Origin: a virus
Lineage: Duplodnaviria; Caudoviricetes
DNA length: 64,000 nt
IMG/VR virus record: IMGVR_UViG_3300020577_002429
Location: 1 to 64,000 of that record
Strand: one strand, 5' to 3'
Each line of letters starts with the position of its first letter. The first letter of the stretch is position 1. The position numbers were made by a program, and so were the translations under genes. The notes beneath the pieces are model-generated. The model saw nothing but the letters and a program-made list of their open reading frames with translations, did not search any database and was not told the origin of the DNA. Shown here piece after piece: positions 1 through 64,000 of the stretch.

Positions 1-291
1 TTAAGGAAGCAAGTTCAGTCTGAGGAGACTAAAAAGAAAAGAGCACTAAAACAAACCGGTCCCGGTAATCATAGATATGGAAAAACCGGAAACCTATCTG
101 CTAGTTTTGGTAAACCTAATGTCAATAGAATTAAAGTTGATTGTTTCACAAAAGATTTAGTATTTGTTAAGTCGTTTGAATGTATTTTAGAAGCTAGTAG
201 GTATTTAAAAGTTAGACCTACGAATATATCAGCTCATCTAAACGGTAAACAAAAGACAGTAAAAGGTCATATTTTTAAGAAAAGAGGATAA
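1..291 (+). CDS. 3' part of a homing-endonuclease-like protein (NUMOD3/NUMOD1-type DNA-binding C-terminus), truncated by window edge
   Basis: Frame 1 is open from base 1 to TAA at 289-291: ...QSEETKKKR...GNHRYGK...VKSFECILEASRYLKVRPTNISAHLNGKQKTVKGHIFK. Same architecture as the C-terminus of the GIY-YIG at 26422. Confidence 0.7.
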   Translation, partial: LRKQVQSEETKKKRALKQTGPGNHRYGKTGNLSASFGKPNVNRIKVDCFTKDLVFVKSFECILEASRYLKVRPTNISAHLNGKQKTVKGHIFKKRG

Positions 292-296
292 TAAAG

Positions 297-605
297 ATGT
301 TTAATGATGAACTAAATGATGACAATATTAAAAAAGAAATTGAACGTATTGAAAAACGAATGGAAGATCTTAAGTTGCTGCAAGAAAAGATTAAGAGCGT
401 AAAATTCTATGAGTGTGGTATTAGAAAATCAGACCATAAAGTATGTTATTTCTTCTTTACATTATCTGGAGTAGAGGGTATAGTAGATGTACGTATTCCG
501 CAGTCTAGCGAATCTTATAGAATTAACTTAGATACTTTTGTTATGGATTATATTCCATATTCAGCTAAGACTAGAGCCTTGTTACCAAAACGATATAAGA
601 GGTAG
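297..605 (+). CDS. hypothetical protein
   Basis: 102 aa ORF with upstream GAGG RBS. Confidence 0.7.
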   Translation: MFNDELNDDNIKKEIERIEKRMEDLKLLQEKIKSVKFYECGIRKSDHKVCYFFFTLSGVEGIVDVRIPQSSESYRINLDTFVMDYIPYSAKTRALLPKRYKR

Positions 606-607
606 AT

Positions 608-970
608 ATGAATGACATTAAAATGCCAAAAATTATTGAATATTATAAAACAAAAACACTAGATAAGGGAAGAGTAGAAACTTCCCTTCATTTATTTATG
701 ATAGATGCTGAAGTGTTTGATAACATCGTATTAGCATTTATTCGCGGTGAGACTAAGATAGTTGAGTGTCGTCATGGAGTGGCAGTAAAGCATCCTAAAG
801 ATAAATATGATAAGACTATTGCTAAGCAGGAAGCTTATAAGAAGCTGAAGAAAGAACGGTTAACTATTCGCAGAGTGGCGGCTTATGAAACTGGAACGCA
901 TATTCACTTAGATAACCTATTGACAATATCGAAGTATGGTGATAAGGTAATAGTTGAATGGTTGCTATAG
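608..970 (+). CDS. hypothetical phage protein
   Basis: 120 aa ORF with GAGG RBS; contains HGVAVKHPKDKYDKTIAKQEA, a G-x-A-x-x-x-P-x-D-x-Y-D type motif seen in small phage proteins. Confidence 0.7.
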   Translation: MNDIKMPKIIEYYKTKTLDKGRVETSLHLFMIDAEVFDNIVLAFIRGETKIVECRHGVAVKHPKDKYDKTIAKQEAYKKLKKERLTIRRVAAYETGTHIHLDNLLTISKYGDKVIVEWLL

Positions 971-1167
971 TTGGATTTGATCAACCAAAAAAGCCGTATT
1001 TTTTCTGTGAAAAGATGCCTAGTACCGAAAGACTCAGAATACATTTTTATAAAACAGAAAAAAGAGTAGCTTTGAAGCTGCACAAACTTTTAAACTTTGA
1101 TGTAGTATTGGATGGCTGGCATACTAATCGAGTGGATTACGAAGTTTTAAGGAAAGTTTTTTCATGA
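958..1167 (+). CDS. KLxKL-motif micro-protein (array member)
   Basis: Motif RVALKLHKLL; clear paralogue of 1164-1373. Confidence 0.8.
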   Translation: MVAIVGFDQPKKPYFFCEKMPSTERLRIHFYKTEKRVALKLHKLLNFDVVLDGWHTNRVDYEVLRKVFS

Positions 1168-1373
1168 AAATAGATTACTACAAGGATGTTGATATGGATT
1201 ATCCGTACTTATACTGTTGTCCTCACGATACATCGTTTAGAATTAAATTTAATAAGAATGAGGCTAGACTATGTCTAAAGCTTAGTAAAGTGTTAGAAAT
1301 GAAGTATTTAACGGGAGTTCATGCCGCAGATAAGTCGTTGAGTTATGACAATCTCAGAAAGATATTTAAATGA
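1164..1373 (+). CDS. KLxKL-motif micro-protein (array member)
   Basis: Motif RLCLKLSKVL; ATGA overlap with previous gene. Confidence 0.8.
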   Translation: MKIDYYKDVDMDYPYLYCCPHDTSFRIKFNKNEARLCLKLSKVLEMKYLTGVHAADKSLSYDNLRKIFK

Positions 1374-1552
1374 TTTATGATATTGGATTCCTGCCTACTA
1401 CAAAGGATTCGTACTATCATGGAAAAATTAAGGACGTAGATTTTAGAATTGTAATAAAAAGTAAGTCAGATGTACGCCTAGCTATAAAGCTGAGTAATTT
1501 TATCAGTTTTTATTTATATCCCCGATGTCGTCCTATCTCTTACGATACTTAA
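1370..1552 (+). CDS. KLxKL-motif micro-protein (array member)
   Basis: Motif FRI...RLAIKLSNFI; ATGA overlap. Confidence 0.75.
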   Translation: MIYDIGFLPTTKDSYYHGKIKDVDFRIVIKSKSDVRLAIKLSNFISFYLYPRCRPISYDT

Positions 1553-1555
1553 AGG

Positions 1556-1741
1556 ATGCCTATGAAGAAGCACAAAGTTACAGATAGTCCTGAGTTTGAC
1601 TCTAAGCGAGGTCTAGCTAAGTGGATTAAGATTATGCTGCCCGATGATAAGCTGGATGAAGGTGTTGAATACACTGATGGTGAGATGGTGTTATTTATTG
1701 ACAATAAGGAATTATTGTTTAAATTTTTGGACAGTGAATGA
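1556..1741 (+). CDS. hypothetical micro-protein within array (motif weak or absent)
   Basis: 61 aa, AAGGA RBS, ends KELLFKFLDSE. Confidence 0.65.
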   Translation: MPMKKHKVTDSPEFDSKRGLAKWIKIMLPDDKLDEGVEYTDGEMVLFIDNKELLFKFLDSE

Positions 1742-1935
1742 GCCTAGTTACAAGATTATCTAAATATCTCAGACCTCTTGATTACTTTGAGGACATAGTT
1801 ACTGGCGATGGAGTTATGTGGTGTTTTGCTCCTAATGTAGATGGCACATTTAAATTTACGGTAGAAGCTGGAACTGCTTACTCTCAGGTAAGATACTCAC
1901 CAAAGCTTGTGGTGAAGTTAGCGAAGTTGTTATGA
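1738..1935 (+). CDS. KLxKL-motif micro-protein (array member)
   Basis: Ends PKLVVKLAKLL-stop; ATGA overlaps at both ends. Confidence 0.8.
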   Translation: MSLVTRLSKYLRPLDYFEDIVTGDGVMWCFAPNVDGTFKFTVEAGTAYSQVRYSPKLVVKLAKLL

Positions 1936-2126
1936 CTACCACAAAGAAAATAATAGAATATACCGGATGTTCTAAGTATGAAACTATAATTACCAGAAAA
2001 TCGGTAGAGTGGACTTTTTATGCTAGAAAACAACAAGGGTACGCTTTTAGTTTTTTTGAATGGCATCGAGCACATGAACTAAATGCTTCACCTAGACTTG
2101 TTTTAAAATTAATGAAGGTGTTATGA
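1932..2126 (+). CDS. KLxKL-motif micro-protein (array member)
   Basis: Ends PRLVLKLMKVL-stop; paralogue of 2320-2526. Confidence 0.8.
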   Translation: MTTTKKIIEYTGCSKYETIITRKSVEWTFYARKQQGYAFSFFEWHRAHELNASPRLVLKLMKVL

Positions 2127-2323
2127 ATCCAGTAATTAATCATTTGTATAACATAAAACGTAAAAAATCATCTATGCTTGTGGATGATGATTATTATTTT
2201 GACCATAGAAATTTCACACATAGAGATGGTAAATTTTATTATTGGCTAGACGGTTATGTTCGTATAGCGCTTGAGCGAGATATAAGAGCAGCTTGTGCGA
2301 TTAAGATAATGAGGCTGTTATGA
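2123..2323 (+). CDS. KLxKL-motif micro-protein (array member)
   Basis: Ends ACAIKIMRLL-stop. Confidence 0.8.
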   Translation: MNPVINHLYNIKRKKSSMLVDDDYYFDHRNFTHRDGKFYYWLDGYVRIALERDIRAACAIKIMRLL

Positions 2324-2526
2324 GTCATGATAAACTAAAAAAATACTTAGGATGTACGGATAGTGGTGGAGTATTCTTATACCAAGTAATTACAAAATTT
2401 GAAGTTGACTGGGCTTTTTTTTATATGCCCGATAAATATCAAGTTATATTTAATCGTAACACTCCTAATTATACAGAAACAACTTATGATGTTAAATGTG
2501 TATTGAAGTTGGTGAAACTTTTATGA
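2320..2526 (+). CDS. KLxKL-motif micro-protein (array member)
   Basis: Ends KCVLKLVKLL-stop. Confidence 0.8.
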   Translation: MSHDKLKKYLGCTDSGGVFLYQVITKFEVDWAFFYMPDKYQVIFNRNTPNYTETTYDVKCVLKLVKLL

Positions 2527-2648
2527 AACAGGACTTAGTGTTTTTTAGAATGGGAACTATTTTAGAGGGGACATTAATTAGCGGATACTGTTCCAGCCGC
2601 GCCGCCATAAAAATGACTAAGCTATGTAAAGTATGGCCGCCAAAATAA
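2523..2648 (+). CDS. KLxKL-motif micro-protein, 41 aa (not in ORF track)
   Basis: MKQDLVFFRMGTILEGTLISGYCSSRAAIKMTKLCKVWPPK; ATGA overlap. Confidence 0.7.
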   Translation: MKQDLVFFRMGTILEGTLISGYCSSRAAIKMTKLCKVWPPK

Positions 2649-2663
2649 TAACCAAGGACCATT

Positions 2664-2852
2664 ATGATTGACAAATTCCAAAAACATTTATACGCAGAAC
2701 GTCATTGTAGAGATATGTTAATAAAACAAACTGGAGATGGCTATGTATATGTATTTTCTACGGGAATTACCACAACAACTACAGTAGGGGTGCGTGTTAT
2801 AAATTTAGAAGTTAAGCCTAAACTGCTTTTAAAAATGTGGAAGCTATTATGA
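2664..2852 (+). CDS. KLxKL-motif micro-protein (array member)
   Basis: Ends PKLLLKMWKLL-stop. Confidence 0.8.
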   Translation: MIDKFQKHLYAERHCRDMLIKQTGDGYVYVFSTGITTTTTVGVRVINLEVKPKLLLKMWKLL

Positions 2853-3034
2853 CTAAACTACAACGTATGGACTTGGCTCAGTTATTAGGAGTATCGTATG
2901 CAAATAGAACTTTTGAAAAGCAAAAAGTATTTTTAGTAAATCACTGCGGCTCAAGAGATTTTGATTATATATATCCTGTAAAAATAAGAAACATAAACAC
3001 AAAGCTAGCAATAAAACTATGGAAGTTATTATGA
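2849..3034 (+). CDS. KLxKL-motif micro-protein (array member)
   Basis: Start reassigned to the ATGA overlap at 2849; ends TKLAIKLWKLL-stop. Confidence 0.8.
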   Translation: MTKLQRMDLAQLLGVSYANRTFEKQKVFLVNHCGSRDFDYIYPVKIRNINTKLAIKLWKLL

Positions 3035-3249
3035 AAATAATTAGTATACCAGACTTTCCTTGTGACGCTTTAAGTGATAATAATATTCCAGGGCTGATAG
3101 ATTACGATATGTCCACGGTCAAGTCCTTTACTAAGTATTACATATTAAATGCACGTACTACATTAAAGCTTTATAAATTATGGAATCACTCCTCCGAGGT
3201 CGGACTATTTACCTGTCAAGAAATCGAGTACTATCTTGACAATATATAG
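3031..3249 (+). CDS. KLxKL-motif micro-protein (array member)
   Basis: Start reassigned to the ATGA overlap at 3031; motif RTTLKLYKLW. Confidence 0.75.
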   Translation: MKIISIPDFPCDALSDNNIPGLIDYDMSTVKSFTKYYILNARTTLKLYKLWNHSSEVGLFTCQEIEYYLDNI

Positions 3250-3397
3250 CTACATCCTGAACAGCAAGCCTGGAGATTATTACCGGACATCAGATCACCT
3301 GATATTACGACTTCCAGACAATCGTTACCGACTATGTCACCATAACTTGACAAACTTAACGACTCGTGTTATGTTTAAATTAATGAGGTTATTATGA
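3236..3397 (+). CDS. KLxKL-motif micro-protein, 53 aa, TTG start (not in ORF track)
   Basis: (M)TIYSYILNSKPGDYYRTSDHLILRLPDNRYRLCHHNLTNLTTRVMFKLMRLL-stop, ending in TTATGA like its neighbours. Confidence 0.7.
   Translation: MTIYSYILNSKPGDYYRTSDHLILRLPDNRYRLCHHNLTNLTTRVMFKLMRLL
3347..3375 (+). promoter_or_regulatory. sigma70-type promoter candidate inside array
   Basis: TTGACA (3347)-17 bp-TATGTT with TG extension; lies within the 3236-3397 ORF. Confidence 0.5.
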
Positions 3398-3599
3398 ATC
3401 ATGGCGAATTGCTTATTGCTTTAAAAAACGGAGCAGGATATGCTGAATGGGTTAATGGTGGATATCAGTTAGAGGTTCTTTTTTATCTTCACGTGGATAC
3501 TTAAAATTACAAAGATTAAACGCTTGGAATACGGGATTCGGATCATTGTGGGGAAACGCAAAAGTATTCAAATATTGGACGGATAGACATGACCGGTAA
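3394..3599 (+). pseudogene. frameshifted KLxKL-motif array member
   Basis: The ATG 3394 frame stops at 3504. One extra T in the T6 run (3479-3484) gives a 68 aa product containing SSRGYLKLQRLN and ending at 3599. Confidence 0.6.
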
Positions 3600-3837
3600 A
3601 GGATTATTAAAAGTTATTAGTCTAGGCGGTCACGAACTGACCTTCAAAAATATTGAACTTCGTAGATCAGTGCTTAATGAGAGGTACTTTTTTACGGAAC
3701 AATTTGATGTTTACACCGGTCAAGTCAATGCGACGCTGAACGGAATAACTGGAGTTACTGATGTTATGTTTCGGGGTAGAATATATACAAAATATGAAGT
3801 AATAACCTACTTACATAAGAATAAATTACTAAAATAG
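3589..3837 (+). CDS. array micro-protein with motif at N-terminus
   Basis: MTGKGLLKVISL...; 82 aa. Confidence 0.7.
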   Translation: MTGKGLLKVISLGGHELTFKNIELRRSVLNERYFFTEQFDVYTGQVNATLNGITGVTDVMFRGRIYTKYEVITYLHKNKLLK

Positions 3838-3851
3838 AGTTATTATTTTAC

Positions 3852-3880
3852 TTGACAAAATGGCTTATTTGTGGAACAAT
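3852..3880 (+). promoter_or_regulatory. sigma70-type promoter
   Basis: Intergenic TTGACA-17 bp-AACAAT with TG extension. Confidence 0.55.
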
Positions 3881-3904
3881 ATAGCGAGGCTGAGAAGGAT
3901 ACAA

Positions 3905-3952
3905 ATGGCACTTAATAAACAATATATAGCATTTGAAGTGGCGACTGCATGA
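3905..3952 (+). CDS. 15 aa leader minigene MALNKQYIAFEVATA
   Basis: AAGGA RBS upstream; stop overlaps ATG of 3949 (ATGA). Confidence 0.45.
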   Translation: MALNKQYIAFEVATA

Positions 3953-4158
3953 GTATCCATGACTGTGAAGTTTTAATTGACAACGGTAACGTCGAAGTTG
4001 GGTGGTTTTATGTTGATAGTAGTGTCGCACTGAAGCTTTTTAGATTGATAGGTTTTCGCGTATCCGTATTTAGAGGTAAAAGTTTATGCATTAGATACCA
4101 TACTGATACGTTGGATTCCTATGCCGATAAGATGAGAGGAGTATTACGTGATAATTAA
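3949..4158 (+). CDS. KLxKL-motif micro-protein (array member)
   Basis: Motif SVALKLFRLI. Confidence 0.75.
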   Translation: MSIHDCEVLIDNGNVEVGWFYVDSSVALKLFRLIGFRVSVFRGKSLCIRYHTDTLDSYADKMRGVLRDN

Positions 4159-4360
4159 AGGTGATAGACTAGGATTGTACTTCTATATCAACAGTGAAAG
4201 TAACATTTACAACTCTACACTTAAAGACGCTAGGTCCCTGCTTAAGGTATCTAAATTAGGCAATATTTACTGGTACGGATGGTTGGATGCTACAAGATCA
4301 AAGGATACAACAGTCTATGGGTATTTAACTACCTTAAAAAAGAGGACTCATGGTTATTAA
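4148..4360 (+). CDS. KLxKL-motif micro-protein (array member)
   Basis: Motif RSLLKVSKL; GTG start after GAGGAG. Confidence 0.75.
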   Translation: MIIKGDRLGLYFYINSESNIYNSTLKDARSLLKVSKLGNIYWYGWLDATRSKDTTVYGYLTTLKKRTHGY

Positions 4361-4574
4361 AAGCATGTACATCAACTGGACTGCATATGCCAAAAACAAC
4401 CACGTTAGTGGAGTATTGATACCTCTTTACGATGAGCTAGGAAACCCTCACATGCTATTTGGAAAACATAGACCTGTACTAAAACTAGCTAGGTTATTAG
4501 GATTGTCTAATCCCCTTTCTAGAGTTGGAATACTAAGCCTAGCCGGACCAATAAGGAGTTACTTATGTCGATAG
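4350..4574 (+). CDS. KLxKL-motif micro-protein (array member)
   Basis: Motif RPVLKLARLL. Confidence 0.75.
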   Translation: MVIKSMYINWTAYAKNNHVSGVLIPLYDELGNPHMLFGKHRPVLKLARLLGLSNPLSRVGILSLAGPIRSYLCR

Positions 4575-4765
4575 GAGTAGTTAATAGTCCATTCTCAGCT
4601 GGAGACATAATAGAGACAGCTAATGTCCTGAGTAAGTATGGTATATGTATTGGATCTGGTCACAGCTATGGCTATTTCATCTTTATAGAGCCAAGGTTGC
4701 TATGTAAGATGAAGAAGCTAATGTTCCTAGTCTGGGTGGCAAAACCTAATAGGAAGGCTTTATGA
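4565..4765 (+). CDS. KLxKL-motif micro-protein (array member)
   Basis: Motif PRLLCKMKKL. Confidence 0.75.
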   Translation: MSIGVVNSPFSAGDIIETANVLSKYGICIGSGHSYGYFIFIEPRLLCKMKKLMFLVWVAKPNRKAL

Positions 4766-4956
4766 AGGTAATACACAAATACGGTCTTCTATGGCGCGAA
4801 CAAAGCGACTATAGTGGGTTCATTATTTATTATCGATGGGATAGTGCGTTATTCCTATCAAACAGAATGCTGCTTAAAATGAAAGCATTAGGTAGTGATG
4901 TAGAATATACATCCTACAGTAAACTGCGTCCATATCTTATTAGGAGAAAAAAATGA
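4762..4956 (+). CDS. KLxKL-motif micro-protein (array member)
   Basis: Motif RMLLKMKALG; close paralogue of 4953-5123. Confidence 0.8.
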   Translation: MKVIHKYGLLWREQSDYSGFIIYYRWDSALFLSNRMLLKMKALGSDVEYTSYSKLRPYLIRRKK

Positions 4957-5123
4957 AGGTATTACCCTTTAATGGAGTTGTGTGGCGAGATCAATCTGAC
5001 TACCCTGGATTTATTGTTATAACAAGAGTAAGAACTGTTGCTATATTTATGAACTATAGAGCACTATTTAAGATGAAAGCTCTCGGTAAACACGTAGAGA
5101 AGACTAAAGCATGGATAAGCTAA
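4953..5123 (+). CDS. KLxKL-motif micro-protein, 56 aa (not in ORF track)
   Basis: MKVLPFNGVVWRDQSDYPGFIVITRVRTVAIFMNYRALFKMKALGKHVE..., a tandem duplicate of 4762-4956. Confidence 0.8.
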   Translation: MKVLPFNGVVWRDQSDYPGFIVITRVRTVAIFMNYRALFKMKALGKHVEKTKAWIS

Positions 5124-5166
5124 GAAGCAAGCTAAGCTATTTGCGCTCAATGGTGAGCCTTTTGAC

Positions 5167-5361
5167 GTGTTTTATGATGGCCGCAAGTGGAGAGTGCGCA
5201 GAGGCGAAGTATGTGCGGTGGTTAGAATCCAAGAGTGGGATGAGACTATAGAAATATACTCTCTAGGGTATTGTAATCATTACAACGACGCTCAGTCTAT
5301 AATAATAGCATTACAAGTTATTAAACTAGAAGACATGGGAAGGAAGCTAGCCGCATGGTGA
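5167..5361 (+). CDS. hypothetical micro-protein in array (start uncertain, weak motif)
   Basis: Frame open from 5119; may be the frameshifted continuation of ATG 5111. Confidence 0.55.
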   Translation: MFYDGRKWRVRRGEVCAVVRIQEWDETIEIYSLGYCNHYNDAQSIIIALQVIKLEDMGRKLAAW

Positions 5362-5573
5362 CATTTAAAGATTCTAAAGAGTTCGTGAATTATAAGAATA
5401 AGCATGGAGGTCTTTATGACGTTACTGATTATGAAGCATACCGGGGGCCTGGCTACTCCGGCACACCGTTAACGTCTAAGTGCGTTCTCAAGTTATTATT
5501 ACTATGTAGGGACTTGCCTCGACTCTACACTATGAATGAGATATCGTATTATGTTAGAGGAAGAACTTCATGA
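5355..5573 (+). CDS. KLxKL-motif micro-protein (array member)
   Basis: Motif SKCVLKLLLL. Confidence 0.75.
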   Translation: MVTFKDSKEFVNYKNKHGGLYDVTDYEAYRGPGYSGTPLTSKCVLKLLLLCRDLPRLYTMNEISYYVRGRTS

Positions 5574-5722
5574 ACTATACAGCATTATACACATCAGAAG
5601 GACCTAAAGTAACACTTAGAGTGGCTATAAAGCTATGGACACTGGGATTTAATAAAACGTGGTCTACAGGAGCTAATGCTAGGTATTATGATAGAATAGG
5701 GTTTTATAAGGAAATCAAATGA
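5570..5722 (+). CDS. KLxKL-motif micro-protein, 50 aa (not in ORF track)
   Basis: MNYTALYTSEGPKVTLRVAIKLWTLG...; ATGA overlaps. Confidence 0.75.
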   Translation: MNYTALYTSEGPKVTLRVAIKLWTLGFNKTWSTGANARYYDRIGFYKEIK

Positions 5723-5889
5723 AATATTATAGCTTTAGCCATCAGAAAGAAGCCACAATTTCTCCTAGGTTATTAATTAAACTAAAAATATTGCTTGGAT
5801 CTGTGCATAATACAGAGTACGTCGTAATATCGGATAAAAGCTACCGTGTTGCTATACATAATCAAGAAGAGGTTATTAGGTTATATTGA
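5719..5889 (+). CDS. KLxKL-motif micro-protein, 56 aa, last array member (not in ORF track)
   Basis: MKYYSFSHQKEATISPRLLIKLKILLG... Confidence 0.75.
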   Translation: MKYYSFSHQKEATISPRLLIKLKILLGSVHNTEYVVISDKSYRVAIHNQEEVIRLY

Positions 5890-5948
5890 GTTAAGGTACA
5901 GGTGACACTGTCCAGACCGTCCCACTCTCATTCCCACCTATACCCCCA

Positions 5949-6118
5949 TGCACATTTCATGCCACTCACTCTGGCATACTTTTTGCAAGCAGGATATTAT
6001 CGTATGCAATTATAATGCCAGCTATTGCCTTGCATTATTCATGCCACTGTATGACACAGTATATACTGTGCAATGCATATGCCAACAATGTCTTGTCCCA
6101 TTTGGCATAATTGTTGCA
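5949..6118. promoter_or_regulatory. cluster of six sigma54-type -24/-12 motifs (TGGCAT-N5-[T/A/G]TGCA) in both orientations
   Basis: + strand copies at 5972-5987 and 6103-6118; - strand copies at 5949-5964, 6005-6020, 6031-6046 and 6069-6084; exact GG-N10-GC spacing in all six. Confidence 0.65.
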
Positions 6119-6477
6119 ATGGCTATAGTTTTTATCTATATGCTGTCATGTTGATATAGTCTTAAGCGTATTTTTGCTACTATTACTACACATGATCTTA
6201 TAACCTATCTTGTTATATCTCTCTGTCATGTCCGAATTTAGGCAAAGCTATAGACTACCTTGTATGATACACGGTTAGTCAATTCAGCTCATCACTTAGT
6301 TACACAACGTTAGATTGTGCTTTGTTTGATGATCTATGGTCTCGAATAGAATCAGCAGTTAAGTCAGGACTCTTTTGATTGTCGAGTCATCTGTCAGCGA
6401 CTTTCATCACGCTGCCTTGTCCTTTATAACATCACTGTATATAAAGCTTTAATCCCTAGTGTCTATTCACTCTTACA

Positions 6478-6488
6478 AATATATGTTA
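6478..6488 (-). promoter_or_regulatory. putative late promoter motif TAACATATATT (isolated copy pointing left)
   Basis: Identical to the motif upstream of - strand virion genes. Confidence 0.55.
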
Positions 6489-6504
6489 ATTTATAGCTGT
6501 CTAA

Positions 6505-6533
6505 CTTATACCATATTGTATAATATTTGTCAA
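6505..6533 (-). promoter_or_regulatory. leftward sigma70-type promoter
   Basis: - strand TTGACA-17 bp-TATAAG with TG extension. Confidence 0.5.
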
Positions 6534-6644
6534 GTGGGCTAAGTATTTAATAACCTTAATGAATAGCCGGTTTTCTAAAAATATAGCCTTAAGTTATACA
6601 CTATCTCATTATGAGAATTACTGTAATAACAACTAGTTACGAGT

Positions 6645-6660
6645 TGGCACAAGCTATGCA
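6645..6660 (+). promoter_or_regulatory. sigma54-type promoter upstream of first early gene
   Basis: TGGCAC-AAGCT-ATGCA, 27 nt upstream of ATG 6688, with a GAGG RBS in between. Confidence 0.55.
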
Positions 6661-6687
6661 GTTATATAAATTCAACGAGGCGGTAAA

Positions 6688-6936
6688 ATGAGATTTATAG
6701 TAAGCGAGACATATCAAGAGATTACACCAGAGTCAGCACAATATGGTGATTTTAGCGATACTGGCTTTGTGTTTCAAGATGAGACGTACAGCCTGCGTGA
6801 ACTGATTAATTTTATAAAGCGTAACGGGTATACTAGAGAGAGTAAGGGAACAAACTGGCTGACGGTAGGACCTTGGACTGAATGCTATAGGACAGGGACT
6901 GAACGCTCTACTAACTTACATATAACTTTAAAATAG
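6688..6936 (+). CDS. hypothetical early protein
   Basis: 82 aa ORF with RBS. Confidence 0.75.
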   Translation: MRFIVSETYQEITPESAQYGDFSDTGFVFQDETYSLRELINFIKRNGYTRESKGTNWLTVGPWTECYRTGTERSTNLHITLK

Positions 6937-6946
6937 GAGTATCATA

Positions 6947-7291
6947 ATGAAACAATTTATCATCATCAGTTTAGACAGACCTAAAAATCCAGCAAGTGAC
7001 CTAGACAAGCAAGCATTAATACAATTGTTTGATGCTAAGCCTGTACTTGGATCTTATAAAGGCCAGACAGAGACATCTTTCTTAGTTGACTACAGTTATT
7101 TTGATAGTATGATTCAAATAGCTATGAAATACGGACAAGAGTCTATTCTAGTCAAGGATAGTACCGCTATCTATCTTGTCTATCCTGAAACACTAGCTTA
7201 TAGCAAGTTAGGCAATGAGTTCAGAATGTCTAATGTTATGCCAGACAGTGACGCTTGGACCTTAATTGATGAGACGTATTTTTATTTATAG
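6947..7291 (+). CDS. probable S-adenosylmethionine lyase (T3 SAMase-like)
   Basis: G-S-Y-K-G-x-x-E-x-S and A-x-x-Y-G-Q-E-S-I-L motifs, size 114 aa, position at the start of the early region. Confidence 0.55.
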   Translation: MKQFIIISLDRPKNPASDLDKQALIQLFDAKPVLGSYKGQTETSFLVDYSYFDSMIQIAMKYGQESILVKDSTAIYLVYPETLAYSKLGNEFRMSNVMPDSDAWTLIDETYFYL

Positions 7292-7317
7292 AACATTTTT
7301 ATTTATAAGGTGGTATC

Positions 7318-7596
7318 ATGAAATCAAAAAAAGCATCTTATCAGTCTTTACTTAATAGAGTATCAATTTTAGAGGCGTCAACACTTATTAATTTTGTTCA
7401 ATCTAAGTCAAACTTAAATAAATTAAGTGAGTCCAGTTTTATGGCATCAGGACTAGTTGTTGAAATTAAAGACCTGTCAGGCAACATCAAGGCTAAGTTT
7501 ATGGTTCCTGATGGTTTCAATCCTGAAACTATTGTGGCTTTGCAGCTCGAACTAGATAAAGCTATTTCTTTACAAGCGGCTCATATTAAGAAGTGA
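7318..7596 (+). CDS. hypothetical early protein
   Basis: 92 aa ORF with RBS. Confidence 0.7.
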   Translation: MKSKKASYQSLLNRVSILEASTLINFVQSKSNLNKLSESSFMASGLVVEIKDLSGNIKAKFMVPDGFNPETIVALQLELDKAISLQAAHIKK

Positions 7597-7718
7597 CATT
7601 TTTTGTTATACACTGTAAAAAGCTTAGACAATAATTAAGCTTTAAAATGAATGTAATAGTATTAAATTGGCCCCGATACTGCATTAAAGAACATCAACAA
7701 CTAACGAAAGGCAAAAAA

Positions 7719-8030
7719 ATGAAACTAACATACAGCATCTGTCAAGACTTAATTAAGAAAGGTAGAGGCAAAACTAAGAAACTGGACAATAATACTTATT
7801 TGATGCAAGATGATAGTGAAACACCTAGATTCTTTGTTCAATTGCATGGCAACACAATTTTAGTCATTTATCCGGATAAAGTACAACATTTTGATGCTGG
7901 TTGGCAGACAGTGACAACTAAGGACCGGCTTAATAAGTTTGGTCACTTAAGAATTTTTCAAAAGAAAGGCATCTGGTATACGACAGACAAAGTTGAGTTT
8001 ACTAGTGGTGTATCGGTGTACTATGCTTAA
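7719..8030 (+). CDS. conserved-type phage hypothetical protein (LHGN...GWQTVTTKDRLN)
   Basis: Start reassigned to ATG 7719 after AAAGG; motif is typical of a widespread early phage family of unknown function. Confidence 0.7.
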   Translation: MKLTYSICQDLIKKGRGKTKKLDNNTYLMQDDSETPRFFVQLHGNTILVIYPDKVQHFDAGWQTVTTKDRLNKFGHLRIFQKKGIWYTTDKVEFTSGVSVYYA

Positions 8031-8190
8031 GCGTCAAATTGATTTATATGAGTCTATTAAGGCTGCTATTGAATTAAAATTGCAGCAAGGTGACTTTGTG
8101 AGCCTTGGTGATATTGCAGCTCTAAACAGCGTTAACAGCGCGTTAGCAGATCTTTACAAACAATTATTTGATGAAATGAAAGCGGGTTAG
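8023..8190 (+). CDS. hypothetical protein
   Basis: Start reassigned to ATG 8023. Confidence 0.6.
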   Translation: MLKRQIDLYESIKAAIELKLQQGDFVSLGDIAALNSVNSALADLYKQLFDEMKAG

Positions 8191-8191
8191 T

Positions 8192-8377
8192 ATGTACAAA
8201 AGAAAAACACAAGACGAGTATCAAATTATTACAGACTACGGTTATGGTCCTGAAGTCGAGTTAGTAGAGTATAGCTTTAAAGATGCTAAAATTAGAGTCA
8301 AGGAATATGAGCGAAATGCACAAGGGCTTAGAAGCATTAAGATAGTAAAAAAACAAGTAAAACTTGAGGCGGTATAA
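8192..8377 (+). CDS. hypothetical protein
   Basis: 61 aa ORF. Confidence 0.7.
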   Translation: MYKRKTQDEYQIITDYGYGPEVELVEYSFKDAKIRVKEYERNAQGLRSIKIVKKQVKLEAV

Positions 8378-8598
8378 AATGAAATATTATTACGATCAAT
8401 TAAACAAAAAAGCACAATTGAGAGCACGTCTTGACTATTTTGATAAGTATAAAGAGACCGAGCATATGTCCGAATATTTATTTAGATCAATGTTTATGGC
8501 AGATGGTGAAGTATATGAATAACATCACATTTTGCTTAGCTGTATTTGTTACACTGTTTTTGATGCTTGGAACAATTGTAATTCTAGGAGGATATTAA

Positions 8599-8826
8599 AT
8601 GAAACTACCGAAGACTATTAAAACAGAGCTTGCTTGGTTGTATAACAATCATCTAGATTCATGCTTGATGAAAAAATCACGTCTCATCGATCAAGCCTTA
8701 AGGTTATCAGAGGATTACCCTAACGAGTTCTCCATGACAAGATTTAGTCATTCAAGTTATCAATTTACAATCAAACGTCTCGGATATCTACCGGATTTTA
8801 TAAAGTCTATAAACGAGTCGTTCTGA
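8599..8826 (+). CDS. hypothetical protein
   Basis: 75 aa ORF with GGAGG RBS. Confidence 0.7.
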   Translation: MKLPKTIKTELAWLYNNHLDSCLMKKSRLIDQALRLSEDYPNEFSMTRFSHSSYQFTIKRLGYLPDFIKSINESF

Positions 8827-8880
8827 TTTGAGATGTCTCAAGCTGAGATAAATATTTAATTTTAAAAATATTACTTGCAT

Positions 8881-8927
8881 TAGTCTTAAGGCAAGTTTAC
8901 AATTTAGAGTAAGAAAATAAAGCCAGA
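8881..8927 (+). repeat. bipartite intergenic repeat copy 1 (GTCTTAAGG-N29-AGCCAGA)
   Basis: Four copies with identical spacing; this copy is also TTGCAT-17-TACAAT. Confidence 0.8.
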
Positions 8928-8957
8928 ATTTAACAATTTAACGAACGGGCGTCATGA

Positions 8958-9143
8958 ATGTATAGCACTTATTCAAATAGCTTGACTCAAAAATATAGAT
9001 CAGGATATATTTACAGCGCAACAATTGACGGTCACGACATTGTAAAATTTCAGGTTGACTCATATGCTTATATAATTTATTGTAAATCAATCCGAGCCGC
9101 TAAAATTGCCATAACTAAACACGCTAACAAAATAAGAGGATAA
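8958..9143 (+). CDS. hypothetical protein
   Basis: 61 aa ORF. Confidence 0.6.
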   Translation: MYSTYSNSLTQKYRSGYIYSATIDGHDIVKFQVDSYAYIIYCKSIRAAKIAITKHANKIRG

Positions 9144-9295
9144 TAAAATGAAATATAAAATTTATAAATTAAAACCTTACGGTAGATATTCTGCACAAGA
9201 CTGGCGCAACTTATCACTAGACGCTGCTGTCACTCTTAAATTAGAACTAGAAAACTTAAATCCTGATGATATCTATGAGATAGAGGAGCAATAAT

Positions 9296-9751
9296 ATGAG
9301 ACAAACTTTATTAAATAGCATTAATGAAAAAATAGAGCAACAAAAAATTCTAAAGATCATGGCGACAGAGCTTCCTAAGCATGACGGTAAAAAGATCACT
9401 AAACGACTAACTAACGCAATGGGCGAACATTTTAGATTAAGACATATTGCTGGTATGACATATCTAGACTATAAGAACTATACAACTAAGATTGAAGTAT
9501 CTGTATTACTGTCGTATGACTCTATGCTTGATTATAATAAGACAGCTAAGCATCAGATTCAAAACTATTACAAGTCTCTGTCTGAAGGCATTTCAGAGCT
9601 TGAAAAGTCTGTCTTGTCACTAGATCAAATTGATGGTCAATTTTACATATTAAAACAGCTTATAGAAGGCTTAGACGAGCTACCGTATCAAGTTAAGACA
9701 TTAATGCAAGAAAAACATAACCTTACTTTTAAGACTTATTATAGGTCTTAA
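9296..9751 (+). CDS. hypothetical protein
   Basis: 151 aa ORF with GAGGAG RBS. Confidence 0.75.
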   Translation: MRQTLLNSINEKIEQQKILKIMATELPKHDGKKITKRLTNAMGEHFRLRHIAGMTYLDYKNYTTKIEVSVLLSYDSMLDYNKTAKHQIQNYYKSLSEGISELEKSVLSLDQIDGQFYILKQLIEGLDELPYQVKTLMQEKHNLTFKTYYRS

Positions 9752-9789
9752 GGAAATATTAGAAATTGAATTACAAAAAACAAGCCAGA
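9745..9789 (+). repeat. bipartite intergenic repeat copy 2
   Basis: GTCTTAAGG 9745-9753, AGCCAGA 9783-9789. Confidence 0.8.
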
Positions 9790-10123
9790 AATGAGGAAAT
9801 ATGAAAAAAGCTTTAGTGTTATCAAGAAATGATGCAAGATTATTGTCTGATATATTAGATTATTTCATGCGCATTGATGATCGTGAAAAAGATGATTTTA
9901 TTTGTTGACTTAAAAGAAATGCCATATAAAATTGAAAGGTTGTCACTATGATTAAATCAAAAGACGTTGTAAGAATTAAAACAAAAAAAGGCTATCAAGC
10001 TACTGGTGTTGTGAACAGAGTCGATGGAGACAATATTAATGTGTTTGTTACTCAAAATAATCCCTATGGTCTCGGTGTTTGGTTTCAGTTAACTGAAGTT
10101 AAAAGAATAGGAAAGGTTAAATA

Positions 10124-10336
10124 ATGAAAACATACACTATTGAACAAGTCTATTATAGATATAACAATCTGCTAACAAAGGCTAAGCTTAAGAAGTCTTG
10201 GAACAAAGAGGCCAAGAGTTACGAGATTAACATTGACAGGATTAAAGATGCTTGTCATTTAAAACTCATTAGCGGCTCACCATTGAACGATAATGAAAAA
10301 TACATGTTGACAGTCATAACACAAGGAAAGTCTTAA
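10124..10336 (+). CDS. hypothetical protein
   Basis: 70 aa ORF with RBS. Confidence 0.65.
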   Translation: MKTYTIEQVYYRYNNLLTKAKLKKSWNKEAKSYEINIDRIKDACHLKLISGSPLNDNEKYMLTVITQGKS

Positions 10337-10405
10337 CATGAACGATATTACAGCGTATTATCAAAATGATACGCGATATTACCTTGAAAAAATTAGTTCA
10401 TTTTA

Positions 10406-10450
10406 GTCTTAAGGTGAATTTAGAATTTGAAATAGTAAAATAAAGCCAGA
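10406..10450 (+). repeat. bipartite intergenic repeat copy 3
   Basis: GTCTTAAGG 10406-10414, TAGAAT 10421-10426, AGCCAGA 10444-10450. Confidence 0.8.
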
Positions 10451-10470
10451 AATGGCAGAATAGGTAAAAT

Positions 10471-10704
10471 ATGAAAATCGTAGAAATTATTGAATCAAAA
10501 CATTGGGTAAATGTTAAAACAAACAATACAGCTTCGATTTATGGCTCAGTTCCCTACAATGATAGCAATAAACAAGACTGGACTATTGTGTCGAGAGGCT
10601 TTACTGTACTATTGGACAATGGCACTATCGGAGTCGGTCGTCAACCATTCAAGACGTTAGCAGAGGCAGAACAATTCAAACAACAATTTAATAGTAGGTA
10701 CTAA
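10471..10704 (+). CDS. hypothetical protein
   Basis: 77 aa ORF with RBS. Confidence 0.7.
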   Translation: MKIVEIIESKHWVNVKTNNTASIYGSVPYNDSNKQDWTIVSRGFTVLLDNGTIGVGRQPFKTLAEAEQFKQQFNSRY

Positions 10705-10921
10705 ATGAAGGATTTAATTCATTGGATAGCGATATTAGTTATATTTGCGTGGATTATAGCCGGTTTAAGTATAATGCTTTATGTAATATTTAACCATCCA
10801 ATTCTATCTTTGTTTCTATTTATTTTATTTAACTAGGAGGTTCTATGTCTGAATATTTTCTAATCTCGTTGATTTACATAGTTTTAGGAATTATCATTTA
10901 CGAAATATCTAAGAGGACAAC

Positions 10922-11137
10922 ATGAAAAGAAGTAAATACATTATTGTAGGATTCTGTGACAGCCCTAGTTGTTCACCTACAGGACGATATGTACTCAAGA
11001 CTAGGTTAGGTGGTACAACATGTCCATCATGCGGCTATAGCCTTTATATGCAACGACAATTAAGAACAACCGATAACCATTACGAGGTGCAAATTGAAAA
11101 AAGATCAGACAGCAAACCCAATAGTTACGCTATATGA
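10922..11137 (+). CDS. small zinc-ribbon-like protein
   Basis: CxxxxC and CPSC pairs. Confidence 0.6.
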   Translation: MKRSKYIIVGFCDSPSCSPTGRYVLKTRLGGTTCPSCGYSLYMQRQLRTTDNHYEVQIEKRSDSKPNSYAI

Positions 11138-11315
11138 CATTATCACTAGAGATGGTTATATCAGTCAATCCCAATACTTAGCTCTATGGCCTGAGAGTTC
11201 TAACAGAGAAGACGCATTACTTGAATTGTATAAAATGGAACAAGAAGGACTTATCTATGGCAATTATGGTGCCAAAGATATTACTTTCTATTTAGCTGAA
11301 ATTGTAAGACATTAG
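11094..11315 (+). CDS. hypothetical protein
   Basis: 73 aa ORF, TTG start. Confidence 0.55.
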   Translation: MKKDQTANPIVTLYDIITRDGYISQSQYLALWPESSNREDALLELYKMEQEGLIYGNYGAKDITFYLAEIVRH

Positions 11316-11359
11316 TCTTAAGGTTCTTTCAGGATTTCAATTAGTAAAACAAAGCCAGA
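11315..11359 (+). repeat. bipartite intergenic repeat copy 4
   Basis: GTCTTAAGG 11315-11323, AGCCAGA 11353-11359. Confidence 0.8.
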
Positions 11360-11587
11360 TTTTATGAATTACATGAGGAGTGCATATGAAAGAGATACTA
11401 CATATCGTCAACTAACTAACATATTAAAACAAACTATAATATCCTGTATTATTGTAAAAAGGCACACCTACGGCTATAGCTATTGTATAGTAGAAGCTTT
11501 CAGTTTCTCAGTTACTTCGCTGGTATTTAGATTTCCAGCATTTCATTGAGAACCTATAGTCTCGATTAGCAAAAAAAAGGAAAGGTA

Positions 11588-12288
11588 ATGAACTACCTAT
11601 ATTCAGAGCATCCAAATAGTAAGATAGACTACGAAATGGCTAAATTCATATGCGAGAACTATGGAAAAATGAGTTCAGGAGAACTTTCGAAAAAACTAGG
11701 TGTAACCAGTACTACAATACTTAATTGTTTAAAACTTAATAAAATACCGGTAGTAAAAGCTGGTCATTTTCTATTAATAATACTTACTCACCAAGAAAAC
11801 TTCCGGATATAGACATACTAGTTAAGTTGTATTTTGAAGATAAGTTGAGTCTGCGACAGATAGCTCAAAGATACAAAGTGGACCAGGTATCAGTAGGTGA
11901 TACTTTTAGAAAGCACAAAATAAAACTTAGATCACTTTCATTGGCTAGCTTCAGAGGAAAGAGAAACGGTAATAGGTATAAGAATAGAGATGGGTATATC
12001 ATGGTACACATAAACAAGTCAAGTCCAGATAACAAGTTTGTAACAAACGGAAGACACAATTCTATATCGGAGCATAGGTTGGTTATGTCTAGGTATCTCA
12101 ATCGTAAATTAGAAAAACATGAAAATGTTCATCATGTTAATGGTGTAAGGGATGATAATAGAATCGAAAATCTAGAGCTATGGTCAACCTTTCAACCTAA
12201 AGGACAACGAGTTCGTGATAAAGTCAGGTGGGCGGAGATGATATTAAGTAAGTATAAGAAAGATATAAAATCCGGAAAGATCAAATAA
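11588..12288 (+). pseudogene. HNH homing endonuclease with N-terminal HTH repeats, split by a frameshift
   Basis: C-terminal EHRLVM...EHENVHHVNGVRDDNRIENLELW. The N-terminal ORF (11588-11812) and C-terminal frame overlap over 11743-11812; one extra T at 11767-11770 fuses them. Confidence 0.75.
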
Positions 12289-12299
12289 AAAACATAGTG

Positions 12300-12618
12300 A
12301 TCCTTATATATCCCATCTATCTGATGAGCTATAAAGATAACCTTGACTTCATTGGTTAACTTAACAAAGGCATCTAGTCCGTGATACCTTGTAACTTATG
12401 CTTTACTCCAGAGGCTCCCTTTCTACGCTATAAAGCGGATACAGAAGTGTGTTCCAAGCTAGGATGTTACACCACGATTAGCCATTTCTTAGAAGTCTTT
12501 GGATTGTGCAGAATTTCAAATATCCCAACTGCATCAAGACTAATATTGCCTCTAATCGTATCCCCCAAGTTCAGCCAGTGTTTAGCGACCGGTACGCATT
12601 ACATCTTGGGATTTAGAA
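12300..12618 (-). ncRNA. candidate structured ncRNA (~320 nt), unclassified
   Basis: Leftward promoter at 12625-12653; multiple long stems whose G-U pairs favour the - strand. Confidence 0.55.
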
Positions 12619-12624
12619 TGACTC

Positions 12625-12690
12625 AATATGACACATAATAACTAATTTGTCAAGATAATTATTGACAATGGTAAAATAAGGTAGTAGAAT
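12625..12690. promoter_or_regulatory. divergent sigma70-type promoter pair
   Basis: - strand TTGACA (12653-12648)-17-CATATT with TG extension; + strand TTGACA (12662)-17-TAGAAT. Confidence 0.65.
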
Positions 12691-12706
12691 AAGATTAGGA
12701 GATATT

Positions 12707-13006
12707 ATGAAGTTTAAAAAGGGTGATTTTATCGTAAATAAGAGATTTCCATTTAAATTCTATCAATTTATTTGTAGCGGAGTAAAGCATGCACCGACCA
12801 CATATCATGTTTATCCTGAGTACGCAGTAACGGTAATAAGAGATGATTTTAAGTTTGATTTATATTTCACCCATAAAAAGGACTTTACTGATATGTTTAA
12901 AAGAGCAAAAGATGATGATATTATTGAATATCTAAGCTTTCATGTAAGAAGTCATATAGTAAATAGCTTGACGGATAAATTTAAAGCTAGTATAAAGGAT
13001 ATATGA
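12707..13006 (+). CDS. hypothetical protein
   Basis: 99 aa ORF with AGGAG RBS. Confidence 0.7.
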   Translation: MKFKKGDFIVNKRFPFKFYQFICSGVKHAPTTYHVYPEYAVTVIRDDFKFDLYFTHKKDFTDMFKRAKDDDIIEYLSFHVRSHIVNSLTDKFKASIKDI

Positions 13007-13221
13007 ATATAAATGACATAACATCACAACCCACAACATTTACCTCAGCATCGCTACAATATGCTCAGGTTGACAGTAATGATAACATAGTGCATATTTA
13101 TACTACTAGACAATCTGCTAGCTATATGGTATCATTGTCTGGTGGGTATGTTTTAGAAGTGTTTACAATAAAGAATAAGATACTAGCAATAGGAGATGTA
13201 CATGAAAACCGACTATGGTGA
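13003..13221 (+). CDS. hypothetical protein
   Basis: 72 aa, ATGA overlap. Confidence 0.65.
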   Translation: MNINDITSQPTTFTSASLQYAQVDSNDNIVHIYTTRQSASYMVSLSGGYVLEVFTIKNKILAIGDVHENRLW

Positions 13222-13378
13222 CTTATTTAAAATAGCGGACAGTGATGTGTTCATCTGTGATAGACCATTAGAAGGTGAAGGTAGGTGGATTCACTATTAT
13301 CACTATATGGATAAAGATGGCAATGAATATCAAATATGGTGTGATCAGGATGGTGACGAGAAGGTGGTGGAGTTATGA
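13196..13378 (+). CDS. hypothetical protein
   Basis: 60 aa acidic ORF with AGGAG RBS. Confidence 0.65.
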   Translation: MYMKTDYGDLFKIADSDVFICDRPLEGEGRWIHYYHYMDKDGNEYQIWCDQDGDEKVVEL

Positions 13379-13508
13379 TAACAACTTCAGACCTGGTAAT
13401 TAAAGGTGTCGTACTGGCTTCAGAACAGGTGGAGATAATAGACCAATACTTTCTACTGGGTAAATATATCGTTGAATATAGAGTCAATGAAAAGCTTCAG
13501 AGGGTGGA

Positions 13509-13736
13509 ATGGTACGTCTAGTAAAACATGGACGATTTGTTAATATAATATCCATAGAGCTAGCTACAAGCGATGACGATATTGTTATACATGATAAAGT
13601 AAAATACTATGTAATAGGCGACTCTCAAATATTTAAAGAACAACATGAACGAGGATTAATTATGGACGTATTGATAGTAGTTAAATGTTCTCTTAGAGGA
13701 GCTTTGAAATTTAATAAATTAAAAGGTTATCTATGA
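13509..13736 (+). CDS. dispersed KLxKL-motif micro-protein
   Basis: Ends SLRGALKFNKLKGYL. Confidence 0.65.
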   Translation: MVRLVKHGRFVNIISIELATSDDDIVIHDKVKYYVIGDSQIFKEQHERGLIMDVLIVVKCSLRGALKFNKLKGYL

Positions 13737-13834
13737 CTTGGTATCAAATCTGGTTATATTACTACAGCATGCACAGCGTAATGATTGGTATTTTAGTCTT
13801 TGTGTATCATATTGATAAAGAATATAAAAAGCCC

Positions 13835-13863
13835 TTGACAAATCAAGGCAAAGGGTATAGTCT
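13835..13863 (+). promoter_or_regulatory. sigma70-type promoter
   Basis: TTGACA-17-TAGTCT, upstream of the lipoprotein gene. Confidence 0.5.
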
Positions 13864-13905
13864 AATAAAAGGTGGAGTTTACAATAAAACAAAAGGGAGA
13901 AATTA

Positions 13906-14565
13906 ATGAAACAAATACTTTTAGGATTAATGTTGTTAATGATTGGTTGTTCGGAGCGAGCAACAGAAGCAGTAGTAACTGCTAACAATGGTACAAATGG
14001 AACTTCGTGTTCTGTATATCAAATGGAGAATGGTGCGCGTATTACTTGTGGAAACACTGTAGCATTTATTTATAACGGAATGACAGGAGCCACTGGTGAA
14101 AAGGGTGACACAGGTTTAGCTGGGCAAAACGGAGCATCATGTTCTATGTCGCGAATTGAAAATGGTGCGCGTATTACTTGCGGAGAAGACTCTCAGGATT
14201 TGTTTAATGGTTTAAATGGGACAAACGGTCAGCCTGGTGCAGTAGGACCTACCGGCGCTGTTGGTCCAGTAGGTCCTCAAGGTCCACAAGGCCAAGCAGG
14301 AACAAATGCATTAGCCAATGCTATTGGTATTGCCGGATATATCTATCCATGCGGTACAGAGTTTGATAATGATGAGATCTTTCTACGCTTAACAGATGGT
14401 AAGATTTTAGCCTTGTATGATGGTGGACCAAACGAAGATCGACTAGCTTTATTAGCTCCTGGTAATTATAGAACTACTGATCGAAATGGTAATCAAGTAT
14501 GTAATGTAAATGTGTCTAGTACTTTAGTTGTAACATCATCTTTAGGACATCAGGGGAATCACTAG
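13906..14565 (+). CDS. collagen-like lipoprotein
   Basis: Lipobox LMIG-C15; Gly-X-Y tracts; two SCS...ENGARITCG repeats (20-nt DNA repeat at 14029-14048 and 14161-14180). Confidence 0.8.
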   Translation: MKQILLGLMLLMIGCSERATEAVVTANNGTNGTSCSVYQMENGARITCGNTVAFIYNGMTGATGEKGDTGLAGQNGASCSMSRIENGARITCGEDSQDLFNGLNGTNGQPGAVGPTGAVGPVGPQGPQGQAGTNALANAIGIAGYIYPCGTEFDNDEIFLRLTDGKILALYDGGPNEDRLALLAPGNYRTTDRNGNQVCNVNVSSTLVVTSSLGHQGNH

Positions 14566-14566
14566 T

Positions 14567-15046
14567 ATGAAATATTTATTAATCTTATTATTATCTACAT
14601 CAACATTAGCTAACGATTGTAGTGAGTCAGTAGAGAAACAGTCAAACGAAGTGACTTATGCTGTAAATAAAGATATGCCTAAACATCTAAAAGGTGCTAC
14701 TATTACAATCACACTATCTGATGGTAGTACATCTACAGTATCCGCAGATAAGTTCATGGTCGTACCGAGAAAGCAGTATACAGTTGTCGGAGAGTCTACT
14801 AGCACAATTAAGACAATGACTTGTAAAGCAAAGACTAAAAAGAATAATCTGATGGTAGATGCTAGAAAAGACATCACAGGACTTGATACTGAGACAAACG
14901 GATCTCAAGCTAAAGTCATTGCTAAAAAAGCTTTAGTACCAGGAATTAATTACTACCGACGTGAAGTACTGGATAGCAATATTGGATTAGGTGCTGGAAT
15001 TGACGCTAATACCACATTCAAGGTTTTAGTGGGTTTTGATTTTTAA
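14567..15046 (+). CDS. exported protein, possible outer-membrane beta protein
   Basis: N-terminal signal peptide MKYLLILLLSTSTLA; alternating C-terminal strand ending ...VLVGFDF. Confidence 0.65.
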   Translation: MKYLLILLLSTSTLANDCSESVEKQSNEVTYAVNKDMPKHLKGATITITLSDGSTSTVSADKFMVVPRKQYTVVGESTSTIKTMTCKAKTKKNNLMVDARKDITGLDTETNGSQAKVIAKKALVPGINYYRREVLDSNIGLGAGIDANTTFKVLVGFDF

Positions 15047-15053
15047 TTGTTTT

Positions 15054-15321
15054 GAGATAGCGATGTTGAAAGCTGTGGCGACTAAATCCTTGAAATAAAG
15101 GGCAATTCGCAAGAGCCACTGGAGAAACATAACTAGGATGCAGTTTGTCGAAAATTAACGGAAGGGGCTTGAAGTAATTCAAGAATACGTGAGCCTTCTG
15201 GGAGCCAGTTAGTTGGTAGTACTTTAGTGTACAACCCTATGCGAATTTGAAATCCACCTAAGGGGACTAAATGCTACCTTGGGGATACAGACAATAGCTA
15301 GAGTAGCGTCTAGCCTATCTC
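15054..15321 (+). ncRNA. candidate structured ncRNA (~268 nt), unclassified
   Basis: Closing helix GAGATAG/CTATCTC followed by T7; internal stems capped by GCAA and GTAA (GNRA) loops. Confidence 0.6.
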
Positions 15322-15338
15322 TTTTTTTAGGAGTAAAT

Positions 15339-15569
15339 ATGAAGACCGCAGCAGAAGTTCGTAGTATATTACAAGAAACAAAACTTAGAGATAAGCAAGA
15401 AGAAATAAAACGTATAGTAGATGATATATTAGCCAAAGGTGGAAAAACAAGAACAAGCATTAATCCAGAGAACATGGAAGAAATTGTATTTTTCTTTAAG
15501 TCGAATGGTTATAAAATAGAATGCGTAAATACTAGGTTATGTGTTTATGAAATAGATGCGTTAAATTAA
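15339..15569 (+). CDS. hypothetical protein
   Basis: Start reassigned to ATG 15339 after AGGAG. Confidence 0.7.
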   Translation: MKTAAEVRSILQETKLRDKQEEIKRIVDDILAKGGKTRTSINPENMEEIVFFFKSNGYKIECVNTRLCVYEIDALN

Positions 15570-15581
15570 ACAGGAGTAAAT

Positions 15582-15851
15582 ATGGATAAATATAAATTAA
15601 TCAGAGAACTAGGATTACAGGTATTTACCAAACCATTATCGTCAGATACAATGGTAGTAAGTGCTGATGATTTAGCGGACGTAATAGAGCGGTCTAAAAA
15701 ACATGTATTCAAATATCATACAATGGTCGAATTAATTATTCCAGAACAACCAAAAACACTAGAAGAAAAAATATTACAATTACTAAATGATCACGCTGCG
15801 CCATCTTATAGAGTATTGGAAGAAATTAGAAAGTTAGTGGAAAGTAAATGA
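15582..15851 (+). CDS. hypothetical protein
   Basis: 89 aa with AGGAG RBS. Confidence 0.7.
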   Translation: MDKYKLIRELGLQVFTKPLSSDTMVVSADDLADVIERSKKHVFKYHTMVELIIPEQPKTLEEKILQLLNDHAAPSYRVLEEIRKLVESK

Positions 15852-16597
15852 TTAAACTAGATCAAGATGGAGTACCGACTGATGTCATTTCAAAAGATTA
15901 CATGGACTCCGCTGTTAGAGCTGGTATTCTTACCATCACTAAACACGACAAAGCTCCGTATTTAAAATACTACGTACTAAACAATGGTGAGTTCATCAGA
16001 GGACCAAAGACTTCTAAAGCTACGAATCCGAAGAACTTTACAAGAGATCAAATGTTATGTCTAGTGGCCGGACTATCTACTAACGCCGAGTATCATGAAG
16101 ATATTAGAACTAATCTTTACAACAGGATTAAGTCTTTTTTCTTTGCTCAGAATACAGAACGAGATGAACCAGGATCTACTAAATATCAAAAAGAACACTT
16201 CTTCTATAAAGACAGCATACCAAATTCAACTACAACATTTGACGTTACTGAGTTAAATCTGAGATACGAAGTCGAGTCTAAAAAATTCGATGGACCTGAT
16301 ATTCTCATGCCGCAACACCTCTGGCACATGATAAAAGCGTCTCGTACATATTGGCTCTACCCGTTCGCTCTAATCGGCTTACCATGCTATCTTTTAGACC
16401 TGGTAGTGCATAGCCTTAGCTCTAATAAATTTGAAGAGAACCAGCATATCTGTATGGCTTATGTTCAAGGTAAATGGGCTATGAAACTGTACAAAGTCCT
16501 GAATAGAAATTGGAAACAAGTATCAATGAAGTATTGGTTAGATAGAAATGAAATTGAGTATCACGACTCATTACTAGAAATGATGGAAGGGTTATGA
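15848..16597 (+). CDS. hypothetical protein (249 aa)
   Basis: Long ORF with ATGA overlaps. Confidence 0.8.
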   Translation: MIKLDQDGVPTDVISKDYMDSAVRAGILTITKHDKAPYLKYYVLNNGEFIRGPKTSKATNPKNFTRDQMLCLVAGLSTNAEYHEDIRTNLYNRIKSFFFAQNTERDEPGSTKYQKEHFFYKDSIPNSTTTFDVTELNLRYEVESKKFDGPDILMPQHLWHMIKASRTYWLYPFALIGLPCYLLDLVVHSLSSNKFEENQHICMAYVQGKWAMKLYKVLNRNWKQVSMKYWLDRNEIEYHDSLLEMMEGL

Positions 16598-16794
16598 AAC
16601 TAAAAGGTATACTGGTGATAGATCCTGATGGAGATGTCTATCTTAGACAATATACTAAAGATGGAGAGTTCAGAGATATTCAAATAGCTTTAGATGAGTT
16701 AAATATTGAAATAAATGACCCAAGTATTCAACTATATAAAAAGATTGACGGGACTGAATATATAGACTATAGTGAGTCTATAAAAGGCGGATAA
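16594..16794 (+). CDS. hypothetical protein
   Basis: 66 aa, coupled to previous gene. Confidence 0.7.
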   Translation: MKLKGILVIDPDGDVYLRQYTKDGEFRDIQIALDELNIEINDPSIQLYKKIDGTEYIDYSESIKGG

Positions 16795-16903
16795 ATGATA
16801 GTGTATAGCGAATATTACGATAGAATGGGTATTTTAGAAGGTAACTTAGTAAGAATTGATGAGAGTAATTTTTTCATTCCATATACATTTAGGTGGGTAG
16901 TAG

Positions 16904-17155
16904 TTGGAAAAGATTAGTCATCGAGGTGCTCAGAAGTTGTTAAATTTAAACGGCGGTAAGTACAATATCCACGTAGTTATATATGAATACAATAGAGGAT
17001 ACTATGTTCAAGTAGAGTTAACGGAACTTCAAGACTTTCTGAGGATAGAGGTCATAAAATCTCATTTATATGCTCAATTTAAAAATATATTGTCAGGATG
17101 GCAAACAAAATACGTACATACTGACTTCGGACTAAGAAAAGTAACTATTAAATAA
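16904..17155 (+). CDS. hypothetical protein
   Basis: 83 aa, TTG start. Confidence 0.55.
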   Translation: MEKISHRGAQKLLNLNGGKYNIHVVIYEYNRGYYVQVELTELQDFLRIEVIKSHLYAQFKNILSGWQTKYVHTDFGLRKVTIK

Positions 17156-17158
17156 TAC

Positions 17159-17187
17159 TTGACAAATCCTGAAAAGTATGGCATAGT
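17159..17187 (+). promoter_or_regulatory. sigma70-type promoter
   Basis: TTGACA-17-CATAGT with TG extension. Confidence 0.55.
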
Positions 17188-17193
17188 TATTGA

Positions 17194-17451
17194 ATGAACA
17201 TTACCGACGAAGACATCTATATAATTGCAGATCATATTGCTCACAACATAGATAAATTAGCTGAGCGTTATATGAATTACGGAAGTAACCTACCATTTGA
17301 TGATTATGTTCTTACTAACGTGGCTACTGATTTGCAATATCGCTACTCACCAATACAAATTCAAGAAGCTTTTGAAGATCGCAGGATTGTACTACTGCTT
17401 GAGTTTTATATAACAGAAGAGAATTATCAAGAAGATAATACTATACACTAA
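17194..17451 (+). CDS. hypothetical acidic protein
   Basis: 85 aa ORF; ATG lies just after the promoter, possibly leaderless. Confidence 0.65.
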   Translation: MNITDEDIYIIADHIAHNIDKLAERYMNYGSNLPFDDYVLTNVATDLQYRYSPIQIQEAFEDRRIVLLLEFYITEENYQEDNTIH

Positions 17452-17461
17452 AGGAATAGTT

Positions 17462-17743
17462 ATGGCAAATAAACGTATTAGATATGTAAAAGATAGTAAT
17501 GGTAATTTTATATCACAGAACTATGTAAAGAATGATTCAGGACATGAGTTTAGAGCTGGATTTGTAGGCGGTGACGCTAAGAACCCAACTAAAGGATTCG
17601 TTAAGTCTGTAGGCGATGACACGACTCATATTACATTAGAAGCAACTAGTCATCACAAGATTAAGATTAAAATTAAGCGTACATTATCAAAATTAGGTTG
17701 TACTTTTGAAAAAGAAGTAAGAAAGCCTAGAGCTGTTGTTTGA
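17462..17743 (+). CDS. hypothetical basic protein
   Basis: 93 aa with AAGGA RBS. Confidence 0.75.
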   Translation: MANKRIRYVKDSNGNFISQNYVKNDSGHEFRAGFVGGDAKNPTKGFVKSVGDDTTHITLEATSHHKIKIKIKRTLSKLGCTFEKEVRKPRAVV

Positions 17744-17940
17744 AACTAACGGACCAAGATCTTGATTTAATTTACGATTTTGCTCATAAGAAATATGTTG
17801 ACGAAGGTAGTAAATCGTGCTATCCTATTCCTAAGACATGGGTATACGCAATAAAGCGGTTCCTAGAGGGAAAAGGATATGCGATTATTATCAAGAAGTC
17901 TAGCGATGTTACTACTGACGACGACGTGTTACAGCTGTAA
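17740..17940 (+). CDS. hypothetical protein
   Basis: 66 aa, TTG start overlapping previous stop. Confidence 0.55.
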   Translation: MKLTDQDLDLIYDFAHKKYVDEGSKSCYPIPKTWVYAIKRFLEGKGYAIIIKKSSDVTTDDDVLQL

Positions 17941-18217
17941 TAAACAAAAGATTGATTTAAAAGAAGTAGCTGAGAAGATCCAAGAGAAAGCTATTGAGCA
18001 AATCCCAACAACAGAAGATAAACAGGAAACTGTATTTCAACTTCTATCTCAGCTCAATGAAAAACAATTACAAAAACTAGTTAATGACATGGCTCAGGAT
18101 GTAGATTTACCTTCTGAGTATGTTCAATTGTCACCGAAACAGCTTGCTATGAAACGAGACGGTGTTGAGTGTGTAACATGTAACTATGTGGGTGCTGATC
18201 CCAATATGAGACAGTAA
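17879..18217 (+). CDS. hypothetical protein with C-terminal CxxC
   Basis: 112 aa; start uncertain. Confidence 0.6.
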   Translation: MRLLSRSLAMLLLTTTCYSCNKQKIDLKEVAEKIQEKAIEQIPTTEDKQETVFQLLSQLNEKQLQKLVNDMAQDVDLPSEYVQLSPKQLAMKRDGVECVTCNYVGADPNMRQ

Positions 18218-18711
18218 TGACTATAGTAGAATATTTTTTAAAAGAGTATGAAAACTTTAGAGCGCGTGTGCCAAAGGGTATGAATAAACAAGACTGGGAA
18301 GAATCTTTACAAGAAACTTATATATCATTATTAAATGTAGACTATGATGTTTCATATAAAAAAACTTTTATAAACACCTCAGCTATAAGAAAAAACTATA
18401 ATACTATAGTAACAAGAAATACGAGAAAAGGCATAATAGAGAATTTAAAAACATATGCCGACACTACTAAAGAAGCGAAGACCCCAGAACAACTAATTAT
18501 CGACAATGAAGAAATTATGGAGATAGATGCCCGTATATACAATATGCTAGAATTTTTACCAGAAGAACAGAAGGTAGCAATAAAAGACGTTCTTTTGGAG
18601 CTTACATTCGAGGATATTGGTAAAAAAAGAAACTGGAAACCAAACACAGCTAAGAAGCGATATTATTCAGGTATAAGAAAACTTAAACAAAAAGCAGGAG
18701 TAACATGGTAA
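18217..18711 (+). CDS. ECF-like RNA polymerase sigma factor
   Basis: Region 2-like DWEESLQETYISLL; region 4-like LPEEQKVAI...LTFEDIGKKRNWKPNTAKKRYYSGIRKLK; 164 aa. Confidence 0.75.
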   Translation: MTIVEYFLKEYENFRARVPKGMNKQDWEESLQETYISLLNVDYDVSYKKTFINTSAIRKNYNTIVTRNTRKGIIENLKTYADTTKEAKTPEQLIIDNEEIMEIDARIYNMLEFLPEEQKVAIKDVLLELTFEDIGKKRNWKPNTAKKRYYSGIRKLKQKAGVTW

Positions 18712-18890
18712 CAAAGTCAGAACTCATCAAGAAATTAAGACAATCAATCGTAGCCAACACTAACAAACGTGGTTATGTAGATATCACAGAAGAAACCGTA
18801 GCTGACATCGTTACAGACCTAGAACAAATTATCAACATTGAATATGCAGAAGAGGTAGTTAGTGAACAATTCAGTTTTGACATCGAGTAA
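18705..18890 (+). CDS. hypothetical protein
   Basis: 61 aa with AGGAG RBS. Confidence 0.65.
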   Translation: MVTKSELIKKLRQSIVANTNKRGYVDITEETVADIVTDLEQIINIEYAEEVVSEQFSFDIE

Positions 18891-19401
18891 ATATAAATCA
18901 TTAAGAAAGAAAATTAACACTAAATATGGTAAAAATGAGGTAATATTAGCTGAAGATATTATTCAAGAATCCTATTTAAAATTACTAGAAGCCGGACACG
19001 ACATCACCGATCCTAGATATGTTATGAATACGGCTAAGTACATTACTTTAAACGCTATAAAAGTAAACGCAAATCATAAAAGACTAAGCGGAGACTACGG
19101 ATACTTTACCAGTATATACAGTCCTGACCGCAGACTAGAGCAGCAGGATGTATATTTAGAATATAAACAACTTCTGATAGATAAGGAAGCAGATATTAAG
19201 CTAGCCATAGCTTCTCCTGATAAGACTAGACAGGTCCTATGCGTAACTACTGGTGAGGTATTTAGAACGTCTAGTAAGGCGGCTAAAGCTTATGGTATAT
19301 CTCCTAGTATGATATCAAAGAATTTATCTGGTAAAAAGAAGTCGGCTGGTAAAATCAACGGAATGGCTTTACAGTGGAGACGCTTGACAAAAGACAATTA
19401 A
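18862..19401 (+). CDS. sigma region-2-like domain fused to NUMOD1-like HTH
   Basis: LAEDIIQESYLKLL...; C-terminal RQVLCVTTGEVFRTSSKAAKAYGISPSMISKNLSGKKKSAG. Confidence 0.65.
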   Translation: MNNSVLTSSKYKSLRKKINTKYGKNEVILAEDIIQESYLKLLEAGHDITDPRYVMNTAKYITLNAIKVNANHKRLSGDYGYFTSIYSPDRRLEQQDVYLEYKQLLIDKEADIKLAIASPDKTRQVLCVTTGEVFRTSSKAAKAYGISPSMISKNLSGKKKSAGKINGMALQWRRLTKDN

Positions 19402-19412
19402 TATGCTAGGAT
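19384..19412 (+). promoter_or_regulatory. sigma70-type promoter
   Basis: TTGACA-17-TAGGAT with TG extension. Confidence 0.55.
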
Positions 19413-19579
19413 GGCAATATGAAATTTGTATACTATTATAAACATTTAGATCAGATAATACTTATAGATATATCAAAAAATGGTATCCTATATGAAACTG
19501 GACGTAATAATTTTGCATTTGAAGAAATAGCTATTAGTTTTGATAAAATTGTGCGACAATTAGATTTCGTAGGATTTTT

Positions 19580-20701
19580 ATGAAAGTTAGTTTTAGTAGT
19601 ACTCAGAAATTCTTACAATGTCCGAAGATGTATGAGTATCATTACATTAATAAGATACGCCCTACGTGGACATCTTCAGCTCTTATATTTGGAGATGCTT
19701 TAGATAAAGCTTTAAATGAACTTGTTTTAAAAACGGAGAATGACCCCTATGACACCTTCCTCAAATCCTGGACCAACGGATTCGTCAATAAAGAAGCCAT
19801 CTATATTCCAACGACTACAAAATTATTATACGCGAACAAAGATTATGAGTCTAGTTTACTTACACAGGATGATTACAAAGAAATTGCAGAACGTGTTGCT
19901 AGCGGAGAAGTCAAAGATCTCAACTTCCAAGAACTCGTAGCTAAGAAGAAAGATAAGGGTTGGGATAGATTCTCTAATGATGAGAAAGCATACTTCAATT
20001 TACATAATTGGTACTGTATGAGAAACAAGGCTAAGTACATTATTGATGGCTATAAGATTAAAGTGCTACCATTGATTACTAAAGTTCATGCAGTACAGAA
20101 AGAAATCAAAGCTGATAACGGTGCTGGCGATGAGTTCACGGGATTTATTGATCTTATTGCTGATTTAGAAGGTCATGGTACGGTGATTATTGACCACAAG
20201 ACCTCAGCTAGAGACTATGAGTGGGATAGCCCTAGTAAGTCAGCGCAGCTTGCTACATACGTCCACATGGAAGGTGAGACATACAACACTAGAAAAGCTG
20301 GATTTATTGTGTTGAAAAAGAATTTGAGATATAATAGAGTTAGAGTGTGTAAAGAGTGCGGCCATACAGGAAAAGGATCACATAAAACGTGCGATAACAC
20401 GATAGACACAGTTATGTCTGGTCCTGGTACTGGTAAAGCCTATCGCTGTAACGGTGAGTGGACAGAAACAACAAGTCCTGAAGCTGAGTTCCAAGTATTA
20501 GTACAAGAAATGCCTGAACAATTTGAACACATGACTATTGAAAATATTGACACAGTAACTAAAGCTATCGGTACTGGAGTATTTCCTAAGAATACGGATA
20601 GGTGCCTAGATCACTTTGGGTCAGAGTGCCCATACAAAAAGCTATGCTGGTCTGGTGGAAAGAACATGACAGGGCTATGTAAAACGGAGGAGACAAAATG
20701 A
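19580..20701 (+). CDS. PD-(D/E)XK exonuclease (RecB/Cas4-like phage nuclease)
   Basis: N-terminal SFSSTQKFLQCP, GFIDLIA...IIDHKTS, QLATY, C-terminal CxxxxxxxCPYKKLC. Confidence 0.85.
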   Translation: MKVSFSSTQKFLQCPKMYEYHYINKIRPTWTSSALIFGDALDKALNELVLKTENDPYDTFLKSWTNGFVNKEAIYIPTTTKLLYANKDYESSLLTQDDYKEIAERVASGEVKDLNFQELVAKKKDKGWDRFSNDEKAYFNLHNWYCMRNKAKYIIDGYKIKVLPLITKVHAVQKEIKADNGAGDEFTGFIDLIADLEGHGTVIIDHKTSARDYEWDSPSKSAQLATYVHMEGETYNTRKAGFIVLKKNLRYNRVRVCKECGHTGKGSHKTCDNTIDTVMSGPGTGKAYRCNGEWTETTSPEAEFQVLVQEMPEQFEHMTIENIDTVTKAIGTGVFPKNTDRCLDHFGSECPYKKLCWSGGKNMTGLCKTEETK

Positions 20702-20928
20702 GTGCAGTAGGACTATTCACACTAATGCTACACTTAGTCACCAGCAATACAAACTACAGCAATCCTGAGTTCCTAAAGACTAAACTTAGTTGTAAAGAGT
20801 TTTCTTATGCTTTTGCTAAAGAAGGTCAGAAGTATGCAGGTATTGTTGTTAACAAAAAAGAATACTTGACAAATTACGAAAACATTGATACACTACAAGA
20901 AGATATAAATAAACAGTGTGGATGGTAA
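20698..20928 (+). CDS. hypothetical exported or membrane protein
   Basis: Hydrophobic N-terminus. Confidence 0.6.
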   Translation: MSAVGLFTLMLHLVTSNTNYSNPEFLKTKLSCKEFSYAFAKEGQKYAGIVVNKKEYLTNYENIDTLQEDINKQCGW

Positions 20929-21200
20929 TGGAAGAAATGATGGTAGCTTTAATTTGTTTAAATGGTAAAGGATGTGATGAGGCATATAATACCTACGCAT
21001 ATTATAAGCCATCTATTACTGAGATGATTAAACAGAACGAAACAAGAGCTAGGAACATTGTGCCAGCATTTATGTTTGAATATGTTGCACCTATGGCTGC
21101 TAGTGCTGCCGGTGTTGATATATCAGTCAAGTTAAATAGAAATTTTAGTATTAAAGGAACAAAGACTACTACACAACTAACATTTAAGAGGGAATTTTAA
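20916..21200 (+). CDS. hypothetical protein
   Basis: 94 aa ORF, start uncertain. Confidence 0.6.
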   Translation: MWMVMEEMMVALICLNGKGCDEAYNTYAYYKPSITEMIKQNETRARNIVPAFMFEYVAPMAASAAGVDISVKLNRNFSIKGTKTTTQLTFKREF

Positions 21201-21553
21201 TGGCAAATAAAGCATTTGAAGATGATGAGCTAGAAGCATTACTAGCTGAAGCATCAAAGACAGTACAATCAACTAAGGCCGAAGTAAAAAAAGAAGATAC
21301 TGCATCTAAGCCTATTGAGAAAACGGTAGAAGAAGGACCAAAGTGGCAACAAGCATTTGGTGTTAATAAGAACGAAGACGGTAGATGGGACGTAACTGAA
21401 GTATTATACAATCCACTTACTAATGAATGTCGTATTAACAGTGTTGTACGAACGGAAGCTAGTAAAATGGTAGCTCAGGCTAGAGCACAAGAAGCTTTAT
21501 CTAGAGTATTAAATGGATTATCATTAAATGGTATGATTAAACAAAAACGATAG
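21200..21553 (+). CDS. hypothetical protein
   Basis: 117 aa with GAGG RBS. Confidence 0.75.
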   Translation: MANKAFEDDELEALLAEASKTVQSTKAEVKKEDTASKPIEKTVEEGPKWQQAFGVNKNEDGRWDVTEVLYNPLTNECRINSVVRTEASKMVAQARAQEALSRVLNGLSLNGMIKQKR

Positions 21554-21561
21554 GAGAAACA

Positions 21562-22119
21562 ATGAAAGAATTAGTAAAGAAACTAGCAAAAATTCAGAGC
21601 ACACTCAAGGCTCCGAAAAATCAATTCAATAAATTCGGAAACTATAGCTATAGATCATGCGAAGATATCCTGGAAGCAGTTAAACCATTACTTGCTGCTG
21701 AAGACTTAGTATTGACTATTGCCGATGAAGTATTATTTAATCCAGGTGGTGAAAACTATATTAAAGTTACCACTACTATTACTGACGGTAAAGACTCTAT
21801 CAGTAATTCTGCCGTAGCTAGAGAAGCACAAGAACAAAAAGGTATGAATCCAGCTCAAATTTCAGGATCATCTAGCAGTTACGCTAGAAAATATGCGTTA
21901 AATGGATTATTTCTAATTGATGATACAAAAGATGCTGATGCAACAAATACTCATGGTCGAGCTGATGTGTCTAAAACTGAGCAAGATATGAATGTTAAAA
22001 AAGTAGAAACTTATACTGGAGTGATTACTTCTGATTCAGTGGTAGTAACTAAACCACTACAATCATTCAAACGTCCTGTAAAAGCTATAGCAGTAACAAC
22101 TAGTGGAGATGATTTATAA
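21562..22119 (+). CDS. erf: ERF family single-strand annealing protein
   Basis: KAPKNQFNKFGNYSYRSCEDILEAVKP...AQISGSSSSYARKYALNGLFLIDD..DAD. Confidence 0.92.
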   Translation: MKELVKKLAKIQSTLKAPKNQFNKFGNYSYRSCEDILEAVKPLLAAEDLVLTIADEVLFNPGGENYIKVTTTITDGKDSISNSAVAREAQEQKGMNPAQISGSSSSYARKYALNGLFLIDDTKDADATNTHGRADVSKTEQDMNVKKVETYTGVITSDSVVVTKPLQSFKRPVKAIAVTTSGDDL

Positions 22120-22278
22120 TGCAACGTATGATTATCAATATCACAGTATTTGTAATATTAATGTTTCTTTTGAAGTTTTCAGGAGAGACAGTTAATTACA
22201 TCTTTAATATCATTGCTGAGTTTATTTTATTAAATTTAGCAGCTCACTTCATCACTAGCACTATTATAAAGGAATAAT

Positions 22279-22641
22279 ATGTCAGAAGAACAACAAATCC
22301 AAGCAGAACAAGAAACACAAGTAGCCGATACTCAGATGGATGTAACATCTGCATTACTCATCTATAAGAATCTTCAAATCACTACTAACGAGCTATTACA
22401 CCAATTTACAGCGTCACACAAAGATAATGTAACTATGGCTAAAGTATTTAAAGCTGTAATTAGCGATTTAGCTTATGATCCAGATAAGTTTGAAAATAAG
22501 AAAGCAGCCAAGCTATATCAAGCTTGCTTTGCGGTATTAAAAGCAAAAGAAGTCCTGAAAGCTGACATGAAGCAAAAGCTTAGTGAAGGTGTTGATGGAG
22601 TCTCTGATGAGCTAAAACAAAAGCTCATGAAAGAGTTCTAA
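22279..22641 (+). CDS. hypothetical protein
   Basis: 120 aa with AAGGA RBS. Confidence 0.75.
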   Translation: MSEEQQIQAEQETQVADTQMDVTSALLIYKNLQITTNELLHQFTASHKDNVTMAKVFKAVISDLAYDPDKFENKKAAKLYQACFAVLKAKEVLKADMKQKLSEGVDGVSDELKQKLMKEF

Positions 22642-22826
22642 TGCAAACAATTAAGATGTACTTAACTGGTATTGTTCCATACTTAGAGACTGAGAAACAA
22701 AAGTTATCTGAGATGGAGCAAACTGAAGAACAAACGGTACAAATTACCTTTGTGTCTAACTTATTAAAAGAAATAGCAGAATTAACTGCGAATCAAGGAG
22801 AAGAGAATGGAAAAGAAGGAATTTAA
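22641..22826 (+). CDS. hypothetical protein
   Basis: 61 aa, TAATG coupling. Confidence 0.65.
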   Translation: MQTIKMYLTGIVPYLETEKQKLSEMEQTEEQTVQITFVSNLLKEIAELTANQGEENGKEGI

Positions 22827-23067
22827 ACAACCAAAAGACCGCGTAGGTTATGTATCTAAGTCTAAAACTGGTAAATCAATCATTACCGTTGAACAGGATA
22901 TGATGCTTAAAAAAGGTGATAAGCTTATTTTAACTAAGCCAGCTGAAAACATTGATAGCCTGGTAAAGAATGGTGTCATCAGTGAAGAAGCTGGAGAACA
23001 GCGAAAGAGTTCTATTCCAGAGTGGAAGACATACGAAGTATCTAAGTTACCTCCAATGAAAAACTAA
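22807..23067 (+). CDS. hypothetical protein (possible ssDNA-binding accessory of the recombination module)
   Basis: 86 aa; context downstream of ERF; function is inference. Confidence 0.6.
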   Translation: MEKKEFKQPKDRVGYVSKSKTGKSIITVEQDMMLKKGDKLILTKPAENIDSLVKNGVISEEAGEQRKSSIPEWKTYEVSKLPPMKN

Positions 23068-23172
23068 TTATTAGGGTGCAGGTAGTTGATTCTGATCAAA
23101 TCCGCGAGACCTGATAACTGGATTTACGACGACCCTAACAGCATCTCTACTGTATATTAATTGAGACGAATG

Positions 23173-23193
23173 GCCTCCGTAAGAGGCTTTTTT
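23173..23193 (+). terminator. intrinsic terminator
   Basis: GCCTC-CGTAA-GAGGC followed by T6. Confidence 0.75.
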
Positions 23194-23199
23194 ATTTTC

Positions 23200-23228
23200 T
23201 TGACATATTCAGGATTTTGATGTAAATT
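23200..23228 (+). promoter_or_regulatory. sigma70-type promoter
   Basis: TTGACA-17-TAAATT directly after the terminator. Confidence 0.55.
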
Positions 23229-23243
23229 ATGAGTGAGGTAAAA

Positions 23244-23687
23244 ATGAAGAAATTTAGAAAAATGCTATCACTTGGTAAAGATATTGGTAATCCATTCCCA
23301 GAAGAACATGAGTGGTTATATAATTTAATTAACTCTTATGGTAAAATCAATAAAGATTATGTGTATTCGTTAATCACTGACAGTTCTGATTATATTTCTA
23401 TTCGTCAGGAGTTTATGATATCTATTTTAACTGAAACTCAGCAATATTATGATATCAAAAAGCTTAAAGATGTTCATTCTAGTATTGAAGATATTATTAC
23501 TTTATGGAGAAAAGATCCGACAGGAAAAAATGCCAGCGCAGCATGGCGCGCAGCAGAAAGCGCAGCAAGAAGCGCAGCAAGAAGCGCAGCAAGAAGCGCA
23601 GCATGGAGCGCAGCAGAAAGCGCAGCAGAGCGAAAACAAATCGAATTAATTATAAGCCTGATAAAAAAACATTCGGAGAAAAAATGA
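23244..23687 (+). CDS. phage protein with (S/W/R/E)-S-A-A repeats
   Basis: Start reassigned to ATG 23244 after GAGGT; ASAAWRAAESAARSAARSAARSAAWSAAESAAE. Confidence 0.75.
   Translation: MKKFRKMLSLGKDIGNPFPEEHEWLYNLINSYGKINKDYVYSLITDSSDYISIRQEFMISILTETQQYYDIKKLKDVHSSIEDIITLWRKDPTGKNASAAWRAAESAARSAARSAARSAAWSAAESAAERKQIELIISLIKKHSEKK
23536..23629 (+). repeat. 12-bp tandem repeat GCGCAGCA-N4, 8 units
   Basis: Read directly; GC-rich patch in an AT-rich genome. Confidence 0.9.
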
Positions 23688-23968
23688 GTAAAAAAGTAAC
23701 GAAGAAGCCTACAAAAAAACTAGTGGTAAATAAGCTATTATCTTACTTTGGTGGAAAGATTGTGTCTATTGTTCTGAAAGAAAGTAGAGCGGCTGGTGGT
23801 AGTCCTATTATTAAAGGTATGATATTGGACATGGACAATTACTATTATTATTTGGGGGATGCTTTAGATGTTGAGCTTGCTATTCCTATTAATACTGTTA
23901 CAATGATAAGAGATGGCGAACTTACTGAGGACGAAGACCTCAAGCCATTTGGAGATAAGTATCAATGA
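23684..23968 (+). CDS. hypothetical protein (Sm/SH3-like beta barrel possible)
   Basis: Start reassigned to the ATGA overlap at 23684. Confidence 0.65.
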   Translation: MSKKVTKKPTKKLVVNKLLSYFGGKIVSIVLKESRAAGGSPIIKGMILDMDNYYYYLGDALDVELAIPINTVTMIRDGELTEDEDLKPFGDKYQ

Positions 23969-24171
23969 TTGTGATTAGCAATTATTCTAATATAGAATAT
24001 ATGCCTTATACAATAGCTTTACAACTTAACTATGAAGCTACTTGGTTAAATTCTGAAAGCATAAAAGAATGCAGAATGTTATTTAAGTTACAAAAGTTAA
24101 CAAATGCACCTCTTTTTAAAATGAATAAAGCTGATAACGCTATTGGATTTATGTGGGAGAAGATACGATGA
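23965..24171 (+). CDS. dispersed KLxKL-motif micro-protein coupled to DNA polymerase
   Basis: Motif ECRMLFKLQKLT; stop overlaps polymerase ATG. Confidence 0.7.
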   Translation: MIVISNYSNIEYMPYTIALQLNYEATWLNSESIKECRMLFKLQKLTNAPLFKMNKADNAIGFMWEKIR

Positions 24172-26450
24172 AATTATTGTCAGAGTCTAAGAATTACTTC
24201 TTACTTGAATCAGCACAAGATATAAATGCTTGTATAGCTAAAATTCAAGACTCTGAAATAGTCTCATTCGATACAGAGACTACAGGACTTAATGTTAGAA
24301 AGGATAAAGTAATTGGCTTATCAGTTTCTACAGAAATAAACAACGGATATTACTATCCTATTCTAGTATATAATGTAGCCGATGATAAGCTTGAACTTAC
24401 TCCAGATATCGGATTAAAAAAACTACTAGATGCTATTAAATCAAAAAAATTAATAATGCACAATGGAGCATTTGACACAAAAATATGCTTTCATAACTTA
24501 GGCGTGGATTTACTATCAAATCTATACGCAGATACTCAGCTAATGCGACATACTTTACAAGAAGAAGGTCCATTTGCATTAAAAGATATTGCAGTTGAGC
24601 TTGCTGATAAGATTGGAATATCCCAAGACGAAGTAGCAAACCAAGAACAAATAGAATTAGAAGAAAATGTAAAGAGAAATGGCGGATCTTGGAAGAAGTC
24701 AAATAAAGAGATTTATAAAGCGGATTTAGATGTACTAGCGAAATATGCCGCAGCTGATACTGATCTGACTTTGAGATTATATCACTACTTTGACAAAGAA
24801 CTTAAAAATCAGAATCTATATGACTTCTTCTATAATCAAGAAGTAATGCCGGTATATACATACGCCACAATTCCAATGGAGTTTGAGGGCGTTCACCTGG
24901 ATATGCCTAAGCTCACAAAATACAATGAAGAAATAGTAAAAGATATCCAAGACTTATATAATAATATAACAGAAAAAATACTAAACTCAGATGCCGGAAA
25001 GCAGCTCATAAAACTAAGAGCAGATAAAGAATATCCTGTAAAAAATACAGGAAGTTTTGCGCAAGAAGTAGCGTCTTACTTTGAATTACCATTACCAAAA
25101 GTTGCAAGTGGAAAATATAGCCTAACATCAAAGAACTTAGATTCACTACAAGATTCTATCGGAAAGCTATTCCTGCTAGGTGAGCAAAGTCTATGTTTAC
25201 AGACTATAACAGACATACAGTTACGACTTTTGAAAAAAGATGGAGAACTTATCAATATAGGATCTAAGCAGCAGTTAGCTACACTAGTATTTGATATTAT
25301 GCAGATTCAACCTTTGAGTGAAACAGCTAAAGGCTCTCCACAATTTAACGAGGATACTATCGAACATCTTGCATCAGTTCATTCTGTAGACTGGGCTAAG
25401 GATCTTCGAGTTTATAATAAACTAAATAAGATAAAAAGTAGTTACTACGATAGGTTCTTAGAGCAGCAAGAAGATGGGATATTTTACCCATCATTCAAAC
25501 AACACGGTACGACATCGGGCAGATTCGGAAGCGATATACAACAGCTTAGTAGACCTATAGAAGAAGGTTCTGACGATGCTAGAGTTGTTAAGTATACAAA
25601 CACACTACGTGAGCTTATCATACCTAAGCCAGGATATGTGTTTATCGACGATGACTATGAATCATTGGAGCCGAGAGTATTTGCCGATGACGCCGGAGAT
25701 AAGGCACTCATTGAGATTTTTGATCTAGGTGAAGATTTCTATAGCAAAGTGGCTATACAAACTGAAGGATTAGAGAATGTGTCTGCTGATAAGAAAGACC
25801 CAAACTTCTTAAAAAATACTCATCCAGAAGTCAGACAAAATGCTAAAGCATATAGCTTAGGTATTAGATATGGAATGAAAGCGGCTAAATTGGCAGCTGC
25901 TTTGAACATCTCCAAAGAAGAAGCACAAGAGAAGATTGATAACTACTTCAAATCATTCCCAAATCTTAAAAAAGCAATGGATGGATATTTAGAATCAGCC
26001 AAAAAAACGGGTATAGTTAGAAGTAAGTACGGCAGAGTGAGACACTTACCAAGAGCAAAAGCTATTTACGAAAAATATGGAGATGATATCCTGGAGTACT
26101 CAAAACTAAGAGGTTTATCTAAGAAGTTTTATAGATCTTATGATGACCTACAGATGCTTAGAAAAGAGTATAATAATTTACTAAACAACGCTCTTAACTT
26201 CCCTATTCAGGCAGCAGCTACTTCAGTAGTAAATAGAGCCATGCTAGACATGTCTATTAAATTCAGAAGAGAAGGTTTAGACGCGTGGGTTAGCTTACAG
26301 ATCCATGATCAGATTGTAGTAAGCTGTCATGAGTCCGCAGTTGACAGAGTTAAAGAAATAGTGCAAGATAGTATGGAGAACACAAATAAGCTAGCTATGA
26401 AGCTAATAGCGAAACCGGAAGTTGCAAGGAATTTACGTGAAGGACATTGA
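24168..26450 (+). CDS. polA: family A DNA polymerase with 3'-5' exonuclease domain
   Basis: ExoI FDTETTG, ExoII HNGAFD, ExoIII YAAADTD; TTSGRF; motif A DDDYESLEPR; motif B RQNAKAYSLGIRYG; motif C QIHDQI. Confidence 0.95.
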   Translation: MKLLSESKNYFLLESAQDINACIAKIQDSEIVSFDTETTGLNVRKDKVIGLSVSTEINNGYYYPILVYNVADDKLELTPDIGLKKLLDAIKSKKLIMHNGAFDTKICFHNLGVDLLSNLYADTQLMRHTLQEEGPFALKDIAVELADKIGISQDEVANQEQIELEENVKRNGGSWKKSNKEIYKADLDVLAKYAAADTDLTLRLYHYFDKELKNQNLYDFFYNQEVMPVYTYATIPMEFEGVHLDMPKLTKYNEEIVKDIQDLYNNITEKILNSDAGKQLIKLRADKEYPVKNTGSFAQEVASYFELPLPKVASGKYSLTSKNLDSLQDSIGKLFLLGEQSLCLQTITDIQLRLLKKDGELINIGSKQQLATLVFDIMQIQPLSETAKGSPQFNEDTIEHLASVHSVDWAKDLRVYNKLNKIKSSYYDRFLEQQEDGIFYPSFKQHGTTSGRFGSDIQQLSRPIEEGSDDARVVKYTNTLRELIIPKPGYVFIDDDYESLEPRVFADDAGDKALIEIFDLGEDFYSKVAIQTEGLENVSADKKDPNFLKNTHPEVRQNAKAYSLGIRYGMKAAKLAAALNISKEEAQEKIDNYFKSFPNLKKAMDGYLESAKKTGIVRSKYGRVRHLPRAKAIYEKYGDDILEYSKLRGLSKKFYRSYDDLQMLRKEYNNLLNNALNFPIQAAATSVVNRAMLDMSIKFRREGLDAWVSLQIHDQIVVSCHESAVDRVKEIVQDSMENTNKLAMKLIAKPEVARNLREGH

Positions 26451-27102
26451 GTCTTGTATTTATTTAATAATAAATAAGGCGAATAATAAGTTTTACATTG
26501 GAAGTACTTGCGACTTTCAAAAAAGAAAAACAACTCACCTTAGAGATTTAAAAGCAAATAAGCACCACTCTAGATATTTACAAAGAGCTTTTAATAAGTA
26601 TGGAGCGTCTAGTTTTGAGATAGTTATATACCACTTTTGTACTGAAAATGAAAAAGTAGAATTAGAGCAGTACTATATAGATTGTATGAAGCCCTTTTAT
26701 AATACTTCCAAGTCAGCAAAGTGCCCAATGTTAGGAAGAAAGCATAGCAAAAAAACACTAAAGCTTTTTAAAAATAGACCTGTCAGATATGGAAAAGACA
26801 ATCACATGTTTGGAATAAAATTATCTCAGTCAACAAAAGATAAAATGAGACAAGCCAGAACTGGTACAAAAAGGTCAGAATCTACTAAAAAAAAGATGTC
26901 AGATACTGCGAAAAGAATAAACTCTATATCAAGAATAGACAGAACAAAAGCAGAAAAGAAAATACTGGATCAAAATGGTATTATTTACAAGTCGTTATCT
27001 GATGCTGCTAAAAAAACAAGGCACTCAGTTCAAGCTGTATGCGATAATTTAAAGGGAAGAAGTATCAAAACAAGAAGAAAGTACACTTTTAAATATGCTT
27101 GA
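26422..27102 (+). CDS. GIY-YIG homing endonuclease with NUMOD3/NUMOD1 domains
   Basis: CIYLIINKANNKFYIGST; HSKKT and RSESTKKKMS repeats; C-terminal HTH. Confidence 0.9.
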   Translation: MQGIYVKDIESCIYLIINKANNKFYIGSTCDFQKRKTTHLRDLKANKHHSRYLQRAFNKYGASSFEIVIYHFCTENEKVELEQYYIDCMKPFYNTSKSAKCPMLGRKHSKKTLKLFKNRPVRYGKDNHMFGIKLSQSTKDKMRQARTGTKRSESTKKKMSDTAKRINSISRIDRTKAEKKILDQNGIIYKSLSDAAKKTRHSVQAVCDNLKGRSIKTRRKYTFKYA

Positions 27103-27127
27103 CATGTCACAATATATAAACTATACT
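27099..27127 (+). promoter_or_regulatory. sigma70-type promoter
   Basis: TTGACA-17-TATACT. Confidence 0.7.
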
Positions 27128-27162
27128 CTAGCTAAGAATAAACAATTACTGGAGGATTTATA

Positions 27163-27495
27163 ATGAATAAAAATATATTAGAAGATTATTATGGATATAA
27201 AGATCCTAGACTGTGGCTAGAATTTCCAGAAGACTACGACTTCAAAGAAAAGCTTGGTCCTAAGTTATTATTTCTAATAGGTATTGATTGGTATGTCTAT
27301 AATAATAGACCAGTACGTCCGAGTGCTAGACGTGAAACTCTTGATATTGTAAAGACCTATCACAAAACATTTAATATAACATTTTACTTGACATACTGGC
27401 AATTTCATGCTAGTTTTAACATTGGCAAAATGCCATACACTACTCACGCTGAGTATTTAACCTGGAGGAAGCATGACGCTAAAGGAAATAGTTAA
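27163..27495 (+). CDS. hypothetical protein
   Basis: 110 aa with GGAGG RBS. Confidence 0.7.
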   Translation: MNKNILEDYYGYKDPRLWLEFPEDYDFKEKLGPKLLFLIGIDWYVYNNRPVRPSARRETLDIVKTYHKTFNITFYLTYWQFHASFNIGKMPYTTHAEYLTWRKHDAKGNS

Positions 27496-28744
27496 ACAGA
27501 TACGAGAATTATGTGTTGATGGAGGATTAGACCCACAAAAACTACGTTTAAAAGATCTAGCTGACATGGGCATATCTGAACGTCAAGTTCGTAATCACGG
27601 TGGTTTACAAGCTATTAAAAATAGCTTCTTCCCTAATACGGAGAAATCACTAAAAGATATCGCTGAATTAAAAGAGACTTCAGACTATATCAGTAAGCTT
27701 GAAACTTCTGTTGGAAAAAAAGACCTATTTGAAGATCGTCTTCTAGAAGCTATTCAGCTAAATATAAAACCGCTGCCTAAAATTAAAGCTAAAAAAGTAA
27801 AGAAGTCCTCAAACAAAGATATGGTTGAATTTGTTGGTATGTTAAATGATACTCATATCGGAGTTATCATTGACAATGAAGAAATTGGTGGAATTAATAA
27901 TTTTGACTTTAAAGAAGCTTGTCGTCGTTTTGCTTTCTATACAAAAGAAGTAATTAACTATAAGAAGCATAAAAGATCCCAAGTGCGTAAGTTACATCTA
28001 ATTTTAAATGGTGACTTGATTGCTGGCATTATTCATGGGCTTGATGGTAAGGGTATTCACCTGATGGTTCACCAGTTAAATGCAGCTTTACACATCTTTA
28101 CCCATGTTGTTCAGAACTTAGCACAAGAGTATGATATTGTTGAAGTTCATGGCATTGCGGGAAACCACGACCGAGCTGTACACAAGAATCACGGTAAACG
28201 TGCTGTAGGTGAAGTATACGACTCATATGCTAATAGTATCTTCTATGGGCTATCAACAGCATTTAGAAATAATAAGACTGTATCATTTAACTTCCCCAAG
28301 ACTCCATATGGATTTATTGATTTACCAGCTGGACGAGCTATGTATGCTCATGGAGATCATGTATTCAGCAGCTCATTAGGCAATCCTGGAAAAGCTATTA
28401 ATGTAAAAGGCATTACTGATTCAATTAGAAATTTCAATGCTGGAGAAATAGCAAAAGGAAATAAACCTATTAAGTTATTATTATTAGGACATGTTCACGT
28501 ATTTGCGCATTTCATCACTACCGATGGTGTAGAAGTTTATATTTCACCTTGCTTATCAGGACTTGATAGTTTTGCTCATAGTTTGACTATTAACAATAAT
28601 TTCGTAGCTCAGCCCATCTTTGAAAGTACTAAAGACTTCATCTTAGGTGATTGTCGCTTGATTAGATTAAATGCTGCTGATAATCAGAAAGAATTAGATG
28701 CTATTATTCCTGTATACGACAAGGAGTTAAAATGGAAAAGCTAA
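27473..28744 (+). CDS. calcineurin-like metallophosphoesterase with N-terminal extension
   Basis: DTHIG, GDLIAG, GNHDR, HGDH, GHVH metal-binding motifs. Confidence 0.88.
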   Translation: MTLKEIVKQIRELCVDGGLDPQKLRLKDLADMGISERQVRNHGGLQAIKNSFFPNTEKSLKDIAELKETSDYISKLETSVGKKDLFEDRLLEAIQLNIKPLPKIKAKKVKKSSNKDMVEFVGMLNDTHIGVIIDNEEIGGINNFDFKEACRRFAFYTKEVINYKKHKRSQVRKLHLILNGDLIAGIIHGLDGKGIHLMVHQLNAALHIFTHVVQNLAQEYDIVEVHGIAGNHDRAVHKNHGKRAVGEVYDSYANSIFYGLSTAFRNNKTVSFNFPKTPYGFIDLPAGRAMYAHGDHVFSSSLGNPGKAINVKGITDSIRNFNAGEIAKGNKPIKLLLLGHVHVFAHFITTDGVEVYISPCLSGLDSFAHSLTINNNFVAQPIFESTKDFILGDCRLIRLNAADNQKELDAIIPVYDKELKWKS

Positions 28745-28904
28745 GAACATGGGTAGGATCTGCAATTATGGCATTTGGTGTATTTATTATGCCATCAGAT
28801 CTTAGATCTTTTTATATTATGGTATTTGATGGAATAAAAAAAGGACTAAAGGAACGTAACGAGCAACTTGCTGAAATCAACCGAGAATACTATCGAGGTA
28901 ACAA

Positions 28905-29135
28905 TTGATTATCTTTAGAAAAATACATAGTGACTTTGATTTTTTTCAAGTATCTTTAAAAACACCTTCTTTGAAATATAAGAAGGCTCAGTTTGAAGTA
29001 TTCGACGATGATTACTTGACCGGATTAGACATGCCTACTAGGTTATTATATACAGAAGACCGGAAGTCATTTTGGAATTTTGAAATATCACTTCTAGGAT
29101 TTGGTTTTACCATTTATAGACAATATTCTTATTAA
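28905..29135 (+). CDS. hypothetical protein
   Basis: 76 aa, TTG start with GAGG RBS. Confidence 0.6.
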   Translation: MIIFRKIHSDFDFFQVSLKTPSLKYKKAQFEVFDDDYLTGLDMPTRLLYTEDRKSFWNFEISLLGFGFTIYRQYSY

Positions 29136-29139
29136 CTAC

Positions 29140-29168
29140 TTGACAACCAGCAATTTCTATGCTAGATT
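29140..29168 (+). promoter_or_regulatory. sigma70-type promoter
   Basis: TTGACA-17-TAGATT with TG extension. Confidence 0.65.
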
Positions 29169-29177
29169 GTTCTATCT

Positions 29178-29681
29178 ATGCACTACCTTGAAAAAGAATT
29201 TCAAAGACTGATTAAATATGCTCAAGGTTTAGGTATAAAAGTATCTTTTGTTAAAGACACCAATGCTGGCATGTCTGCTGCATGGTTATCTGATGGCAGC
29301 GAGATAATTATCTACAATAAACATACCAAGGGACCGCTACAACTATGCCTAGAGTTCTTCCATGAACTTAGTCATCATCTATGTTGGATACACAGCGGTA
29401 AGAAACAAGATCTGAAAACAGATCATATCCTGTCTAAAGAAGCCGAAGGTAAAGTGCTTACTAAGAAGCAGCGTAAAGTGATTTACGACATGGAAGTACA
29501 TGATAGTCAATTTCAGAAAATAATACATAAAGAAGTGCAGAGTAGAATACCAATTAAACGACTTGATTTAGAAATTGAGTTTGATTTATGGATATATGAG
29601 TATTTTTATAAACATGGTAAATGGCCTAAAGAATCTGATAGAAGAATTAAATTTAAAGAACTTAGGAGTAAATATGTCTGA
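29178..29681 (+). CDS. ImmA/IrrE-like zinc metallopeptidase
   Basis: HELSH (HEXXH) preceded by IIIYNK beta strand; later Glu (EVHD). Confidence 0.65.
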   Translation: MHYLEKEFQRLIKYAQGLGIKVSFVKDTNAGMSAAWLSDGSEIIIYNKHTKGPLQLCLEFFHELSHHLCWIHSGKKQDLKTDHILSKEAEGKVLTKKQRKVIYDMEVHDSQFQKIIHKEVQSRIPIKRLDLEIEFDLWIYEYFYKHGKWPKESDRRIKFKELRSKYV

Positions 29682-29949
29682 TGAAAACAAACCAGCGACG
29701 ATAACTGGCTTATCTGGTGGTATTACTTTAATTGACCCACATTTGGATTATATTTATCCGAATAGCCGTAATCTAGCGGCATTAGGTAACGTACTTACTC
29801 TACTTCCTATTCATATCATCAGGAAGTGTCTAGTTGAGATGGATCACATCTACGCTATTTCAAATAGTACTAACTTAGATCTAGCCTTATCTATTACAGA
29901 AGAGAATAAAGAAGCTACTCTTAAAATGTTAAAACTGCGAGGTTGGTAA
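29674..29949 (+). CDS. hypothetical protein
   Basis: Start reassigned to ATG 29674 after AGGAG. Confidence 0.6.
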   Translation: MSDENKPATITGLSGGITLIDPHLDYIYPNSRNLAALGNVLTLLPIHIIRKCLVEMDHIYAISNSTNLDLALSITEENKEATLKMLKLRGW

Positions 29950-30617
29950 TGAAATGGGATAACTGGGGATTACCTGTAGACGATAATGGTAATCAGGGTA
30001 AGTCTTGTCAGCAACTAGCTAACTACTTCATTAACATTAATTGTTATAAGAAGCATTTTGATAATGAGTTTAAAAAGAACCATCCACAGAGAGAACGTCT
30101 AGCTGGTGAGACTGTAGAAGACTATGATAACTACTTAACTCAGCATTTAAACGCATATCGGGATTTACTAAACTCTAAAGACATCCAATATATGCAAGAT
30201 GCTGATTTACACTTTTCAGACAAGTTAAATAGCCTGTTATATCATAGTGTAGAATTAACAATCCACCCACAACTAGGTAGAGTGATGAATAGACAAAACC
30301 TAGCACCTATGCTAGTTTGTTTGTTCATATACGGCTTTACTGACACGTTAAATCACCAAGACACTAGACATGCTCCACAGTTGAAAGACATTCAACAAGG
30401 ACGCTCTAATCGCTTCTATCGCTTTGCTGGAGATGCTATACGGTTTGTATCGGTCATATTCAAAGATCAACCGGATGTTCATATACCTTATTTAGTCCTG
30501 AATAAAGTCACCAATACTGAGACATGGCTAGCTAAACTCACTAAAAAGATTTTCTTTACAAAATATAAAAACTATGGTAGTCTATGGGACACAACGATTG
30601 AATGGCTAAAAACATAG
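29943..30617 (+). CDS. hypothetical protein (224 aa)
   Basis: Long ORF. Confidence 0.75.
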   Translation: MVMKWDNWGLPVDDNGNQGKSCQQLANYFININCYKKHFDNEFKKNHPQRERLAGETVEDYDNYLTQHLNAYRDLLNSKDIQYMQDADLHFSDKLNSLLYHSVELTIHPQLGRVMNRQNLAPMLVCLFIYGFTDTLNHQDTRHAPQLKDIQQGRSNRFYRFAGDAIRFVSVIFKDQPDVHIPYLVLNKVTNTETWLAKLTKKIFFTKYKNYGSLWDTTIEWLKT

Positions 30618-30626
30618 GAGATCTTC

Positions 30627-30935
30627 TTGGCACGTAAAAAGGATAGAAGCGAATTGGAGCATCTACGAGGCGAGAACCGGGAATTAACTAAAACAATACG
30701 GAAGCTAAAGAGGCAAATACATCAATTCGAGAAGTCCAAACACATCTACCACGAGGTTATCTCAGATTACGAAGAACTGATAGTACAAGAACAACAAGAA
30801 GAGATTGTAGTAGAGAAAAAGAGTAAAATGAAACATTGTGAAAAGTGTCATAGCGGAGTGATGGAAGAATTTGAGATAATGGGTAAAACCATTGGTACAT
30901 GTAATAGCTGTGGAGCAAGAAAGAGGATAAAATGA
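30627..30935 (+). CDS. coiled-coil plus zinc-ribbon protein
   Basis: CEKC and CNSC pairs. Confidence 0.7.
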   Translation: MARKKDRSELEHLRGENRELTKTIRKLKRQIHQFEKSKHIYHEVISDYEELIVQEQQEEIVVEKKSKMKHCEKCHSGVMEEFEIMGKTIGTCNSCGARKRIK

Positions 30936-31144
30936 TGTTTAAATATGAATATACAATAACGCCAATAGGATTAGTAGGACATCAGTATGTATGCTCAGTA
31001 TCTTTTGTTGAACAACAGTATGAAGAAGATGTACTTGACCTACTAGCTACTAATGATTATCACTCAGATGGAAAGGTATTTATACCAAAACATGCAGTAT
31101 TGATGTTCAGTAATCTTAAAGGTGAGTTTCTAAGTGAAGATTAA
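30932..31144 (+). CDS. hypothetical protein
   Basis: 70 aa, ATGA overlap. Confidence 0.65.
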   Translation: MMFKYEYTITPIGLVGHQYVCSVSFVEQQYEEDVLDLLATNDYHSDGKVFIPKHAVLMFSNLKGEFLSED

Positions 31145-31457
31145 TGCTATTCAATGTGGTCAATGTGATGACATCATCTTTTCTAGAGCACACTATGACT
31201 ATAGGAAGTGTTCTTGTGGTCATTGTGTTATAGACGGTTCAAAGATAGTAGGACTGTTTTTCACTTATGGACAAATAGAATTAAATATAACAAAAGAGAT
31301 CGCTTACCAGGATTGGAATAATTCAAATGATAAGTATGGAAAAATTAGCAAAGATGAGCAACGTAGCCTTGGTATCAGCTTTGAAAAAAGTGGGATACAA
31401 CATACCGAGCGAGATACCGAGATTTCAGCTACTGGAGACGATAAGACAGTTGTTTAG
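31134..31457 (+). CDS. Cys-rich zinc-binding phage protein
   Basis: IQCGQCDDIIFSRAHYDYRKCSCGHCVIDG. Confidence 0.7.
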   Translation: MKINAIQCGQCDDIIFSRAHYDYRKCSCGHCVIDGSKIVGLFFTYGQIELNITKEIAYQDWNNSNDKYGKISKDEQRSLGISFEKSGIQHTERDTEISATGDDKTVV

Positions 31458-31477
31458 AGAAGGTAAGATTAAAAATA

Positions 31478-31972
31478 GTGATTTTGTTAGTGAGGAAGAA
31501 ACGGAAGAAGGTTTTGCGAAAACCAATAGATAAGAAAGCTTTCCTTATTCAAACATTACGTAGAGCATCGTATAGATGGCCGAGCCGTAATGCAGTATTA
31601 AAACGCGCTAGAGTAGCTAGAGGGCAGTATAAATGCGAGCTATGCTCAGCTATAGTCGATAGACATAATATTAAGATGGATCACATACATGCTGTCGTAG
31701 ATCCGGCGGTAGGTTGGGTATCACTGGACGTATTTGCTGATAGATTATTCTGCGATGAGTCCGGCTGGCAAGCCCTGTGCGTTCCATGTCACTCATTAAA
31801 AACTAAAGATGAGAATGAGATTCGTAAACAAACTCGCAAAGAAGCAAACGAAGCTAGAAAAGTAGCACGTAAGAAAGCTAAGAAGAAAGATCCAAAGACA
31901 AATAAACACACAGGTTCATCACTAGATGATTTCTTATCTGAGTGTGGCATAATTATTGAAGATAAAAAGTAA
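31478..31972 (+). CDS. HNH endonuclease (zinc-finger type)
   Basis: CELC...MDHIHAVV...QALCVPCHSLKT. Confidence 0.85.
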   Translation: MILLVRKKRKKVLRKPIDKKAFLIQTLRRASYRWPSRNAVLKRARVARGQYKCELCSAIVDRHNIKMDHIHAVVDPAVGWVSLDVFADRLFCDESGWQALCVPCHSLKTKDENEIRKQTRKEANEARKVARKKAKKKDPKTNKHTGSSLDDFLSECGIIIEDKK

Positions 31973-31979
31973 TAACCAC

Positions 31980-32008
31980 TTGACATTATTGATATTGTAT
32001 GGTATATC
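31980..32008 (+). promoter_or_regulatory. sigma70-type promoter
   Basis: TTGACA-17-TATATC with TG extension. Confidence 0.55.
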
Positions 32009-32051
32009 TATTGCATACGGTATTTTCTCCTAAGTATCGTGTCCCTCCACA

Positions 32052-32090
32052 GGGCAGCTCAGTTTACCTCCACTGGGTTGCCCGATTTTT
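32052..32090 (+). terminator. 12-bp hairpin with TTACCTCC loop and T-tract (terminator or sRNA 3' end)
   Basis: GGGCAGCTCAGT / ACTGGGTTGCCC, then GATTTTT. Confidence 0.65.
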
Positions 32091-32100
32091 ATAAGGATAT

Positions 32101-32370
32101 ATGAAAGATTTTGAATTTCCATTCGCTACAGACAAAACAAATGGTAAACCATCGGTAACGCTATTCTTTGCTTATGTTGCATTTTTAATCGCATTAGGTG
32201 TAACTATCTATCTTACAGTAAAAGATGTAGTAGCAGGATCTATAGCGTCATTAATGTTATTTTTTGGATGTTTATTAATGTACCGCATGAGGGCTATTGA
32301 TAAATTTAAAGTCAATCTTCAAGAACGATCTTTTGAAGCTGAAGATACTCCAGATGAGGAAAACAAATGA
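32101..32370 (+). CDS. two-TM membrane protein (holin-like)
   Basis: Two hydrophobic segments and a charged C-terminus. Confidence 0.55.
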   Translation: MKDFEFPFATDKTNGKPSVTLFFAYVAFLIALGVTIYLTVKDVVAGSIASLMLFFGCLLMYRMRAIDKFKVNLQERSFEAEDTPDEENK

Positions 32371-32765
32371 GAAATTACATTATTACAGGACTTGTATGTT
32401 TAGTCATTGGAGTAGCCGCTGGTAGCAGTTTATTTCCTAAAGTAAAAGAGAAGACTGTTGAGACAGAAGTCGAGCGAGTAGTTAAAGACGTACAGACTGT
32501 AATCAAGGTAGTCACTAGACCGGATGGAACGAAGGAAGAAGTTACAACAATCGTCGATAAGTCTAAACAGAGTACAGACAAGACAAGCACTAAGATTATC
32601 GCTAAGAATGACTGGCACATTTCAGCATCAGGATCTCGCACTTTTACAGATAGTAGCATGACATATACTTTACAAGTAGAGCGTAGAATTATTGGTGATG
32701 TATTTTTAGGTGCATCAGTTAACAGTGATAAACAAGTTGGATTAACCGTAGGATTGGAGTTTTAA
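32367..32765 (+). CDS. membrane-anchored protein with C-terminal beta strands (spanin-like candidate)
   Basis: N-terminal TM, periplasmic linker, ends ...VGLTVGLEF. Confidence 0.55.
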   Translation: MRNYIITGLVCLVIGVAAGSSLFPKVKEKTVETEVERVVKDVQTVIKVVTRPDGTKEEVTTIVDKSKQSTDKTSTKIIAKNDWHISASGSRTFTDSSMTYTLQVERRIIGDVFLGASVNSDKQVGLTVGLEF

Positions 32766-33191
32766 ATGAGAGCAGTAGAATTAAATGCTATATATGGTGA
32801 TTTTTTAAATTCATATACAACACCCTTTAAGATTGACTTCTTGAATGATAAAGGTATAACCAAAGTCCCAGAAGATAATTTTGGCGCTTTTCAATTAAAC
32901 CTACCAGCATCTTCTAATATAAAACTAGAAAAAACTAAGTCTGGTGGAGTACTTGTTAGATATTGCTTTGGGTTTGACTTCGCAAGAAAGACATTCTCTG
33001 ATTATAAACAAGGAATTAGATTTCTATCAGTAGTTCAGAATGAAATGCTGTTAGCAATATCACCTTGGATTGATTGGTCAAAACCAACAAATAATCTATT
33101 TCAAAGACCAGGTATGCCAAATGCTTTCTTTTTAGAGCTAGACAGTCATGCTGGAATAGAATTAAGAGCGTACTACGATGGATCAATTTAA
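32766..33191 (+). CDS. hypothetical protein
   Basis: 141 aa. Confidence 0.7.
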   Translation: MRAVELNAIYGDFLNSYTTPFKIDFLNDKGITKVPEDNFGAFQLNLPASSNIKLEKTKSGGVLVRYCFGFDFARKTFSDYKQGIRFLSVVQNEMLLAISPWIDWSKPTNNLFQRPGMPNAFFLELDSHAGIELRAYYDGSI

Positions 33192-33645
33192 GGATTTATT
33201 AGACATAGCATCATCAGCTAGCAATTTAACTAATTGCGATTTTGATACATTCCTGAAGGAAAAGGGATTTGATGAATCTGATACTTCTAAGCGTATTCTT
33301 ATTCAGGACTTATTTTTATTCTACACTCACTGGTATTACAATAAGTATCAGAAGATACCGCACAGATCAAACTTCGCTAGAGGTAGTGAAATATTAAAAT
33401 TATACAAATTAAGACAAAGATATCCAGGAACAAAGAAGCTAGCATGGGGGATAAGATGCTCGGCTTCATTTCGTATTGCGTATTTACTATTTAAAAAGGA
33501 TACCCCCGAATGGCAACAAAAGCTAACAAAAATGTTAAACGCAAAAAAAGCACACCGAGCAAGAAAAATAAACCGCAAGGAGCAACGTCAGCTAGAAAAA
33601 CTAATAAGCTCGCTGGCCTCAACCCAAGACTCTTCTCAAAAATAA
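33178..33645 (+). CDS. hypothetical protein
   Basis: 155 aa; 136-nt overlap with next gene. Confidence 0.65.
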   Translation: MDQFKDLLDIASSASNLTNCDFDTFLKEKGFDESDTSKRILIQDLFLFYTHWYYNKYQKIPHRSNFARGSEILKLYKLRQRYPGTKKLAWGIRCSASFRIAYLLFKKDTPEWQQKLTKMLNAKKAHRARKINRKEQRQLEKLISSLASTQDSSQK

Positions 33646-34055
33646 AACAAGAGTTTCATGACTTAGACTACACTAAAGATCTTCCACCGAAGCTCCAGGA
33701 ATACATGGCAAGCTTTATGGAAGAAAGTCTAGGTGCTAGATTCAATCATGATGGTAAGAAGCACATTAAGTCTAAAGCTAACAAGAAGAAGATATACACA
33801 GAGAATAATGCTAGACAAAGAGATACATACGCACTAACTAGAGCTACAGGACGTATGGTAGACATAGATCCTGAAATAGCAGTAAGTATTTGGCAAGAGC
33901 GTTATTTAGATCATGATTTTGAAGACAGCATGCTAAAGCAAGAAGAAAAACCTGAGCTATTAACTAAACGTGAATTTAAGAAACTCTTAGATAGCGGAGC
34001 TGAGATACCTTTTGAAATGTTAGCTTTTTATATGGACTATTACGATCTAGAATAG
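33510..34055 (+). CDS. hypothetical protein with basic N-terminus
   Basis: 181 aa; last + strand gene before the strand switch. Confidence 0.75.
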   Translation: MATKANKNVKRKKSTPSKKNKPQGATSARKTNKLAGLNPRLFSKIKQEFHDLDYTKDLPPKLQEYMASFMEESLGARFNHDGKKHIKSKANKKKIYTENNARQRDTYALTRATGRMVDIDPEIAVSIWQERYLDHDFEDSMLKQEEKPELLTKREFKKLLDSGAEIPFEMLAFYMDYYDLE

Positions 34056-34319
34056 TCCGATTTGTTTAGCACCTAATATAATAGAACCTAAAATACCAAG
34101 TAATGCCGCTGCCCCCATGACTTTATCTTTATGAGATTCAAGTCTACGTAGTCTTTTATCTGAGTCAGATTTTACTATCTCAAGAGATTCTTCATTTGCT
34201 AAAGATCTACGAGTATGATCTTCTAGAGTCAAATGCTGTTTAGCAAGAGTAATGTCAATACTATCTATTCTAGAGTCCATTTTATCCAATTTTTCCATAA
34301 TACGTTTAATATCCGACAT
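34047..34319 (-). CDS. coiled-coil plus C-terminal TM protein (XhlA/holin-like)
   Basis: Heptad N-terminus, single C-terminal hydrophobic helix. Confidence 0.6.
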   Translation of the reverse strand: MSDIKRIMEKLDKMDSRIDSIDITLAKQHLTLEDHTRRSLANEESLEIVKSDSDKRLRRLESHKDKVMGAAALLGILGSIILGAKQIGLF

Positions 34320-34335
34320 AGCTACCTCTTAAATT

Positions 34336-36477
34336 TTATTTCTTATCTTCTTCTGAAACTGAACGAAACCAGCCCTGTTGATTTAACAAAAATATAGCAC
34401 GATTCTTAACATCACCTTCAGGCATAGACATAACATCCTGTACTTTTTTACCTAAATTAGAATTACCAAGCTTACTAGCAGCTTTAGCTAACTTACTGTT
34501 GGTAACAGCTCCAGCAGCTTGTCCAGCAGCAGCAGCTCCTCTATAACCAATAGATTTTAAATTAGACTGAGAAATATCTCTAGCTAAATTATAGTTCTCA
34601 CCAATACTCTTACCTTTAGTAATTAGGTCATTCACTTGTGGATTATTTAAAACATTTTGAGATGCCTGTAATTTATTGGCGGCATCTCCAGTTTCATTCT
34701 TAGCAGCTTGTTTGAGCTGTTGAGTAAGGTACGTACCAGCATCTTGAGTTTTTAAAACATTAGACGCTGATTCATCAAGACCGATACCAAGCTCTTTCAA
34801 ACCGGCCATCATGTCTCTATATTTAGTATCTAACTCTGGAGCACCTTTGATATTAGACTTAACGATATCATCAATCTTTGCAACTAGATCTGGTCTACCC
34901 ATCTGCTCAGCGTAAGATTTCAAACTATTCAAGTTAACATCTTTAATAGTTGCTAAGTTAGTATTAGGTGCTGAGTTCTTAAGAATATCAACTTGATTAA
35001 GTAATCCAGAAAATGCCGAATTATTAGTTGCTTGCTTCTGTTCAATAAGATTAGCTATCTGCTTACTAGCATCAGCATTACCTTTTTGTAATCTTTGTAT
35101 TTCAGCTTGTAACGGATCTGTTTGTGTTAATATGTCACGAGAAGATTTATCAACTACAGCTTCAGATTTACCAGCCTTATTTGATGTAAGTTTAGCTTCT
35201 GATACCTCGTACCCCAAATCTTTAAGTTCTTTTTCTTTATAGAACTTATCTTTAACTTTTTGACGGAGTTCATCCTCTATCTCCGCTTTTTCGGCAGCAC
35301 TAGCAATCTTCTTTTGTTCTCTCAGAAGCATGATATCTTCTCTAATTTGGAATAACTCATTATCTAATTGCTTTTTCTGAGATAGATTTTCAGCAGCAGT
35401 ATCAATAGATGAAATACCTTGCTCAGCTTTTTTGTAGCCAGTAGCAGAAGTCATCTCTTTCTTAGCTTTAGAAGCGTTAAGAATTGATACTTTAAGTTGT
35501 TTAATCTTATCATCACTGATGGACATGTCATTTCTTAGTTTATTAATAGTAGAATCTACGGAACGAACATCAATCATTCCACCACGTACTTGCTGTTCAG
35601 CTAACTCATCAGCCAACTTATCAAGATCCGCTTGAAACTTCTCAGGAGCATCAATTTTTAAACGCTTAACTGCCTTTCCGTATTCAGTTTTAAAATCATT
35701 AGCCTGATTGGTTACCGCATTAACAATATCATCCGATGTTTTAAGTAATTCTTTATTAAATAATTCAGGGGCTTCTTTGCTAACTAAATCAGCACCTTTT
35801 TTAGATTTGTTAAATATTTTACCAGTCTTTTGACCAACTTCACTAGCGGCAGCATAGTCAGCAATATTTCCAAGTCCCTTTAAACCACCACCAAGTATAG
35901 CACCGACACCAGCACCAACTCCAGCACCTTTTAAAACATCAGCAGCCTTAAGATTTTCTAATTCTTTTTCTTGTGCAGCAGCACTAATAGCACCGCCAGT
36001 AGCTCCCGCAGTAGCACCGGCCTTAGCCGCTTGCATAACACCTCGTACACCCTTAGCTCCGGCACCTAAAGTTTTAGCCGCAGCAAATCCTGGAGTGGCA
36101 AATCCGCCAACAAGTTCAGATAACAGTGCAGTTTTAGGATTAGCTTCAGATTGTTCGACACTTTTATCTCTAGATAAATCTCTAGTTTTATAATACTCAG
36201 CAGCAATTTCTTCAGGATCTAAAGTTGGTGCAGCAAACTCAATATCCTGAATGTTGCCACCTGTATTTTTTAATCCAGCAACCCTAAGTCCTCCAGATAC
36301 TAACCCTTGTAATCGGTCAGAAAGTCCCATAGTGACACCTTCTAGACCTTTTCCTACAGCAGTAGATAAGATACTAGGATCTTCTTTTTGAGGAGTATCA
36401 AAGTCAGAAAAGTCATAAGAACTTTCTTCTTTTGCTGGTGCATCAAAATCTGAGAAGTCATACTGTTTATCAGACAT
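34336..36477 (-). CDS. internal virion/DNA ejection protein (large)
   Basis: YDFSDFD N-terminal repeats, Gly/Ala-rich TM-like region, position after tail genes as in podoviruses. Confidence 0.65.
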   Translation of the reverse strand: MSDKQYDFSDFDAPAKEESSYDFSDFDTPQKEDPSILSTAVGKGLEGVTMGLSDRLQGLVSGGLRVAGLKNTGGNIQDIEFAAPTLDPEEIAAEYYKTRDLSRDKSVEQSEANPKTALLSELVGGFATPGFAAAKTLGAGAKGVRGVMQAAKAGATAGATGGAISAAAQEKELENLKAADVLKGAGVGAGVGAILGGGLKGLGNIADYAAASEVGQKTGKIFNKSKKGADLVSKEAPELFNKELLKTSDDIVNAVTNQANDFKTEYGKAVKRLKIDAPEKFQADLDKLADELAEQQVRGGMIDVRSVDSTINKLRNDMSISDDKIKQLKVSILNASKAKKEMTSATGYKKAEQGISSIDTAAENLSQKKQLDNELFQIREDIMLLREQKKIASAAEKAEIEDELRQKVKDKFYKEKELKDLGYEVSEAKLTSNKAGKSEAVVDKSSRDILTQTDPLQAEIQRLQKGNADASKQIANLIEQKQATNNSAFSGLLNQVDILKNSAPNTNLATIKDVNLNSLKSYAEQMGRPDLVAKIDDIVKSNIKGAPELDTKYRDMMAGLKELGIGLDESASNVLKTQDAGTYLTQQLKQAAKNETGDAANKLQASQNVLNNPQVNDLITKGKSIGENYNLARDISQSNLKSIGYRGAAAAGQAAGAVTNSKLAKAASKLGNSNLGKKVQDVMSMPEGDVKNRAIFLLNQQGWFRSVSEEDKK

Positions 36478-37877
36478 TAGATCTTTCCATTCTCTTTTAA
36501 TATTTTAATCGCCTCATTCTTATCTTTTATGTTATTCTTTTTCATAAAAGATTCAATCTTAGCATCGTCTACCGCTGGAGTTAGTTGTTGTTGCGGTTCA
36601 GACAACATAGGATCAATTAAATCCAAATCTGACTCAGCAAGACCTCGCTGTAAGGCATTTTTCTTAATTCCAGATAAGTGTCTATTGTACTGTTTTTGTG
36701 CAATTGTTCTATTCATTTCGGCAAGCTTTAAAACCTGTTGGATGAACTCTTTAGGGATCACACGAGGATTGTTTCCAAGCTTAGACATTTGATTTTCAAG
36801 TTGAGCTTTAAGAGAAACACCCTGTTGCGCTAAACTAATCTCACCTTCACGTACTGCTGAGTTAGGATCGAATCCACGTACTGTTCTATATAATACGTCG
36901 ATATCTTTAACTCCAGAGGGATCTTTTAATGCGGACATAGCTGATGTATACTGTTCTTCTGCCGTACTAATTTTCTTATAAGCATCAGACTTAATCAATC
37001 TATCATGTTGACGTTCCGCAAAGTCTAAATTTTTAGTATTAATTTTAGTAGCTTTATCAGCAGACATAGCTTCACGCTGCATAGCTAAATTTTCTTTCTT
37101 AGCATCTTGAGCCATCTTAGCTGATACAATATTACCCAACATTCCTGTTGTTTTCTGTAAATCTGCCATAGACATTTTATCACTAATAGCTACAGGTACG
37201 TTAGCAATCTTAGCATAGCTTGCCATATACTCTCTAAACGCCTTAGAAACATCACTATTAGGATCATTTTCTTTTTCTTTATCACCAAGTTCAAAAAGAG
37301 CTTTCTGCTCAGAGATAACTTGATTCTTACGTTTAAAACTTTGATCTTCTTGTTCCATCTCAGACTTACGGCGAGCTTGAAGGTCAGTAACATCTTTATT
37401 AGCTAAATCAACAAAGTCCTGTCCATACTTCTCATCAGCATTAACACCAGCAATAGATGCTCCGATTTTATTAGCAGCCCTAGCCATTAATATATTACGG
37501 ATAGTATCATTAGCATTTGCTTGCTTATTCATCAGTTCATTATCAGACTCAGGCTTTGGTAAGTTAGCCAGTAAGTCAGCTAAAGAAGCTTTCTTTTCAA
37601 TAGGAGCTACTTCTTCTTGAGGAGCAGGAAGTTCTTGTTTAGGCATAGATGGAAGAGAAGGCTTGATAGTAGGTTTAGGAACGCTAGCTTGAATAACGTC
37701 AGGTTGTTCATTAGTAAAGTCCAACGTAGGCTTTCGTTCAGGATATGCCATAGGACTTGGGTAAATAGACGGGTTTAAATTTGGTGCAACTTCATAAGCT
37801 GGAGAATTACCAACTTGATCAACAAGTTCATTTTGCTGAGGAATACCTGCTAATAATTTTTTTAATAAATCATTCAT
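36477..37877 (-). CDS. internal virion/ejection protein
   Basis: Helical, contains D+DVLYRTVRGFDPNSAVREGEI; synteny. Confidence 0.6.
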   Translation of the reverse strand: MNDLLKKLLAGIPQQNELVDQVGNSPAYEVAPNLNPSIYPSPMAYPERKPTLDFTNEQPDVIQASVPKPTIKPSLPSMPKQELPAPQEEVAPIEKKASLADLLANLPKPESDNELMNKQANANDTIRNILMARAANKIGASIAGVNADEKYGQDFVDLANKDVTDLQARRKSEMEQEDQSFKRKNQVISEQKALFELGDKEKENDPNSDVSKAFREYMASYAKIANVPVAISDKMSMADLQKTTGMLGNIVSAKMAQDAKKENLAMQREAMSADKATKINTKNLDFAERQHDRLIKSDAYKKISTAEEQYTSAMSALKDPSGVKDIDVLYRTVRGFDPNSAVREGEISLAQQGVSLKAQLENQMSKLGNNPRVIPKEFIQQVLKLAEMNRTIAQKQYNRHLSGIKKNALQRGLAESDLDLIDPMLSEPQQQLTPAVDDAKIESFMKKNNIKDKNEAIKILKENGKI

Positions 37878-38890
37878 TAGTAACCCCTTCTTCTGGCTTC
37901 TTCATAATCAGCCTCAGTAAGAGGAGCTTTTGTATCAGCCTTATTTGACGCCAATGCTGCTTGACCTAGACCGGCACCAATGCCTTGAAACATGCCAGCT
38001 GTTCTATTCGCATTATTAGTATAATTAGCTGCTTGGTTTTGAGCAACACCGGCTTTAGCACCAGCTAAATTCATACGATTAGCGAAGTCTGTTTGTAAAA
38101 GACCTTTGTTATAAGCCTGATCTGTATTCTTAACTCCAACATTCTTGTCACCAACATTTTGTTGGCGAGTAACGTCAGATTGTAAAGCTTGGTTAAACCT
38201 ATCAACATTAGAACTATTTACTCTAGCACGTTGTCCTAAATTTGTCAACTCTCTAGCGTCGGTAGCCGTAGCTAAATTACCCTGTCTATTGTAGTCAGCA
38301 TTTTCCATACCAGAAGCTAAGTTAGCACCTTGAGTAATAGCTTGCAAAGCTCTAGATAATCCTTGAGCCTGTGTAGTGCGAGCGTCTTGAGCACCACGAT
38401 TAGCACTACTTTGAGACTCCATCATTTTTTGAGCAAGAGCCATATCAGAATTACCAACACCACGCATGTCTTGATTTTGTTGTAAAGCTTTTAATTTACT
38501 GGTCAAGTCGGCTTCTCTAGAAGATCTTTGTTCTTGTAGTTGATTTAACTCATCAGCAGTAAAGCCTTTACCAGAAATTTGTTGTAAAGTATTTAATGCA
38601 TTCATCTGCGCTTCTTTTAATCTAGGATCTAGTTGAATGTCAGCTAAAGCAGATTGACCTGCCAATTGCTCAGCATTTTCTGTCTGAATATTTCCACCCA
38701 ATAATGGACCTACGTTGTACTGCTCAGAAGCAACTTTCATAGCTTCAATATCCGGAACGGACAAGTTAGCATATAAATCTTTAATGCTGGCAATTTCAGA
38801 AGCAGCTTTATCCCGATCTCCTTGAGACAACGCATTTCCAGCAACTCCGCCAACAATATTTGCTAAACTAGCTAGTAACAATGGGTTCAT
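37877..38890 (-). CDS. internal virion/ejection protein (Ala/Gln/Gly-rich)
   Basis: MNPLLLASLANIVGGVAG N-terminus typical of pilot/ejection proteins. Confidence 0.65.
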   Translation of the reverse strand: MNPLLLASLANIVGGVAGNALSQGDRDKAASEIASIKDLYANLSVPDIEAMKVASEQYNVGPLLGGNIQTENAEQLAGQSALADIQLDPRLKEAQMNALNTLQQISGKGFTADELNQLQEQRSSREADLTSKLKALQQNQDMRGVGNSDMALAQKMMESQSSANRGAQDARTTQAQGLSRALQAITQGANLASGMENADYNRQGNLATATDARELTNLGQRARVNSSNVDRFNQALQSDVTRQQNVGDKNVGVKNTDQAYNKGLLQTDFANRMNLAGAKAGVAQNQAANYTNNANRTAGMFQGIGAGLGQAALASNKADTKAPLTEADYEEARRRGY

Positions 38891-40752
38891 TAGTATTCCT
38901 CACCTTGAATTAATTTTAATAAATTATTATATCCAATATTTTTCAACTGGTCTTGGATTTGTTTATTGACGCCGCCCACAGCTTGTTGTTCGGCTTGAGT
39001 TTGAGCTGCCCAGTTATCCATTTCGCCGTAATTATTAGCATTTCTTCCACCAGCGTAAGTATAGCCAGCATTACGCATAGCTAAATCATTAGCTACTCGA
39101 TTAGCATTTGCGTTCTCTACGGATAGAGTAGGACCAATGCCAGCAACACCAATAGATGATAGTGTTGGATTTTCTAATATATCAGTAGCACCAGTAAAAG
39201 CATCTTGTAGATTGTTAGTTAAATTTGGAATATTACCAGTAAGTAAACTGTTAGGAACATTAACAATTGCGTCCAGAAAATTCATAGCACCACCGCCAAC
39301 AGAGTTTCTGCTTTGTCTAGCGATGCCTTGACCATATAAATAGTCGTCAAGAGTTGCTGTAGCATTAGATGCTCCGTAACCTTTTTTACCACCACCCATA
39401 GACTGAGTATCAGATCCTGATGCAGAGTAACGCTGAGATAAATCTTTATTTAAAAAGTCTTGAGCGCGAGCATTTAAAGCTTCATCTAAAGATGATTCGC
39501 CAATTTGCTTATTACCAAATTTAGATAACTTAGCATTATTAGTACCACCAGTAAGAGCAGCTAAAGCATTTAGGTTATCCATATCCTGTTGATTAACAAC
39601 ATCCTGTCCAGACATAGCTTGAGTGTCTAATAGTCCCGTATCAAGAAAACTATTAAGTCCTCTATCTTTTAGTACATTAAACAATCTGATTTGTTTTTGC
39701 TGAGGCGTTTCATTAGGAGTCATCTTTTGGGCAGTAACCGTACCACCACCAATACCAGCAGCTTTATCTACATCTTGAACATTACCTAATTGTAAAGTGT
39801 CATAAAGAGCTTGAGATACTTCGCCAGTATCTTGAAACTTTTTGTAGTCAGCTTCAAGTCTAGATTTAGTAGCAGCTTTAGCTTGATTAATTTGACCAAC
39901 TCGATCAGTTAGAGCCTTTTGCTGCTCAGCACTCATTTCACCAAGTCTATTATTAAGACCTAATTCAGCAGCAGCTTGAGCAGTAGATAACGTACCTACT
40001 TCTTCTTGTTTAGCCGTAGCAACATTCTTATTTTCTTGTAAGCCTTTAGTGTTAGCTTGTAAGTTTTGATTAACTTGATTTAACGTACCAGACTTATCTT
40101 GAGATAATAAAGCATTATCTAGATTTTGCAGTCCAGCCCTTTGATTTCTACTATTGATAGCTTTCTGTAACAACACAGATCTATCATTAAAATTATTTAA
40201 TTGAGATTGACGTTCTTTATTTGTATCATAAGCTTTAGCTGATGCAGCCATAGCTTCATTGGCTTGCTTGTTAGATTCTTCTTTTAATTTAGAAGACGTA
40301 TCACCTGTAGCAATACCTCTAAAAGTATTCAATTGATCTTGATTTTTAGAAATATCAGCAGCTGCTTGTGCTCCAGATAAGTTAGTAGCATACCCCTCAA
40401 CACCATAAGCTTTACCAGTTGGTGTCGGCGGTTGGACAGTATTAGCTGACTTTAATTTATTAGTAAAATCTGAAGTAGTTCCGGTAAGGTTGCCGATGTT
40501 TTGATTGGCAGCACCAGCCTCATTTATCTCACGACCAGTAGTTTCTTTAAGACCTGTAATTTCTTTATTAACATTAGAACCAATAGCACCAGCTAAACGC
40601 TGACCGCTGCCTTGATTAGCACTTAAGTACTTTTGAAGAGTAGAATACTGTCCTGTAGGAGTCTGAGTGCCGCTAGTAGACGCTGGCTGAGGAGCAACAT
40701 TAGACGTTGCGACCGTTTTGTTTGGATCAGTTGGATTAGAAATAGTAGCCAC
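38890..40752 (-). CDS. virion structural/ejection protein
   Basis: 620 aa Gln/Asn/Ala-rich; GTG start with GGGGAG RBS and late motif upstream. Confidence 0.6.
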   Translation of the reverse strand: MATISNPTDPNKTVATSNVAPQPASTSGTQTPTGQYSTLQKYLSANQGSGQRLAGAIGSNVNKEITGLKETTGREINEAGAANQNIGNLTGTTSDFTNKLKSANTVQPPTPTGKAYGVEGYATNLSGAQAAADISKNQDQLNTFRGIATGDTSSKLKEESNKQANEAMAASAKAYDTNKERQSQLNNFNDRSVLLQKAINSRNQRAGLQNLDNALLSQDKSGTLNQVNQNLQANTKGLQENKNVATAKQEEVGTLSTAQAAAELGLNNRLGEMSAEQQKALTDRVGQINQAKAATKSRLEADYKKFQDTGEVSQALYDTLQLGNVQDVDKAAGIGGGTVTAQKMTPNETPQQKQIRLFNVLKDRGLNSFLDTGLLDTQAMSGQDVVNQQDMDNLNALAALTGGTNNAKLSKFGNKQIGESSLDEALNARAQDFLNKDLSQRYSASGSDTQSMGGGKKGYGASNATATLDDYLYGQGIARQSRNSVGGGAMNFLDAIVNVPNSLLTGNIPNLTNNLQDAFTGATDILENPTLSSIGVAGIGPTLSVENANANRVANDLAMRNAGYTYAGGRNANNYGEMDNWAAQTQAEQQAVGGVNKQIQDQLKNIGYNNLLKLIQGEEY

Positions 40753-40771
40753 TTATACTCTCCCCTATATT

Positions 40772-40782
40772 AATATATGTTA
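40772..40782 (-). promoter_or_regulatory. putative late promoter TAACATATATT
   Basis: 19 nt upstream of gene 38890-40752. Confidence 0.75.
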
Positions 40783-40793
40783 ATATCCCCTCG

Positions 40794-41201
40794 TTAAGAA
40801 GCAAAAAACACTATTGTAACGTCATAATCTTTATTAGGTAATAACCCTGTAATCTGTGTAATAGTGATAATGTCACCATTTAATGAATAAGTGACAAAAG
40901 GACTACCGGCTAACATACTACCATCATAACTTCTAACATTAATAACTATTGAACCTTTGGGCTTAGTCTTTAATGTATACTTAATCTGGCTGTTTCCAAT
41001 AGGCTTTCCGGTAGCATCAACCCTAGCCTTATAGGTAGCTGTTAATGCGCTTAGATTCTCGTCTATTGTGATATTATTATTAAAGGCATAATATACCTGT
41101 TCTTGGAACAGATTGAATACAGAGGCTAATTTCTCAATTAAAGGTTGATCCTTGGCATCATAGTCTTCTTTTACTAAACGCTTAAAAGCCGATATCTTCA
41201 T
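40794..41201 (-). CDS. small virion protein
   Basis: 135 aa in tail cluster. Confidence 0.65.
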   Translation of the reverse strand: MKISAFKRLVKEDYDAKDQPLIEKLASVFNLFQEQVYYAFNNNITIDENLSALTATYKARVDATGKPIGNSQIKYTLKTKPKGSIVINVRSYDGSMLAGSPFVTYSLNGDIITITQITGLLPNKDYDVTIVFFAS

Positions 41202-41701
41202 TATTTTCCACCATGATAACGTAATCTATTAGCATTTCTAAAAGAATCGTACATCTGATCGTATTTTTCAGTTAAGGCTTTAGCTTCGTTATCATTAACA
41301 TTTGGATCATTAATCTGATCGTCAATTTGTTGAAGCTGACTATCTTGTTCATCGTCAAACTCTAACCCTTCAGCTAAAACATTCTTCTCATACTCAGGAG
41401 TACCTTGTTTATACTCAACGCGTATAGGCATTTCATCATCCCTAACAGCACTACCAGGATTTTGATTACGAAGAATAGCTGCTAAAGCTCCATACCCACC
41501 ACTTTCAGGTTCTTCCATAGCTGGCTGTCTTTTTTGGATGGGAACAATGCTGTCCACTTTAGATTGTACAGGACTAGCTCTGTCGAAGTCTTTACTGTAA
41601 CCGATATAGTCATTTGAATTAAATGCCTTATTAGTAGGTACAGCTTGATCTCTAGGATTTTTAATTATTTGTCCAGTAATAGGATCTATTTTATATGCCA
41701 T
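41201..41701 (-). CDS. hypothetical virion-region protein
   Basis: 166 aa. Confidence 0.65.
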   Translation of the reverse strand: MAYKIDPITGQIIKNPRDQAVPTNKAFNSNDYIGYSKDFDRASPVQSKVDSIVPIQKRQPAMEEPESGGYGALAAILRNQNPGSAVRDDEMPIRVEYKQGTPEYEKNVLAEGLEFDDEQDSQLQQIDDQINDPNVNDNEAKALTEKYDQMYDSFRNANRLRYHGGK

Positions 41702-41702
41702 A

Positions 41703-44700
41703 CTATCTCCTGTATGCTCTATCGCTAGTTATTTCATATTTATAGCTGATGCCCAGGATGTTGTATTTCATCCAAGCACTATCATGGAACACTCGACACT
41801 TAATATGACGACATCTTTGTTTCATTCTAGGGATGAGAGTTCTTAGTGGATAAGAAGTACCATTACCACCAAATGCAGTTTCACCAAATACAGCTTTACC
41901 GAAATTACCATCACCATCTAAAGTAAAAGTCACATTCTCAAAGTTACCAGAAAGATCTGTAGCATACCCTAAAGTAATCTTATTCAAACTATTCTGCTCA
42001 ACCATAAGAGTACCTTCGGAAACATGCTTTAACATAGAAGGATCTCCCAAGGTGAAGTACTCCCACACTATCTCAGACTTAATACTTTGATAATGAACAA
42101 CGTCACCAATAGAGAAAGGCATATTGTATGCTATCTTTATGTAGTTCTGCGAAGCGTTTACCTCAGTTACAATTAAATCCAACTCTTCCATTCCAACTGA
42201 TAAATCATAGTTAGAAAAGAAAGCAGAGGTAGACGTATTAAGCGAATTAACAATATCGTTAAATTCTCTTTGTACTATTTTATTGTCCGTTTGACCACTA
42301 AAGTAGTACGATTCTTGTAACGTACCATTTTCAGCAACATTAAGATCAATATTCACTTCAATGACTTGAAATCTAGACGCTGTAGAATTAATTACCTTGT
42401 ATGGTCTAGCATTTTGTAAACCTGTAGGTGGGACCGCCGTTACCGGAGTTGCACTATTTGTGTAAGTAATTACATCACCGTCTACTAATCCATGCTCAGG
42501 AAATACCACCTCAGAAGTTGTGTAATCTATGTCCTGAACAAGATTAAATTGTAGAGTTTTAGAAACTCCAGTAAATATACCTATGCCTAGAGTTGAAATA
42601 GTTTTAGTAAGAATGTTAGGTAGTAAGTTAGTAAGCTTGAAAGTGTTAGTTGTAACATTGACAACTCTATAGTAACTATCTGATGTTAATGCCACTGGAG
42701 TAGCAGAAGTAAATTTTACAATGTCATTTTCTTCAAATCCATGACTAGCTATTGTAATAGTGTTAGATGCCGTACCAGAGAAAACATTAGATATTCTAGT
42801 GGTATCTTTAATATTTAATTCCGTTACTAAATCTATCATACCATCAGTAAGATCTGCTCCACCAAGCATTGTAAGCTTAGGAAATGTAGAAGAGAAGTTT
42901 AAAGTTGGATCGGTTTTAAGTCTAGCAACTAAGTCATTGTACTCATCAGGAGATAAGTATTGTTCTTGTGTGACACTATCTCCAATTTCAATACCTGATA
43001 CATTATCCATATAAATTCTATTTTGCGAAAAAGCCGATATTGTTCTATCAAAACTTCTATCAACATAATCACGAGAATTAAGCTTCTTACGTTCAACTTC
43101 GATGGCCGGAGTATCGTCAACACCTAAGTATAGTTTATTCTTACTGCTAACAACACCGCAAATACCAGACTTATCAAATGAAGTCCATGTTCTAGTAAAG
43201 CTATTATATCGATACGCTATAGTTGCTGTCTCATCGGATTCATTATCAACTATAAACAGGATATACGCTCTATCAGCTTCATAGCTAATACCAAAAGACG
43301 CAGTAGCATAGTTTGTAAAGTTCTCAGAAGAAGCTCTATTAAACGTATTTTCAATAGGTCTAGAGATAACACCTACTCCAGTTTCGGAAGCAGTTGATAC
43401 GCCTTGTACTCCCCAGAAGTAGATTTGGTTATTTAATATAGTAGCACTATCAGGAGCGAGTAATATACCAGAGTTATCAAAGAAAGCAACATTAAAGTTT
43501 GATTCATTCTCCCCGGTAAGACGATATAAACCCTCTTCTTTGAAGATAAATAAACTATCACGTAAACCTAAGATGCGAAGAATTGCTTTATCCTGTGGAC
43601 CAATTCTAAATGAATTAGTTGTTGGAACCGCTTCTGGTTGTTGTACTTTAGAGAACATTAAAACATTGTTTCCAATATTATTAGTTGAATTTACCGCAGT
43701 AGCAATGTCAGGATTAAAGCTAACATTAGATTGAAATCCAGTACCTAGTATAGAAAATGATGTAGCTGAGAAATTCTTCTCTTCTAAATAAAACTGACCG
43801 GGCAAACTGTTTGACGTAGCTAGGTAGTAAGCATATACCGGACTAGACGTAGTAAAATTAATTACTTTAACTAGAGATTTAGCTGTATCTTCAATAGCCG
43901 AAGCTGGACTGAAATAACTAGATAATTTAGCAAATCCTAAAGATATGTTCTCACCAAAACCATCTTGAGTTTTAGCAATAGAAACCAAAGAAGTACCCGA
44001 TTGCGTAGCACTAGCAACATCAGTCACTGCGCCAGAAGTAATTGTAGTAACAGTTAACTCACCAGTAGCAACTTCTTCTATTGTGAAAAAATCACCAGTT
44101 AAGTCAACAGCATCTTTAATTCTAGACCTAACCTCATCCGCGGTAACAGTAGCAACTGTGTATAAGTCAACTTTAAACAACACACGTCCGGGGACGGTAG
44201 GAGCTACGTCTATAGCTGACTTAGCAAACCAGAATGAATACTTGATTTTATCATCAATAGAAGTTAAATTGAAATAATCAGAAGATACTACGGAAGCAAA
44301 GGGTTGAGCAACTAAACTAGTTACTTCAGGTTTACCAACAAAGAAATATCTATTTGTTTGCGTATTCTTAGTGATAGTTACATAAGTACGATATAATACA
44401 TAATTTAATCCAAACAAAGCACTATCAGCATTGATAGTAATACTAGTAGGAGAAACAGCTGTAACAACATACTGACCATCAACGCTAGTAGTATTAGCTA
44501 AGGCAACGTACTCACCAAGTTGAACGCCATGTCCAGAAGGGAGAGTAATTACTGCCGGATTACCAACAGCGGCTGGAGCATCAATAGGAGCTTTAAATCC
44601 ATCAAATCCCAAGAAAGTTAAATCTAACTTCTGAGTCGTTTTAGTATTAGCAAACCAAGCTCTATCTTTATAGACACAGATATCTTCACATACTGGAGGT

Positions 44701-45809
44701 CGGTCATTAGCTTGTAATATACCTTCACCAGATAATTCATTTGTATAAAGAGGTGTACCTGTATCTCGGATAACTTCAGGAGTACTATCTGTAATGGTAA
44801 CAATAGAAGAATACCCATCATACTGAGATTCATAGACAAGACGCATCTCATCACCAGAACCATTTACAGTAAATACATTAGTGCGGTAAATTTGATAGAA
44901 ATAATCAGTAGTAATACCTTGTGGAACAGCAAAGCTAACAACTACATCAGCATTTTGTCTAGTGTAATTTTGAATGAAAGCTCGCTCACTAGGTTTACCA
45001 AGTATTAAATTAGTGTTAACATCTTTAGTTCCCCACAATACGCGATAGGCAACCTCAACATCATCAGCACCAGTGATAGGACCGAAGAACCCCCCAGTAC
45101 CGCTGAACGATAGAGATAGATCGACACCTAAAGCTGTAATACCGCCAGCACTTCCAATTGAATACGGATTAAGTTGAGAAATCTTTTTAACACCAGTGTT
45201 TGTTGTAAAATATAAATTACTATTTAATTCAATATACTTAATTCGTAACTTAGATTTAACTTCATTGGTGATAAAATCATAAATAATTGTAGCTCTTGCT
45301 GATCCACCGATAACAACAGGAGATCCTGACAGAGAGTCTGCGATGGTGAATGTATCTTTATCTATAACTTGATAAACTACATAACTAGAAACTTCATTAA
45401 TTCCCGTGGGAAATGTAAAATATCCAGAACCTGAGTAATCTCTAGTCTTAGTAAAGAATACAGAATCACCAACTGATAAGCCGTGATCTACAATAGAAAT
45501 ATTAGTAGAAGCTGTAGTTGTGATGAAATTAGAAGTACCCTTCATAACGGTCATCGAAGCCGGATCTGCCGTATTTAAGTATCCAATAGAATTACCGTAA
45601 TGGCAAAGCACTCTATCTTTATAAGTAAGAAGCTGTTTAGAATATTCAGGAAGGTCAGTCAATATCTTCATACCACGTCTAGGTTCTAAGATATTATCTC
45701 TATCAATTACTACGTTACTAGCTATCGACTGATCACCATTAGCTTCGTTGTCAATATAATTAGGAAAGTTTTTTAAACCATTGGCTTTATTGATAGAAGA
45801 TGTTGCCAT
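41703..45809 (-). CDS. tail tubular B / packaged-DNA stabilisation protein with inserted repeat domains
   Basis: N-terminal NVVIDRDNILEPRRG, beta-propeller-like core (ILGLRDSLFIFKEEGLYRL), four HG[L/V/F] beta-barrel inserts. Confidence 0.75.
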   Translation of the reverse strand: MATSSINKANGLKNFPNYIDNEANGDQSIASNVVIDRDNILEPRRGMKILTDLPEYSKQLLTYKDRVLCHYGNSIGYLNTADPASMTVMKGTSNFITTTASTNISIVDHGLSVGDSVFFTKTRDYSGSGYFTFPTGINEVSSYVVYQVIDKDTFTIADSLSGSPVVIGGSARATIIYDFITNEVKSKLRIKYIELNSNLYFTTNTGVKKISQLNPYSIGSAGGITALGVDLSLSFSGTGGFFGPITGADDVEVAYRVLWGTKDVNTNLILGKPSERAFIQNYTRQNADVVVSFAVPQGITTDYFYQIYRTNVFTVNGSGDEMRLVYESQYDGYSSIVTITDSTPEVIRDTGTPLYTNELSGEGILQANDRPPVCEDICVYKDRAWFANTKTTQKLDLTFLGFDGFKAPIDAPAAVGNPAVITLPSGHGVQLGEYVALANTTSVDGQYVVTAVSPTSITINADSALFGLNYVLYRTYVTITKNTQTNRYFFVGKPEVTSLVAQPFASVVSSDYFNLTSIDDKIKYSFWFAKSAIDVAPTVPGRVLFKVDLYTVATVTADEVRSRIKDAVDLTGDFFTIEEVATGELTVTTITSGAVTDVASATQSGTSLVSIAKTQDGFGENISLGFAKLSSYFSPASAIEDTAKSLVKVINFTTSSPVYAYYLATSNSLPGQFYLEEKNFSATSFSILGTGFQSNVSFNPDIATAVNSTNNIGNNVLMFSKVQQPEAVPTTNSFRIGPQDKAILRILGLRDSLFIFKEEGLYRLTGENESNFNVAFFDNSGILLAPDSATILNNQIYFWGVQGVSTASETGVGVISRPIENTFNRASSENFTNYATASFGISYEADRAYILFIVDNESDETATIAYRYNSFTRTWTSFDKSGICGVVSSKNKLYLGVDDTPAIEVERKKLNSRDYVDRSFDRTISAFSQNRIYMDNVSGIEIGDSVTQEQYLSPDEYNDLVARLKTDPTLNFSSTFPKLTMLGGADLTDGMIDLVTELNIKDTTRISNVFSGTASNTITIASHGFEENDIVKFTSATPVALTSDSYYRVVNVTTNTFKLTNLLPNILTKTISTLGIGIFTGVSKTLQFNLVQDIDYTTSEVVFPEHGLVDGDVITYTNSATPVTAVPPTGLQNARPYKVINSTASRFQVIEVNIDLNVAENGTLQESYYFSGQTDNKIVQREFNDIVNSLNTSTSAFFSNYDLSVGMEELDLIVTEVNASQNYIKIAYNMPFSIGDVVHYQSIKSEIVWEYFTLGDPSMLKHVSEGTLMVEQNSLNKITLGYATDLSGNFENVTFTLDGDGNFGKAVFGETAFGGNGTSYPLRTLIPRMKQRCRHIKCRVFHDSAWMKYNILGISYKYEITSDRAYRR

Positions 45810-45811
45810 GA

Positions 45812-47134
45812 CTATCTCCTTCTATTATTAGAATATAGCGATCTTTTTATAGGCGTATGTCTTGGTACAACTTTTAAAGGAGCAGATTCTACTCGGTTAT
45901 CAATTAAACTACCAGTCTTAGCTTCCATATCAGCAAGCTTAGCTGCTGCTGCTTGTAATCCTGGAGCGTCACCTAATGACTCTAGACAACGCATAACAAC
46001 ACGCTGAGCCAGCATTGGGTGAAGTTCAATCGGGATTTGTGGAATAGATGTCTCTTCAGATAAAGAGATAGCATCGTCAATGTTTAATTTTTTTGGAATA
46101 GTAACAGATCCAGCTGATAAAACATTCTCAACAATAGAGAACGTAGCCGTTGTATCAAAGTTATCTCCAACAGAAATACCCACTCCACCGTTTTCAATAG
46201 TGAAATTATTAGCATCTACTTGTTGCATGATGAGTCTATTATCGGAAAAAGATGAATTAAATAACGGAACGAGTAAAACAATAACATCAGAGTTTGAAAC
46301 TGCTGTAGAAATATTTACTCGGTATAAATTAGCACCCGGAACAATCGGAGGAGTGTCAGATCCGGTTTTATCAAACCAAAATACATTCTTTTCATTAGAG
46401 CCTTGACTATTATCAACCACTTGGATATAAGAAGATCCTGTAATAAGCGAGAATAGAGGTAAGGTATACTGTTCTTTTTTAACAGTACCAAAAGTAAAAT
46501 TAAGATTTGTATCAGTAGCTAAACCTTCAGGAGAAGTTTCTTTAGCGATTAACTTAAAAGATGATTTAGAAGATGTAATATCAAATGATGATACATTCAA
46601 GAATTTTTCAGGATATTTATCTATAGCGACTAATCCATTATTACGATTAATTGATGTAACATAAGCAACATCATCTTCAGAGACGATGCTGTTAGGTCTA
46701 ATATAGTAAGAAACATTAAGTTTACCTACCGATAATGAAGAAGGAACAACAATCTCATCACCTTCAATATAGAAAGCTCTAAGATTAGATGTTTGAAAAT
46801 TACCCCACGTATCAGTAAGATCTTCTACAGAAATGCGAGTCATCTCATAAAGACTATTACCGTCATTATAGCAAATGTCTCTAAGCTTATTACCAATAGC
46901 CCGATTAGGAATTGTATATCGGTTTGATTCTGTCGATAAATCTATACTCTCGGTATATAAAAAGTAGTCCTCATGATACATAAGTATATGAGGAACAACA
47001 CCAAGATCCATCTCTTCATTAATAAATGAAAGAAAATCCTTCTCTTGGAAGGTACTTTGTGTCGATGGAATTGACGCTTTGAGACTAACTAAATCAATTA
47101 GCTTCTGAGTAGTGAGGCATTTGATATTAGCCAC
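45812..47134 (-). CDS. tail tubular A / head-tail adaptor-like protein
   Basis: FLSFINEEM...YTIPNRAIG; C-terminal IPIELHPMLAQRVVMRCL; upstream of the stabilisation gene. Confidence 0.7.
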   Translation of the reverse strand: MANIKCLTTQKLIDLVSLKASIPSTQSTFQEKDFLSFINEEMDLGVVPHILMYHEDYFLYTESIDLSTESNRYTIPNRAIGNKLRDICYNDGNSLYEMTRISVEDLTDTWGNFQTSNLRAFYIEGDEIVVPSSLSVGKLNVSYYIRPNSIVSEDDVAYVTSINRNNGLVAIDKYPEKFLNVSSFDITSSKSSFKLIAKETSPEGLATDTNLNFTFGTVKKEQYTLPLFSLITGSSYIQVVDNSQGSNEKNVFWFDKTGSDTPPIVPGANLYRVNISTAVSNSDVIVLLVPLFNSSFSDNRLIMQQVDANNFTIENGGVGISVGDNFDTTATFSIVENVLSAGSVTIPKKLNIDDAISLSEETSIPQIPIELHPMLAQRVVMRCLESLGDAPGLQAAAAKLADMEAKTGSLIDNRVESAPLKVVPRHTPIKRSLYSNNRRR

Positions 47135-47136
47135 AA

Positions 47137-47478
47137 TTACCCCTTAGCTAATTCTAATTTTTTCTCATTTAATTTAGCAATTAATTTATCAATATCTTCA
47201 GGAGTTTCACAAGAGTCAACAACTTCCATCATTTCATCTTCTGGAGATTCATCTTCCATCTCAGGCATTTCTTCAACAACATCTTTAGCCTTCTCTAAAC
47301 CGGCTTCTAGACCTTCTTGATCTGGAGCAGCAACAGTAACCTTTTTCATAGATTTCATGTCGTCAGCCATCATATCACCAGCCATTTTACGCATACCTTT
47401 TACGGCAGCTAATTTAGCTTCTTTTTCGATAGGATCAATCTTCTTTTTAGCTCCTAATAACTCTTTCAAATCTTTCAT
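47137..47478 (-). CDS. acidic hypothetical virion-region protein
   Basis: 113 aa, late motif upstream. Confidence 0.7.
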   Translation of the reverse strand: MKDLKELLGAKKKIDPIEKEAKLAAVKGMRKMAGDMMADDMKSMKKVTVAAPDQEGLEAGLEKAKDVVEEMPEMEDESPEDEMMEVVDSCETPEDIDKLIAKLNEKKLELAKG

Positions 47479-47497
47479 AGAATAACTCCCTTATACT

Positions 47498-47508
47498 AAT
47501 ATATGTTA
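47498..47508 (-). promoter_or_regulatory. putative late promoter TAACATATATT
   Basis: 19 nt upstream of gene 47137-47478. Confidence 0.75.
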
Positions 47509-47736
47509 ATTTTTCTTGTAAATGTCGCCTTTATAAGCGTCCATAAGCATACGTTTAATCTTAGCAAAAGAACCAGCTTGGTCGTAAGCTTGGTCAACTG
47601 CTTGAGGTCTGGCTTCTGGAGATAGTTGATTAATTTTCATAGCCACTCCAGGATCTAAGTCTGTTGTAGGATCATACGAGGGAGCAAAGATGTCCTCAAC
47701 GCTAGAAATAGCCCTTTTTCTTCTTATATCATCCAT
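47506..47736 (-). CDS. hypothetical protein
   Basis: 76 aa. Confidence 0.6.
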   Translation of the reverse strand: MDDIRRKRAISSVEDIFAPSYDPTTDLDPGVAMKINQLSPEARPQAVDQAYDQAGSFAKIKRMLMDAYKGDIYKKN

Positions 47737-47954
47737 AAAGCACCTATCGCTGAAGATATAGCTAATGTCAATACTGCATATTTAGCTATTTTTTTATATA
47801 ATTTAAGATCTGCATCACTTTTTCTTAAAGCATCCAAATCTATAACATTGTCCATATTATCTAAATAAATACGTTTTTCAACAATAAGAGATCCGGTCTC
47901 CCGTATTTGCTGAATAGCCTGTTTTTTGTCTTTATGTGGTAACATGATAGCCAT
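47724..47954 (-). CDS. small protein with C-terminal TM helix
   Basis: ...KIAKYAVLTLAISSAIGALWMI. Confidence 0.6.
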   Translation of the reverse strand: MAIMLPHKDKKQAIQQIRETGSLIVEKRIYLDNMDNVIDLDALRKSDADLKLYKKIAKYAVLTLAISSAIGALWMI

Positions 47955-48252
47955 TATTTAATCACTTTCAAACGAGCCTCAGCTCTTAGTTGCTTAATTT
48001 CATCTGGACAAGGCGTACCTAGCTCCAATTCTTTAATAATCAAATAGTCAGTATCTTTTAAGTAAGCAAGAGCTTCCTCTGATTGTTTTTTTGCAAGCAA
48101 CTCACTAGTAAGATCTTTTATATCAGTAGTAAACTCTTCACCAAAAGATCCGTTAGCTGATTCACTATCAACCCAAGAAAGAGCCTCTTCCATATCAGAA
48201 AAAATGCCCTCATTAGTTACTTCACTATTTCTAATTATTCTAACTCTAATCA
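47954..48252 (-). CDS. tail-fibre-associated small protein (XkdW/chaperone-like)
   Basis: Likely start MIRVRIIRN (approximate position); C-terminal ALAYLKDTDYLIIKELE...PDEIKQLRAEAR. Confidence 0.55.
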
Positions 48253-48254
48253 TA

Positions 48255-48836
48255 TTAAACCTTCTGTATAATAAGTGTATTACGAGTGGCAGCAGCAACT
48301 ATAGATTGATTAGAACCAGCTGCATGCGAAACCTGTATAGCAAATTGTTGACTTGCTGTAGCCGAAACTTGCAGCATAATTACTTGAGTTGTCTGGCTAG
48401 ATCCTCCAGTATTAAAAGATCTGATATTATGCGCTAATATTGTTACAGAGGTCGCATCAGTTATGTACACATTTCTATCACTAGCAGCAACAGTATCGCT
48501 GAATGTAATGGCTACAAATATATTATATAAACCAGCAGAAGGCGCTGTAAATATTCCAGTAGTAGCATTAAATACGTTAGACGTATCTGAAATCTCGGTC
48601 CAGTTAGTTATTGTTGTAGTTAAATTATTTGGAATTGTTTGACCGCTAGAATTTCTGGCTGAAACAGATACAGTAGCCGGTACACTACTAAGGGAAGACC
48701 AAGCACCATTTTCATATTTTTCAAATTGGGCATTAGCACTATTATAGATTAAATCTCCATCTTCAGGATCTGATGGACGAGCTGCCACTGGTGACAGTGA
48801 CAACCCCTTTCCAATTTTAGCATGATTCCTAGACAT
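48255..48836 (-). CDS. C1q-like domain tail protein
   Basis: VFNATTGIFTAPSAGLYNIFVAITF. Confidence 0.75.
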   Translation of the reverse strand: MSRNHAKIGKGLSLSPVAARPSDPEDGDLIYNSANAQFEKYENGAWSSLSSVPATVSVSARNSSGQTIPNNLTTTITNWTEISDTSNVFNATTGIFTAPSAGLYNIFVAITFSDTVAASDRNVYITDATSVTILAHNIRSFNTGGSSQTTQVIMLQVSATASQQFAIQVSHAAGSNQSIVAAATRNTLIIQKV

Positions 48837-48845
48837 TAATTATCC

Positions 48846-50450
48846 TTATACTGCAAATTTATTTTGCTGGTAAGTCATTGTCATAGTTCCAGATTCAGTG
48901 TTTGTATGTCTGATGTTAATATTAGCACCATTTACAACGGCTTCAAATACAACAGTACTATCTACTGTCTCAACAAAACTATCATTTAATGAAATATTTG
49001 TCCCATCAGTAGCTACTAACATTTTACCAACTCTAACCAAAGTACCTTTTGAAATACGATACTCAATAACACATCCATTAAAAGATGCAAATGCAAAAGT
49101 TAATCCGGTAACGACCTCATTAGTCACATTAGCACCTAATGAAGCATTGGCAGCTTGAACTAGTGTTGTATTATGTAACGGTTCTTTATTATCTAATTGA
49201 GTTTGAGCATTAGATGATAAACTATTGATATATTGTAATTCAGTATTAGTAACACTACCGTCTGCCAACTTTACAGCATCAATGCCAGTAGCAACTTTAG
49301 CATTACTGATAGAAGCGTCAACTACAATTGCAGTAATAGTATTTGCACCATCGTCATAAGTAAACTCAATAGTAGAAGTATTACTAAAAATATTACCAAC
49401 AGCATCTTGTGCGGCTTCAGTAAAGTCACTAACTTCGGCAGAGGTGATAGAATTAACCTTTAATCCAGCAGCAGACTTAGATAACGTAGTACCGTCTAAC
49501 TCTAAAGCTAATTGACCGGTAACAAACTGTAAACCTTCTCCATCGTGGTCAACTGAAACATTAGATCCTGAAACAGTAATACCATCACCGCCAACTAAAG
49601 AAGCTGATGAATTAAAGAATACAAAATTAATAGGATCGGTATCAAGTACAGCAACAACCCCTGATTGGACAAATACCTTTCCAGCATTTGCGGTACCCTC
49701 TTGAACTGCAACTAAAGAACCATTTACTTCATCAATTGGACTTAATGAATCGAAGTCAGTAGATCTAGTTGGAGTAGCTGAAACAACGTAAATACCATTA
49801 GCTTCTGCTGCTGTTTGATCTTTTACTAATACTCGGTCGCCATTAGCTAAAGTAACACCATCAACTACATCTCCAGCATTTAACGCGGTAGCAATTGTAA
49901 TGTTAGCAGTAGTAGCAACGCGAACAGCAGCTTTAGGTTTTAAGCCTTCAAGCGCCGCATCGAATTGGCCCTTATTTACTGCATCAGATGCAGCAGTACC
50001 AGCCGCTAGTGATGTGAGCTTAAATCCACCCATAGATTGAGCCGCAGTAAAAGCGACACTACCATCCTTCTTAATAACAGCACTATCTAACGCTCTAGTG
50101 TCAACATCGGACTGGAGTTCATTTAATGCCGACTGAACGTCTGTTGCGGCTAAGTTGCCAGCTGGCACATTCGATATAGCAGATGCGGCGTGGGCATTTG
50201 ACACGTCATTTACGTGAGCATCTAATGCTGCTTGATCCGTTACTTTTCTAAAGTCAGTATTACTACCTGAAGTATTTTTAATATACACTTCACCGTTTGA
50301 TCTAACATAAATACTACCAGCTACAGCGTCTACTGCCGTAACCGTGGGATCAGCTGAATTGCCGGTAATAATTTGAACATCTGATTCTTGAAAACGTAAA
50401 ATCTTCTTTAAAAGTTTTACTGCTCCAAGATTAAAAATTGTACTAGCCAC
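48846..50450 (-). CDS. tail fibre / virion structural protein
   Basis: DAVNKGQ, LANGDRVLVKDQTAAEANGIYVV, AGDGI-type repeats. Confidence 0.75.
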   Translation of the reverse strand: MASTIFNLGAVKLLKKILRFQESDVQIITGNSADPTVTAVDAVAGSIYVRSNGEVYIKNTSGSNTDFRKVTDQAALDAHVNDVSNAHAASAISNVPAGNLAATDVQSALNELQSDVDTRALDSAVIKKDGSVAFTAAQSMGGFKLTSLAAGTAASDAVNKGQFDAALEGLKPKAAVRVATTANITIATALNAGDVVDGVTLANGDRVLVKDQTAAEANGIYVVSATPTRSTDFDSLSPIDEVNGSLVAVQEGTANAGKVFVQSGVVAVLDTDPINFVFFNSSASLVGGDGITVSGSNVSVDHDGEGLQFVTGQLALELDGTTLSKSAAGLKVNSITSAEVSDFTEAAQDAVGNIFSNTSTIEFTYDDGANTITAIVVDASISNAKVATGIDAVKLADGSVTNTELQYINSLSSNAQTQLDNKEPLHNTTLVQAANASLGANVTNEVVTGLTFAFASFNGCVIEYRISKGTLVRVGKMLVATDGTNISLNDSFVETVDSTVVFEAVVNGANINIRHTNTESGTMTMTYQQNKFAV

Positions 50451-50465
50451 TTATGTCTCCCTTTG

Positions 50466-50975
50466 TTATTTTAATAAATTCAGGATAATATTTCCTGAAG
50501 TAATGTTGTTTTTTAATGATTTAATTGAAATTCTTGAGCCAGTTGGTACGTTTACCTCTACTTCACCACCACCCAAAGGTAATGCGCATAGCAGAGTTTC
50601 TGAAGCTGGAGCACCAACATACAACGCCATATACTCACCAATGTCGTCAATGGATTGAATCTTGACTGTGGTTTGAGTAGTTGACGCGACTAATTGTAGA
50701 TATGTAGAAGTTGTAATATTAGTTACGCTAGCGTCGATAAGAGATGTTACCGCATAAGTTGCTGGAGGAGTAACAACAAAAGATCCAGATACTGCAATTG
50801 GGGAAGTAAGCTTATTATCAATACTTTCTAATACTGTAATTTGATCATCTTGTTTTGCTTCAGTAGCACCGCCGACAGGAGGAGCGAATGTACCAGAAAC
50901 TCTCAATGTTTCCGTAGTACCATCAAATACTTTTCTAAATATATTGTCGCTACTTAAGTTTCTTGGATCTGACAT
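50466..50975 (-). CDS. virion-region hypothetical protein
   Basis: 169 aa beta-rich. Confidence 0.65.
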   Translation of the reverse strand: MSDPRNLSSDNIFRKVFDGTTETLRVSGTFAPPVGGATEAKQDDQITVLESIDNKLTSPIAVSGSFVVTPPATYAVTSLIDASVTNITTSTYLQLVASTTQTTVKIQSIDDIGEYMALYVGAPASETLLCALPLGGGEVEVNVPTGSRISIKSLKNNITSGNIILNLLK

Positions 50976-50983
50976 ACTACTCC

Positions 50984-51364
50984 TTAATTGTTAATATAAC
51001 CAACCCCTACAAACTTAACATTCCAACTAGTTGAACCGGCAAAGGTATACTCTACAAAAACACTGGCAGAGGGGAATAATTTAATTGCTGGAGTAGCAAA
51101 ATCTGGTGAAGTTGGAAAACTCCCTCCAGCATAAGTTGTACTGAGTCCATTGGGGTATGAAATTCTTATGTTAATATGATTAGCGTTATTAGCACCGCCA
51201 TCACGACTAGCTTGAATTAGTGATAAGTATATATCAATAACCTGCTCAGTACCTACTGTCACTATTAGCGTAGAGAAAGTTCCACCGCCGGTGGAGGCTG
51301 CACTAACTGTATTAAAAGAAGATATCATGATATCTTTAGTTGTTGACGCTGGATATTTAGTCAT
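50984..51364 (-). CDS. virion-region hypothetical protein
   Basis: 126 aa beta-rich. Confidence 0.65.
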   Translation of the reverse strand: MTKYPASTTKDIMISSFNTVSAASTGGGTFSTLIVTVGTEQVIDIYLSLIQASRDGGANNANHINIRISYPNGLSTTYAGGSFPTSPDFATPAIKLFPSASVFVEYTFAGSTSWNVKFVGVGYINN

Positions 51365-51373
51365 TTAAACCTC

Positions 51374-53116
51374 TTATAATTTTAAGTAATGAACCACAAG
51401 ACCGCAATCTTCTGGTAAAATTGTTGTACCATTTTGTAATTGAATAACATCACATTTCAAAATAGATTTTTTAGCAATAAATTGAGAAGACACATTAAGA
51501 ATAGGTGCCGTACAGCCTGTAACAGTGTCTCCTACTCCAATCCATTTACCATCACCAGCTGTGAAAGCTATAGAAGGATCTGTGGTAAATAAGTTAGTAA
51601 AAGATCCAGCACCGAAAGCTTTAGAATATAATCTAAATCTAGTAGCTCCGCCTTCACCAACTTTAATATTATATAAGAATACATTAGTGATAATCATGTC
51701 ATAAGGAATAACAGTATACCCATCAATTGCATCAATCGGAAATACATCAGTAGGATCGTAATACGAACCGTTAAGTTTAAATTCAATGGTTTCTTCTGAG
51801 AATTGTGGATTAACCCAAGATAATCTAGTACGCTGAGAAACACTATCTCTGTAGTAAATTACTGTTTGATTTTGTTTTAAGATATAATTAGCGCCGCTAT
51901 TTGTCGTAATACGATTAGTAGCAGTTACTCCAACATCTTCATTTACAATAGTAATATCAGTTGAAGAGGTATTGATAATCATACCAAAACTTCCAGCAGA
52001 TAAACCGGTAATTTCATTAATAGTAGGTTTTACTCCAGTGATGCGAGTTACTGCACCACCTGATAATGTCAGGACTGAATTAGTTGTGGCATCATTTACA
52101 GACGGTAAGTTAAGAAGATTTTGAATAGTCTTCTCACCTGTAATAGTTTGAGTAGTATTAGCAGTGATAATTTCTGACTCACTACCTAAAGCCCCAACTT
52201 TAAATTTAGAAGCAAGAGCATCTTGGTACGCAATGCTACCATCAACGCCGGTACGCTCAATAGTTAATCCAGCCAGCTCAGCAGACACATCTGAACCACC
52301 TTTATTTACTGTAACATTAGCATCGGTAACATCAAGAGTTTGTGAGTTGATTGTAGTAAATGTACCATTAATAGTAGCATTACCATTGATAGTAACATCA
52401 GCATTAATAGTTGTAGTACCTTCAACAGTAAGAGTATCGTTAATCAGGATGTCATTAGCATCTACATTCTCAAGGTTAGCATCCCAACGCAGAGATAAGC
52501 TACCAAGATCTTTACCATTGGTGTCAGGTAATAAGTTCTCACTAACGGCAGTAGGTGCGATAAGATTAGATAAATAACGATTAGCACCCGCGCCGCTGAT
52601 AAGCTCAACATAGCCAGTTGATGTATAATTCCAAATTGTATCAGTAGTTGTGTTGTAAACGATGTCACCGATAAAGCCAGTTGGCGGGGAAGCGGGAGCA
52701 AACGCAACATTAGGAAGACGAACGGCTTTACCTTCTAAAATGATTTCTTTTGTAGATGGAGCTGTTAATTTGATAGATCCAGAAGCAACTGATAACTCAG
52801 CATCTCCAGCATTATCAACATGAGTGAGTAAACTATCTACAATCTTATGTGTAGTAGCTTCTGAAAGTAATAATTTATTATCAGTAGTATTTGATAATGA
52901 TACTTCTTTATTAGTTAAGGACTGAGCAGCATTATCACCAACCAATGTAGTAGTTGCATCAGGTAACGTAACTGTTCTATTATCAGTTTGATTCGCTACA
53001 ATAGTTGTCTTTTTATTAGCAGTTGCTGTATCTGCTACTGTAATTTCTACAGACTTAGATTGGTCAGCACTATTTAATATTCTCAACCCTTTTAAGATCT
53101 TTTTAATATTTAACAT
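51374..53116 (-). CDS. tail fibre-like protein
   Basis: DLGSLSLRW, TINSQTLDVTDANVTVNKGG...AGLTIERTG, QTITGEKT motifs. Confidence 0.75.
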   Translation of the reverse strand: MLNIKKILKGLRILNSADQSKSVEITVADTATANKKTTIVANQTDNRTVTLPDATTTLVGDNAAQSLTNKEVSLSNTTDNKLLLSEATTHKIVDSLLTHVDNAGDAELSVASGSIKLTAPSTKEIILEGKAVRLPNVAFAPASPPTGFIGDIVYNTTTDTIWNYTSTGYVELISGAGANRYLSNLIAPTAVSENLLPDTNGKDLGSLSLRWDANLENVDANDILINDTLTVEGTTTINADVTINGNATINGTFTTINSQTLDVTDANVTVNKGGSDVSAELAGLTIERTGVDGSIAYQDALASKFKVGALGSESEIITANTTQTITGEKTIQNLLNLPSVNDATTNSVLTLSGGAVTRITGVKPTINEITGLSAGSFGMIINTSSTDITIVNEDVGVTATNRITTNSGANYILKQNQTVIYYRDSVSQRTRLSWVNPQFSEETIEFKLNGSYYDPTDVFPIDAIDGYTVIPYDMIITNVFLYNIKVGEGGATRFRLYSKAFGAGSFTNLFTTDPSIAFTAGDGKWIGVGDTVTGCTAPILNVSSQFIAKKSILKCDVIQLQNGTTILPEDCGLVVHYLKL

Positions 53117-53622
53117 TATTTAATTATATTGGTTGTTTTAAACCGAATATACCCTTCATAATTGCTATCAGGAGTTGGTGAATTGTTGTTAATAAGTGAT
53201 GAGTGATATTTAATTTGACCAGTATTATCTATGTCAAAATAGACAAATGTAGGTTCTCCGGTCAGGATGTCTCTTTCAATAGACCACTTATTCAATGGAT
53301 CTACTTCACTATAACTAACTCGTAATACACCTTGCTCAGCTACTGCTGTAGTATTCTGTGTTTTACGATAAATTCTATATGCAACTTCGGCTGATTTAGA
53401 TAGATTATTGTTAAATAGTAAACCGGCTACAGCTTTTGGAGTGGCAGAGTTAATACCGTTCTCAATGATGGATTGTGTCTCTGTAATTGTACCAAGACCT
53501 GCAATGCTTGATAGCACCGCGGTTACTTCTTTTATCCAACCTGTCACATCTTTAGCCCAGTTAGGACTTGTACCAGGATCGGGTATGTTAAATATCTTAT
53601 TATTGACCTTGCTATCACTCAT
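53116..53622 (-). CDS. virion structural protein
   Basis: FNIPDPGTSPNWA N-terminus; shares a domain with the C-terminus of 48846-50450. Confidence 0.65.
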   Translation of the reverse strand: MSDSKVNNKIFNIPDPGTSPNWAKDVTGWIKEVTAVLSSIAGLGTITETQSIIENGINSATPKAVAGLLFNNNLSKSAEVAYRIYRKTQNTTAVAEQGVLRVSYSEVDPLNKWSIERDILTGEPTFVYFDIDNTGQIKYHSSLINNNSPTPDSNYEGYIRFKTTNIIK

Positions 53623-53644
53623 GGACGATATTCTCCCCTATATT

Positions 53645-53655
53645 AATATATGTTA
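53645..53655 (-). promoter_or_regulatory. putative late promoter TAACATATATT
   Basis: 22 nt upstream of gene 53116-53622; shares 24 nt with the 40772 copy. Confidence 0.75.
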
Positions 53656-53681
53656 AAATGGGAGGCATTATTTGGGAGTTA

Positions 53682-54092
53682 TTAAGGATTAAACCACCTA
53701 GTGCCGCCGGATTTATAGCTACCGAAAGGGAGACATTGAAAGTGTACCCAGTTAGCATTTCCGGCTTCGCAGAATAACCCAGCTTTTTCTAATAACTCTG
53801 GATGTTCTTTTAGCCATTTGGTTAAAGATAGGTCAGGATCAGATACGTCTACTCCCGCACCAACTAGATGTTTAGACTTCATAGGTATTTTAGATTGATC
53901 AGTTATACCTTTAGCTTTATAGATTCGTAGATGGTCTGCCATTGTTCGATATCCGCTCGTGACAGTCATACTCTTACCCCAAGCAGTTCTAATGATATTG
54001 ACTGCATCTAGAAGCTTTGTGAGGTTATCCTGATGATCTTTTGGTAACGTATTGAAATCTGTGTTTTTTAATAGCTCTTTCATTGTAATCAC
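53682..54092 (-). CDS. peptidase M15 family endolysin
   Basis: TSGYRT, SKHLVGAGVD, WVHFQ zinc motifs. Confidence 0.88.
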   Translation of the reverse strand: MITMKELLKNTDFNTLPKDHQDNLTKLLDAVNIIRTAWGKSMTVTSGYRTMADHLRIYKAKGITDQSKIPMKSKHLVGAGVDVSDPDLSLTKWLKEHPELLEKAGLFCEAGNANWVHFQCLPFGSYKSGGTRWFNP

Positions 54093-54808
54093 TGGCTTTC
54101 TCCTTTTTTGTGTGACACGACATCTACTCCTCCGTCTACGAGTACTTTAGACGAATTAATTGTCCAGTCTAGCTTATTAGATTTAGATATATTATCTGCC
54201 GGTGTTAGAAACTGTAAATTAGTATAGTGGTGTAAAGCTGATAGATCTTTTTCGTTCTTAGCACAAGAACATGGTATTATGTGATCTACGTGGTAATTAG
54301 TGTTAGGATCGTAAAAGCCGTAGTTTTTTATAGCAGTTTGTTGAAGATGTTCGTGCAGCTGTTCATAGGAACATCCTATTAATTCATACGCTTTAGATGA
54401 TTTGGTATACCCTTTCTTACGAAATGAAGTACTGATTAAGGATCTCATACGAAGATTTAGTTTATATATCGGATCGGTTGCTTTTCTTTTGGCTATACAT
54501 CTACCACTAATAGCTATACATTTTTCTTTATTTCTAGCATAGTAATCTCGACGTTTCCTATTCAAACGATCTCGATTGGCAATAACCCACTTTAAGGCAG
54601 TAGCCTTAGCCTTTGGTGAATTAGTAGCATAGTGCTTCTTAAGCTTATCTTTATTAGTAGTGCGGTATTGTTTTTGATATTGAATAACTTTTTCCTTATT
54701 GACTGATCGCCAAGCTTTAGAGCGCTCATTCTTACATATCTGACACTGCTTTAATTTAATAGAATAGTTATGTCCATATTTACAAGTTCTATGCGATTCA
54801 TACTTCAT
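54089..54808 (-). CDS. HNH endonuclease with N-terminal zinc finger
   Basis: CKYGH...CQICK; YHVDHIIP...HHYTNLQFLTPADNISKSNK. Confidence 0.85.
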   Translation of the reverse strand: MKYESHRTCKYGHNYSIKLKQCQICKNERSKAWRSVNKEKVIQYQKQYRTTNKDKLKKHYATNSPKAKATALKWVIANRDRLNRKRRDYYARNKEKCIAISGRCIAKRKATDPIYKLNLRMRSLISTSFRKKGYTKSSKAYELIGCSYEQLHEHLQQTAIKNYGFYDPNTNYHVDHIIPCSCAKNEKDLSALHHYTNLQFLTPADNISKSNKLDWTINSSKVLVDGGVDVVSHKKGESQ

Positions 54809-54811
54809 ACT

Positions 54812-54855
54812 AATATATGTTATTTTATGCTTGACTCCTATATAAATATATGTTA
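54812..54855 (-). promoter_or_regulatory. two tandem putative late promoter motifs TAACATATATT
   Basis: Copies at 54812-54822 and 54845-54855. Confidence 0.7.
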
Positions 54856-54859
54856 GATT
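54831..54859 (+). promoter_or_regulatory. sigma70-type promoter of the + strand island
   Basis: TTGACT-17-TAGATT with TG extension, overlapping the late motif. Confidence 0.6.
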
Positions 54860-54890
54860 GTATACAGACTTTAGCCAGTCGAATACTTTA

Positions 54891-54929
54891 GGGGAGGGAG
54901 CTTACTGACGTTACTCTCTCCTCTTTTTT
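54891..54929 (+). terminator. terminator/attenuator hairpin before island genes
   Basis: GGGGAGGGAG / CTCTCTCCTC followed by T6. Confidence 0.6.
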
Positions 54930-54937
54930 GGAGGAAT

Positions 54938-55183
54938 ATGAAGTTAATACCTGTATCTAAGCGTCCAGATATTAGATCTTCATATCAATATAGTATTTGG
55001 CTTAATCACGATGACGCACTGACTAAGAGAATTATTTACGCTATAGATGGTGATGTTAATTTTAGATTAATTTTTAAACTGCGAAGTCTGACTGGAGATA
55101 TTTATATGCAATCTGAAGAAATAGACAATTCATTTTTTTGTAGATTAGAGTATGCTAAATTATATAAAGAATTTGTAAAATGA
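54938..55183 (+). CDS. dispersed KLxKL-motif micro-protein
   Basis: Motif FRLIFKLRSL; GGAGG RBS. Confidence 0.75.
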   Translation: MKLIPVSKRPDIRSSYQYSIWLNHDDALTKRIIYAIDGDVNFRLIFKLRSLTGDIYMQSEEIDNSFFCRLEYAKLYKEFVK

Positions 55184-55414
55184 AGTTAGTACAAGACAAC
55201 AAATTGCGCGGCTATTCAATATGGCTAGATGATCGTAATTATAGTAGAAACCATCCCAGTGTTTATACCATTGTTGGAGACTTAGATTTTAAATTATTAT
55301 TTAAGCTAAATGCTATTAGGGTCATTATATATTCAATATGATCTTGATTTCTGGAGTGGTCGTCTTAATGATCATGATAAATTATACCAAAGATTCCTTG
55401 ACAAGAAGAAATAG
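55180..55414 (+). pseudogene. frameshifted paralogue of 54938-55183
   Basis: Frame 1 (YSIWL...FKLLFKLNAIR) stops at 55341. The next frame continues SLYIQYDLD...RL...KLYQRFL to 55414 and aligns with the paralogue C-terminus. Confidence 0.6.
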
Positions 55415-55426
55415 TCGTGATAAACT
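55398..55426 (+). promoter_or_regulatory. sigma70-type promoter for HNH/Mom-like genes
   Basis: TTGACA-17-TAAACT with TG extension. Confidence 0.55.
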
Positions 55427-55432
55427 AGTGTT

Positions 55433-56245
55433 ATGAAGATTTGTAGTAAATGTAAGATAGAAAAAGAATTCAGCCATTTTAGTATTAGGGAGTATAAGAA
55501 TGATATTCCTATCTATAGAAATCATTGTAAAGTTTGCCGAACTAACCATACAATGACGAAAGTACGAGAGAATCCAGAGCAAACAAAGCAGAAAAAAAGA
55601 GAGAGTTACCATAAAAATAAAGAAGGTAGCTTAGCTAGAAAAAAGGCTAAGTATCGAAGTAATCCGGAACCGACAAAGATTGCAAATAAGAAATACTATG
55701 AATTGAACCGTGACAAAAAACTACAATACGCTAAAGAGTATAGACAATCTCGTAAAGAAGAGAATAAAGAATATCAGGCTAATTATAGAATTGAAAATAA
55801 AGAATTAAGACGAAAAGCTCACTATAATTGGGAGAAAAAAGAATTAGAAAGTAATCCTGCATATAGAATTACAAAAAATTTACGAAATAGACTTAGAAAT
55901 GCTCTTCATAGAATTGGTGCAGCAAAAGCTACTTCCGCTATACATAAATTAATGAAAGATGATCTGTATTTAATGGAGCATTTTGAAAAGCAATGGCAAC
56001 CGGGAATGACATGGGATAACTACGGAGACGAAGATAATTATTGGAATATAGACCATCACATCCCTTTTGCATATTTCGATGATGAACAATTAAAAGATCC
56101 ATTAAATCAAAAAATACTAAATCATCCGATAAATCTTAGGCCATTATGGGCGGCTGATAATTTACTCAAATCTGACACAATCCCCGACGACGTTGAGTTT
56201 GTGCTAAATCAAATTAAGAAAGCAATAGAAGATGAGTCGATTTAA
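55433..56245 (+). CDS. HNH endonuclease with N-terminal zinc finger
   Basis: KICSKC...CKVC; GMTWDNYG..WNIDHHIP...HPINLRPLWAADNLLKSD. Confidence 0.85.
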   Translation: MKICSKCKIEKEFSHFSIREYKNDIPIYRNHCKVCRTNHTMTKVRENPEQTKQKKRESYHKNKEGSLARKKAKYRSNPEPTKIANKKYYELNRDKKLQYAKEYRQSRKEENKEYQANYRIENKELRRKAHYNWEKKELESNPAYRITKNLRNRLRNALHRIGAAKATSAIHKLMKDDLYLMEHFEKQWQPGMTWDNYGDEDNYWNIDHHIPFAYFDDEQLKDPLNQKILNHPINLRPLWAADNLLKSDTIPDDVEFVLNQIKKAIEDESI

Positions 56246-57026
56246 TGTTGGTAATAAGGACATACAAGCATCAACGGCATGGCAATATCAACGACGATTA
56301 GAATCAGCGGCTACCGAAGCTAATCATCCATACTGGAATAATTTAGATTTAACATTAAAAAATACAATCATAAAAGAAATATCAATAACAGAAGCTCGCC
56401 CTATTATTGAAAAATATGAATGGCTTGGAACTATAGCTGCTGTAAACAAGCATGCCTACGGGATTTATTTTAAAGATAATACAACAGGACTAAGTGTGTG
56501 TGGTGGGGTTGTAGTTTTTGGGAGTGAGTATTCCGAGAACTTAGGTGTTTGGGATAAGTATGGATTTTCTAATAAAATAATACTTCTCAATCGGGGAGTA
56601 TGTCTGCATTGGACACCTAAAAATACAGCCTCTTATCTGATCATGGCGGCTATAAAAATGCTACCAAAACAATATGAAATAGTCACCTGTACCGTCGATC
56701 ATAATGCTGGAGAAGTCGGGACTATATACCAGTCCTGTAATTTTCATTATGTAGGATCTATGGGTAAGCCGGATAGACTTAGGTTTGCTGTAGAGATAAA
56801 CGGTAAGATTTATGGGTCTAGAGCAATGAGAGTTAAAGTGGGTAGCCAAAAAAAAGCCGATATACTAGCTAAATATCCTGATGCGAAGTTTATTAAACAA
56901 AAATCAAAACACAGATATTTTTACTTTAATTGTGATAGAAGAAAGAAAAGGGAATATTTATCTAGAATTGAACACATGATAATTCCATATAAAAAAAGGG
57001 AGTCGAAAGACTCCCCTCAGAGATAA
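56232..57026 (+). CDS. Mom-like GNAT-fold DNA base modification protein
   Basis: ARPIIEKYEWLG, GVVVFG, LNRGVCLHWTPKNTASYLI, GEVGTIYQSCNFHYVG motifs. Confidence 0.65.
   Translation: MSRFNVGNKDIQASTAWQYQRRLESAATEANHPYWNNLDLTLKNTIIKEISITEARPIIEKYEWLGTIAAVNKHAYGIYFKDNTTGLSVCGGVVVFGSEYSENLGVWDKYGFSNKIILLNRGVCLHWTPKNTASYLIMAAIKMLPKQYEIVTCTVDHNAGEVGTIYQSCNFHYVGSMGKPDRLRFAVEINGKIYGSRAMRVKVGSQKKADILAKYPDAKFIKQKSKHRYFYFNCDRRKKREYLSRIEHMIIPYKKRESKDSPQR
56991..57015 (-). terminator. intrinsic terminator of major capsid gene
   Basis: - strand GGGAGTC-TTTC-GACTCCC followed by T7. Confidence 0.8.
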
Positions 57027-57041
57027 CTTTTAAAGTATCAA

Positions 57042-58271
57042 TTAAGAAACTTTTAAGTTAGTTACAAGCACCTGGCGGCCAATCTTATTGCATAGTAATG
57101 CCTGGTCAGTGTATGCACGAAGTTCAACACCTGCATGAGATTGCAGTTCCAGGAAGTACTTATCTGGTTGTCCAGGACGTTTGAAAGTAACGTCTGTAGA
57201 ACCGATACGTCTCCAGTCATCTTTACAGATGATGAAAGCGTGACCTTCTTTAACGTGGATGTATGGGATAATCTCAACCATACCGTTTTGAGAATGGAAC
57301 TTGATTGAACGAGCGCCATTTTCAGCTTGGTTAGAAGAGTAAGAACTGTCATACATACGTAAAGCAGCTTGCTCAGTTAATAAATCATCCCAGTGACCTG
57401 GATTACAGAAAACTACTACGTCTTTATCTAAACCTTTTTCAACACCTTTAGTGATAGCTTGTTGAATAACAGCGAAAGATAAAACGTCAGCTGTAGGTAA
57501 AGCGTACTGAGTACCTTCCCATAATTCGTATTGAGCAGCATCAATACCGAACATTACGCCTGTGTTTTCCATGATCTTTTTCATACCGATCATTTGTTTA
57601 CCAAATGCGCCAGCAGGATATAACTTATGTCCAGCAGCGGCACCAACGATACCAACACCTTGTAAAGTTACAATTTTAGTTGATAAATCAACGCGTTGTA
57701 CTTGAGCTGTTCCAACTAAAGTAACACCATTGTACAAATCAACTTTCATACCACGAGAACCAGCCCAGATACCTGGAGCAAATTCAGCATCAGTAATTTT
57801 GAAAGAAGTAGCTGTAGGAGCTGGAGAAGAGTCTAAAACTCCGATACCATCTTGTCCGTACATTAATTCAACTTCTAATTTTTTGTATAATGAATCCATC
57901 ATGTTTTGGATTACATACTTAGTTGTTTCTTGGAAAGCTTGCTCACTACCTTGAGAACGGAAAATTGATTCGTATGACATTGCAGAACGCAATACGATTT
58001 GGTTTCCTTTGATAGTTGCTTGCTTAACTGCACCAGCTACTGCATCGTTCAATTGGAACGCACCAGCATCAGATGATTCGTAAGTTACGCCATGCTCTAA
58101 TCCTAAAATTACAGCTACGTTATATGATTCACCTGTTTTTGCTTTTGGCAAGAAAGGGATCATTTCCGCTACCTTTTTACCAACTGGGATGATGTTTTCT
58201 AAATCACCATAAACTTTTTTAAAGAGACCGTTCGCAGTTGTAATGTCAACTGCACCTGGAAAATCTGCCAT
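57042..58271 (-). CDS. major capsid protein (P22-like/HK97 fold)
   Basis: 409 aa; LFKKVYG N-terminus, strong codon bias, downstream of scaffold, own terminator. Confidence 0.85.
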   Translation of the reverse strand: MADFPGAVDITTANGLFKKVYGDLENIIPVGKKVAEMIPFLPKAKTGESYNVAVILGLEHGVTYESSDAGAFQLNDAVAGAVKQATIKGNQIVLRSAMSYESIFRSQGSEQAFQETTKYVIQNMMDSLYKKLEVELMYGQDGIGVLDSSPAPTATSFKITDAEFAPGIWAGSRGMKVDLYNGVTLVGTAQVQRVDLSTKIVTLQGVGIVGAAAGHKLYPAGAFGKQMIGMKKIMENTGVMFGIDAAQYELWEGTQYALPTADVLSFAVIQQAITKGVEKGLDKDVVVFCNPGHWDDLLTEQAALRMYDSSYSSNQAENGARSIKFHSQNGMVEIIPYIHVKEGHAFIICKDDWRRIGSTDVTFKRPGQPDKYFLELQSHAGVELRAYTDQALLCNKIGRQVLVTNLKVS

Positions 58272-58322
58272 TTTAATATCCTTTGTTTTTTATGTTATTG
58301 TTGTTTTTAGTACATTTTTTAC

Positions 58323-58351
58323 TTGACATTTCACCTACTATGTGGTATCCT
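58323..58351 (+). promoter_or_regulatory. antisense sigma70-type promoter facing the capsid late promoter
   Basis: TTGACA-17-TATCCT with TG extension. Confidence 0.55.
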
Positions 58352-58413
58352 AGAGGCAGTTGCTTATCTAAGAGCCGTTGAGTTCAGCCGATGACAAATA
58401 TAGATGTCCTAAT

Positions 58414-58424
58414 AATATATGTTA
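58414..58424 (-). promoter_or_regulatory. putative late promoter TAACATATATT (capsid)
   Basis: 142 nt upstream of capsid ATG. Confidence 0.7.
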
Positions 58425-58445
58425 AAACTATCGTTATTCTGGTTA

Positions 58446-59369
58446 TTACCAACCACCCATGTCTTCAATTCTAATCTTCTTAGGTGCTGTTGGAGTCGCT
58501 TCTGTAGTCTTAGTTGTAGAAGGGGTAGATGAAGTAGGAGTTTTCTTAACTTTAGCTACCGAGTGTTTGCGGTATTCATTAAGAACATCTTTACCTAATA
58601 ACTTTTCAAGCTTAGCTGGTTCTCTATGCTTACCAATAAGACTACCAAAATCACTCTTCATTCTACCTTCAACGTAAGGCATAATGTCTTCTACAGTAAC
58701 ATCTTCCCATCCAGCTTCAATAGCAGAAGCCATAGCATCAGCTACTCTACGGATAAAGAATGGTTCAGCAGGAAGATCACTCTTCTCTAAAGCTTGAATC
58801 ATGCTGTTTTCAATCTCAGTCTGATTACGACGAGTTGCTTCTTCTAATTGCTGAGCACGACGAGCGTCTTCTTCTTTTTTCTTATTATCTTCATATTCTT
58901 TTAACTTACGTTCATACTCTTCAAGCTTCTTTTGCTCAGGAGACTTCTGTTGTTCTTCTAAGTCCTGTAAAAGAACTTGTTCAGCTAATTTTCGGATATC
59001 TAAGCCTAATGCCGGATTACGAAGTACCGACAAGGGGTCATTTTGTAACATCTCAACTAGCTGCTCAGCTTGCTTTTTATAACTAGAAGCTTCTTGAAAC
59101 TTCTCATCAGCAGCCATAGCTTTCTGTAAGTATTTCTTAACTTCTTCATCATTATCCATATCAAGGTCAATCTTCTTAGATTTACCATTGACTTTAAGTT
59201 CGTATGATTTTAAAGCTTTTTTTATTTCTTCTTGCTTTTTAGCTTCTTGTGCTGGCGTTTCTTGAGTTTCTTCACCAGAGGCTTCTAACTCTTGACCTTC
59301 GATTGCTTCGACTTCGGGAGCCGTTTCTACTGCTTCTGGCGCAGGAGCGCCTGTGTTTTCTTCTGACAT
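58446..59369 (-). CDS. capsid scaffolding protein
   Basis: Acidic N-terminus, YELKVNGKSKKID, coiled coils, immediately upstream of capsid. Confidence 0.8.
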   Translation of the reverse strand: MSEENTGAPAPEAVETAPEVEAIEGQELEASGEETQETPAQEAKKQEEIKKALKSYELKVNGKSKKIDLDMDNDEEVKKYLQKAMAADEKFQEASSYKKQAEQLVEMLQNDPLSVLRNPALGLDIRKLAEQVLLQDLEEQQKSPEQKKLEEYERKLKEYEDNKKKEEDARRAQQLEEATRRNQTEIENSMIQALEKSDLPAEPFFIRRVADAMASAIEAGWEDVTVEDIMPYVEGRMKSDFGSLIGKHREPAKLEKLLGKDVLNEYRKHSVAKVKKTPTSSTPSTTKTTEATPTAPKKIRIEDMGGW

Positions 59370-59445
59370 ACTTTTTTCCTTTTTATAGTCCCAAATAAGG
59401 GATATAGTTTAAAGTGGACAGTCCCAACATGGGAGTAGTCTCATA

Positions 59446-59456
59446 AATATATGTTA
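59446..59456 (-). promoter_or_regulatory. putative late promoter TAACATATATT (scaffold)
   Basis: 76 nt upstream of scaffold ATG. Confidence 0.7.
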
Positions 59457-59458
59457 TT

Positions 59459-59878
59459 TTAGTCGCCTATTATTTTTGTTACGTCTTCAGACCCTGGACG
59501 CTTGAGTTTTTTCTCAGCTTCTTGTGCTCTATCTATTAAGTCTATATCAATATTTCTACGTCTACGTAGTTTTTCAGCATCTGATAAGATGTCTTTAGGG
59601 TACGAGTTAATCAACTCCTCTTCCGTAAGTTGTCTACCATATCCCCTATCTTGAATTGCCTTTTTTAATTGCTGAAACTCATTTACAGCGGCTTGCATTT
59701 CAGGAACATTTAAACTCTTAATACCGCCAGAAGCACTAGCCATATCTTCCAACATACTCTGCGTATATCCTGGTTGAAGTTTAAATTGATTATCAATACG
59801 ATTAAGATGCGGCGCAGCCTTAGCTTCCTGCTCTTGTGCGAATTGTTTCATTTTAGCAAATAATTCTTTTGGGTCCAT
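59459..59878 (-). CDS. hypothetical protein
   Basis: 139 aa. Confidence 0.65.
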   Translation of the reverse strand: MDPKELFAKMKQFAQEQEAKAAPHLNRIDNQFKLQPGYTQSMLEDMASASGGIKSLNVPEMQAAVNEFQQLKKAIQDRGYGRQLTEEELINSYPKDILSDAEKLRRRRNIDIDLIDRAQEAEKKLKRPGSEDVTKIIGD

Positions 59879-59879
59879 A

Positions 59880-60029
59880 TTACTTCTTTTTCAACTTCTC
59901 TTTAAGTTTAGAAAACGCTTCTTTGGGTGTGGCATCTATCATTTCTTTTGCTACTTTTTTAGGTACGCCAGTATCTTTTTTTAAAGAAGCATACATTAGT
60001 CTTTGTTGTGCGCGTGATTTTAAAGGCAT
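59880..60029 (-). CDS. small basic phage protein, 49 aa (not in ORF track)
   Basis: MPLKSRAQQRLMYASLKKDTGVPKKVAKEMIDATPKEAFSKLKEKLKKK. Confidence 0.7.
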   Translation of the reverse strand: MPLKSRAQQRLMYASLKKDTGVPKKVAKEMIDATPKEAFSKLKEKLKKK

Positions 60030-60031
60030 GA

Positions 60032-60484
60032 CTATCTCGCTTTCATCTTATTTAATAAATTAGGCATAATACCTAGTTCTTGTTTAGCCTTTTCAATTCT
60101 ATCTTCATATAAGCCCATATTCTTAAGCTTATCTTCATTAGACTCCATAGAAGCATTATGACCTTTAAAGTGACCAACAGCTGCTGGAGTAAGTTGTCCT
60201 TGATTCTTTTTTAATAGATGTTCGGCAAGTTTAGTCATAACTTCTTCTTGCATTTCAGGATTTTGTTCTAACATCTTCTGCATTTCAAATTTATCATCAG
60301 TATTCTTAAACTCAGAAGAAGGGCTTCTATTAAGCATTTCTTGAGCCGTTGTAGGCTTTATTCCATAACGTCCAACAGCATTTGTTCCATCTTTTAATAG
60401 AGCATGGTCAGTCATAGTTCCATCACGACTTTCTAGCTTAGACATCAAATCAATAAGAGCTTGTTGTTGAGCAGATCTATCCAT
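60032..60484 (-). CDS. lysozyme-fold / lytic transglycosylase-like protein
   Basis: LMSKLES (catalytic Glu candidate), AVGRYGIKPTTA. Confidence 0.6.
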   Translation of the reverse strand: MDRSAQQQALIDLMSKLESRDGTMTDHALLKDGTNAVGRYGIKPTTAQEMLNRSPSSEFKNTDDKFEMQKMLEQNPEMQEEVMTKLAEHLLKKNQGQLTPAAVGHFKGHNASMESNEDKLKNMGLYEDRIEKAKQELGIMPNLLNKMKAR

Positions 60485-60990
60485 TATACAACCCTCTTTA
60501 CGCCAATTATGTTAATTATTTTATTAAAATCACTAGGAGTAACGCTTTCTTGATCAGCAATAACTTTAGGGTATGCTTCTTCTAATATTACATATCCCAA
60601 CTCTGAGCAGATGAATTGCTCATTACCATTAGCAACAAGCTTTATGTCTTTTGTTTGAAATATCTTCTGTAATGCTATGTTGAGTATTTGTAGTATGCTA
60701 TATTTTAATCCAAGAAGAGAGTTCATCTTCTTTCGGATAGTCATATACACGCTATCCAATACCTGCATTTCATATTCTTCTATGATGACATTTGAAGCAA
60801 GAAACATAGCTTCAGATACTACATTAACATCCCCATGACTAGCCTGAAAAATCATAACATCTTTAGTAAATTCATCTACATATTTAACATATACATGTGA
60901 GTATGGTCTTTTCTCAACTAACTGAATAGCCTTACTAAAAGGCTTACACCCAATACTTCTACTAAATCCGAAAGTTAATATTTTACTCAT
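60484..60990 (-). CDS. permuted papain-like amidase (NlpC/P60 superfamily, YiiX-like)
   Basis: YSHVYV, later LGLKYS, and FICSEL with C-terminal Cys. Confidence 0.75.
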   Translation of the reverse strand: MSKILTFGFSRSIGCKPFSKAIQLVEKRPYSHVYVKYVDEFTKDVMIFQASHGDVNVVSEAMFLASNVIIEEYEMQVLDSVYMTIRKKMNSLLGLKYSILQILNIALQKIFQTKDIKLVANGNEQFICSELGYVILEEAYPKVIADQESVTPSDFNKIINIIGVKRVV

Positions 60991-61003
60991 AGTACCACCT
61001 ATT

Positions 61004-61014
61004 AATATATGTTA
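61004..61014 (-). promoter_or_regulatory. putative late promoter TAACATATATT
   Basis: 13 nt upstream of gene 60484-60990, directly before AGGTGG RBS. Confidence 0.75.
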
Positions 61015-61015
61015 A

Positions 61016-61486
61016 TTACAAAGTAGCTGCATATGTCCAGATATTATCCAGATCCGCAGACGTCAGTCCCAATGATGAAGCTAAGGAATTAACTAAAGCG
61101 TTACTCCTAAGCATCTCATTTGAATACTCCCATTGCTGTAAAGCTAGAGATCTATTCGGTTCTGACAATGTCTCAATGAATGATTTTATCGCATCAGGAT
61201 GTAAATTTGGTTTACTTTGTTGAAAAGAAATCAAAACTAATGCAGTGCGTAGTTGTTGGTTTGTAACAGGAGATATCACTTTGCTTTTTGAAGCCTGCCA
61301 CGCTGCTATGATAGGATCTTGACTAGACACGTAAGAAGCATAGTCTTCGTCGGACATTACTGTATACCCTAGTGATTCTAAAGTTAGCTGTTCTCCTAGA
61401 ACACAATCTTGCACAGTAAAGGGTACCGTAGCTGGTATATTTTCTGGATTAAACTCGGCTTGAGACCACATTTTAAATGCTTTCAT
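61016..61486 (-). CDS. tail-fibre-associated protein
   Basis: VTNQQLRTAL...WEYS...R..ALV..LA..LGLT..DLD.IW..AATL pattern. Confidence 0.65.
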   Translation of the reverse strand: MKAFKMWSQAEFNPENIPATVPFTVQDCVLGEQLTLESLGYTVMSDEDYASYVSSQDPIIAAWQASKSKVISPVTNQQLRTALVLISFQQSKPNLHPDAIKSFIETLSEPNRSLALQQWEYSNEMLRSNALVNSLASSLGLTSADLDNIWTYAATL

Positions 61487-61517
61487 TTTATACCTCTCTT
61501 AAATTCCGATGATACTA

Positions 61518-62858
61518 TCATGTTATATCTCTCACGGTGATAAATGTTGAATTATACACTGAAATGGTCTGTCCGTTCGTCTCTGACCTAAATGCAGGGG
61601 TTAGCGTACCACTTGTTGTACAAGTAAAAACACCATAAATCTTACCAATATATAAAGTACCGGCTGAAGGTACTGCCGTAGATGTAATAACGGTACCTAT
61701 TCCTGAAATTGGTATAAACTGGTTAGCATTTGTTGAAGTTTGAAAAGATCCAGTTGCTGTTATTGTTCCAGCCACTCCACCGCTTCCGGTCATTGACCAA
61801 GCTGCGCCTGTAGTTGCCACAGCAGATGAGTATTCGATTACCGTTTCAAATGCATACCACCTACCAGCAACAACCGGAAAAGATAAAGCTGTCATATTAA
61901 CAAGAGTTACGCTAGAGCTATTAGTTAAAGTACCTTGAACTCGTGAAATTGTTGTTTTGTTTAACTGAGCTTGTAGTTTCCCAATGGCTTGTAAAACAGT
62001 GTCAGCTGCTGTAACTGCTGTACCTGTTGTCAAACTTAAACCGGTTAAAACCGTTGATCTTACAGCATCAGCAAAGTCTGAAACTGCTGCTGCAACAATC
62101 GAAATCGCTGTATTTACAACCCCTGTGATTCTACCCTTTGCGTCTGTCGTTAACACTGGAACTTGCGACGCAGATCCATAAGTACTAGCAGTTCCAACAT
62201 CAGGCATTGAAATGGTTCTATTGGCTGTAATATCTCCACCACCAGATAGTCCAGCACCGGCAGAAATACTAACAGTAGTGTGGTCTATATGACGATTAGC
62301 TGTATAATTCTGTAGAGAGTTATGATCAACTCCGGCAGGTAGTACCGCAGCAGATATTGTATTCGCTACATCATTGTAAGTGAAGTCAACACTAGCTGTA
62401 TCAGTAAGGATAGTTCCTACCGCATCTTGGGCTTGTTCATCAGTATAAGACCCCCCACCACCACCTGTACTGTCAATTGTCAAAGTGTTTGCTACATCAT
62501 TATAAGTTAATGTTATATTTGTACCAGCAGTAAGTAACGTAGCAACTCTATCATCAACTGCCTCTGAGAAATCTGAAATTGTAGAAGCTAGCTGAGTTCC
62601 GGTATGATTAGCTCTATCTCTATCGGCAGTAGAAGCAGCACTAACTGTTGACGTGACCTGAGCTACGGTTTGATAGCCCGATGGATTAGACGCATCATAT
62701 TTTAAATTTAAGGCAGCTTGAGTTGTTGCATTATCAGCCTTAGCGTCAGTTTGTGTCTTGAGTTGCAGCAAAGCATCCTGAACATTATCAGCACTAACTC
62801 CAGAAATAGCATCAATAGGAAGTCCAGAACCTGACTGTGTTGTACTTATCTTACTCAT
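61518..62858 (-). CDS. tail fibre-like virion protein
   Basis: RANHTGTQLASTISDF, EQAQDAVG, VDAKGR-type repeats shared with 48846-50450. Confidence 0.75.
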   Translation of the reverse strand: MSKISTTQSGSGLPIDAISGVSADNVQDALLQLKTQTDAKADNATTQAALNLKYDASNPSGYQTVAQVTSTVSAASTADRDRANHTGTQLASTISDFSEAVDDRVATLLTAGTNITLTYNDVANTLTIDSTGGGGGSYTDEQAQDAVGTILTDTASVDFTYNDVANTISAAVLPAGVDHNSLQNYTANRHIDHTTVSISAGAGLSGGGDITANRTISMPDVGTASTYGSASQVPVLTTDAKGRITGVVNTAISIVAAAVSDFADAVRSTVLTGLSLTTGTAVTAADTVLQAIGKLQAQLNKTTISRVQGTLTNSSSVTLVNMTALSFPVVAGRWYAFETVIEYSSAVATTGAAWSMTGSGGVAGTITATGSFQTSTNANQFIPISGIGTVITSTAVPSAGTLYIGKIYGVFTCTTSGTLTPAFRSETNGQTISVYNSTFITVRDIT

Positions 62859-63940
62859 TATGATAACTCCACTACTCTTACATTATGCGATCCGGATGTC
62901 GCTATTAAATAAACAGTAACATTTGGTCCCAATTCAAAAGATACGCTTGTGTTCCTGGCCAAAGGAAATCCATTTGACGTAGTAACTCCAGTACTAAATC
63001 CATAGTAAAGAATATTTCCAACAGTAGCGCTATTATTATAGATAGTTATATTTTTTCTATTTGCTAAATTAGTTCCACTAACATTAATAGCCGTTGCTGT
63101 AGTTGATACGGTTACTGCACCGTTTACTGCTGTAGCATTTGATATATCAGTTACGGATATAGTATTATTGTATGTGGTTAATTTAGTATCAATACTATTT
63201 AAACTAGTATTACCAGTTGATTGTAAGGCACTAGTAGCTGCCCCTGTAGGTAAAGGTAAAGATATAGCTGAAATAGGCTGAGTTACACCAGAGTTGTCCG
63301 TAAGTAATCGAGTAGACGTTACCGTTAAACCTGAAGGTAATTTTGTATTTATAGCTGCAACAGTAGTTTCAGTTGCTACTCCCGCGATTGTGCCTAAATT
63401 TGCGGTCACTGTACCGTTTACCGGTATAGGATTACCTACGTCATTAGATATCTCAATGCTAGCATTACTTATAGTAGCTGTTACTGGATTATTTGGACTT
63501 AATGTAACAACTAAAGCTTGATCAGCGGCTACTGCTGCCGTTGAAGGAGCTTTTACGGTAAGATTGGATGGTATTTTACCATTCAAAGTACTTAACGTTG
63601 TTTCAGTTGCGGCGCCAGTTGGTAGTGGTAACGATGCTGCCGAAACCGCTACTGTATTTGTAACAGTAGTTGATGTTAAACTTACCGGTACATCAGTTTG
63701 ATTAGATGCAAGCGTAACTGGCATTGATGCCGCCATAGTAGTTTGTCCTAAAGCTGCCGGAATACCAGCATCAATACTAGCTAATGTAGAATTAGTTGTA
63801 CTTAACTTAGTATCAACAGATGCTAGAGTCGTTTGAGTAGCGGCTCCTGGAGGTAAAGGTAGAGATACTGCGCTAATAGGCTGGGTAGCTGGGAAGTTAG
63901 CGATAGATACAGAACCGCTTACTGGTACCGGATTTCCCAC
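62858..63940 (-). CDS. Ser/Thr/Ala-rich virion protein with LPLPTGAAT repeats
   Basis: Three to four SLPLP(T/P)GAAT repeats; C-terminal beta domain. Confidence 0.7.
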   Translation of the reverse strand: MGNPVPVSGSVSIANFPATQPISAVSLPLPPGAATQTTLASVDTKLSTTNSTLASIDAGIPAALGQTTMAASMPVTLASNQTDVPVSLTSTTVTNTVAVSAASLPLPTGAATETTLSTLNGKIPSNLTVKAPSTAAVAADQALVVTLSPNNPVTATISNASIEISNDVGNPIPVNGTVTANLGTIAGVATETTVAAINTKLPSGLTVTSTRLLTDNSGVTQPISAISLPLPTGAATSALQSTGNTSLNSIDTKLTTYNNTISVTDISNATAVNGAVTVSTTATAINVSGTNLANRKNITIYNNSATVGNILYYGFSTGVTTSNGFPLARNTSVSFELGPNVTVYLIATSGSHNVRVVELS

Positions 63941-64000
63941 ATCATTCTTAATTTCTACTTCAGAATTAATTGTGACATTTCCACCAGTGATATTAACATC

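Follow-up and report, generated by a model that had tools for sequence, protein, structure and literature searches.

We analyzed a window of 64,000 nt, the whole stretch of DNA under study, from the ~82-kb genome of an uncultured, podovirus-like freshwater phage. ORF listing and start refinement resolved positions 958-5889 of the plus strand into 25 chained small genes of 36-82 aa (Table 1), in agreement with the tandem array of small coupled ORFs described here by a sequence-only reading. ATGA overlaps occur at 14 of the 25 array junctions (15 with GTG 5358 as the start of the 5355 gene) and overlaps of 7-14 nt at six more, while gaps are found at only five (3, 15, 43, 84 and 111 nt). A helix motif is carried by 21 intact array genes and one frameshifted gene. 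Four extra members lie outside the array, one at 23965-24171 and three at genome positions 69769-69990, 69939-70199 (both weaker) and 70291-70464, and the family takes up ~6% of the phage genome.

The array is set among replication genes, on their strand, and adjoins a gene for S-AdoMet lyase, a family known for anti-restriction. The head genes are on the opposite strand at ~34-69 kb, and the phage also encodes a ClpP-family protease. We read the array as a lineage-specific multigene family that occupies a hyperplastic part of the replication-side operon. A promoter scan stayed at background level, and the sole RNA trace is four short contigs from one metatranscriptome, which could be DNA carry-over.

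Table 1. Genes and repeat elements of the small-gene family in the window (dN/dS, identities and BLAST results are from comparisons with related phage contigs or with paralogues).
Feature	Position	Strand	Evidence or remark
Member, long type (internal motif helix followed by strand(s) and C-terminal helix)	958..1167	+	AF2 model
Member, long type; closest paralogue is the 958 gene (E 3e-8)	1164..1373	+	ATGA junction
Member, long type, C-terminus shortened	1370..1552	+	
Acidic array gene; possible divergent helix copy, Trp at position 6	1556..1741	+	Helix read by eye, not picked by profile; most conserved gene of the array (dN/dS 0.07-0.08); pI 4.9
Member, short type (C-terminus formed by the motif)	1738..1935	+	Orthologues P0005-P0009 from other samples
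Member, short type	1932..2126	+	100% identity to L003 orthologue
Member, short type, weak motif (Ala at position 1)	2123..2323	+	Fails leave-one-out test
Member, short type, plus N-terminal motif-like helix	2320..2526	+	DNA repeat D4 connects the N-terminal helix to the motif of gene 5719
Member, start refined to ATGA overlap	2523..2648	+	Gene call on L004 orthologue
Member, short type	2664..2852	+	
Member, short type, start refined to ATGA overlap	2849..3034	+	
Member, long type, start refined to ATGA overlap	3031..3249	+	
Member, short type, TTG start	3236..3397	+	
Frameshifted member, a single gene split over the frames 3394-3504 and 3456-3599	3394..3599	+	T run is 1 nt shorter than in L003:8014-8220, which is intact (68 aa)
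Array gene, possible N-terminal helix variant	3589..3837	+	Helix read by eye; kept in L003 and L004; dN/dS 0.26
Member, long type (Ser at position 1)	3949..4158	+	Mosaic identity: 57% to L004 vs 33% to L003
Member, long type, GTG start	4148..4360	+	
Member, long type	4350..4574	+	
Member	4565..4765	+	
Member, long type; recent duplicate of gene 4953	4762..4956	+	53% identity to its duplicate (E 8e-15); L003 and L004 gave no BLAST match at E <= 1e-3
Member; recent duplicate of gene 4762	4953..5123	+	
Array gene, degenerate C-terminal helix variant	5167..5361	+	Helix read by eye; kept in L003, L004, L008
Member, long type (Leu at position 8)	5355..5573	+	Orthologue P0003
Member, N-terminal part short	5570..5722	+	
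Final array member, N-terminal part short	5719..5889	+	
Dispersed member just upstream of DNA polymerase gene	23965..24171	+	Regex match; passes leave-one-out test
32-nt junction element, six copies	1907..3400	+	find_repeats family D1 and codon analysis

The shared motif can be written [R/K]-x-x-h-K-[L/M/I/V]-x-[K/R]-[L/V]-L-(G). All of the motif peptides listed in the sequence-only reading were found, one of which (at 3492) sits in a frame that lacks a start codon and belongs to the frameshifted member. Across the 82-kb genome the strict motif occurs in 13 ORFs, 12 of them inside the array, and a loose version in 26, with 19 inside. Composition-preserving shuffles of the array proteins yielded 0.04 strict and 0.15 loose matches (maximum 2 in 2000 shuffles), which bears out the enrichment that the sequence-only reading had proposed to test. 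When each member was left out of a 21-column profile and ranked against every genome ORF of 25 aa or longer, 19 of 23 came directly behind the other members. In window members, 16-58 residues precede the motif; 16 of 23 motifs are internal and seven form the C-terminus. More distant relatives carry the helix at the N-terminus, and across related phages it is found in N-terminal, internal or C-terminal position.

The sole family-wide conserved element is this 11-residue amphipathic helix with its invariant lysine. Alignment of subfamilies to each other with hhalign recovered only 11-14 columns, all within the helix. The earlier description of the protein bodies as largely unrelated needs correction for some members, which form subfamilies that can be aligned over their full length (alignments A2 and A3). 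The lysine is the best conserved residue, replaced in the contigs L006 and L007 by arginine with the charge retained, and the hydrophobic positions are conserved as a class. Profiles of the window type and of the N-terminal type from L006/L007 matched each other weakly and in the helix only (E 0.002-0.011).

Collinear arrays, which the earlier reading had proposed to look for, are present in the related freshwater phage contigs L003, L004/L005, L008 and L010. In these relatives the array lies between MoxR-type ATPase/DUF2201 genes and the S-AdoMet lyase gene, and the MoxR-type ATPase/DUF2201 pair flanks it in every relative examined. ORF boundaries are preserved between relatives, most dN/dS values against the more distant relative L004 fall in 0.1-0.55, with a pooled pN/pS of 0.49 (range of pooled values 0.49-0.67). 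The array genes encode proteins, and the purifying selection on them is relaxed. The helix itself is selected at the amino-acid level: orthologues share 83% identity in the helix vs 57% in the body (p 2e-9), and the conserved lysine and leucines are encoded by several synonymous codons.

The BLAST network, the profiles and the leave-one-out test all show common descent within the chain of 25 genes. Neighbors are often the closest paralogues, as the sequence-only reading had noted and as was confirmed for 4762 and 4953 (E 8e-15), 958 and 1164 (E 3e-8), and 1738 and 1932 (E 1e-5); the best paralogue match is the adjacent gene in 9 of 17 cases, a number matched by 1 of 10,000 random assignments. 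Each relative has 18-21 profile matches with differing gene content, identity to the same relative is mosaic across genes (e.g. 100% vs 33%), and a copy-number variant of the array is present in run X5. The array grows by tandem duplication, and it gains, loses and swaps members; the same locus has been rebuilt differently in each related phage. The growth by duplication and the rapid diversification proposed earlier are both upheld for what is one coding tandem gene family.

Some of the helix codons serve a second purpose. In the seven C-terminal motifs, the final codons double as the ribosome-binding site and ATGA start for the gene that follows, forming a 32-nt junction element that consists of the last motif codons, an SD-like AAGG or GAGG, and the ATGA. 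Codon 7 has G as its third base in all seven C-terminal motifs vs 3 of the 16 internal motifs (p 5e-4). In six of the seven, codon 8 reads AAG or AGG. Coding and translation signals are thus tightly interlocked. The first four copies of the element are spaced 191-203 nt apart, and this repeat of the short type may also serve unequal crossing-over.

We read the members as small, mostly basic alpha/beta proteins whose predicted fold is uncertain. The AF2 model of the gene at 958 (958-1164) has a pLDDT of 75 and pTM of 0.58, and places the motif in a helix at residues 32-45, where confidence is highest, with two strands directly after it. The short-type model is poor (pLDDT 60.6). Member bodies are predicted to be beta-rich. 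The median pI of members is 9.6 vs 6.5 for 43 other small plus-strand ORFs of the same genome.

No described family was recognized, as the sequence-only reading had supposed. Members had no match in Pfam, NCBIfam or PDB sequences, no PHROG family below E 0.002, and no megablast match among the 50,697 phage records of a cultured-phage collection, and three fold searches with the long-type model matched no known fold. We considered three candidate relationships. Ribbon-helix-helix proteins (Arc/MetJ/CopG) were rejected, with no Pfam RHH match and with two strands, not a helix, placed directly after the motif helix by AF2; the fold searches also listed no RHH protein, which carries little weight by itself. 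Ribosomal protein uL30 appeared only at E 0.83 in a PDB profile search, a chance-level score with no Pfam match; the matched segment is a strand-helix stretch of eukaryotic uL30. The N-terminal-type profile matched the second helix of four repeats in an ankyrin-repeat protein, P0133, the sole non-phage match of the profile search. The ankyrin second helix is alike in its hydrophobic-hydrophobic-K-L-L pattern and in the glycine six residues past the lysine, often followed by D-V, but members are without the first helix, the TPLH motif or the 33-residue periodicity, and hmmscan of 25 window and 22 L006/L007 members found no Ank model at E <= 0.1. We treated this likeness as the resemblance of one helix, with no family assignment.

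The literature already describes tandem arrays of small paralogous genes in phages that lack an explanation. The family is new, but an array of this kind, with twenty or more small paralogous genes head to tail on one strand (25 here), is already known in phages (LUZ7, 121Q and the T-even internal proteins). The N4-like Pseudomonas phage LUZ7 has 29 small genes without database similarity or known function that are absent from close relatives (PMC3715699). That cluster is likewise a long head-to-tail block of tiny lineage-specific genes, but it belongs to another phage group and is located by the terminal repeat. The jumbo phages G and 121Q carry more than 30 similar genes in tandem, read as genome-expanding tandem duplication (PMC5646251); those copies are described as very similar, whereas the copies here have diverged down to a common 11-residue helix. 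Neither PHROGs nor megablast of the cultured-phage collection revealed a sequence relation to the LUZ7 or 121Q/G arrays. The T-even internal proteins are a highly diverse defense-countering set with only a conserved targeting sequence in common, of which at least IPI* is an anti-restriction protein (PMC3012670). Like IPI, IPII and IPIII, the members are small, diverse and basic, are encoded at a hypervariable locus and have one short peptide in common. The T4 signal occurs strictly at the N-terminus, directs its proteins to the scaffolding core and is removed by the prohead protease, whereas the helix here varies in position, and the genes lie outside the head module. We detected no sequence relation to the T-even internal proteins, and alignments A1-A3 have no conserved cleavage motif beside the helix.

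We tentatively favor, at somewhat short of an even chance, a lineage-specific family of basic alpha/beta proteins in which a stripe on the helix contacts a common acidic partner while the bodies diversify. On a helical wheel, positions 3, 6, 7 and 10 would form a hydrophobic face packing on each protein's own small beta-sheet, and positions 1, 5 and 8 (R/K, the invariant K, and K/R) one basic stripe, whose exposure is derived from wheel geometry and not from coordinates. Since alignments of members contain no conserved acidic position elsewhere, and no other family-wide conserved position could pair with the lysine, we take the stripe's contact to be external. The common partner would most likely be nucleic acid or an acidic patch of a single host or phage protein, with the variable bodies supplying differing specificities or activities. 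From genomic position and evolutionary behavior we infer that the genes may form a host-takeover or counter-defense toolkit. The sequence-only reading had likewise conjectured an anti-defense or host-takeover effector role, and a docking, targeting or oligomerization function for the helix.

The lysine could also be structural, its aliphatic chain packed on the sheet. It is possible, if unlikely, that the helix is only the folding nucleus of minimal alpha/beta domains that have no common partner and act independently, or many of which are near-idle. The class-wise conservation of the hydrophobic positions and the helix being the best-predicted part of the model are consistent with this, and the pooled pN/pS and the frameshifted member fit dispensable genes. 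However, the top-conserved residue is charged (lysine, with only arginine in distant relatives) instead of hydrophobic, no conserved acidic residue is available to pair with it, and members are much more basic than the genome's other small proteins. Were the helix only structural, this would still be a well-documented new protein family of phage 'dark matter', of ordinary interest.

A bolder version of the acidic-partner reading, which we regard as doubtful, makes the helix a universal adaptor linking two dozen fast-evolving mini-domains to one hub, as a modular, expandable effector library. The hub could be nucleic acid or one machine of the host or the phage, for example the MoxR-type ATPase/DUF2201 pair, and the common handle might sit at either end of the protein. 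If true, it would be the bacterial-virus counterpart of motif-tagged effector families. A helix acting as a common handle would make the array a natural library of small host-aimed binders or inhibitors, a source of new anti-defense or host-shutoff proteins, and a clean model for phage gene birth, duplication and shuffling.

It is improbable that the helix is a homo- or hetero-oligomerization element through which coupled neighbors, made in fixed ratios, form mixed complexes. The helix is leucine-rich and amphipathic, and ATGA overlaps are common for subunits of one complex; such coupling is nonetheless widespread in phage operons generally, 11 residues are too short for a coiled coil, and no interface prediction lends support. 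We give little credence to a virion-targeting signal, by which the proteins would enter the virion together with the DNA and be injected as a first-wave counter-defense set. The T-even internal proteins provide a precedent, members are small and basic, and the phage has its ClpP-family protease, but the motif has no fixed end, no conserved cleavage site adjoins it, and the genes are far from the head genes and on the opposite strand.

That the motif is a by-product of SD and ATGA signals or a recombination linker, and not a protein feature, seems far-fetched. The SD-like bias and 32-nt repeat of the C-terminal motifs would fit, but the 16 internal motifs have the same residues in varied synonymous codons with no start codon behind them, and orthologues keep the peptide better than the rest of the protein. 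The internal motifs refute this as a full explanation, though it holds up as one further constraint on short-type members. Lastly, it is barely credible that the array is untranslated or a decayed, fragmented repeat-protein gene (e.g. ankyrin-like, as the P0133 match might suggest), because no member matches Pfam ankyrin models, helices come at one per 60-70 aa instead of one per 33, the predicted bodies are rich in beta structure, and relatives conserve the ORF boundaries with dN/dS < 1.

On the plus strand at window 958-5889, 25 genes of 36-82 aa form a chain; with each start set at the codon closest to the preceding stop, its junctions comprise 14 ATGA overlaps (15 if gene 5355 starts at the GTG at 5358), 6 overlaps of 7-14 nt and 5 gaps of 3-111 nt. 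The shared motif, a helix centred on an invariant lysine at position 5, is concentrated in this chain. A strict pattern, [RK]-x-x-[LIVF]-K-[LMIV]-x-[KR]-[LV], matched 13 ORFs genome-wide, 12 of them in the array, and a looser pattern matched 26 (19 in the array), while shuffled array proteins gave 0.04 and 0.15 matches, respectively. A 21-column profile around the lysine separated 23 members, all scoring at least 16.8 bits, from all other ORFs of the genome, which reached at most 5.7 bits; when each member was left out of the profile in turn, 19 of the 23 still ranked directly behind the remaining members. The ORF chain, motif counts, shuffles and profile bear out the tandem array with an enriched motif proposed in the sequence-only reading. 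Among the peptides quoted there, one belongs to a real member but lies in a frame without a start codon, as the second half of a broken member. The orthologue of this split member in the related phage contig L003 is an intact 68-aa gene, and the window copy is either a pseudogene or a homopolymer assembly error. Members outside the array and other features of the region are listed in the table.

Features of the array region and its relatives, with coordinates
Feature	Position	Remark
GIY-YIG homing-endonuclease gene, overlapping record ends	window 1-291; L002:17150-17941 (genome 81150-81941)	one amino acid difference (Asn/Ser) in the common part
120-aa protein	window 608-970	directly upstream of the array
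Counterpart of the 120-aa protein in L007	L007:12934-13311	mid-array
Split member	window 3394-3599	two frames; 1-nt deletion in a T run relative to L003:8014-8220
Gene-free stretch, 0.8 kb	window 5890-6687	between the array and the next operon
S-AdoMet lyase family gene	window 6947-7291	Pfam PF23780, 40.2 bits against a cut-off of 28
Further member	window 23965-24171	inside the window, outside the array
Further members	genome 70291-70464, 69939-70199, 69769-69990	beyond the window
Small-gene arrays of L009	L009:4832-6424; L009:10954-12891	on both sides of the DUF2201 gene

A profile search of 5.8 billion proteins recovered orthologues from other samples, on contigs L003 (75 kb), L004 (54.5 kb) and L005 (21 kb), which carry collinear arrays with the same neighbours on both sides. 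Orthologous pairs between the window and L004 mostly have dN/dS of 0.1-0.55, with a pooled pN/pS of 0.49; against the closer L003, where changes are few, pooled pN/pS is 0.67. These values indicate that the array genes are coding sequence under purifying but relaxed selection. Window and L004 orthologues show 83% identity over the 10-11 motif residues, compared with 57% over the remainder of the proteins (p 2e-9). Since both lysine codons are in use at the conserved position and up to six codons at the leucine positions, the constraint acts on the peptide and not on a DNA element. Four short contigs on the array in one metatranscriptome are a weak hint of transcription.

Members fall into subfamilies with different layouts. 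The short type (alignment A2; genes 1738, 1932, 2123, 2320, 2664, 2849 and 3236) is a full-length subfamily whose proteins open with a helix, continue with a beta region containing a conserved G-V-x-W-x-F and end in the motif. The long type (alignment A3) consists of strands, the motif helix, often a glycine, more strands and a last helix. In profile-profile comparisons the subfamilies connect only via the helix (A2-A3, E 8e-5 over 14 columns; A2 and A3 with alignment A4, E 1.7e-3 and 0.011, respectively), so the earlier description of variable bodies with one shared helix is fair at the level of the whole family.

Part of the conservation has a second source at gene ends. We compared 7 members in which the motif ends the protein with 16 in which it is internal: codon 7 ends in G in all 7 C-terminal motifs against 3 of the 16 internal ones (p 5e-4), 6 of the 7 have AAG or AGG as codon 8, and all 7 have TTA as their final codon, which overlaps the ATGA. 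Together these biases produce a 32-nt junction repeat, present in six copies, the first four spaced 191-203 nt apart, which encodes the end of the helix, a Shine-Dalgarno-like GAAGG or GAGG and the start of the next gene. Double coding accounts for part of the conservation of the short type, and not for the 16 internal motifs.

The AlphaFold2 model of 958-1164 built with alignment A3 was of moderate confidence (pLDDT 75, pTM 0.58): three short strands, then the motif helix at residues 32-45, where confidence was highest, then two strands and a final helix; the short-type model was poor (pLDDT 60.6). Plotted on a helical wheel, positions 3, 6, 7 and 10, which are hydrophobic and conserved, share one face, and positions 1, 5 and 8 (R/K, the invariant K and K/R) lie on the opposite face. 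The helix would form the core of a minimal alpha/beta domain, its basic stripe would be exposed and the variable bodies would diversify. The best-conserved residue of the whole family is charged, a lysine whose charge is kept as arginine in distant arrays, the alignments contain no conserved acidic position elsewhere in the members that might partner it, and the members are strikingly basic, their median pI being 9.6 compared with 6.5 for 43 other small plus-strand ORFs of the same genome. From these three observations we infer that the stripe contacts one shared acidic partner, most likely nucleic acid. A purely structural role for the helix is not much less likely than this shared-partner reading.

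That no described family matches, as had been stated from the sequence, held for all 25 members, for which Pfam, NCBIfam and PHROGs returned nothing meaningful. The pLDDT-75 model had no Foldseek match at E <= 0.001 in the PDB or BFVD and nothing above chance in an exhaustive VIA-align comparison with 48,161 chains (best Z 3.5); the ESM Atlas gave no feature match, its own model (pLDDT 0.49) being too poor for use. The array had no megablast match among cultured phages, and no longer, fused forms of members were found, which is weak evidence. A sequence profile search of the PDB reached only E 0.6-0.8 at best; a uL30-like protein was rejected as an identity, the match being to a strand-helix stretch of eukaryotic uL30 at E ~0.8. 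Ribbon-helix-helix and helix-turn-helix repressors were likewise set aside.

Relatives were reached through protein searches and, for the more distant ones, through the neighbouring DUF2201 protein; a viral-contig search for related loci with that protein found none. Contigs L008 and L010 (DUF2201 identity 75% and 57%) carry arrays with the same Lys-centred helix in N-terminal, internal and C-terminal positions, and in L010 the arrays flank the ATPase/DUF2201 pair on both sides. A drift of gene boundaries along an ancient repeat unit, also considered, would account for the N-terminal, internal and C-terminal placements of the helix. The syntenic arrays of L006 (59%) and L007 (50%) are made of ~60-aa genes that begin with a related helix, with Arg in place of Lys. 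In L009 (37%), a 110-kb sediment phage, the genes of the arrays have another C-terminal motif in common, roughly T-K-x-L-[L/F]-Y-G-K. Phages of this group may more widely carry motif-tagged arrays of small genes beside the ATPase/DUF2201 pair.

Searched exhaustively with a profile of the L006/L007 alignment, 1.84 billion representatives yielded only 11 proteins at E <= 0.001, 10 of them small proteins of this phage group; the family is thus confined to a narrow clade of uncultured phages. The eleventh, the ankyrin-repeat protein P0133 (485 aa), is the only non-phage match of the helix profile and was hit four times, each time on the second helix of a repeat. K-to-G spacing is common to the array motif and the ankyrin helix; the likeness looks like convergence of one helix, and an ankyrin-derived origin of the members was set aside.

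Gene content varies among the relatives. The window-trained profile picked out 18 members on L003 and 21 on L004/L005, and their content differs: L004 has one gene corresponding to the 958/1164/1370 trio and several that are absent from the window, and for the 4762/4953 pair BLAST found nothing (E <= 1e-3) on L003 or L004. Along the array, identity to a single relative varies between 100% and 33%, making the array a mosaic. Adjacent genes are the best paralogue match in 9 of 17 cases, a value reached by 1 in 10,000 random draws, as expected if the array grew by tandem duplication, the mode proposed in the sequence-only reading because nearest paralogues are neighbours. Runs with partly common sequence are labelled aquatic, river and freshwater metagenomes, and matching contigs in two runs were compared with the region. 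Run X2 yielded no contig for the region, and the other runs left parts of the array without coverage, which does not speak for absence. In a contig from a freshwater metagenome (run X5), 287 nt at 960-1248 are replaced by 84 other letters; this contig is a natural variant with the first array gene or genes lost or replaced.

The IMG/VR record comprises 81,942 bp, is estimated to be 98% complete and supplies the window as its first 64 kb. Its last ~170 bases repeat its first, inside a GIY-YIG gene, so the genome is circularly permuted or has a short terminal repeat. A plus-strand gene run extends from ~69.7 kb over the record's end to ~34 kb, in the order ClpP-family protease, dUTPase region, DnaB-type helicase, MoxR-type AAA ATPase, DUF2201 protein and array (the ATPase and DUF2201 genes upstream of the array being encoded at the other end of the record), then S-AdoMet lyase, sigma-like proteins, exonucleases and DNA polymerase A. 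The minus strand at 34-69 kb encodes capsid, portal, terminase and a protein matching internal virion proteins; the capsid protein's sole match among 50,697 phage records is a Silvanigrella phage (28.7% identity). The S-AdoMet lyase gene, whose best PHROGs match is labelled methyltransferase, comes second after the gene-free control region downstream of the array. Positions 1-8000 contain no RNA family recognised by Rfam, the window has no tRNA genes, and a promoter and terminator scan stayed at background level. The 120-aa protein, with no Pfam or PHROG match, is kept in all relatives examined (L003, L004, L006, L007 and L008). The position of the array, at the end of a replication-side operon, in a locus whose make-up differs in every relative and with an S-AdoMet lyase gene beyond, is compatible with a host-directed role but no proof of one.

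Unexplained small-gene blocks are already on record in phages, such as the 29 small genes of LUZ7 (PMC3715699) and, from phages G and 121Q, arrays with >30 similar genes (PMC5646251). In function, the nearest parallel is with the T-even internal proteins, a diverse defence-countering set with only a targeting peptide in common (PMC3012670). No relation between the array family and these examples was detected, and the array family differs in having as its shared element a mid-sized basic helix that occupies no fixed place in the protein. The helix family itself is new, a new family within a known sort of phage small-gene array.

The sole acidic gene of the array, 1556-1741 (pI 4.9), is by far its most conserved (dN/dS 0.07-0.08, 92% identical in L004); its role may be essential and separate from those of the fast-evolving genes around it.

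Follow-up and report, generated by a model that had tools for sequence, protein, structure and literature searches.

A non-coding region of an uncultured phage genome contains six sigma-54-type -24/-12 boxes within 170 bp, in both orientations, with a seventh box shortly before the next gene. Clusters of the same kind are widespread among uncultured phage contigs, where the boxes follow common spacing rules and many clusters are flanked by a G-rich block of fixed polarity. Sigma-54 stands alone among bacterial sigma factors in binding DNA stably without firing, and phage research has paid it little attention. Its holoenzyme forms a tight closed complex at -24/-12 boxes, and no transcription starts until an enhancer-binding ATPase acts. 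We tentatively propose that the six boxes, together with the one at position 6645, form a cis-acting docking array, or activator-gated start region, for the sigma-54 polymerase of the host. No single simple reading covers all the contexts in which such arrays occur, and several rival explanations are weighed below.

A box cluster in a gene-free gap

The analysed window covers positions 1-64,000 of a 98% complete IMG/VR virus record of 81,942 bp (here denoted G000). The + strand genes begin at about 70.4 kb, continue over the record ends and reach 34 kb, and the - strand carries the late genes, including those for the major capsid protein, the portal and the large terminase (67443-68963). The two ends of the record (window positions 1-120 and record positions 81823-81942) consist of near-identical pieces, about 60 nt long, of one repeated gene, so that the contig stops at an assembly break and no genome terminus is known. 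A location of the cluster near the termini, as had been suggested, is thus without support from the contig. The translation of the repeated gene at both ends resembles a homing-endonuclease motif.

The whole element lies inside a gene-free gap of 798 bp (5890-6687), between two blocks of small + strand genes. The sole open reading frame of at least 40 codons in this gap is a spurious one that runs across the boxes, and the gap is the longest non-coding stretch within the 12 kb examined in detail. Upstream, an array of tiny + strand genes extends to 5889; downstream, a gene cassette starts at 6688. The second of the first two genes after the gap (6688-7291, + strand) encodes a SAM lyase (6947-7291; Pfam PF23780, E = 4e-10), an early gene of the anti-restriction type, which makes it plausible to call the gene at 6688, as the original prediction did, the first early gene. 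Further along, 7647-8030 encodes a Kyanoviridae Gp96-like domain protein, and the same Gp96 family recurs beside the clusters of other phages. Searches with the region for DNA similarity among GenBank phages gave no match, and no Rfam family was detected in the whole window.

No other 800-bp window of the + strand block is as rich in pyrimidines as the gap (5850-6650), whose purine fraction is 0.444 versus 0.560 +/- 0.027. The corresponding gap of the close relative described below is similar (0.43). Given that the sense strands of this genome are purine-rich, this composition hints that an unannotated non-coding RNA may run leftward through the gap. A leftward TTGAAA-17-TAAAAT site is found at 6777-6749. 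Strong promoter-like sequences of one family, TTGACA-17-TGnTAnnnT, precede middle or replication genes between 12625 and 29170 on the + strand, and none of them occurs in the gap.

A pattern scan with TGGCAT-N5-DTGCA confirmed six sites spanning 5949-6118. Four of these point leftward, namely 5949-5964 (TGGCATGAAATGTGCA), 6005-6020 (TGGCATTATAATTGCA), 6031-6046 (TGGCATGAATAATGCA) and 6069-6084 (TGGCATATGCATTGCA), all on the - strand; the two rightward boxes, on the + strand, are 5972-5987 (TGGCATACTTTTTGCA), which stands back-to-back with the box at 5949 at 23 bp start to start, and 6103-6118 (TGGCATAATTGTTGCA). Four of the six are perfect TGGCAT-N5-TTGCA, and the remaining two end in GTGCA and ATGCA. 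As to genome-wide frequency, the 81,942-bp record has no match beyond these six, and none at all to the reversed control pattern. The expectation from shuffled sequences is 0.09 matches per window, and a count of six was reached in 0 of 100 shuffles. All six boxes keep the asymmetry between a TGGCA and a TGCA element, and in this they are unlike the site of a symmetric dimer.

The seventh site, TGGCAC-N5-ATGCA (TGGCACAAGCTATGCA; 6645-6660, + strand), proved equally real. It points the same way as the first post-gap gene, stands at promoter distance, 28 bp before the ATG at 6688, and is the sole box positioned like an ordinary promoter: the four leftward boxes are not so placed, and those at 5972 and 6103 are 570-700 bp from the next gene. 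The palindrome that had been noticed among the boxes, ACAGTATATACTGT at 6056-6069, does exist and extends to a perfect palindrome of 16 bp (CACAGTATATACTGTG; 6055-6070), which spans about -10 to +5 of the box at 6069; it is not kept in the close relative. A reading of the palindrome as a LexA box was rejected, given its wrong spacing (CTGT-N5-ACAG) and its lack of conservation. The back-to-back pair 5949/5972 can fold (5959-5987) into a 6-bp hairpin with the T-run of the second box after it, so that back-to-back pairs might double as weak terminators.

On its left side, the cluster is bordered by a block that is C-rich on the + strand and G-rich on the - strand (5900-5948), with GGGGG beginning 1 nt past the box at 5949. 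It corresponds to the polar G-block seen beside clusters in other phages.

Conservation, spread and the probable reader of the boxes

The sole close relative of this phage in IMG/VR, G011 (82,265 bp), has a DNA polymerase 62% identical to that of G000. By gene order, the syntenic counterpart of the gap lies at 42.0-43.3 kb in G011, and four of the five genome-wide TGGYAY-N5-DTGCA matches fall there, within 270 bp, the control giving 0. The cluster is hence retained in the relative at the syntenic gap. The surrounding non-coding DNA has diverged and aligns poorly with the window, and box positions and orientations have changed; a box homologous to the one at 5949 is recognizable in G011, and the C-rich/G-rich block beside it is conserved in a similar arrangement. 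Persistence of the cluster despite altered positions and orientations points to selection on the presence of boxes and, at the level of sequence comparison, indicates that the boxes in the gap are under selection. Three of the four G011 boxes read TGGTAT. Before its own first post-gap gene, G011 has cGGCAC-N5-TTGCA, which overlaps a clear sigma-70 promoter, TTGACA-17-TACACT. Clusters are present in more distant relatives as well (portal 42-52% and large terminase about 37% identical).

Far beyond these relatives, a scan of IMG/VR for face-to-face pairs returned 15 contigs, most of them with clusters of 4-10 boxes, at a G+C content of 35-61%; the 15 include two phage records 320-350 kb in length. 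When back-to-back and tandem pairs were sought, each scan yielded at least 120 matches. Pooled, the three scans comprise at least 228 viral loci with at least 242 distinct clusters and at least 1013 boxes, the number of boxes per cluster ranging from 2 to 19 among the matches listed. In bacterial and archaeal genomes totalling 596 Gb, the face-to-face pattern with a gap of 5-35 bp was found in only 17 stretches, all of them isolated pairs, and 11 of the 17 are copies of a single palindromic repeat in two actinobacterial MAGs. With the same pattern, viral matches are thus mostly clusters and bacterial ones pairs only, any per-base enrichment being an estimate. The actinobacterial repeat is a dispersed 42-bp palindrome made of two face-to-face TGGCATGCGTYTTGCA units (L039-L040, L044-L048, L050, L046, L051), with at least nine copies in one Acidimicrobiales MAG chromosome; Actinobacteria are a phylum usually said to be without sigma-54.

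The viral loci are not all independent, since about half of the loci with three or more boxes, among the matches listed, belong to a single broad phage group, with portals of the SU10 type and likewise with no cultured relative found. In this largest group, the module occupies a divergent gap and heads an operon that encodes a DUF5681 protein (possibly the small terminase), an endolysin, the large terminase and the portal. Among the matches listed, 296 boxes of this group face away from the packaging operon versus 124 toward it; in 45 of 51 loci the gene next to the cluster is divergent, with its start at a distance of 70-770 bp, and 70% of the boxes face it. Boxes that face a divergent gene at promoter distance suggest that at least some of them are promoters and not pure decoys.

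Spacing within the arrays is far from free. In the viral clusters listed, face-to-face pairs prefer start-to-start distances of 18-21 bp, back-to-back pairs 22-26, 32-36 and 42 bp, and tandem pairs 25-29, 35-41 and 50-51 bp, with very few tandem pairs at 30-34 bp; each of the spacings in the window (23, 33, 26, 38 and 34 bp) falls within a preferred class. The first two tandem classes correspond to about 2.5 and 3.5 helical turns, which would put neighbouring boxes on opposite faces of the helix and, we infer, leave room for bulky complexes side by side.

Two further features recur next to the boxes. A G4+-N1-3-G4+ motif, read outward from the cluster, was found at 63 of 137 clusters versus 7 with the opposite polarity, among the clusters listed; its usual form is CCGGGGGAGGGGGTTGAC, 10-11 bp past the last box (L065, L071, L087, L098 and many others). 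Perfect DnaA boxes occur within 200 bp of clusters at 0.54 per kb versus 0.010 per kb in the remainder of these loci, an approximately 50-fold enrichment, with 0 for the reversed control, in or beside the clusters of 20 loci, about a tenth of those listed. Tandem perfect DnaA boxes (TTATCCACA) are seen at L246:470-500, L128:860-885 and 18 other viral loci. The genome of G000 has three matches to the DnaA-box consensus TTATNCACA, two of which, at 5585-5593 (+) and 5802-5810 (-), fall within the last tiny genes, at 150-370 bp to the left of the cluster; the gap itself holds no DnaA-box array.

The identity of the boxes as sigma-54 sites is well supported by comparison with G011 and with unrelated phage groups, and by positions that the search pattern leaves free. 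The six boxes and the seventh all carry GG and GC doublets exactly 10 bp apart, as in TGGCAC-N5-TTGC. In 94 pooled phage boxes, the pattern-free positions show T at -27 in 51%, a purine at -20 in 91%, T at -15 in 91% and A/T at -10 in 83%, in agreement with the wider sigma-54 consensus (T/C at -27, G/A at -20, T at -15, A/T at -10). The six local boxes are weaker on this wider consensus, with T at -21 in all and G at -20 in two of the six.

The original prediction had also allowed for a phage protein of similar specificity, an option that the comparison disfavours. No BLAST-detectable protein is common to the phage groups near clusters in the sampled regions, and no sigma-54 DNA-binding domain was detected in 12 phage records. 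No PF00158 protein above the cut-off was detected in this phage, and of 11 other cluster-bearing phages a single one has a match, an 834-aa protein with two AAA modules. In the phages examined we found no convincing gene for an enhancer-binding ATPase or for sigma-54. The AAA+ gene at 78993-80102 was considered as an activator and discarded, as it is of the MoxR/AAA_5 type and paired with DUF2201. The same boxes at G+C contents of 35-61%, in groups that share no protein, suggest a reader supplied by the host. Together with the fit to the consensus and the lack of a phage-borne sigma-54 or activator, this makes host sigma-54 the most economical candidate; judged from sequence comparison, sigma-54 or its holoenzyme probably reads the boxes, and a phage protein is unlikely to do so.

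As for the host, cultured relatives of the large terminase, portal and DNA polymerase are distant only, the nearest being a Silvanigrella phage (27-28%), Flavobacterium phage immuto (polymerase, 45%) and Pelagibacter phages (22-25%). Shine-Dalgarno sites precede 56% of genes versus 9% in the control, which, along with promoters of the TTGACA-17-TGnTAnnnT type, argues against a Bacteroidota host.

A proposed docking array and its alternatives

According to our tentative proposal, the boxes and the one-sided G-rich block would together form a conserved control module of non-coding DNA, placed where the tiny-gene array (to 5889) gives way to the SAM lyase cassette (from 6688). Sigma-54 RNA polymerase holoenzyme of the host would dock at the six boxes and at the box at 6645, and the module would act in cis by loading several polymerases abreast, with neighbours on opposite faces of the helix. 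The box at 6645 could be an ordinary promoter of the downstream cassette and, perhaps along with those at 5972 and 6103, would provide rightward starts into it, gated by an enhancer-binding ATPase that the host may supply. The four leftward boxes might serve as gated antisense starts into the tiny-gene array, or else the complexes bound there might close that unit. Both the importance of binding in cis and the direction of any transcription are what we infer from the arrangement of the boxes. Promoter use fits the largest group, where the neighbouring gene is divergent, 70-770 bp off and faced by most boxes. Several observations count against the proposal. Of the six boxes, four are directed against the genes upstream, and the many face-to-face pairs across phages that stand only 2-5 bp apart, unusable by two polymerases at once, make little sense as promoters. 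The local boxes have T at -21 and G at -20 in just two of six, and G011 tolerates TGGTAT. Neither an enhancer-binding ATPase nor a conserved activator site was found, the latter in the comparison of G000 with G011, and an anti-restriction cassette waiting on an activator would be odd biology.

It is conceivable, and in our view doubtful, that the arrays capture silent closed sigma-54 complexes as a plug for some use other than transcription, for example, a replication start, a packaging or entry mark, or a shutdown of host sigma-54 responses. The serious rivals are two. One is a non-productive trap, in which the array holds sigma-54 or its holoenzyme either as a decoy, draining the small host sigma-54 pool after phage DNA replication, or as a roadblock or insulator after the tiny-gene array. 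We consider this unlikely. It would account for the use of both orientations at very high density (one box per 23-38 bp here, about 23 bp at the densest elsewhere), for face-to-face pairs that are useless as promoters, for the failure to find an activator gene or site and, if tandem spacing indeed reflects bulky complexes side by side, for the avoidance of 30-34 bp; moreover, the sole terminator-like feature past the upstream array is the weak hairpin formed by two of the boxes themselves. A single genome copy, however, offers six or seven sites, so that a decoy could not work early in infection; a face-to-face pair would hold one polymerase instead of two and make a wasteful sponge; and the clusters of the largest group, in a divergent gap with no transcription to block, have 70% of their boxes facing a gene. 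The other serious rival, which we place after the trap, is a replication origin or priming hub that gathers host factors (polymerase and, in some phages, DnaA), with RNA across the G-block priming DNA synthesis through a stable RNA-DNA hybrid, as at ColE1 or mitochondrial CSB II. A common form of the G-block, GGGGGAGGGGG, resembles what we take to be the CSB II G-run. The enrichment of DnaA boxes near clusters, the two consensus words to the left of this one and the fixed polarity of the G-block all speak for an origin, as do the four local boxes that point into the G-rich strand, the length of the gap and the fact that the phage encodes its own PolA-type polymerase and DnaB-type helicase. Against this, DnaA boxes accompany only about a tenth of the loci listed, the gap has no distinct AT-rich unwinding element (27-30% G+C at the lowest versus 35% on average), an initiator gene beside the module is absent, and the boxes of the largest group mostly point away from the G-block (227 versus 107 among the matches listed).

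That the array is a packaging or DNA-entry signal, be it a pac- or cos-type site, a physical genome end or a T5-like injection stop mediated by a host protein, appears improbable. An array heads the DUF5681 operon 0.7-2.8 kb before the large terminase gene in 88 of the 177 cluster loci listed, and in relatives of this phage it precedes the terminase by 3.4-5 kb; in G000 itself, about 19 kb separate the cluster from the terminase genes, the candidate small terminase does not belong to DUF5681, and the motif, far from being specific to the phage's own small terminase, is invariant across terminase families and equals the sigma-54 consensus. Contigs end within 300 bp of clusters in 23 of 120 cases versus 10.4 expected, among the matches listed, and a physical genome end at the cluster was considered for this reason and rejected: the ends are at non-homologous positions, some inside tandem units, as expected of assembly breaks, and the ends of our own record are such a break. 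Contig ends at clusters probably reflect repeats, G-runs or strain variation that break assemblies; those of L088, L095, L107, L114, L174, L215, L229 and others are 8-54 bp from clusters or inside them. The order of tiny genes followed by a long untranslated region with host-factor sites does recall the T5 injection stop signal, iss, with its DnaA boxes (10.1101/866236), but the gap holds no ordered set of DnaA boxes, which in that type lie within a long terminal repeat. Among the least likely readings is another DNA-binding protein, of phage or host, that prefers two TKGCA half-sites 11 bp apart, which we regard as very improbable. The boxes can be described as direct TKGCA repeats one helical turn apart, and some response regulators do use direct half-site repeats at that distance. 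Shared ancestry, with about half of the cluster loci listed coming from the group with SU10-type portals, would explain part of the spread, and the TGGTAT variant of G011 would be tolerated. Such a reader is hard to reconcile with the detailed match of the free positions to sigma-54, with boxes in 320-350-kb phages and across the full G+C range, and with the lack both of a protein family common to this phage and the other groups near clusters and of a sigma-54-like DNA-binding domain in the 12 records. Least credible of all is a reading of the boxes as standard sigma-70 promoters whose -35 element is of the TTGGCA type. Readings of this kind can be made at 6102 (+; TTGGCA-16-TATAGT, over the box at 6103), 6085 (-; TTGGCA-16-TATACT, over the box at 6069) and 6644 (+; TTGGCA-17-TAAATT), and the seventh box of G011 overlaps a clear sigma-70 promoter. 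Nevertheless, promoter-like matches in the region number 9 versus 6.6 +/- 2.9 in shuffles and so are not above expectation, pooled boxes have no -10 hexamer at the right distance, the invariant TGCA would fall unexplained in the spacer, and the phage's own clear promoters are of the TTGACA-17-TGnTAnnnT type and located elsewhere.

If the arrays do dock sigma-54, a large set of environmental phages would either tie part of their programme to the enhancer-binding activators of the host, and thereby to its nitrogen, stress or motility state, or employ silent polymerase complexes as a structural tool. Either option would alter the interpretation of early control regions in uncultured phages, and the plug reading would give sigma-54 a new use and add a new class of cis elements. 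For in vitro tests the 170-bp fragment offers a simple object, since sigma-54 holoenzyme and constitutive activators are standard reagents.

Comparison with known systems

Sites read by the small terminase at cosB or pac, such as the R sites of lambda and pacL/pacR of SPP1, resemble the arrays in the largest cluster-bearing group in that several 16-bp sites in both orientations adjoin packaging genes. They differ in the constancy of our motif across terminase families and, in this phage, in its distance from the terminase genes. The arrays may also be likened, by analogy and in idea, to datA of Escherichia coli, which titrates DnaA, and to 6S RNA, which acts on sigma-70 holoenzyme: a dense array or a mimic holds a host machine without productive output. 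Both of these systems are cellular, target factors other than sigma-54, and have measured effects.

The iss of T5-like phages is a long untranslated region after small early genes with eight ordered DnaA boxes (Davison, 10.1101/866236), and the injection-stop model is itself a proposal (10.1101/866236). Like iss, the element described here is an array of host-protein sites, and some sigma-54 clusters of other phages also hold DnaA boxes; unlike in iss, sigma-54 boxes take the place of DnaA boxes, and neither a terminal repeat nor two-step entry is known for the present phage. Pseudomonas phage YuA, according to 10.1101/2023.10.13.562163 (citing Ceyssens et al. 2008), has a single sigma-54-like promoter with a mapped start site and so, as reported there, is a phage that uses a host promoter of the sigma-54 type, in likeness to our proposal. 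The present phage differs in having an array; the YuA genome, when scanned, contained neither a match to the box pattern nor a cluster. Our literature search found no work on clusters of sigma-54 boxes in phages, the other pertinent items being the single YuA promoter and a weak prediction of a sigma-54-like protein in Pectobacterium phage Q19. The present scans add the spacing classes, the polar G-block, the link to DnaA boxes and the terminase context of sigma-54 box arrays.

The closest parallel is provided by the bacterial sigma-54 (RpoN) -24/-12 promoters, such as glnAp2, nifH and pspA, with the consensus YTGGCACGR-N3-TTGCW. Unlike these, the array packs six boxes into 170 bp on both strands, most of them not before a gene, and comes with neither an activator gene nor an upstream activator site that we could find here; close pairs are rare and never clustered in bacteria, as judged from the one scan with the face-to-face pattern and a gap of 5-35 bp. 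Like them, it shows the exact spacing of GG and GC elements, agreement with the wider consensus at the free positions and, in the seventh box, a site at promoter distance from a gene.

Follow-up and report, generated by a model that had tools for sequence, protein, structure and literature searches.

The gap of 418 bp between the HNH ORF at 11827-12288 and the 99-aa ORF at 12707-13006 belongs to a genuine and novel noncoding RNA locus of phages. We draw this conclusion from the relatives of the phage, in which this promoter, unchanged in position and orientation, drives RNAs whose folds are supported by many compensatory base changes. Three types of RNA body, named A, B and C, were found behind this promoter, and the one carried here is type A. 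Its transcription, most likely into a discrete RNA made early, is plausible on the sequence signals described below, and for its action as a functional, trans-acting structured RNA we regard the chances as even. We infer the fold as drawn, and any function. The original prediction of a novel structured RNA transcribed against the early genes therefore holds in one half: the unit has a conserved promoter, is free of ORFs, is bounded by a terminator and has no Rfam match. The other half did not hold up, in that the fold is at chance level and the body is not alignable to types B and C.

The window, that is the whole stretch of 64,000 nucleotides that was analysed, corresponds to the initial 64 kb of an IMG/VR virus record that measures 81,942 bp and has an estimated completeness of 98%. 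All genes from position 1 to about 34 kb run rightward, and the leftward unit at 12287-12653 is the only one found within these 34 kb. The coordinates of the features are collected in Table 1.

Table 1. Features of the RNA locus in the window and in related contigs (coordinates refer to the window where no contig is named).
Feature	Sequence	Coordinates	Strand	Remarks
Leftward promoter	window	12625-12653	-	10/12 matches; TGTGT ahead of the -10 box (extended -10)
Rightward early promoter, TTGACA-17-TAGAAT	window	12662-12690	+	11/12 matches
Predicted transcribed body, type A	window	12287-12620	-	about 330 nt, noncoding; ORF, GC and Rfam tests
5′ domain, UCCCAAG/CUUGGGG (12611-12605 with 12569-12563)	window	12563-12611	-	encloses a CCGG/CUGG hairpin whose loop holds UAAACA; local z -0.35
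Middle domain, ACGAUUAG/CUAAUCGU (12559-12552 with 12481-12474)	window	12474-12559	-	encloses GUCUU/AAGAC and UGCAG/CUGCA; in MFE and centroid folds; z -1.0
Hairpin CGCU-UUAU-AGCG	window	12437-12426	-	
Hairpin AAGGUAUC/GAUGCCUU	window	12367-12390	-	internal U-G wobble; -9.8 kcal/mol, z -2.4
Helix UAACC/GGUUA	window		-	present as listed in the original prediction
Intrinsic-terminator-like 3′ end	window	12283-12345	-	hairpin 12345-12293, then U6AUUU 12292-12283
Homing endonuclease gene, split	window	11588-12288	+	HTH ORF 11588-11812 (74 aa) and HNH ORF 11827-12288 (153 aa); PHROG and Pfam HNH_3; weak HTH matches
Conserved structured module, 3′ half of type C in the nearest relatives	window	11460-11575	-	about 110 nt; part of the type C consensus fold
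Type A body	window; one soil metagenome (near-identical copy)			about 330 nt
Type B body	G001, L012, L013, L031 and identical copies			355-377 nt
Type C body	L027, L029, L181 (L028: cut-off copy of the same body)			about 275 nt
Shuffled neighbour genes	L006 (G001)	10992-11552, 11995-12591		
Shuffled neighbour genes	L012	2131-2697		
Copies of a short intergenic element	L028	545-606, 2784-2831, 3710-3769, 4116-4192		

Promoters, body and 3′ end of the leftward unit

The proposed leftward promoter, TTGACA-17-CATATT, which is of the sigma-70 type, was found in its place, with the -35 box at 12653-12648 and the -10 box at 12630-12625, and the rightward promoter said to stand back to back with it was likewise found. 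The -35 boxes of the two promoters are 8 bp apart. The rightward promoter drives the 99-aa ORF that starts at 12707 and the genes beyond it. As for the leftward one, transcription is predicted to start at about 12619 ± 3 and to end within the U-run at 12292-12287. The 3′ hairpin that precedes this U-run has an energy of -16.5 kcal/mol on the minus strand (z -2.7, 1/200 shuffles), whereas on the plus strand, where an A-run would precede the stem, the value is just -8.3. This U-run extends into the stop codon of the HNH gene, which is convergent with the RNA. The hairpin and the U-run thus delimit a unit of about 330 nt, extending from about 12619 to about 12288. By prediction, this unit has the parts of a stand-alone small RNA gene, being free of ORFs and having a promoter of its own and, on the strand of that promoter, an intrinsic terminator.

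The region had been described as poor in ORFs, and our analysis agrees, since the longest open stretch on the minus strand is 43 codons from stop to stop and no usable ORF exists on this strand. The GC content of the body is 0.39-0.44, higher than in most ORF-free gaps of at least 150 nt in the genome (range 0.27-0.42), and in GC skew it is the reverse of the flanking plus-strand genes. A second ORF-free gap with raised GC (0.42), in this case with a G excess on the plus strand, lies at 15047-15278 of the window.

The only sizeable frame in the region is a plus-strand ORF of 85 aa that starts with GTG (12381-12638). The stretch could accordingly be read on the plus strand, either as coding for this ORF, which is open, or as the 3′ untranslated tail of the endonuclease mRNA, no plus-strand terminator having been found after the HNH gene. 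We consider this reading hardly credible. The GTG is not preceded by a Shine-Dalgarno sequence, and the 85-aa ORF has no PHROG or Pfam match; among 1.84 billion representatives it gave two matches, both of them tandem-repeat junk proteins, which were discarded. Moreover, the GC skew is opposite to that of all the neighbouring plus-strand genes, and the wobble pairs and the terminator function on the minus strand only.

Close to the predicted 5′ end of the RNA, the minus strand contains a start-stop mini-ORF (AUG UAA, 12604-12599), which is not conserved in L012, L013 and L031. Possible antisense targets of the type A RNA in its own genome amounted to matches of chance length (12-14 nt). Among the sequencing runs listed for the window sequence, none holds RNA. 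A 262-nt contig covering 12418-12677 was obtained from the X18 run, which is labelled RNA-Seq and flagged as "probably DNA"; since this contig continues beyond the predicted start for 57 nt, reaching into the promoters, it is uninformative on a transcript.

Relatives of the locus and covariation in types B and C

The locus has no match in the GenBank phage collection, searched in both near and distant modes, and a look-up in IMG/VR through the neighbouring proteins gave no relatives. When the DNA polymerase and the capsid protein were used, IMG/VR yielded a single relative, G001 (IMGVR_UViG_3300046330_000229; 82,265 bp), which has direct terminal repeats and a DNA polymerase 62% identical to that of the window phage. 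The same genome was the only relevant IMG/VR match to the promoter-pair pattern. The syntenic interval of G001, located by whole-genome tblastn, is an ORF-free gap of about 440 bp with a rise in GC, a reversed GC skew and back-to-back promoters, as in the window; raised GC and a G excess on the minus strand are common to both elements. Additional relatives of the RNA locus were sought by exact patterns and protein-anchored look-ups, with two conserved neighbours as anchors for fetching contigs, namely the 159-aa protein at 14567-15046 and the 73-aa protein at 11094-11315. On the basis of nhmmer and of the alignments, the locus sorts into the three body types of Table 1, all behind homologous promoters. 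More distant relatives (L015-L018) have no comparable element at the locus.

Conservation of the promoter pair extends to eight related phage contigs, with up to 100% identity, while the bodies differ. The rightward promoter is conserved in G001, L012, L013, L031, L027, L029 and L181. The leftward promoter, together with the region of the predicted transcription start, matches those of type C contigs at 100% over 65 nt (L029) and at 91% over 88 nt (L027), and is conserved in type B contigs too. In L012 (1307-1345, minus strand) the position of the leftward promoter is shifted upstream by about 37 nt, and the RNA has an additional 5′ hairpin (CUCU.../...AGAG). The promoter-pair pattern was also searched for in species genomes, where it gave 58 generic extended -10 promoters, none of them with a related RNA; many are in Clostridia MAGs and several lie ahead of tRNA genes. 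At most, these matches hint weakly at a host whose promoters are Firmicutes-like.

Gene content near the RNA locus is shuffled among the relatives: genes for a Mom-like protein, a ClpP-family protease, an AAA protein and a DUF7336 protein switch sides, which places the locus in a recombination-prone accessory region. An intergenic element of 50-80 nt near 11315 (window 11300-11391) recurs several times in the early region of L028.

Synteny and promoter alignment put the window and type B at the same locus, with the same orientation and promoter pair. RNAalifold, applied to four type B sequences of two clades, which are also the sequences from which the structure was derived, gave 73 pairs, 27 of them compensatory. 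After one helix was added (78 pairs), 94.5% of the cells pair. Both sides have changed in 28 of the 78 pairs, as compared to 9.5 ± 2.4 in column shuffles (0/500) and to 1-4 in slid controls, in which the partners were moved by 1-3 columns. The helix formed by columns 126-132 and 152-158 covaries even within the three close sequences. When the strands were compared, the scores were -67.4 for the minus strand (11 broken cells) and -49.1 for the plus strand (23 broken cells). Type B is therefore a real structured RNA, strongly backed by covariation, with the minus strand favoured.

Type C behaves similarly. Between L027 and L029 there are 51 differing positions, which are depleted where columns pair: 12 lie in the 132 paired columns and 39 in the 146 other columns. 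The changes that affect pairs comprise four compensatory ones and four that, on the minus strand, are compatible with wobble pairing; no pair is broken. With L181 added (n = 3), eight pairs are compensatory. The structure is closed by a 19-bp long-range helix with invariant G-U pairs and, together with the wobble-type changes, these invariant pairs favour the minus strand. The conclusion that type C is a structured RNA too is thus supported.

These two types weigh on two further explanations of the locus. According to the first, the leftward promoter fires into rightward transcription, and so insulates the downstream operon or provides antisense to the endonuclease gene, and the sequence of the body matters little. 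This is consistent with a unit that is convergent with the upstream plus-strand genes and whose U-run reaches into the HNH stop codon, with a search that found no plus-strand terminator in the interval from the HNH gene to the rightward promoter, and with a body that is replaceable among close relatives. We nevertheless hold it to be improbable, considering that types B and C have clearly been selected for base pairing, which pure interference does not need, and that the terminator should end most transcripts before they become antisense to HNH.

According to the second, the element is a replication origin acting at the DNA level, which transcription from the divergent promoters would activate or prime (cf. 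ColE1 RNA II, the T7 primary origin and T4 oriF). Strong divergent promoters do flank an ORF-free stretch, and the phage encodes a family A DNA polymerase. However, no iterons or other repeat families were found, the transcript has a terminator of its own, the body is not conserved, and what the relatives show is selection on RNA pairing, G-U pairs included, and not on a DNA motif. An origin is in our opinion very unlikely. The reading of the locus as one of structured noncoding RNAs is the one we retain.

The type A fold and its comparison with known RNAs

The helices listed in the original prediction were checked base by base on the minus strand, and every one of them is there; most appear in the MFE or the centroid fold. 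The statement that G-U wobbles mark the minus strand was also borne out, because the wobble pairs work only on that strand: the U-G pair of the AAGGUAUC/GAUGCCUU hairpin, for instance, becomes a C-A mismatch when read on the plus strand. As evidence for a structured RNA, though, the helices failed. The MFE of the whole type A RNA had z values of -0.20 and -0.52 in two runs against dinucleotide shuffles, and stems of at least 7 bp, with G-U pairs allowed, numbered 37 as compared to 29.4 ± 5.1 in the shuffles; a perfect 8-bp helix is expected, by our estimate, about once per 340 nt. Since they occur at chance level, the particular helices carry no evidential weight. A stretch of 26 nt in the 5′ domain resembles the sequence at the equivalent position in G001, though not significantly. 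The elements of the body that do exceed chance are the 3′ hairpin with its U6AUUU and the AAGGUAUC hairpin; also above chance at this unit are the conservation of the promoter pair in relatives and the GC content with its reversed skew.

The folding z of type A is the weakest of all the alleles. The energy test is likewise weak for type B (z from -0.95 to -2.3), which is validated by covariation, so that for type A such tests have to be taken as uninformative and not as negative. The lesson is that helices picked by eye, together with folding energy, fail to separate type A from shuffled sequence.

A lack of resemblance to tRNA, tmRNA, RNase P and group I introns, first judged by eye, was corroborated by Rfam and ARAGORN searches, which came back equally empty. 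No match at the gathering threshold was obtained in the whole window (Rfam 15, 4227 models); a permissive scan of 11400-13100 with E up to 10 returned noise only, and the loci of six relatives gave no match with E up to 1. ARAGORN found no tRNA or tmRNA gene in the 64 kb. No description of the RNA of this locus was found in the literature.

Type A could not be related to the other bodies either. In Smith-Waterman comparisons with types B and C it scored at shuffle level (z from -0.7 to 1.6), as compared to a z of 30 for the control pair G001 and L013, and nhmmer gave no alignment of it to either type. The type B covariance models, R1 for domains 1-2 and R2 for domain 3, gave no match at 12283-12620 nor in type C, even when run with filters off. 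By eye, a type B hairpin that is followed by GAGUAAC looked similar to a hairpin of the type C module, a likeness that neither R2 nor Smith-Waterman supported. A pattern scan of metagenomes with the type B motif gave four chance matches, all negative by nhmmer. As far as these sequence comparisons can detect, the three bodies have no relation to one another. The search for homologues and covariation proposed with the original prediction thus succeeded in part: compensatory pairs were found in types B and C, and no diverged homologue of type A was found. Taken together, the elements of types B and C are like that of the window in locus, orientation, homologous back-to-back promoters, absence of ORFs and size (275-377 nt), and differ from it in that their folds are backed by covariation, whereas the window body has no similarity to them that sequence comparison or covariance models could detect.

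Among known systems, the pRNA of the phi29 family (RF00044), about 174 nt long and found in protein-primed podoviruses of roughly 20 kb, is a phage RNA transcribed from an early leftward host-type promoter, and it is kept while its sequence diverges almost completely. The locus described here is similar in both respects; it differs in that there is no Rfam match, the window phage measures 82 kb and G001 has direct terminal repeats. Group I introns of phages carry HNH homing endonucleases, as in the case of I-HmuI of SPO1, and here too an HNH gene adjoins a potentially structured RNA of about 330 nt, the pair moving as one mosaic block. However, no model of the group I catalytic core (P3-P9) or of any intron matched on either strand, and the RNA interrupts no gene: it lies on the strand opposite to the endonuclease, has its own promoter and terminator, and is not flanked by minus-strand exons.

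GOLLD and ROOL are large, ornate phage-associated RNAs of 580-800 nt; they are structured noncoding RNAs of no known function that phages carry, as the present element would be, but Rfam models of them exist and none matches here. The omega-RNA of HEARO/IscB, located upstream of the 400-500-aa IscB on the same strand, is a structured RNA next to an HNH-domain ORF, as type A may be. In our case the neighbour is a phage HNH_3 endonuclease split into ORFs of 153 aa (HNH) and 74 aa (HTH), on the opposite strand, and there is no Rfam match.

A mosaic block with a homing endonuclease gene

What the original prediction left out is that type A is part of a 1.05-kb mosaic block, which carries a homing endonuclease gene and replaces part of the relatives' RNA gene. 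Homology to the nearest relatives ends at 11571 and restarts at 12622, just past the -10 box. Between these points L027 and L029 have about 160 nt, corresponding to the 5′ part of type C, and the window has 1,050 nt, with a ribosome-binding site, the HTH ORF, the HNH ORF (which begins with TTG) and type A. The endonuclease gene, in this same inserted block, is convergent with the type A RNA. In one soil metagenome, the block 11456-12686 is present in near-identical form between different flanks, which indicates that it moves as a unit. There, one extra A after 11775 (AA to AAA) fuses the HTH and HNH ORFs into about 234 aa; the frameshift in the window could be due to decay, to an assembly error or to a programmed shift. 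It follows that the block is a free-standing homing endonuclease cassette with type A travelling along. No type A was seen beside any of 80 loci with relatives of the HNH protein, and no relatives of the 74-aa HTH ORF were found.

The window has no complete type C. Of this RNA only the 3′ module at 11460-11575 survives, the 5′ 160 nt having been replaced and, with them, the promoter and the 5′ strand of the closing helix having been lost. Parts of the module match L027 and L029 at 100% identity, and a comparison of these two with the window shows four compensatory pairs in a row. It is probably an orphaned remnant, given that the inserted block separates it from the promoter. The 61-aa ORF at 11364-11549 overlaps the module and is for this reason probably spurious. 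In its stead, L027 carries a hydrophobic ORF of 33 aa, the end of which lies immediately ahead of the module.

That the inserted block destroyed the type C RNA of the relatives speaks against a functional type A, although the loss fits a dispensable locus as well as replacement by an equivalent. It may be, then, that the RNA gene was simply wrecked by the endonuclease cassette, and that 12289-12620 is hitchhiking filler, either donor flank or a decayed allele, transcribed and without function. This would agree with the orphaning of the 3′ module, including one strand of the 19-bp helix, by the block at 11572-12621, with the folding z of type A, with its homologues being limited to one near-identical copy, and with an endonuclease gene that is itself frameshifted in the window. 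We regard this explanation as unlikely, yet clearly less so than interference or an origin, because a strong, strand-specific terminator lies exactly at the end of the ORF-free stretch, the GC content is above that of most comparable gaps, and the block has been retained, with little change, in a second phage background as well.

If type A is instead a functional RNA, the following model can be proposed. The region 12287-12653 on the minus strand would be a small, self-contained noncoding RNA gene of a lytic phage of about 82 kb. The primary sigma factor of the host would read its strong extended -10 promoter, which is arranged back to back with the one that serves the next block of genes rightward, and leftward transcription would proceed for about 330 nt and stop at the hairpin and U-run that abut the convergent HNH stop codon. 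Across the phage clade, the promoter-pair locus would hold structured RNAs of at least three mutually unalignable body types, and type A entered with the homing endonuclease gene as one recombination block, in place of the 5′ part of type C. Early in infection, the folded RNA might act in trans, its most likely mode of action being to bind a host or phage protein or to serve as a decoy for one. A role in host takeover or counter-defence, which we infer from context, would explain the fast turnover of the body under a fixed promoter. In this respect the locus may be compared to accessory, arms-race loci.

More tentatively, and with no better prospects in our judgement than the filler, the locus could be an "RNA cassette slot", in which a fixed early promoter pair accepts at least three unrelated structured RNAs as interchangeable alleles, swapped through recombination at the transcription start; here the swap would have been driven by an endonuclease that targets the resident RNA gene. 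If this were true, the slot would be the RNA counterpart of the protein anti-defence and host-takeover hotspots in the early regions of phages.

To our knowledge, few structured RNAs encoded by phages are known, and hardly any with a function. The locus yields two RNA families that are absent from Rfam and have compensatory changes in their support, and the window adds a candidate for a third allele; the three bodies stand behind one conserved host-type promoter in uncultured phages of freshwater, wastewater and soil. The replacement of an RNA together with a homing endonuclease gene amounts to a natural swap experiment, which could reveal whether the RNAs are functionally equivalent and also whether RNA genes, outside introns, serve endonucleases as homing sites.
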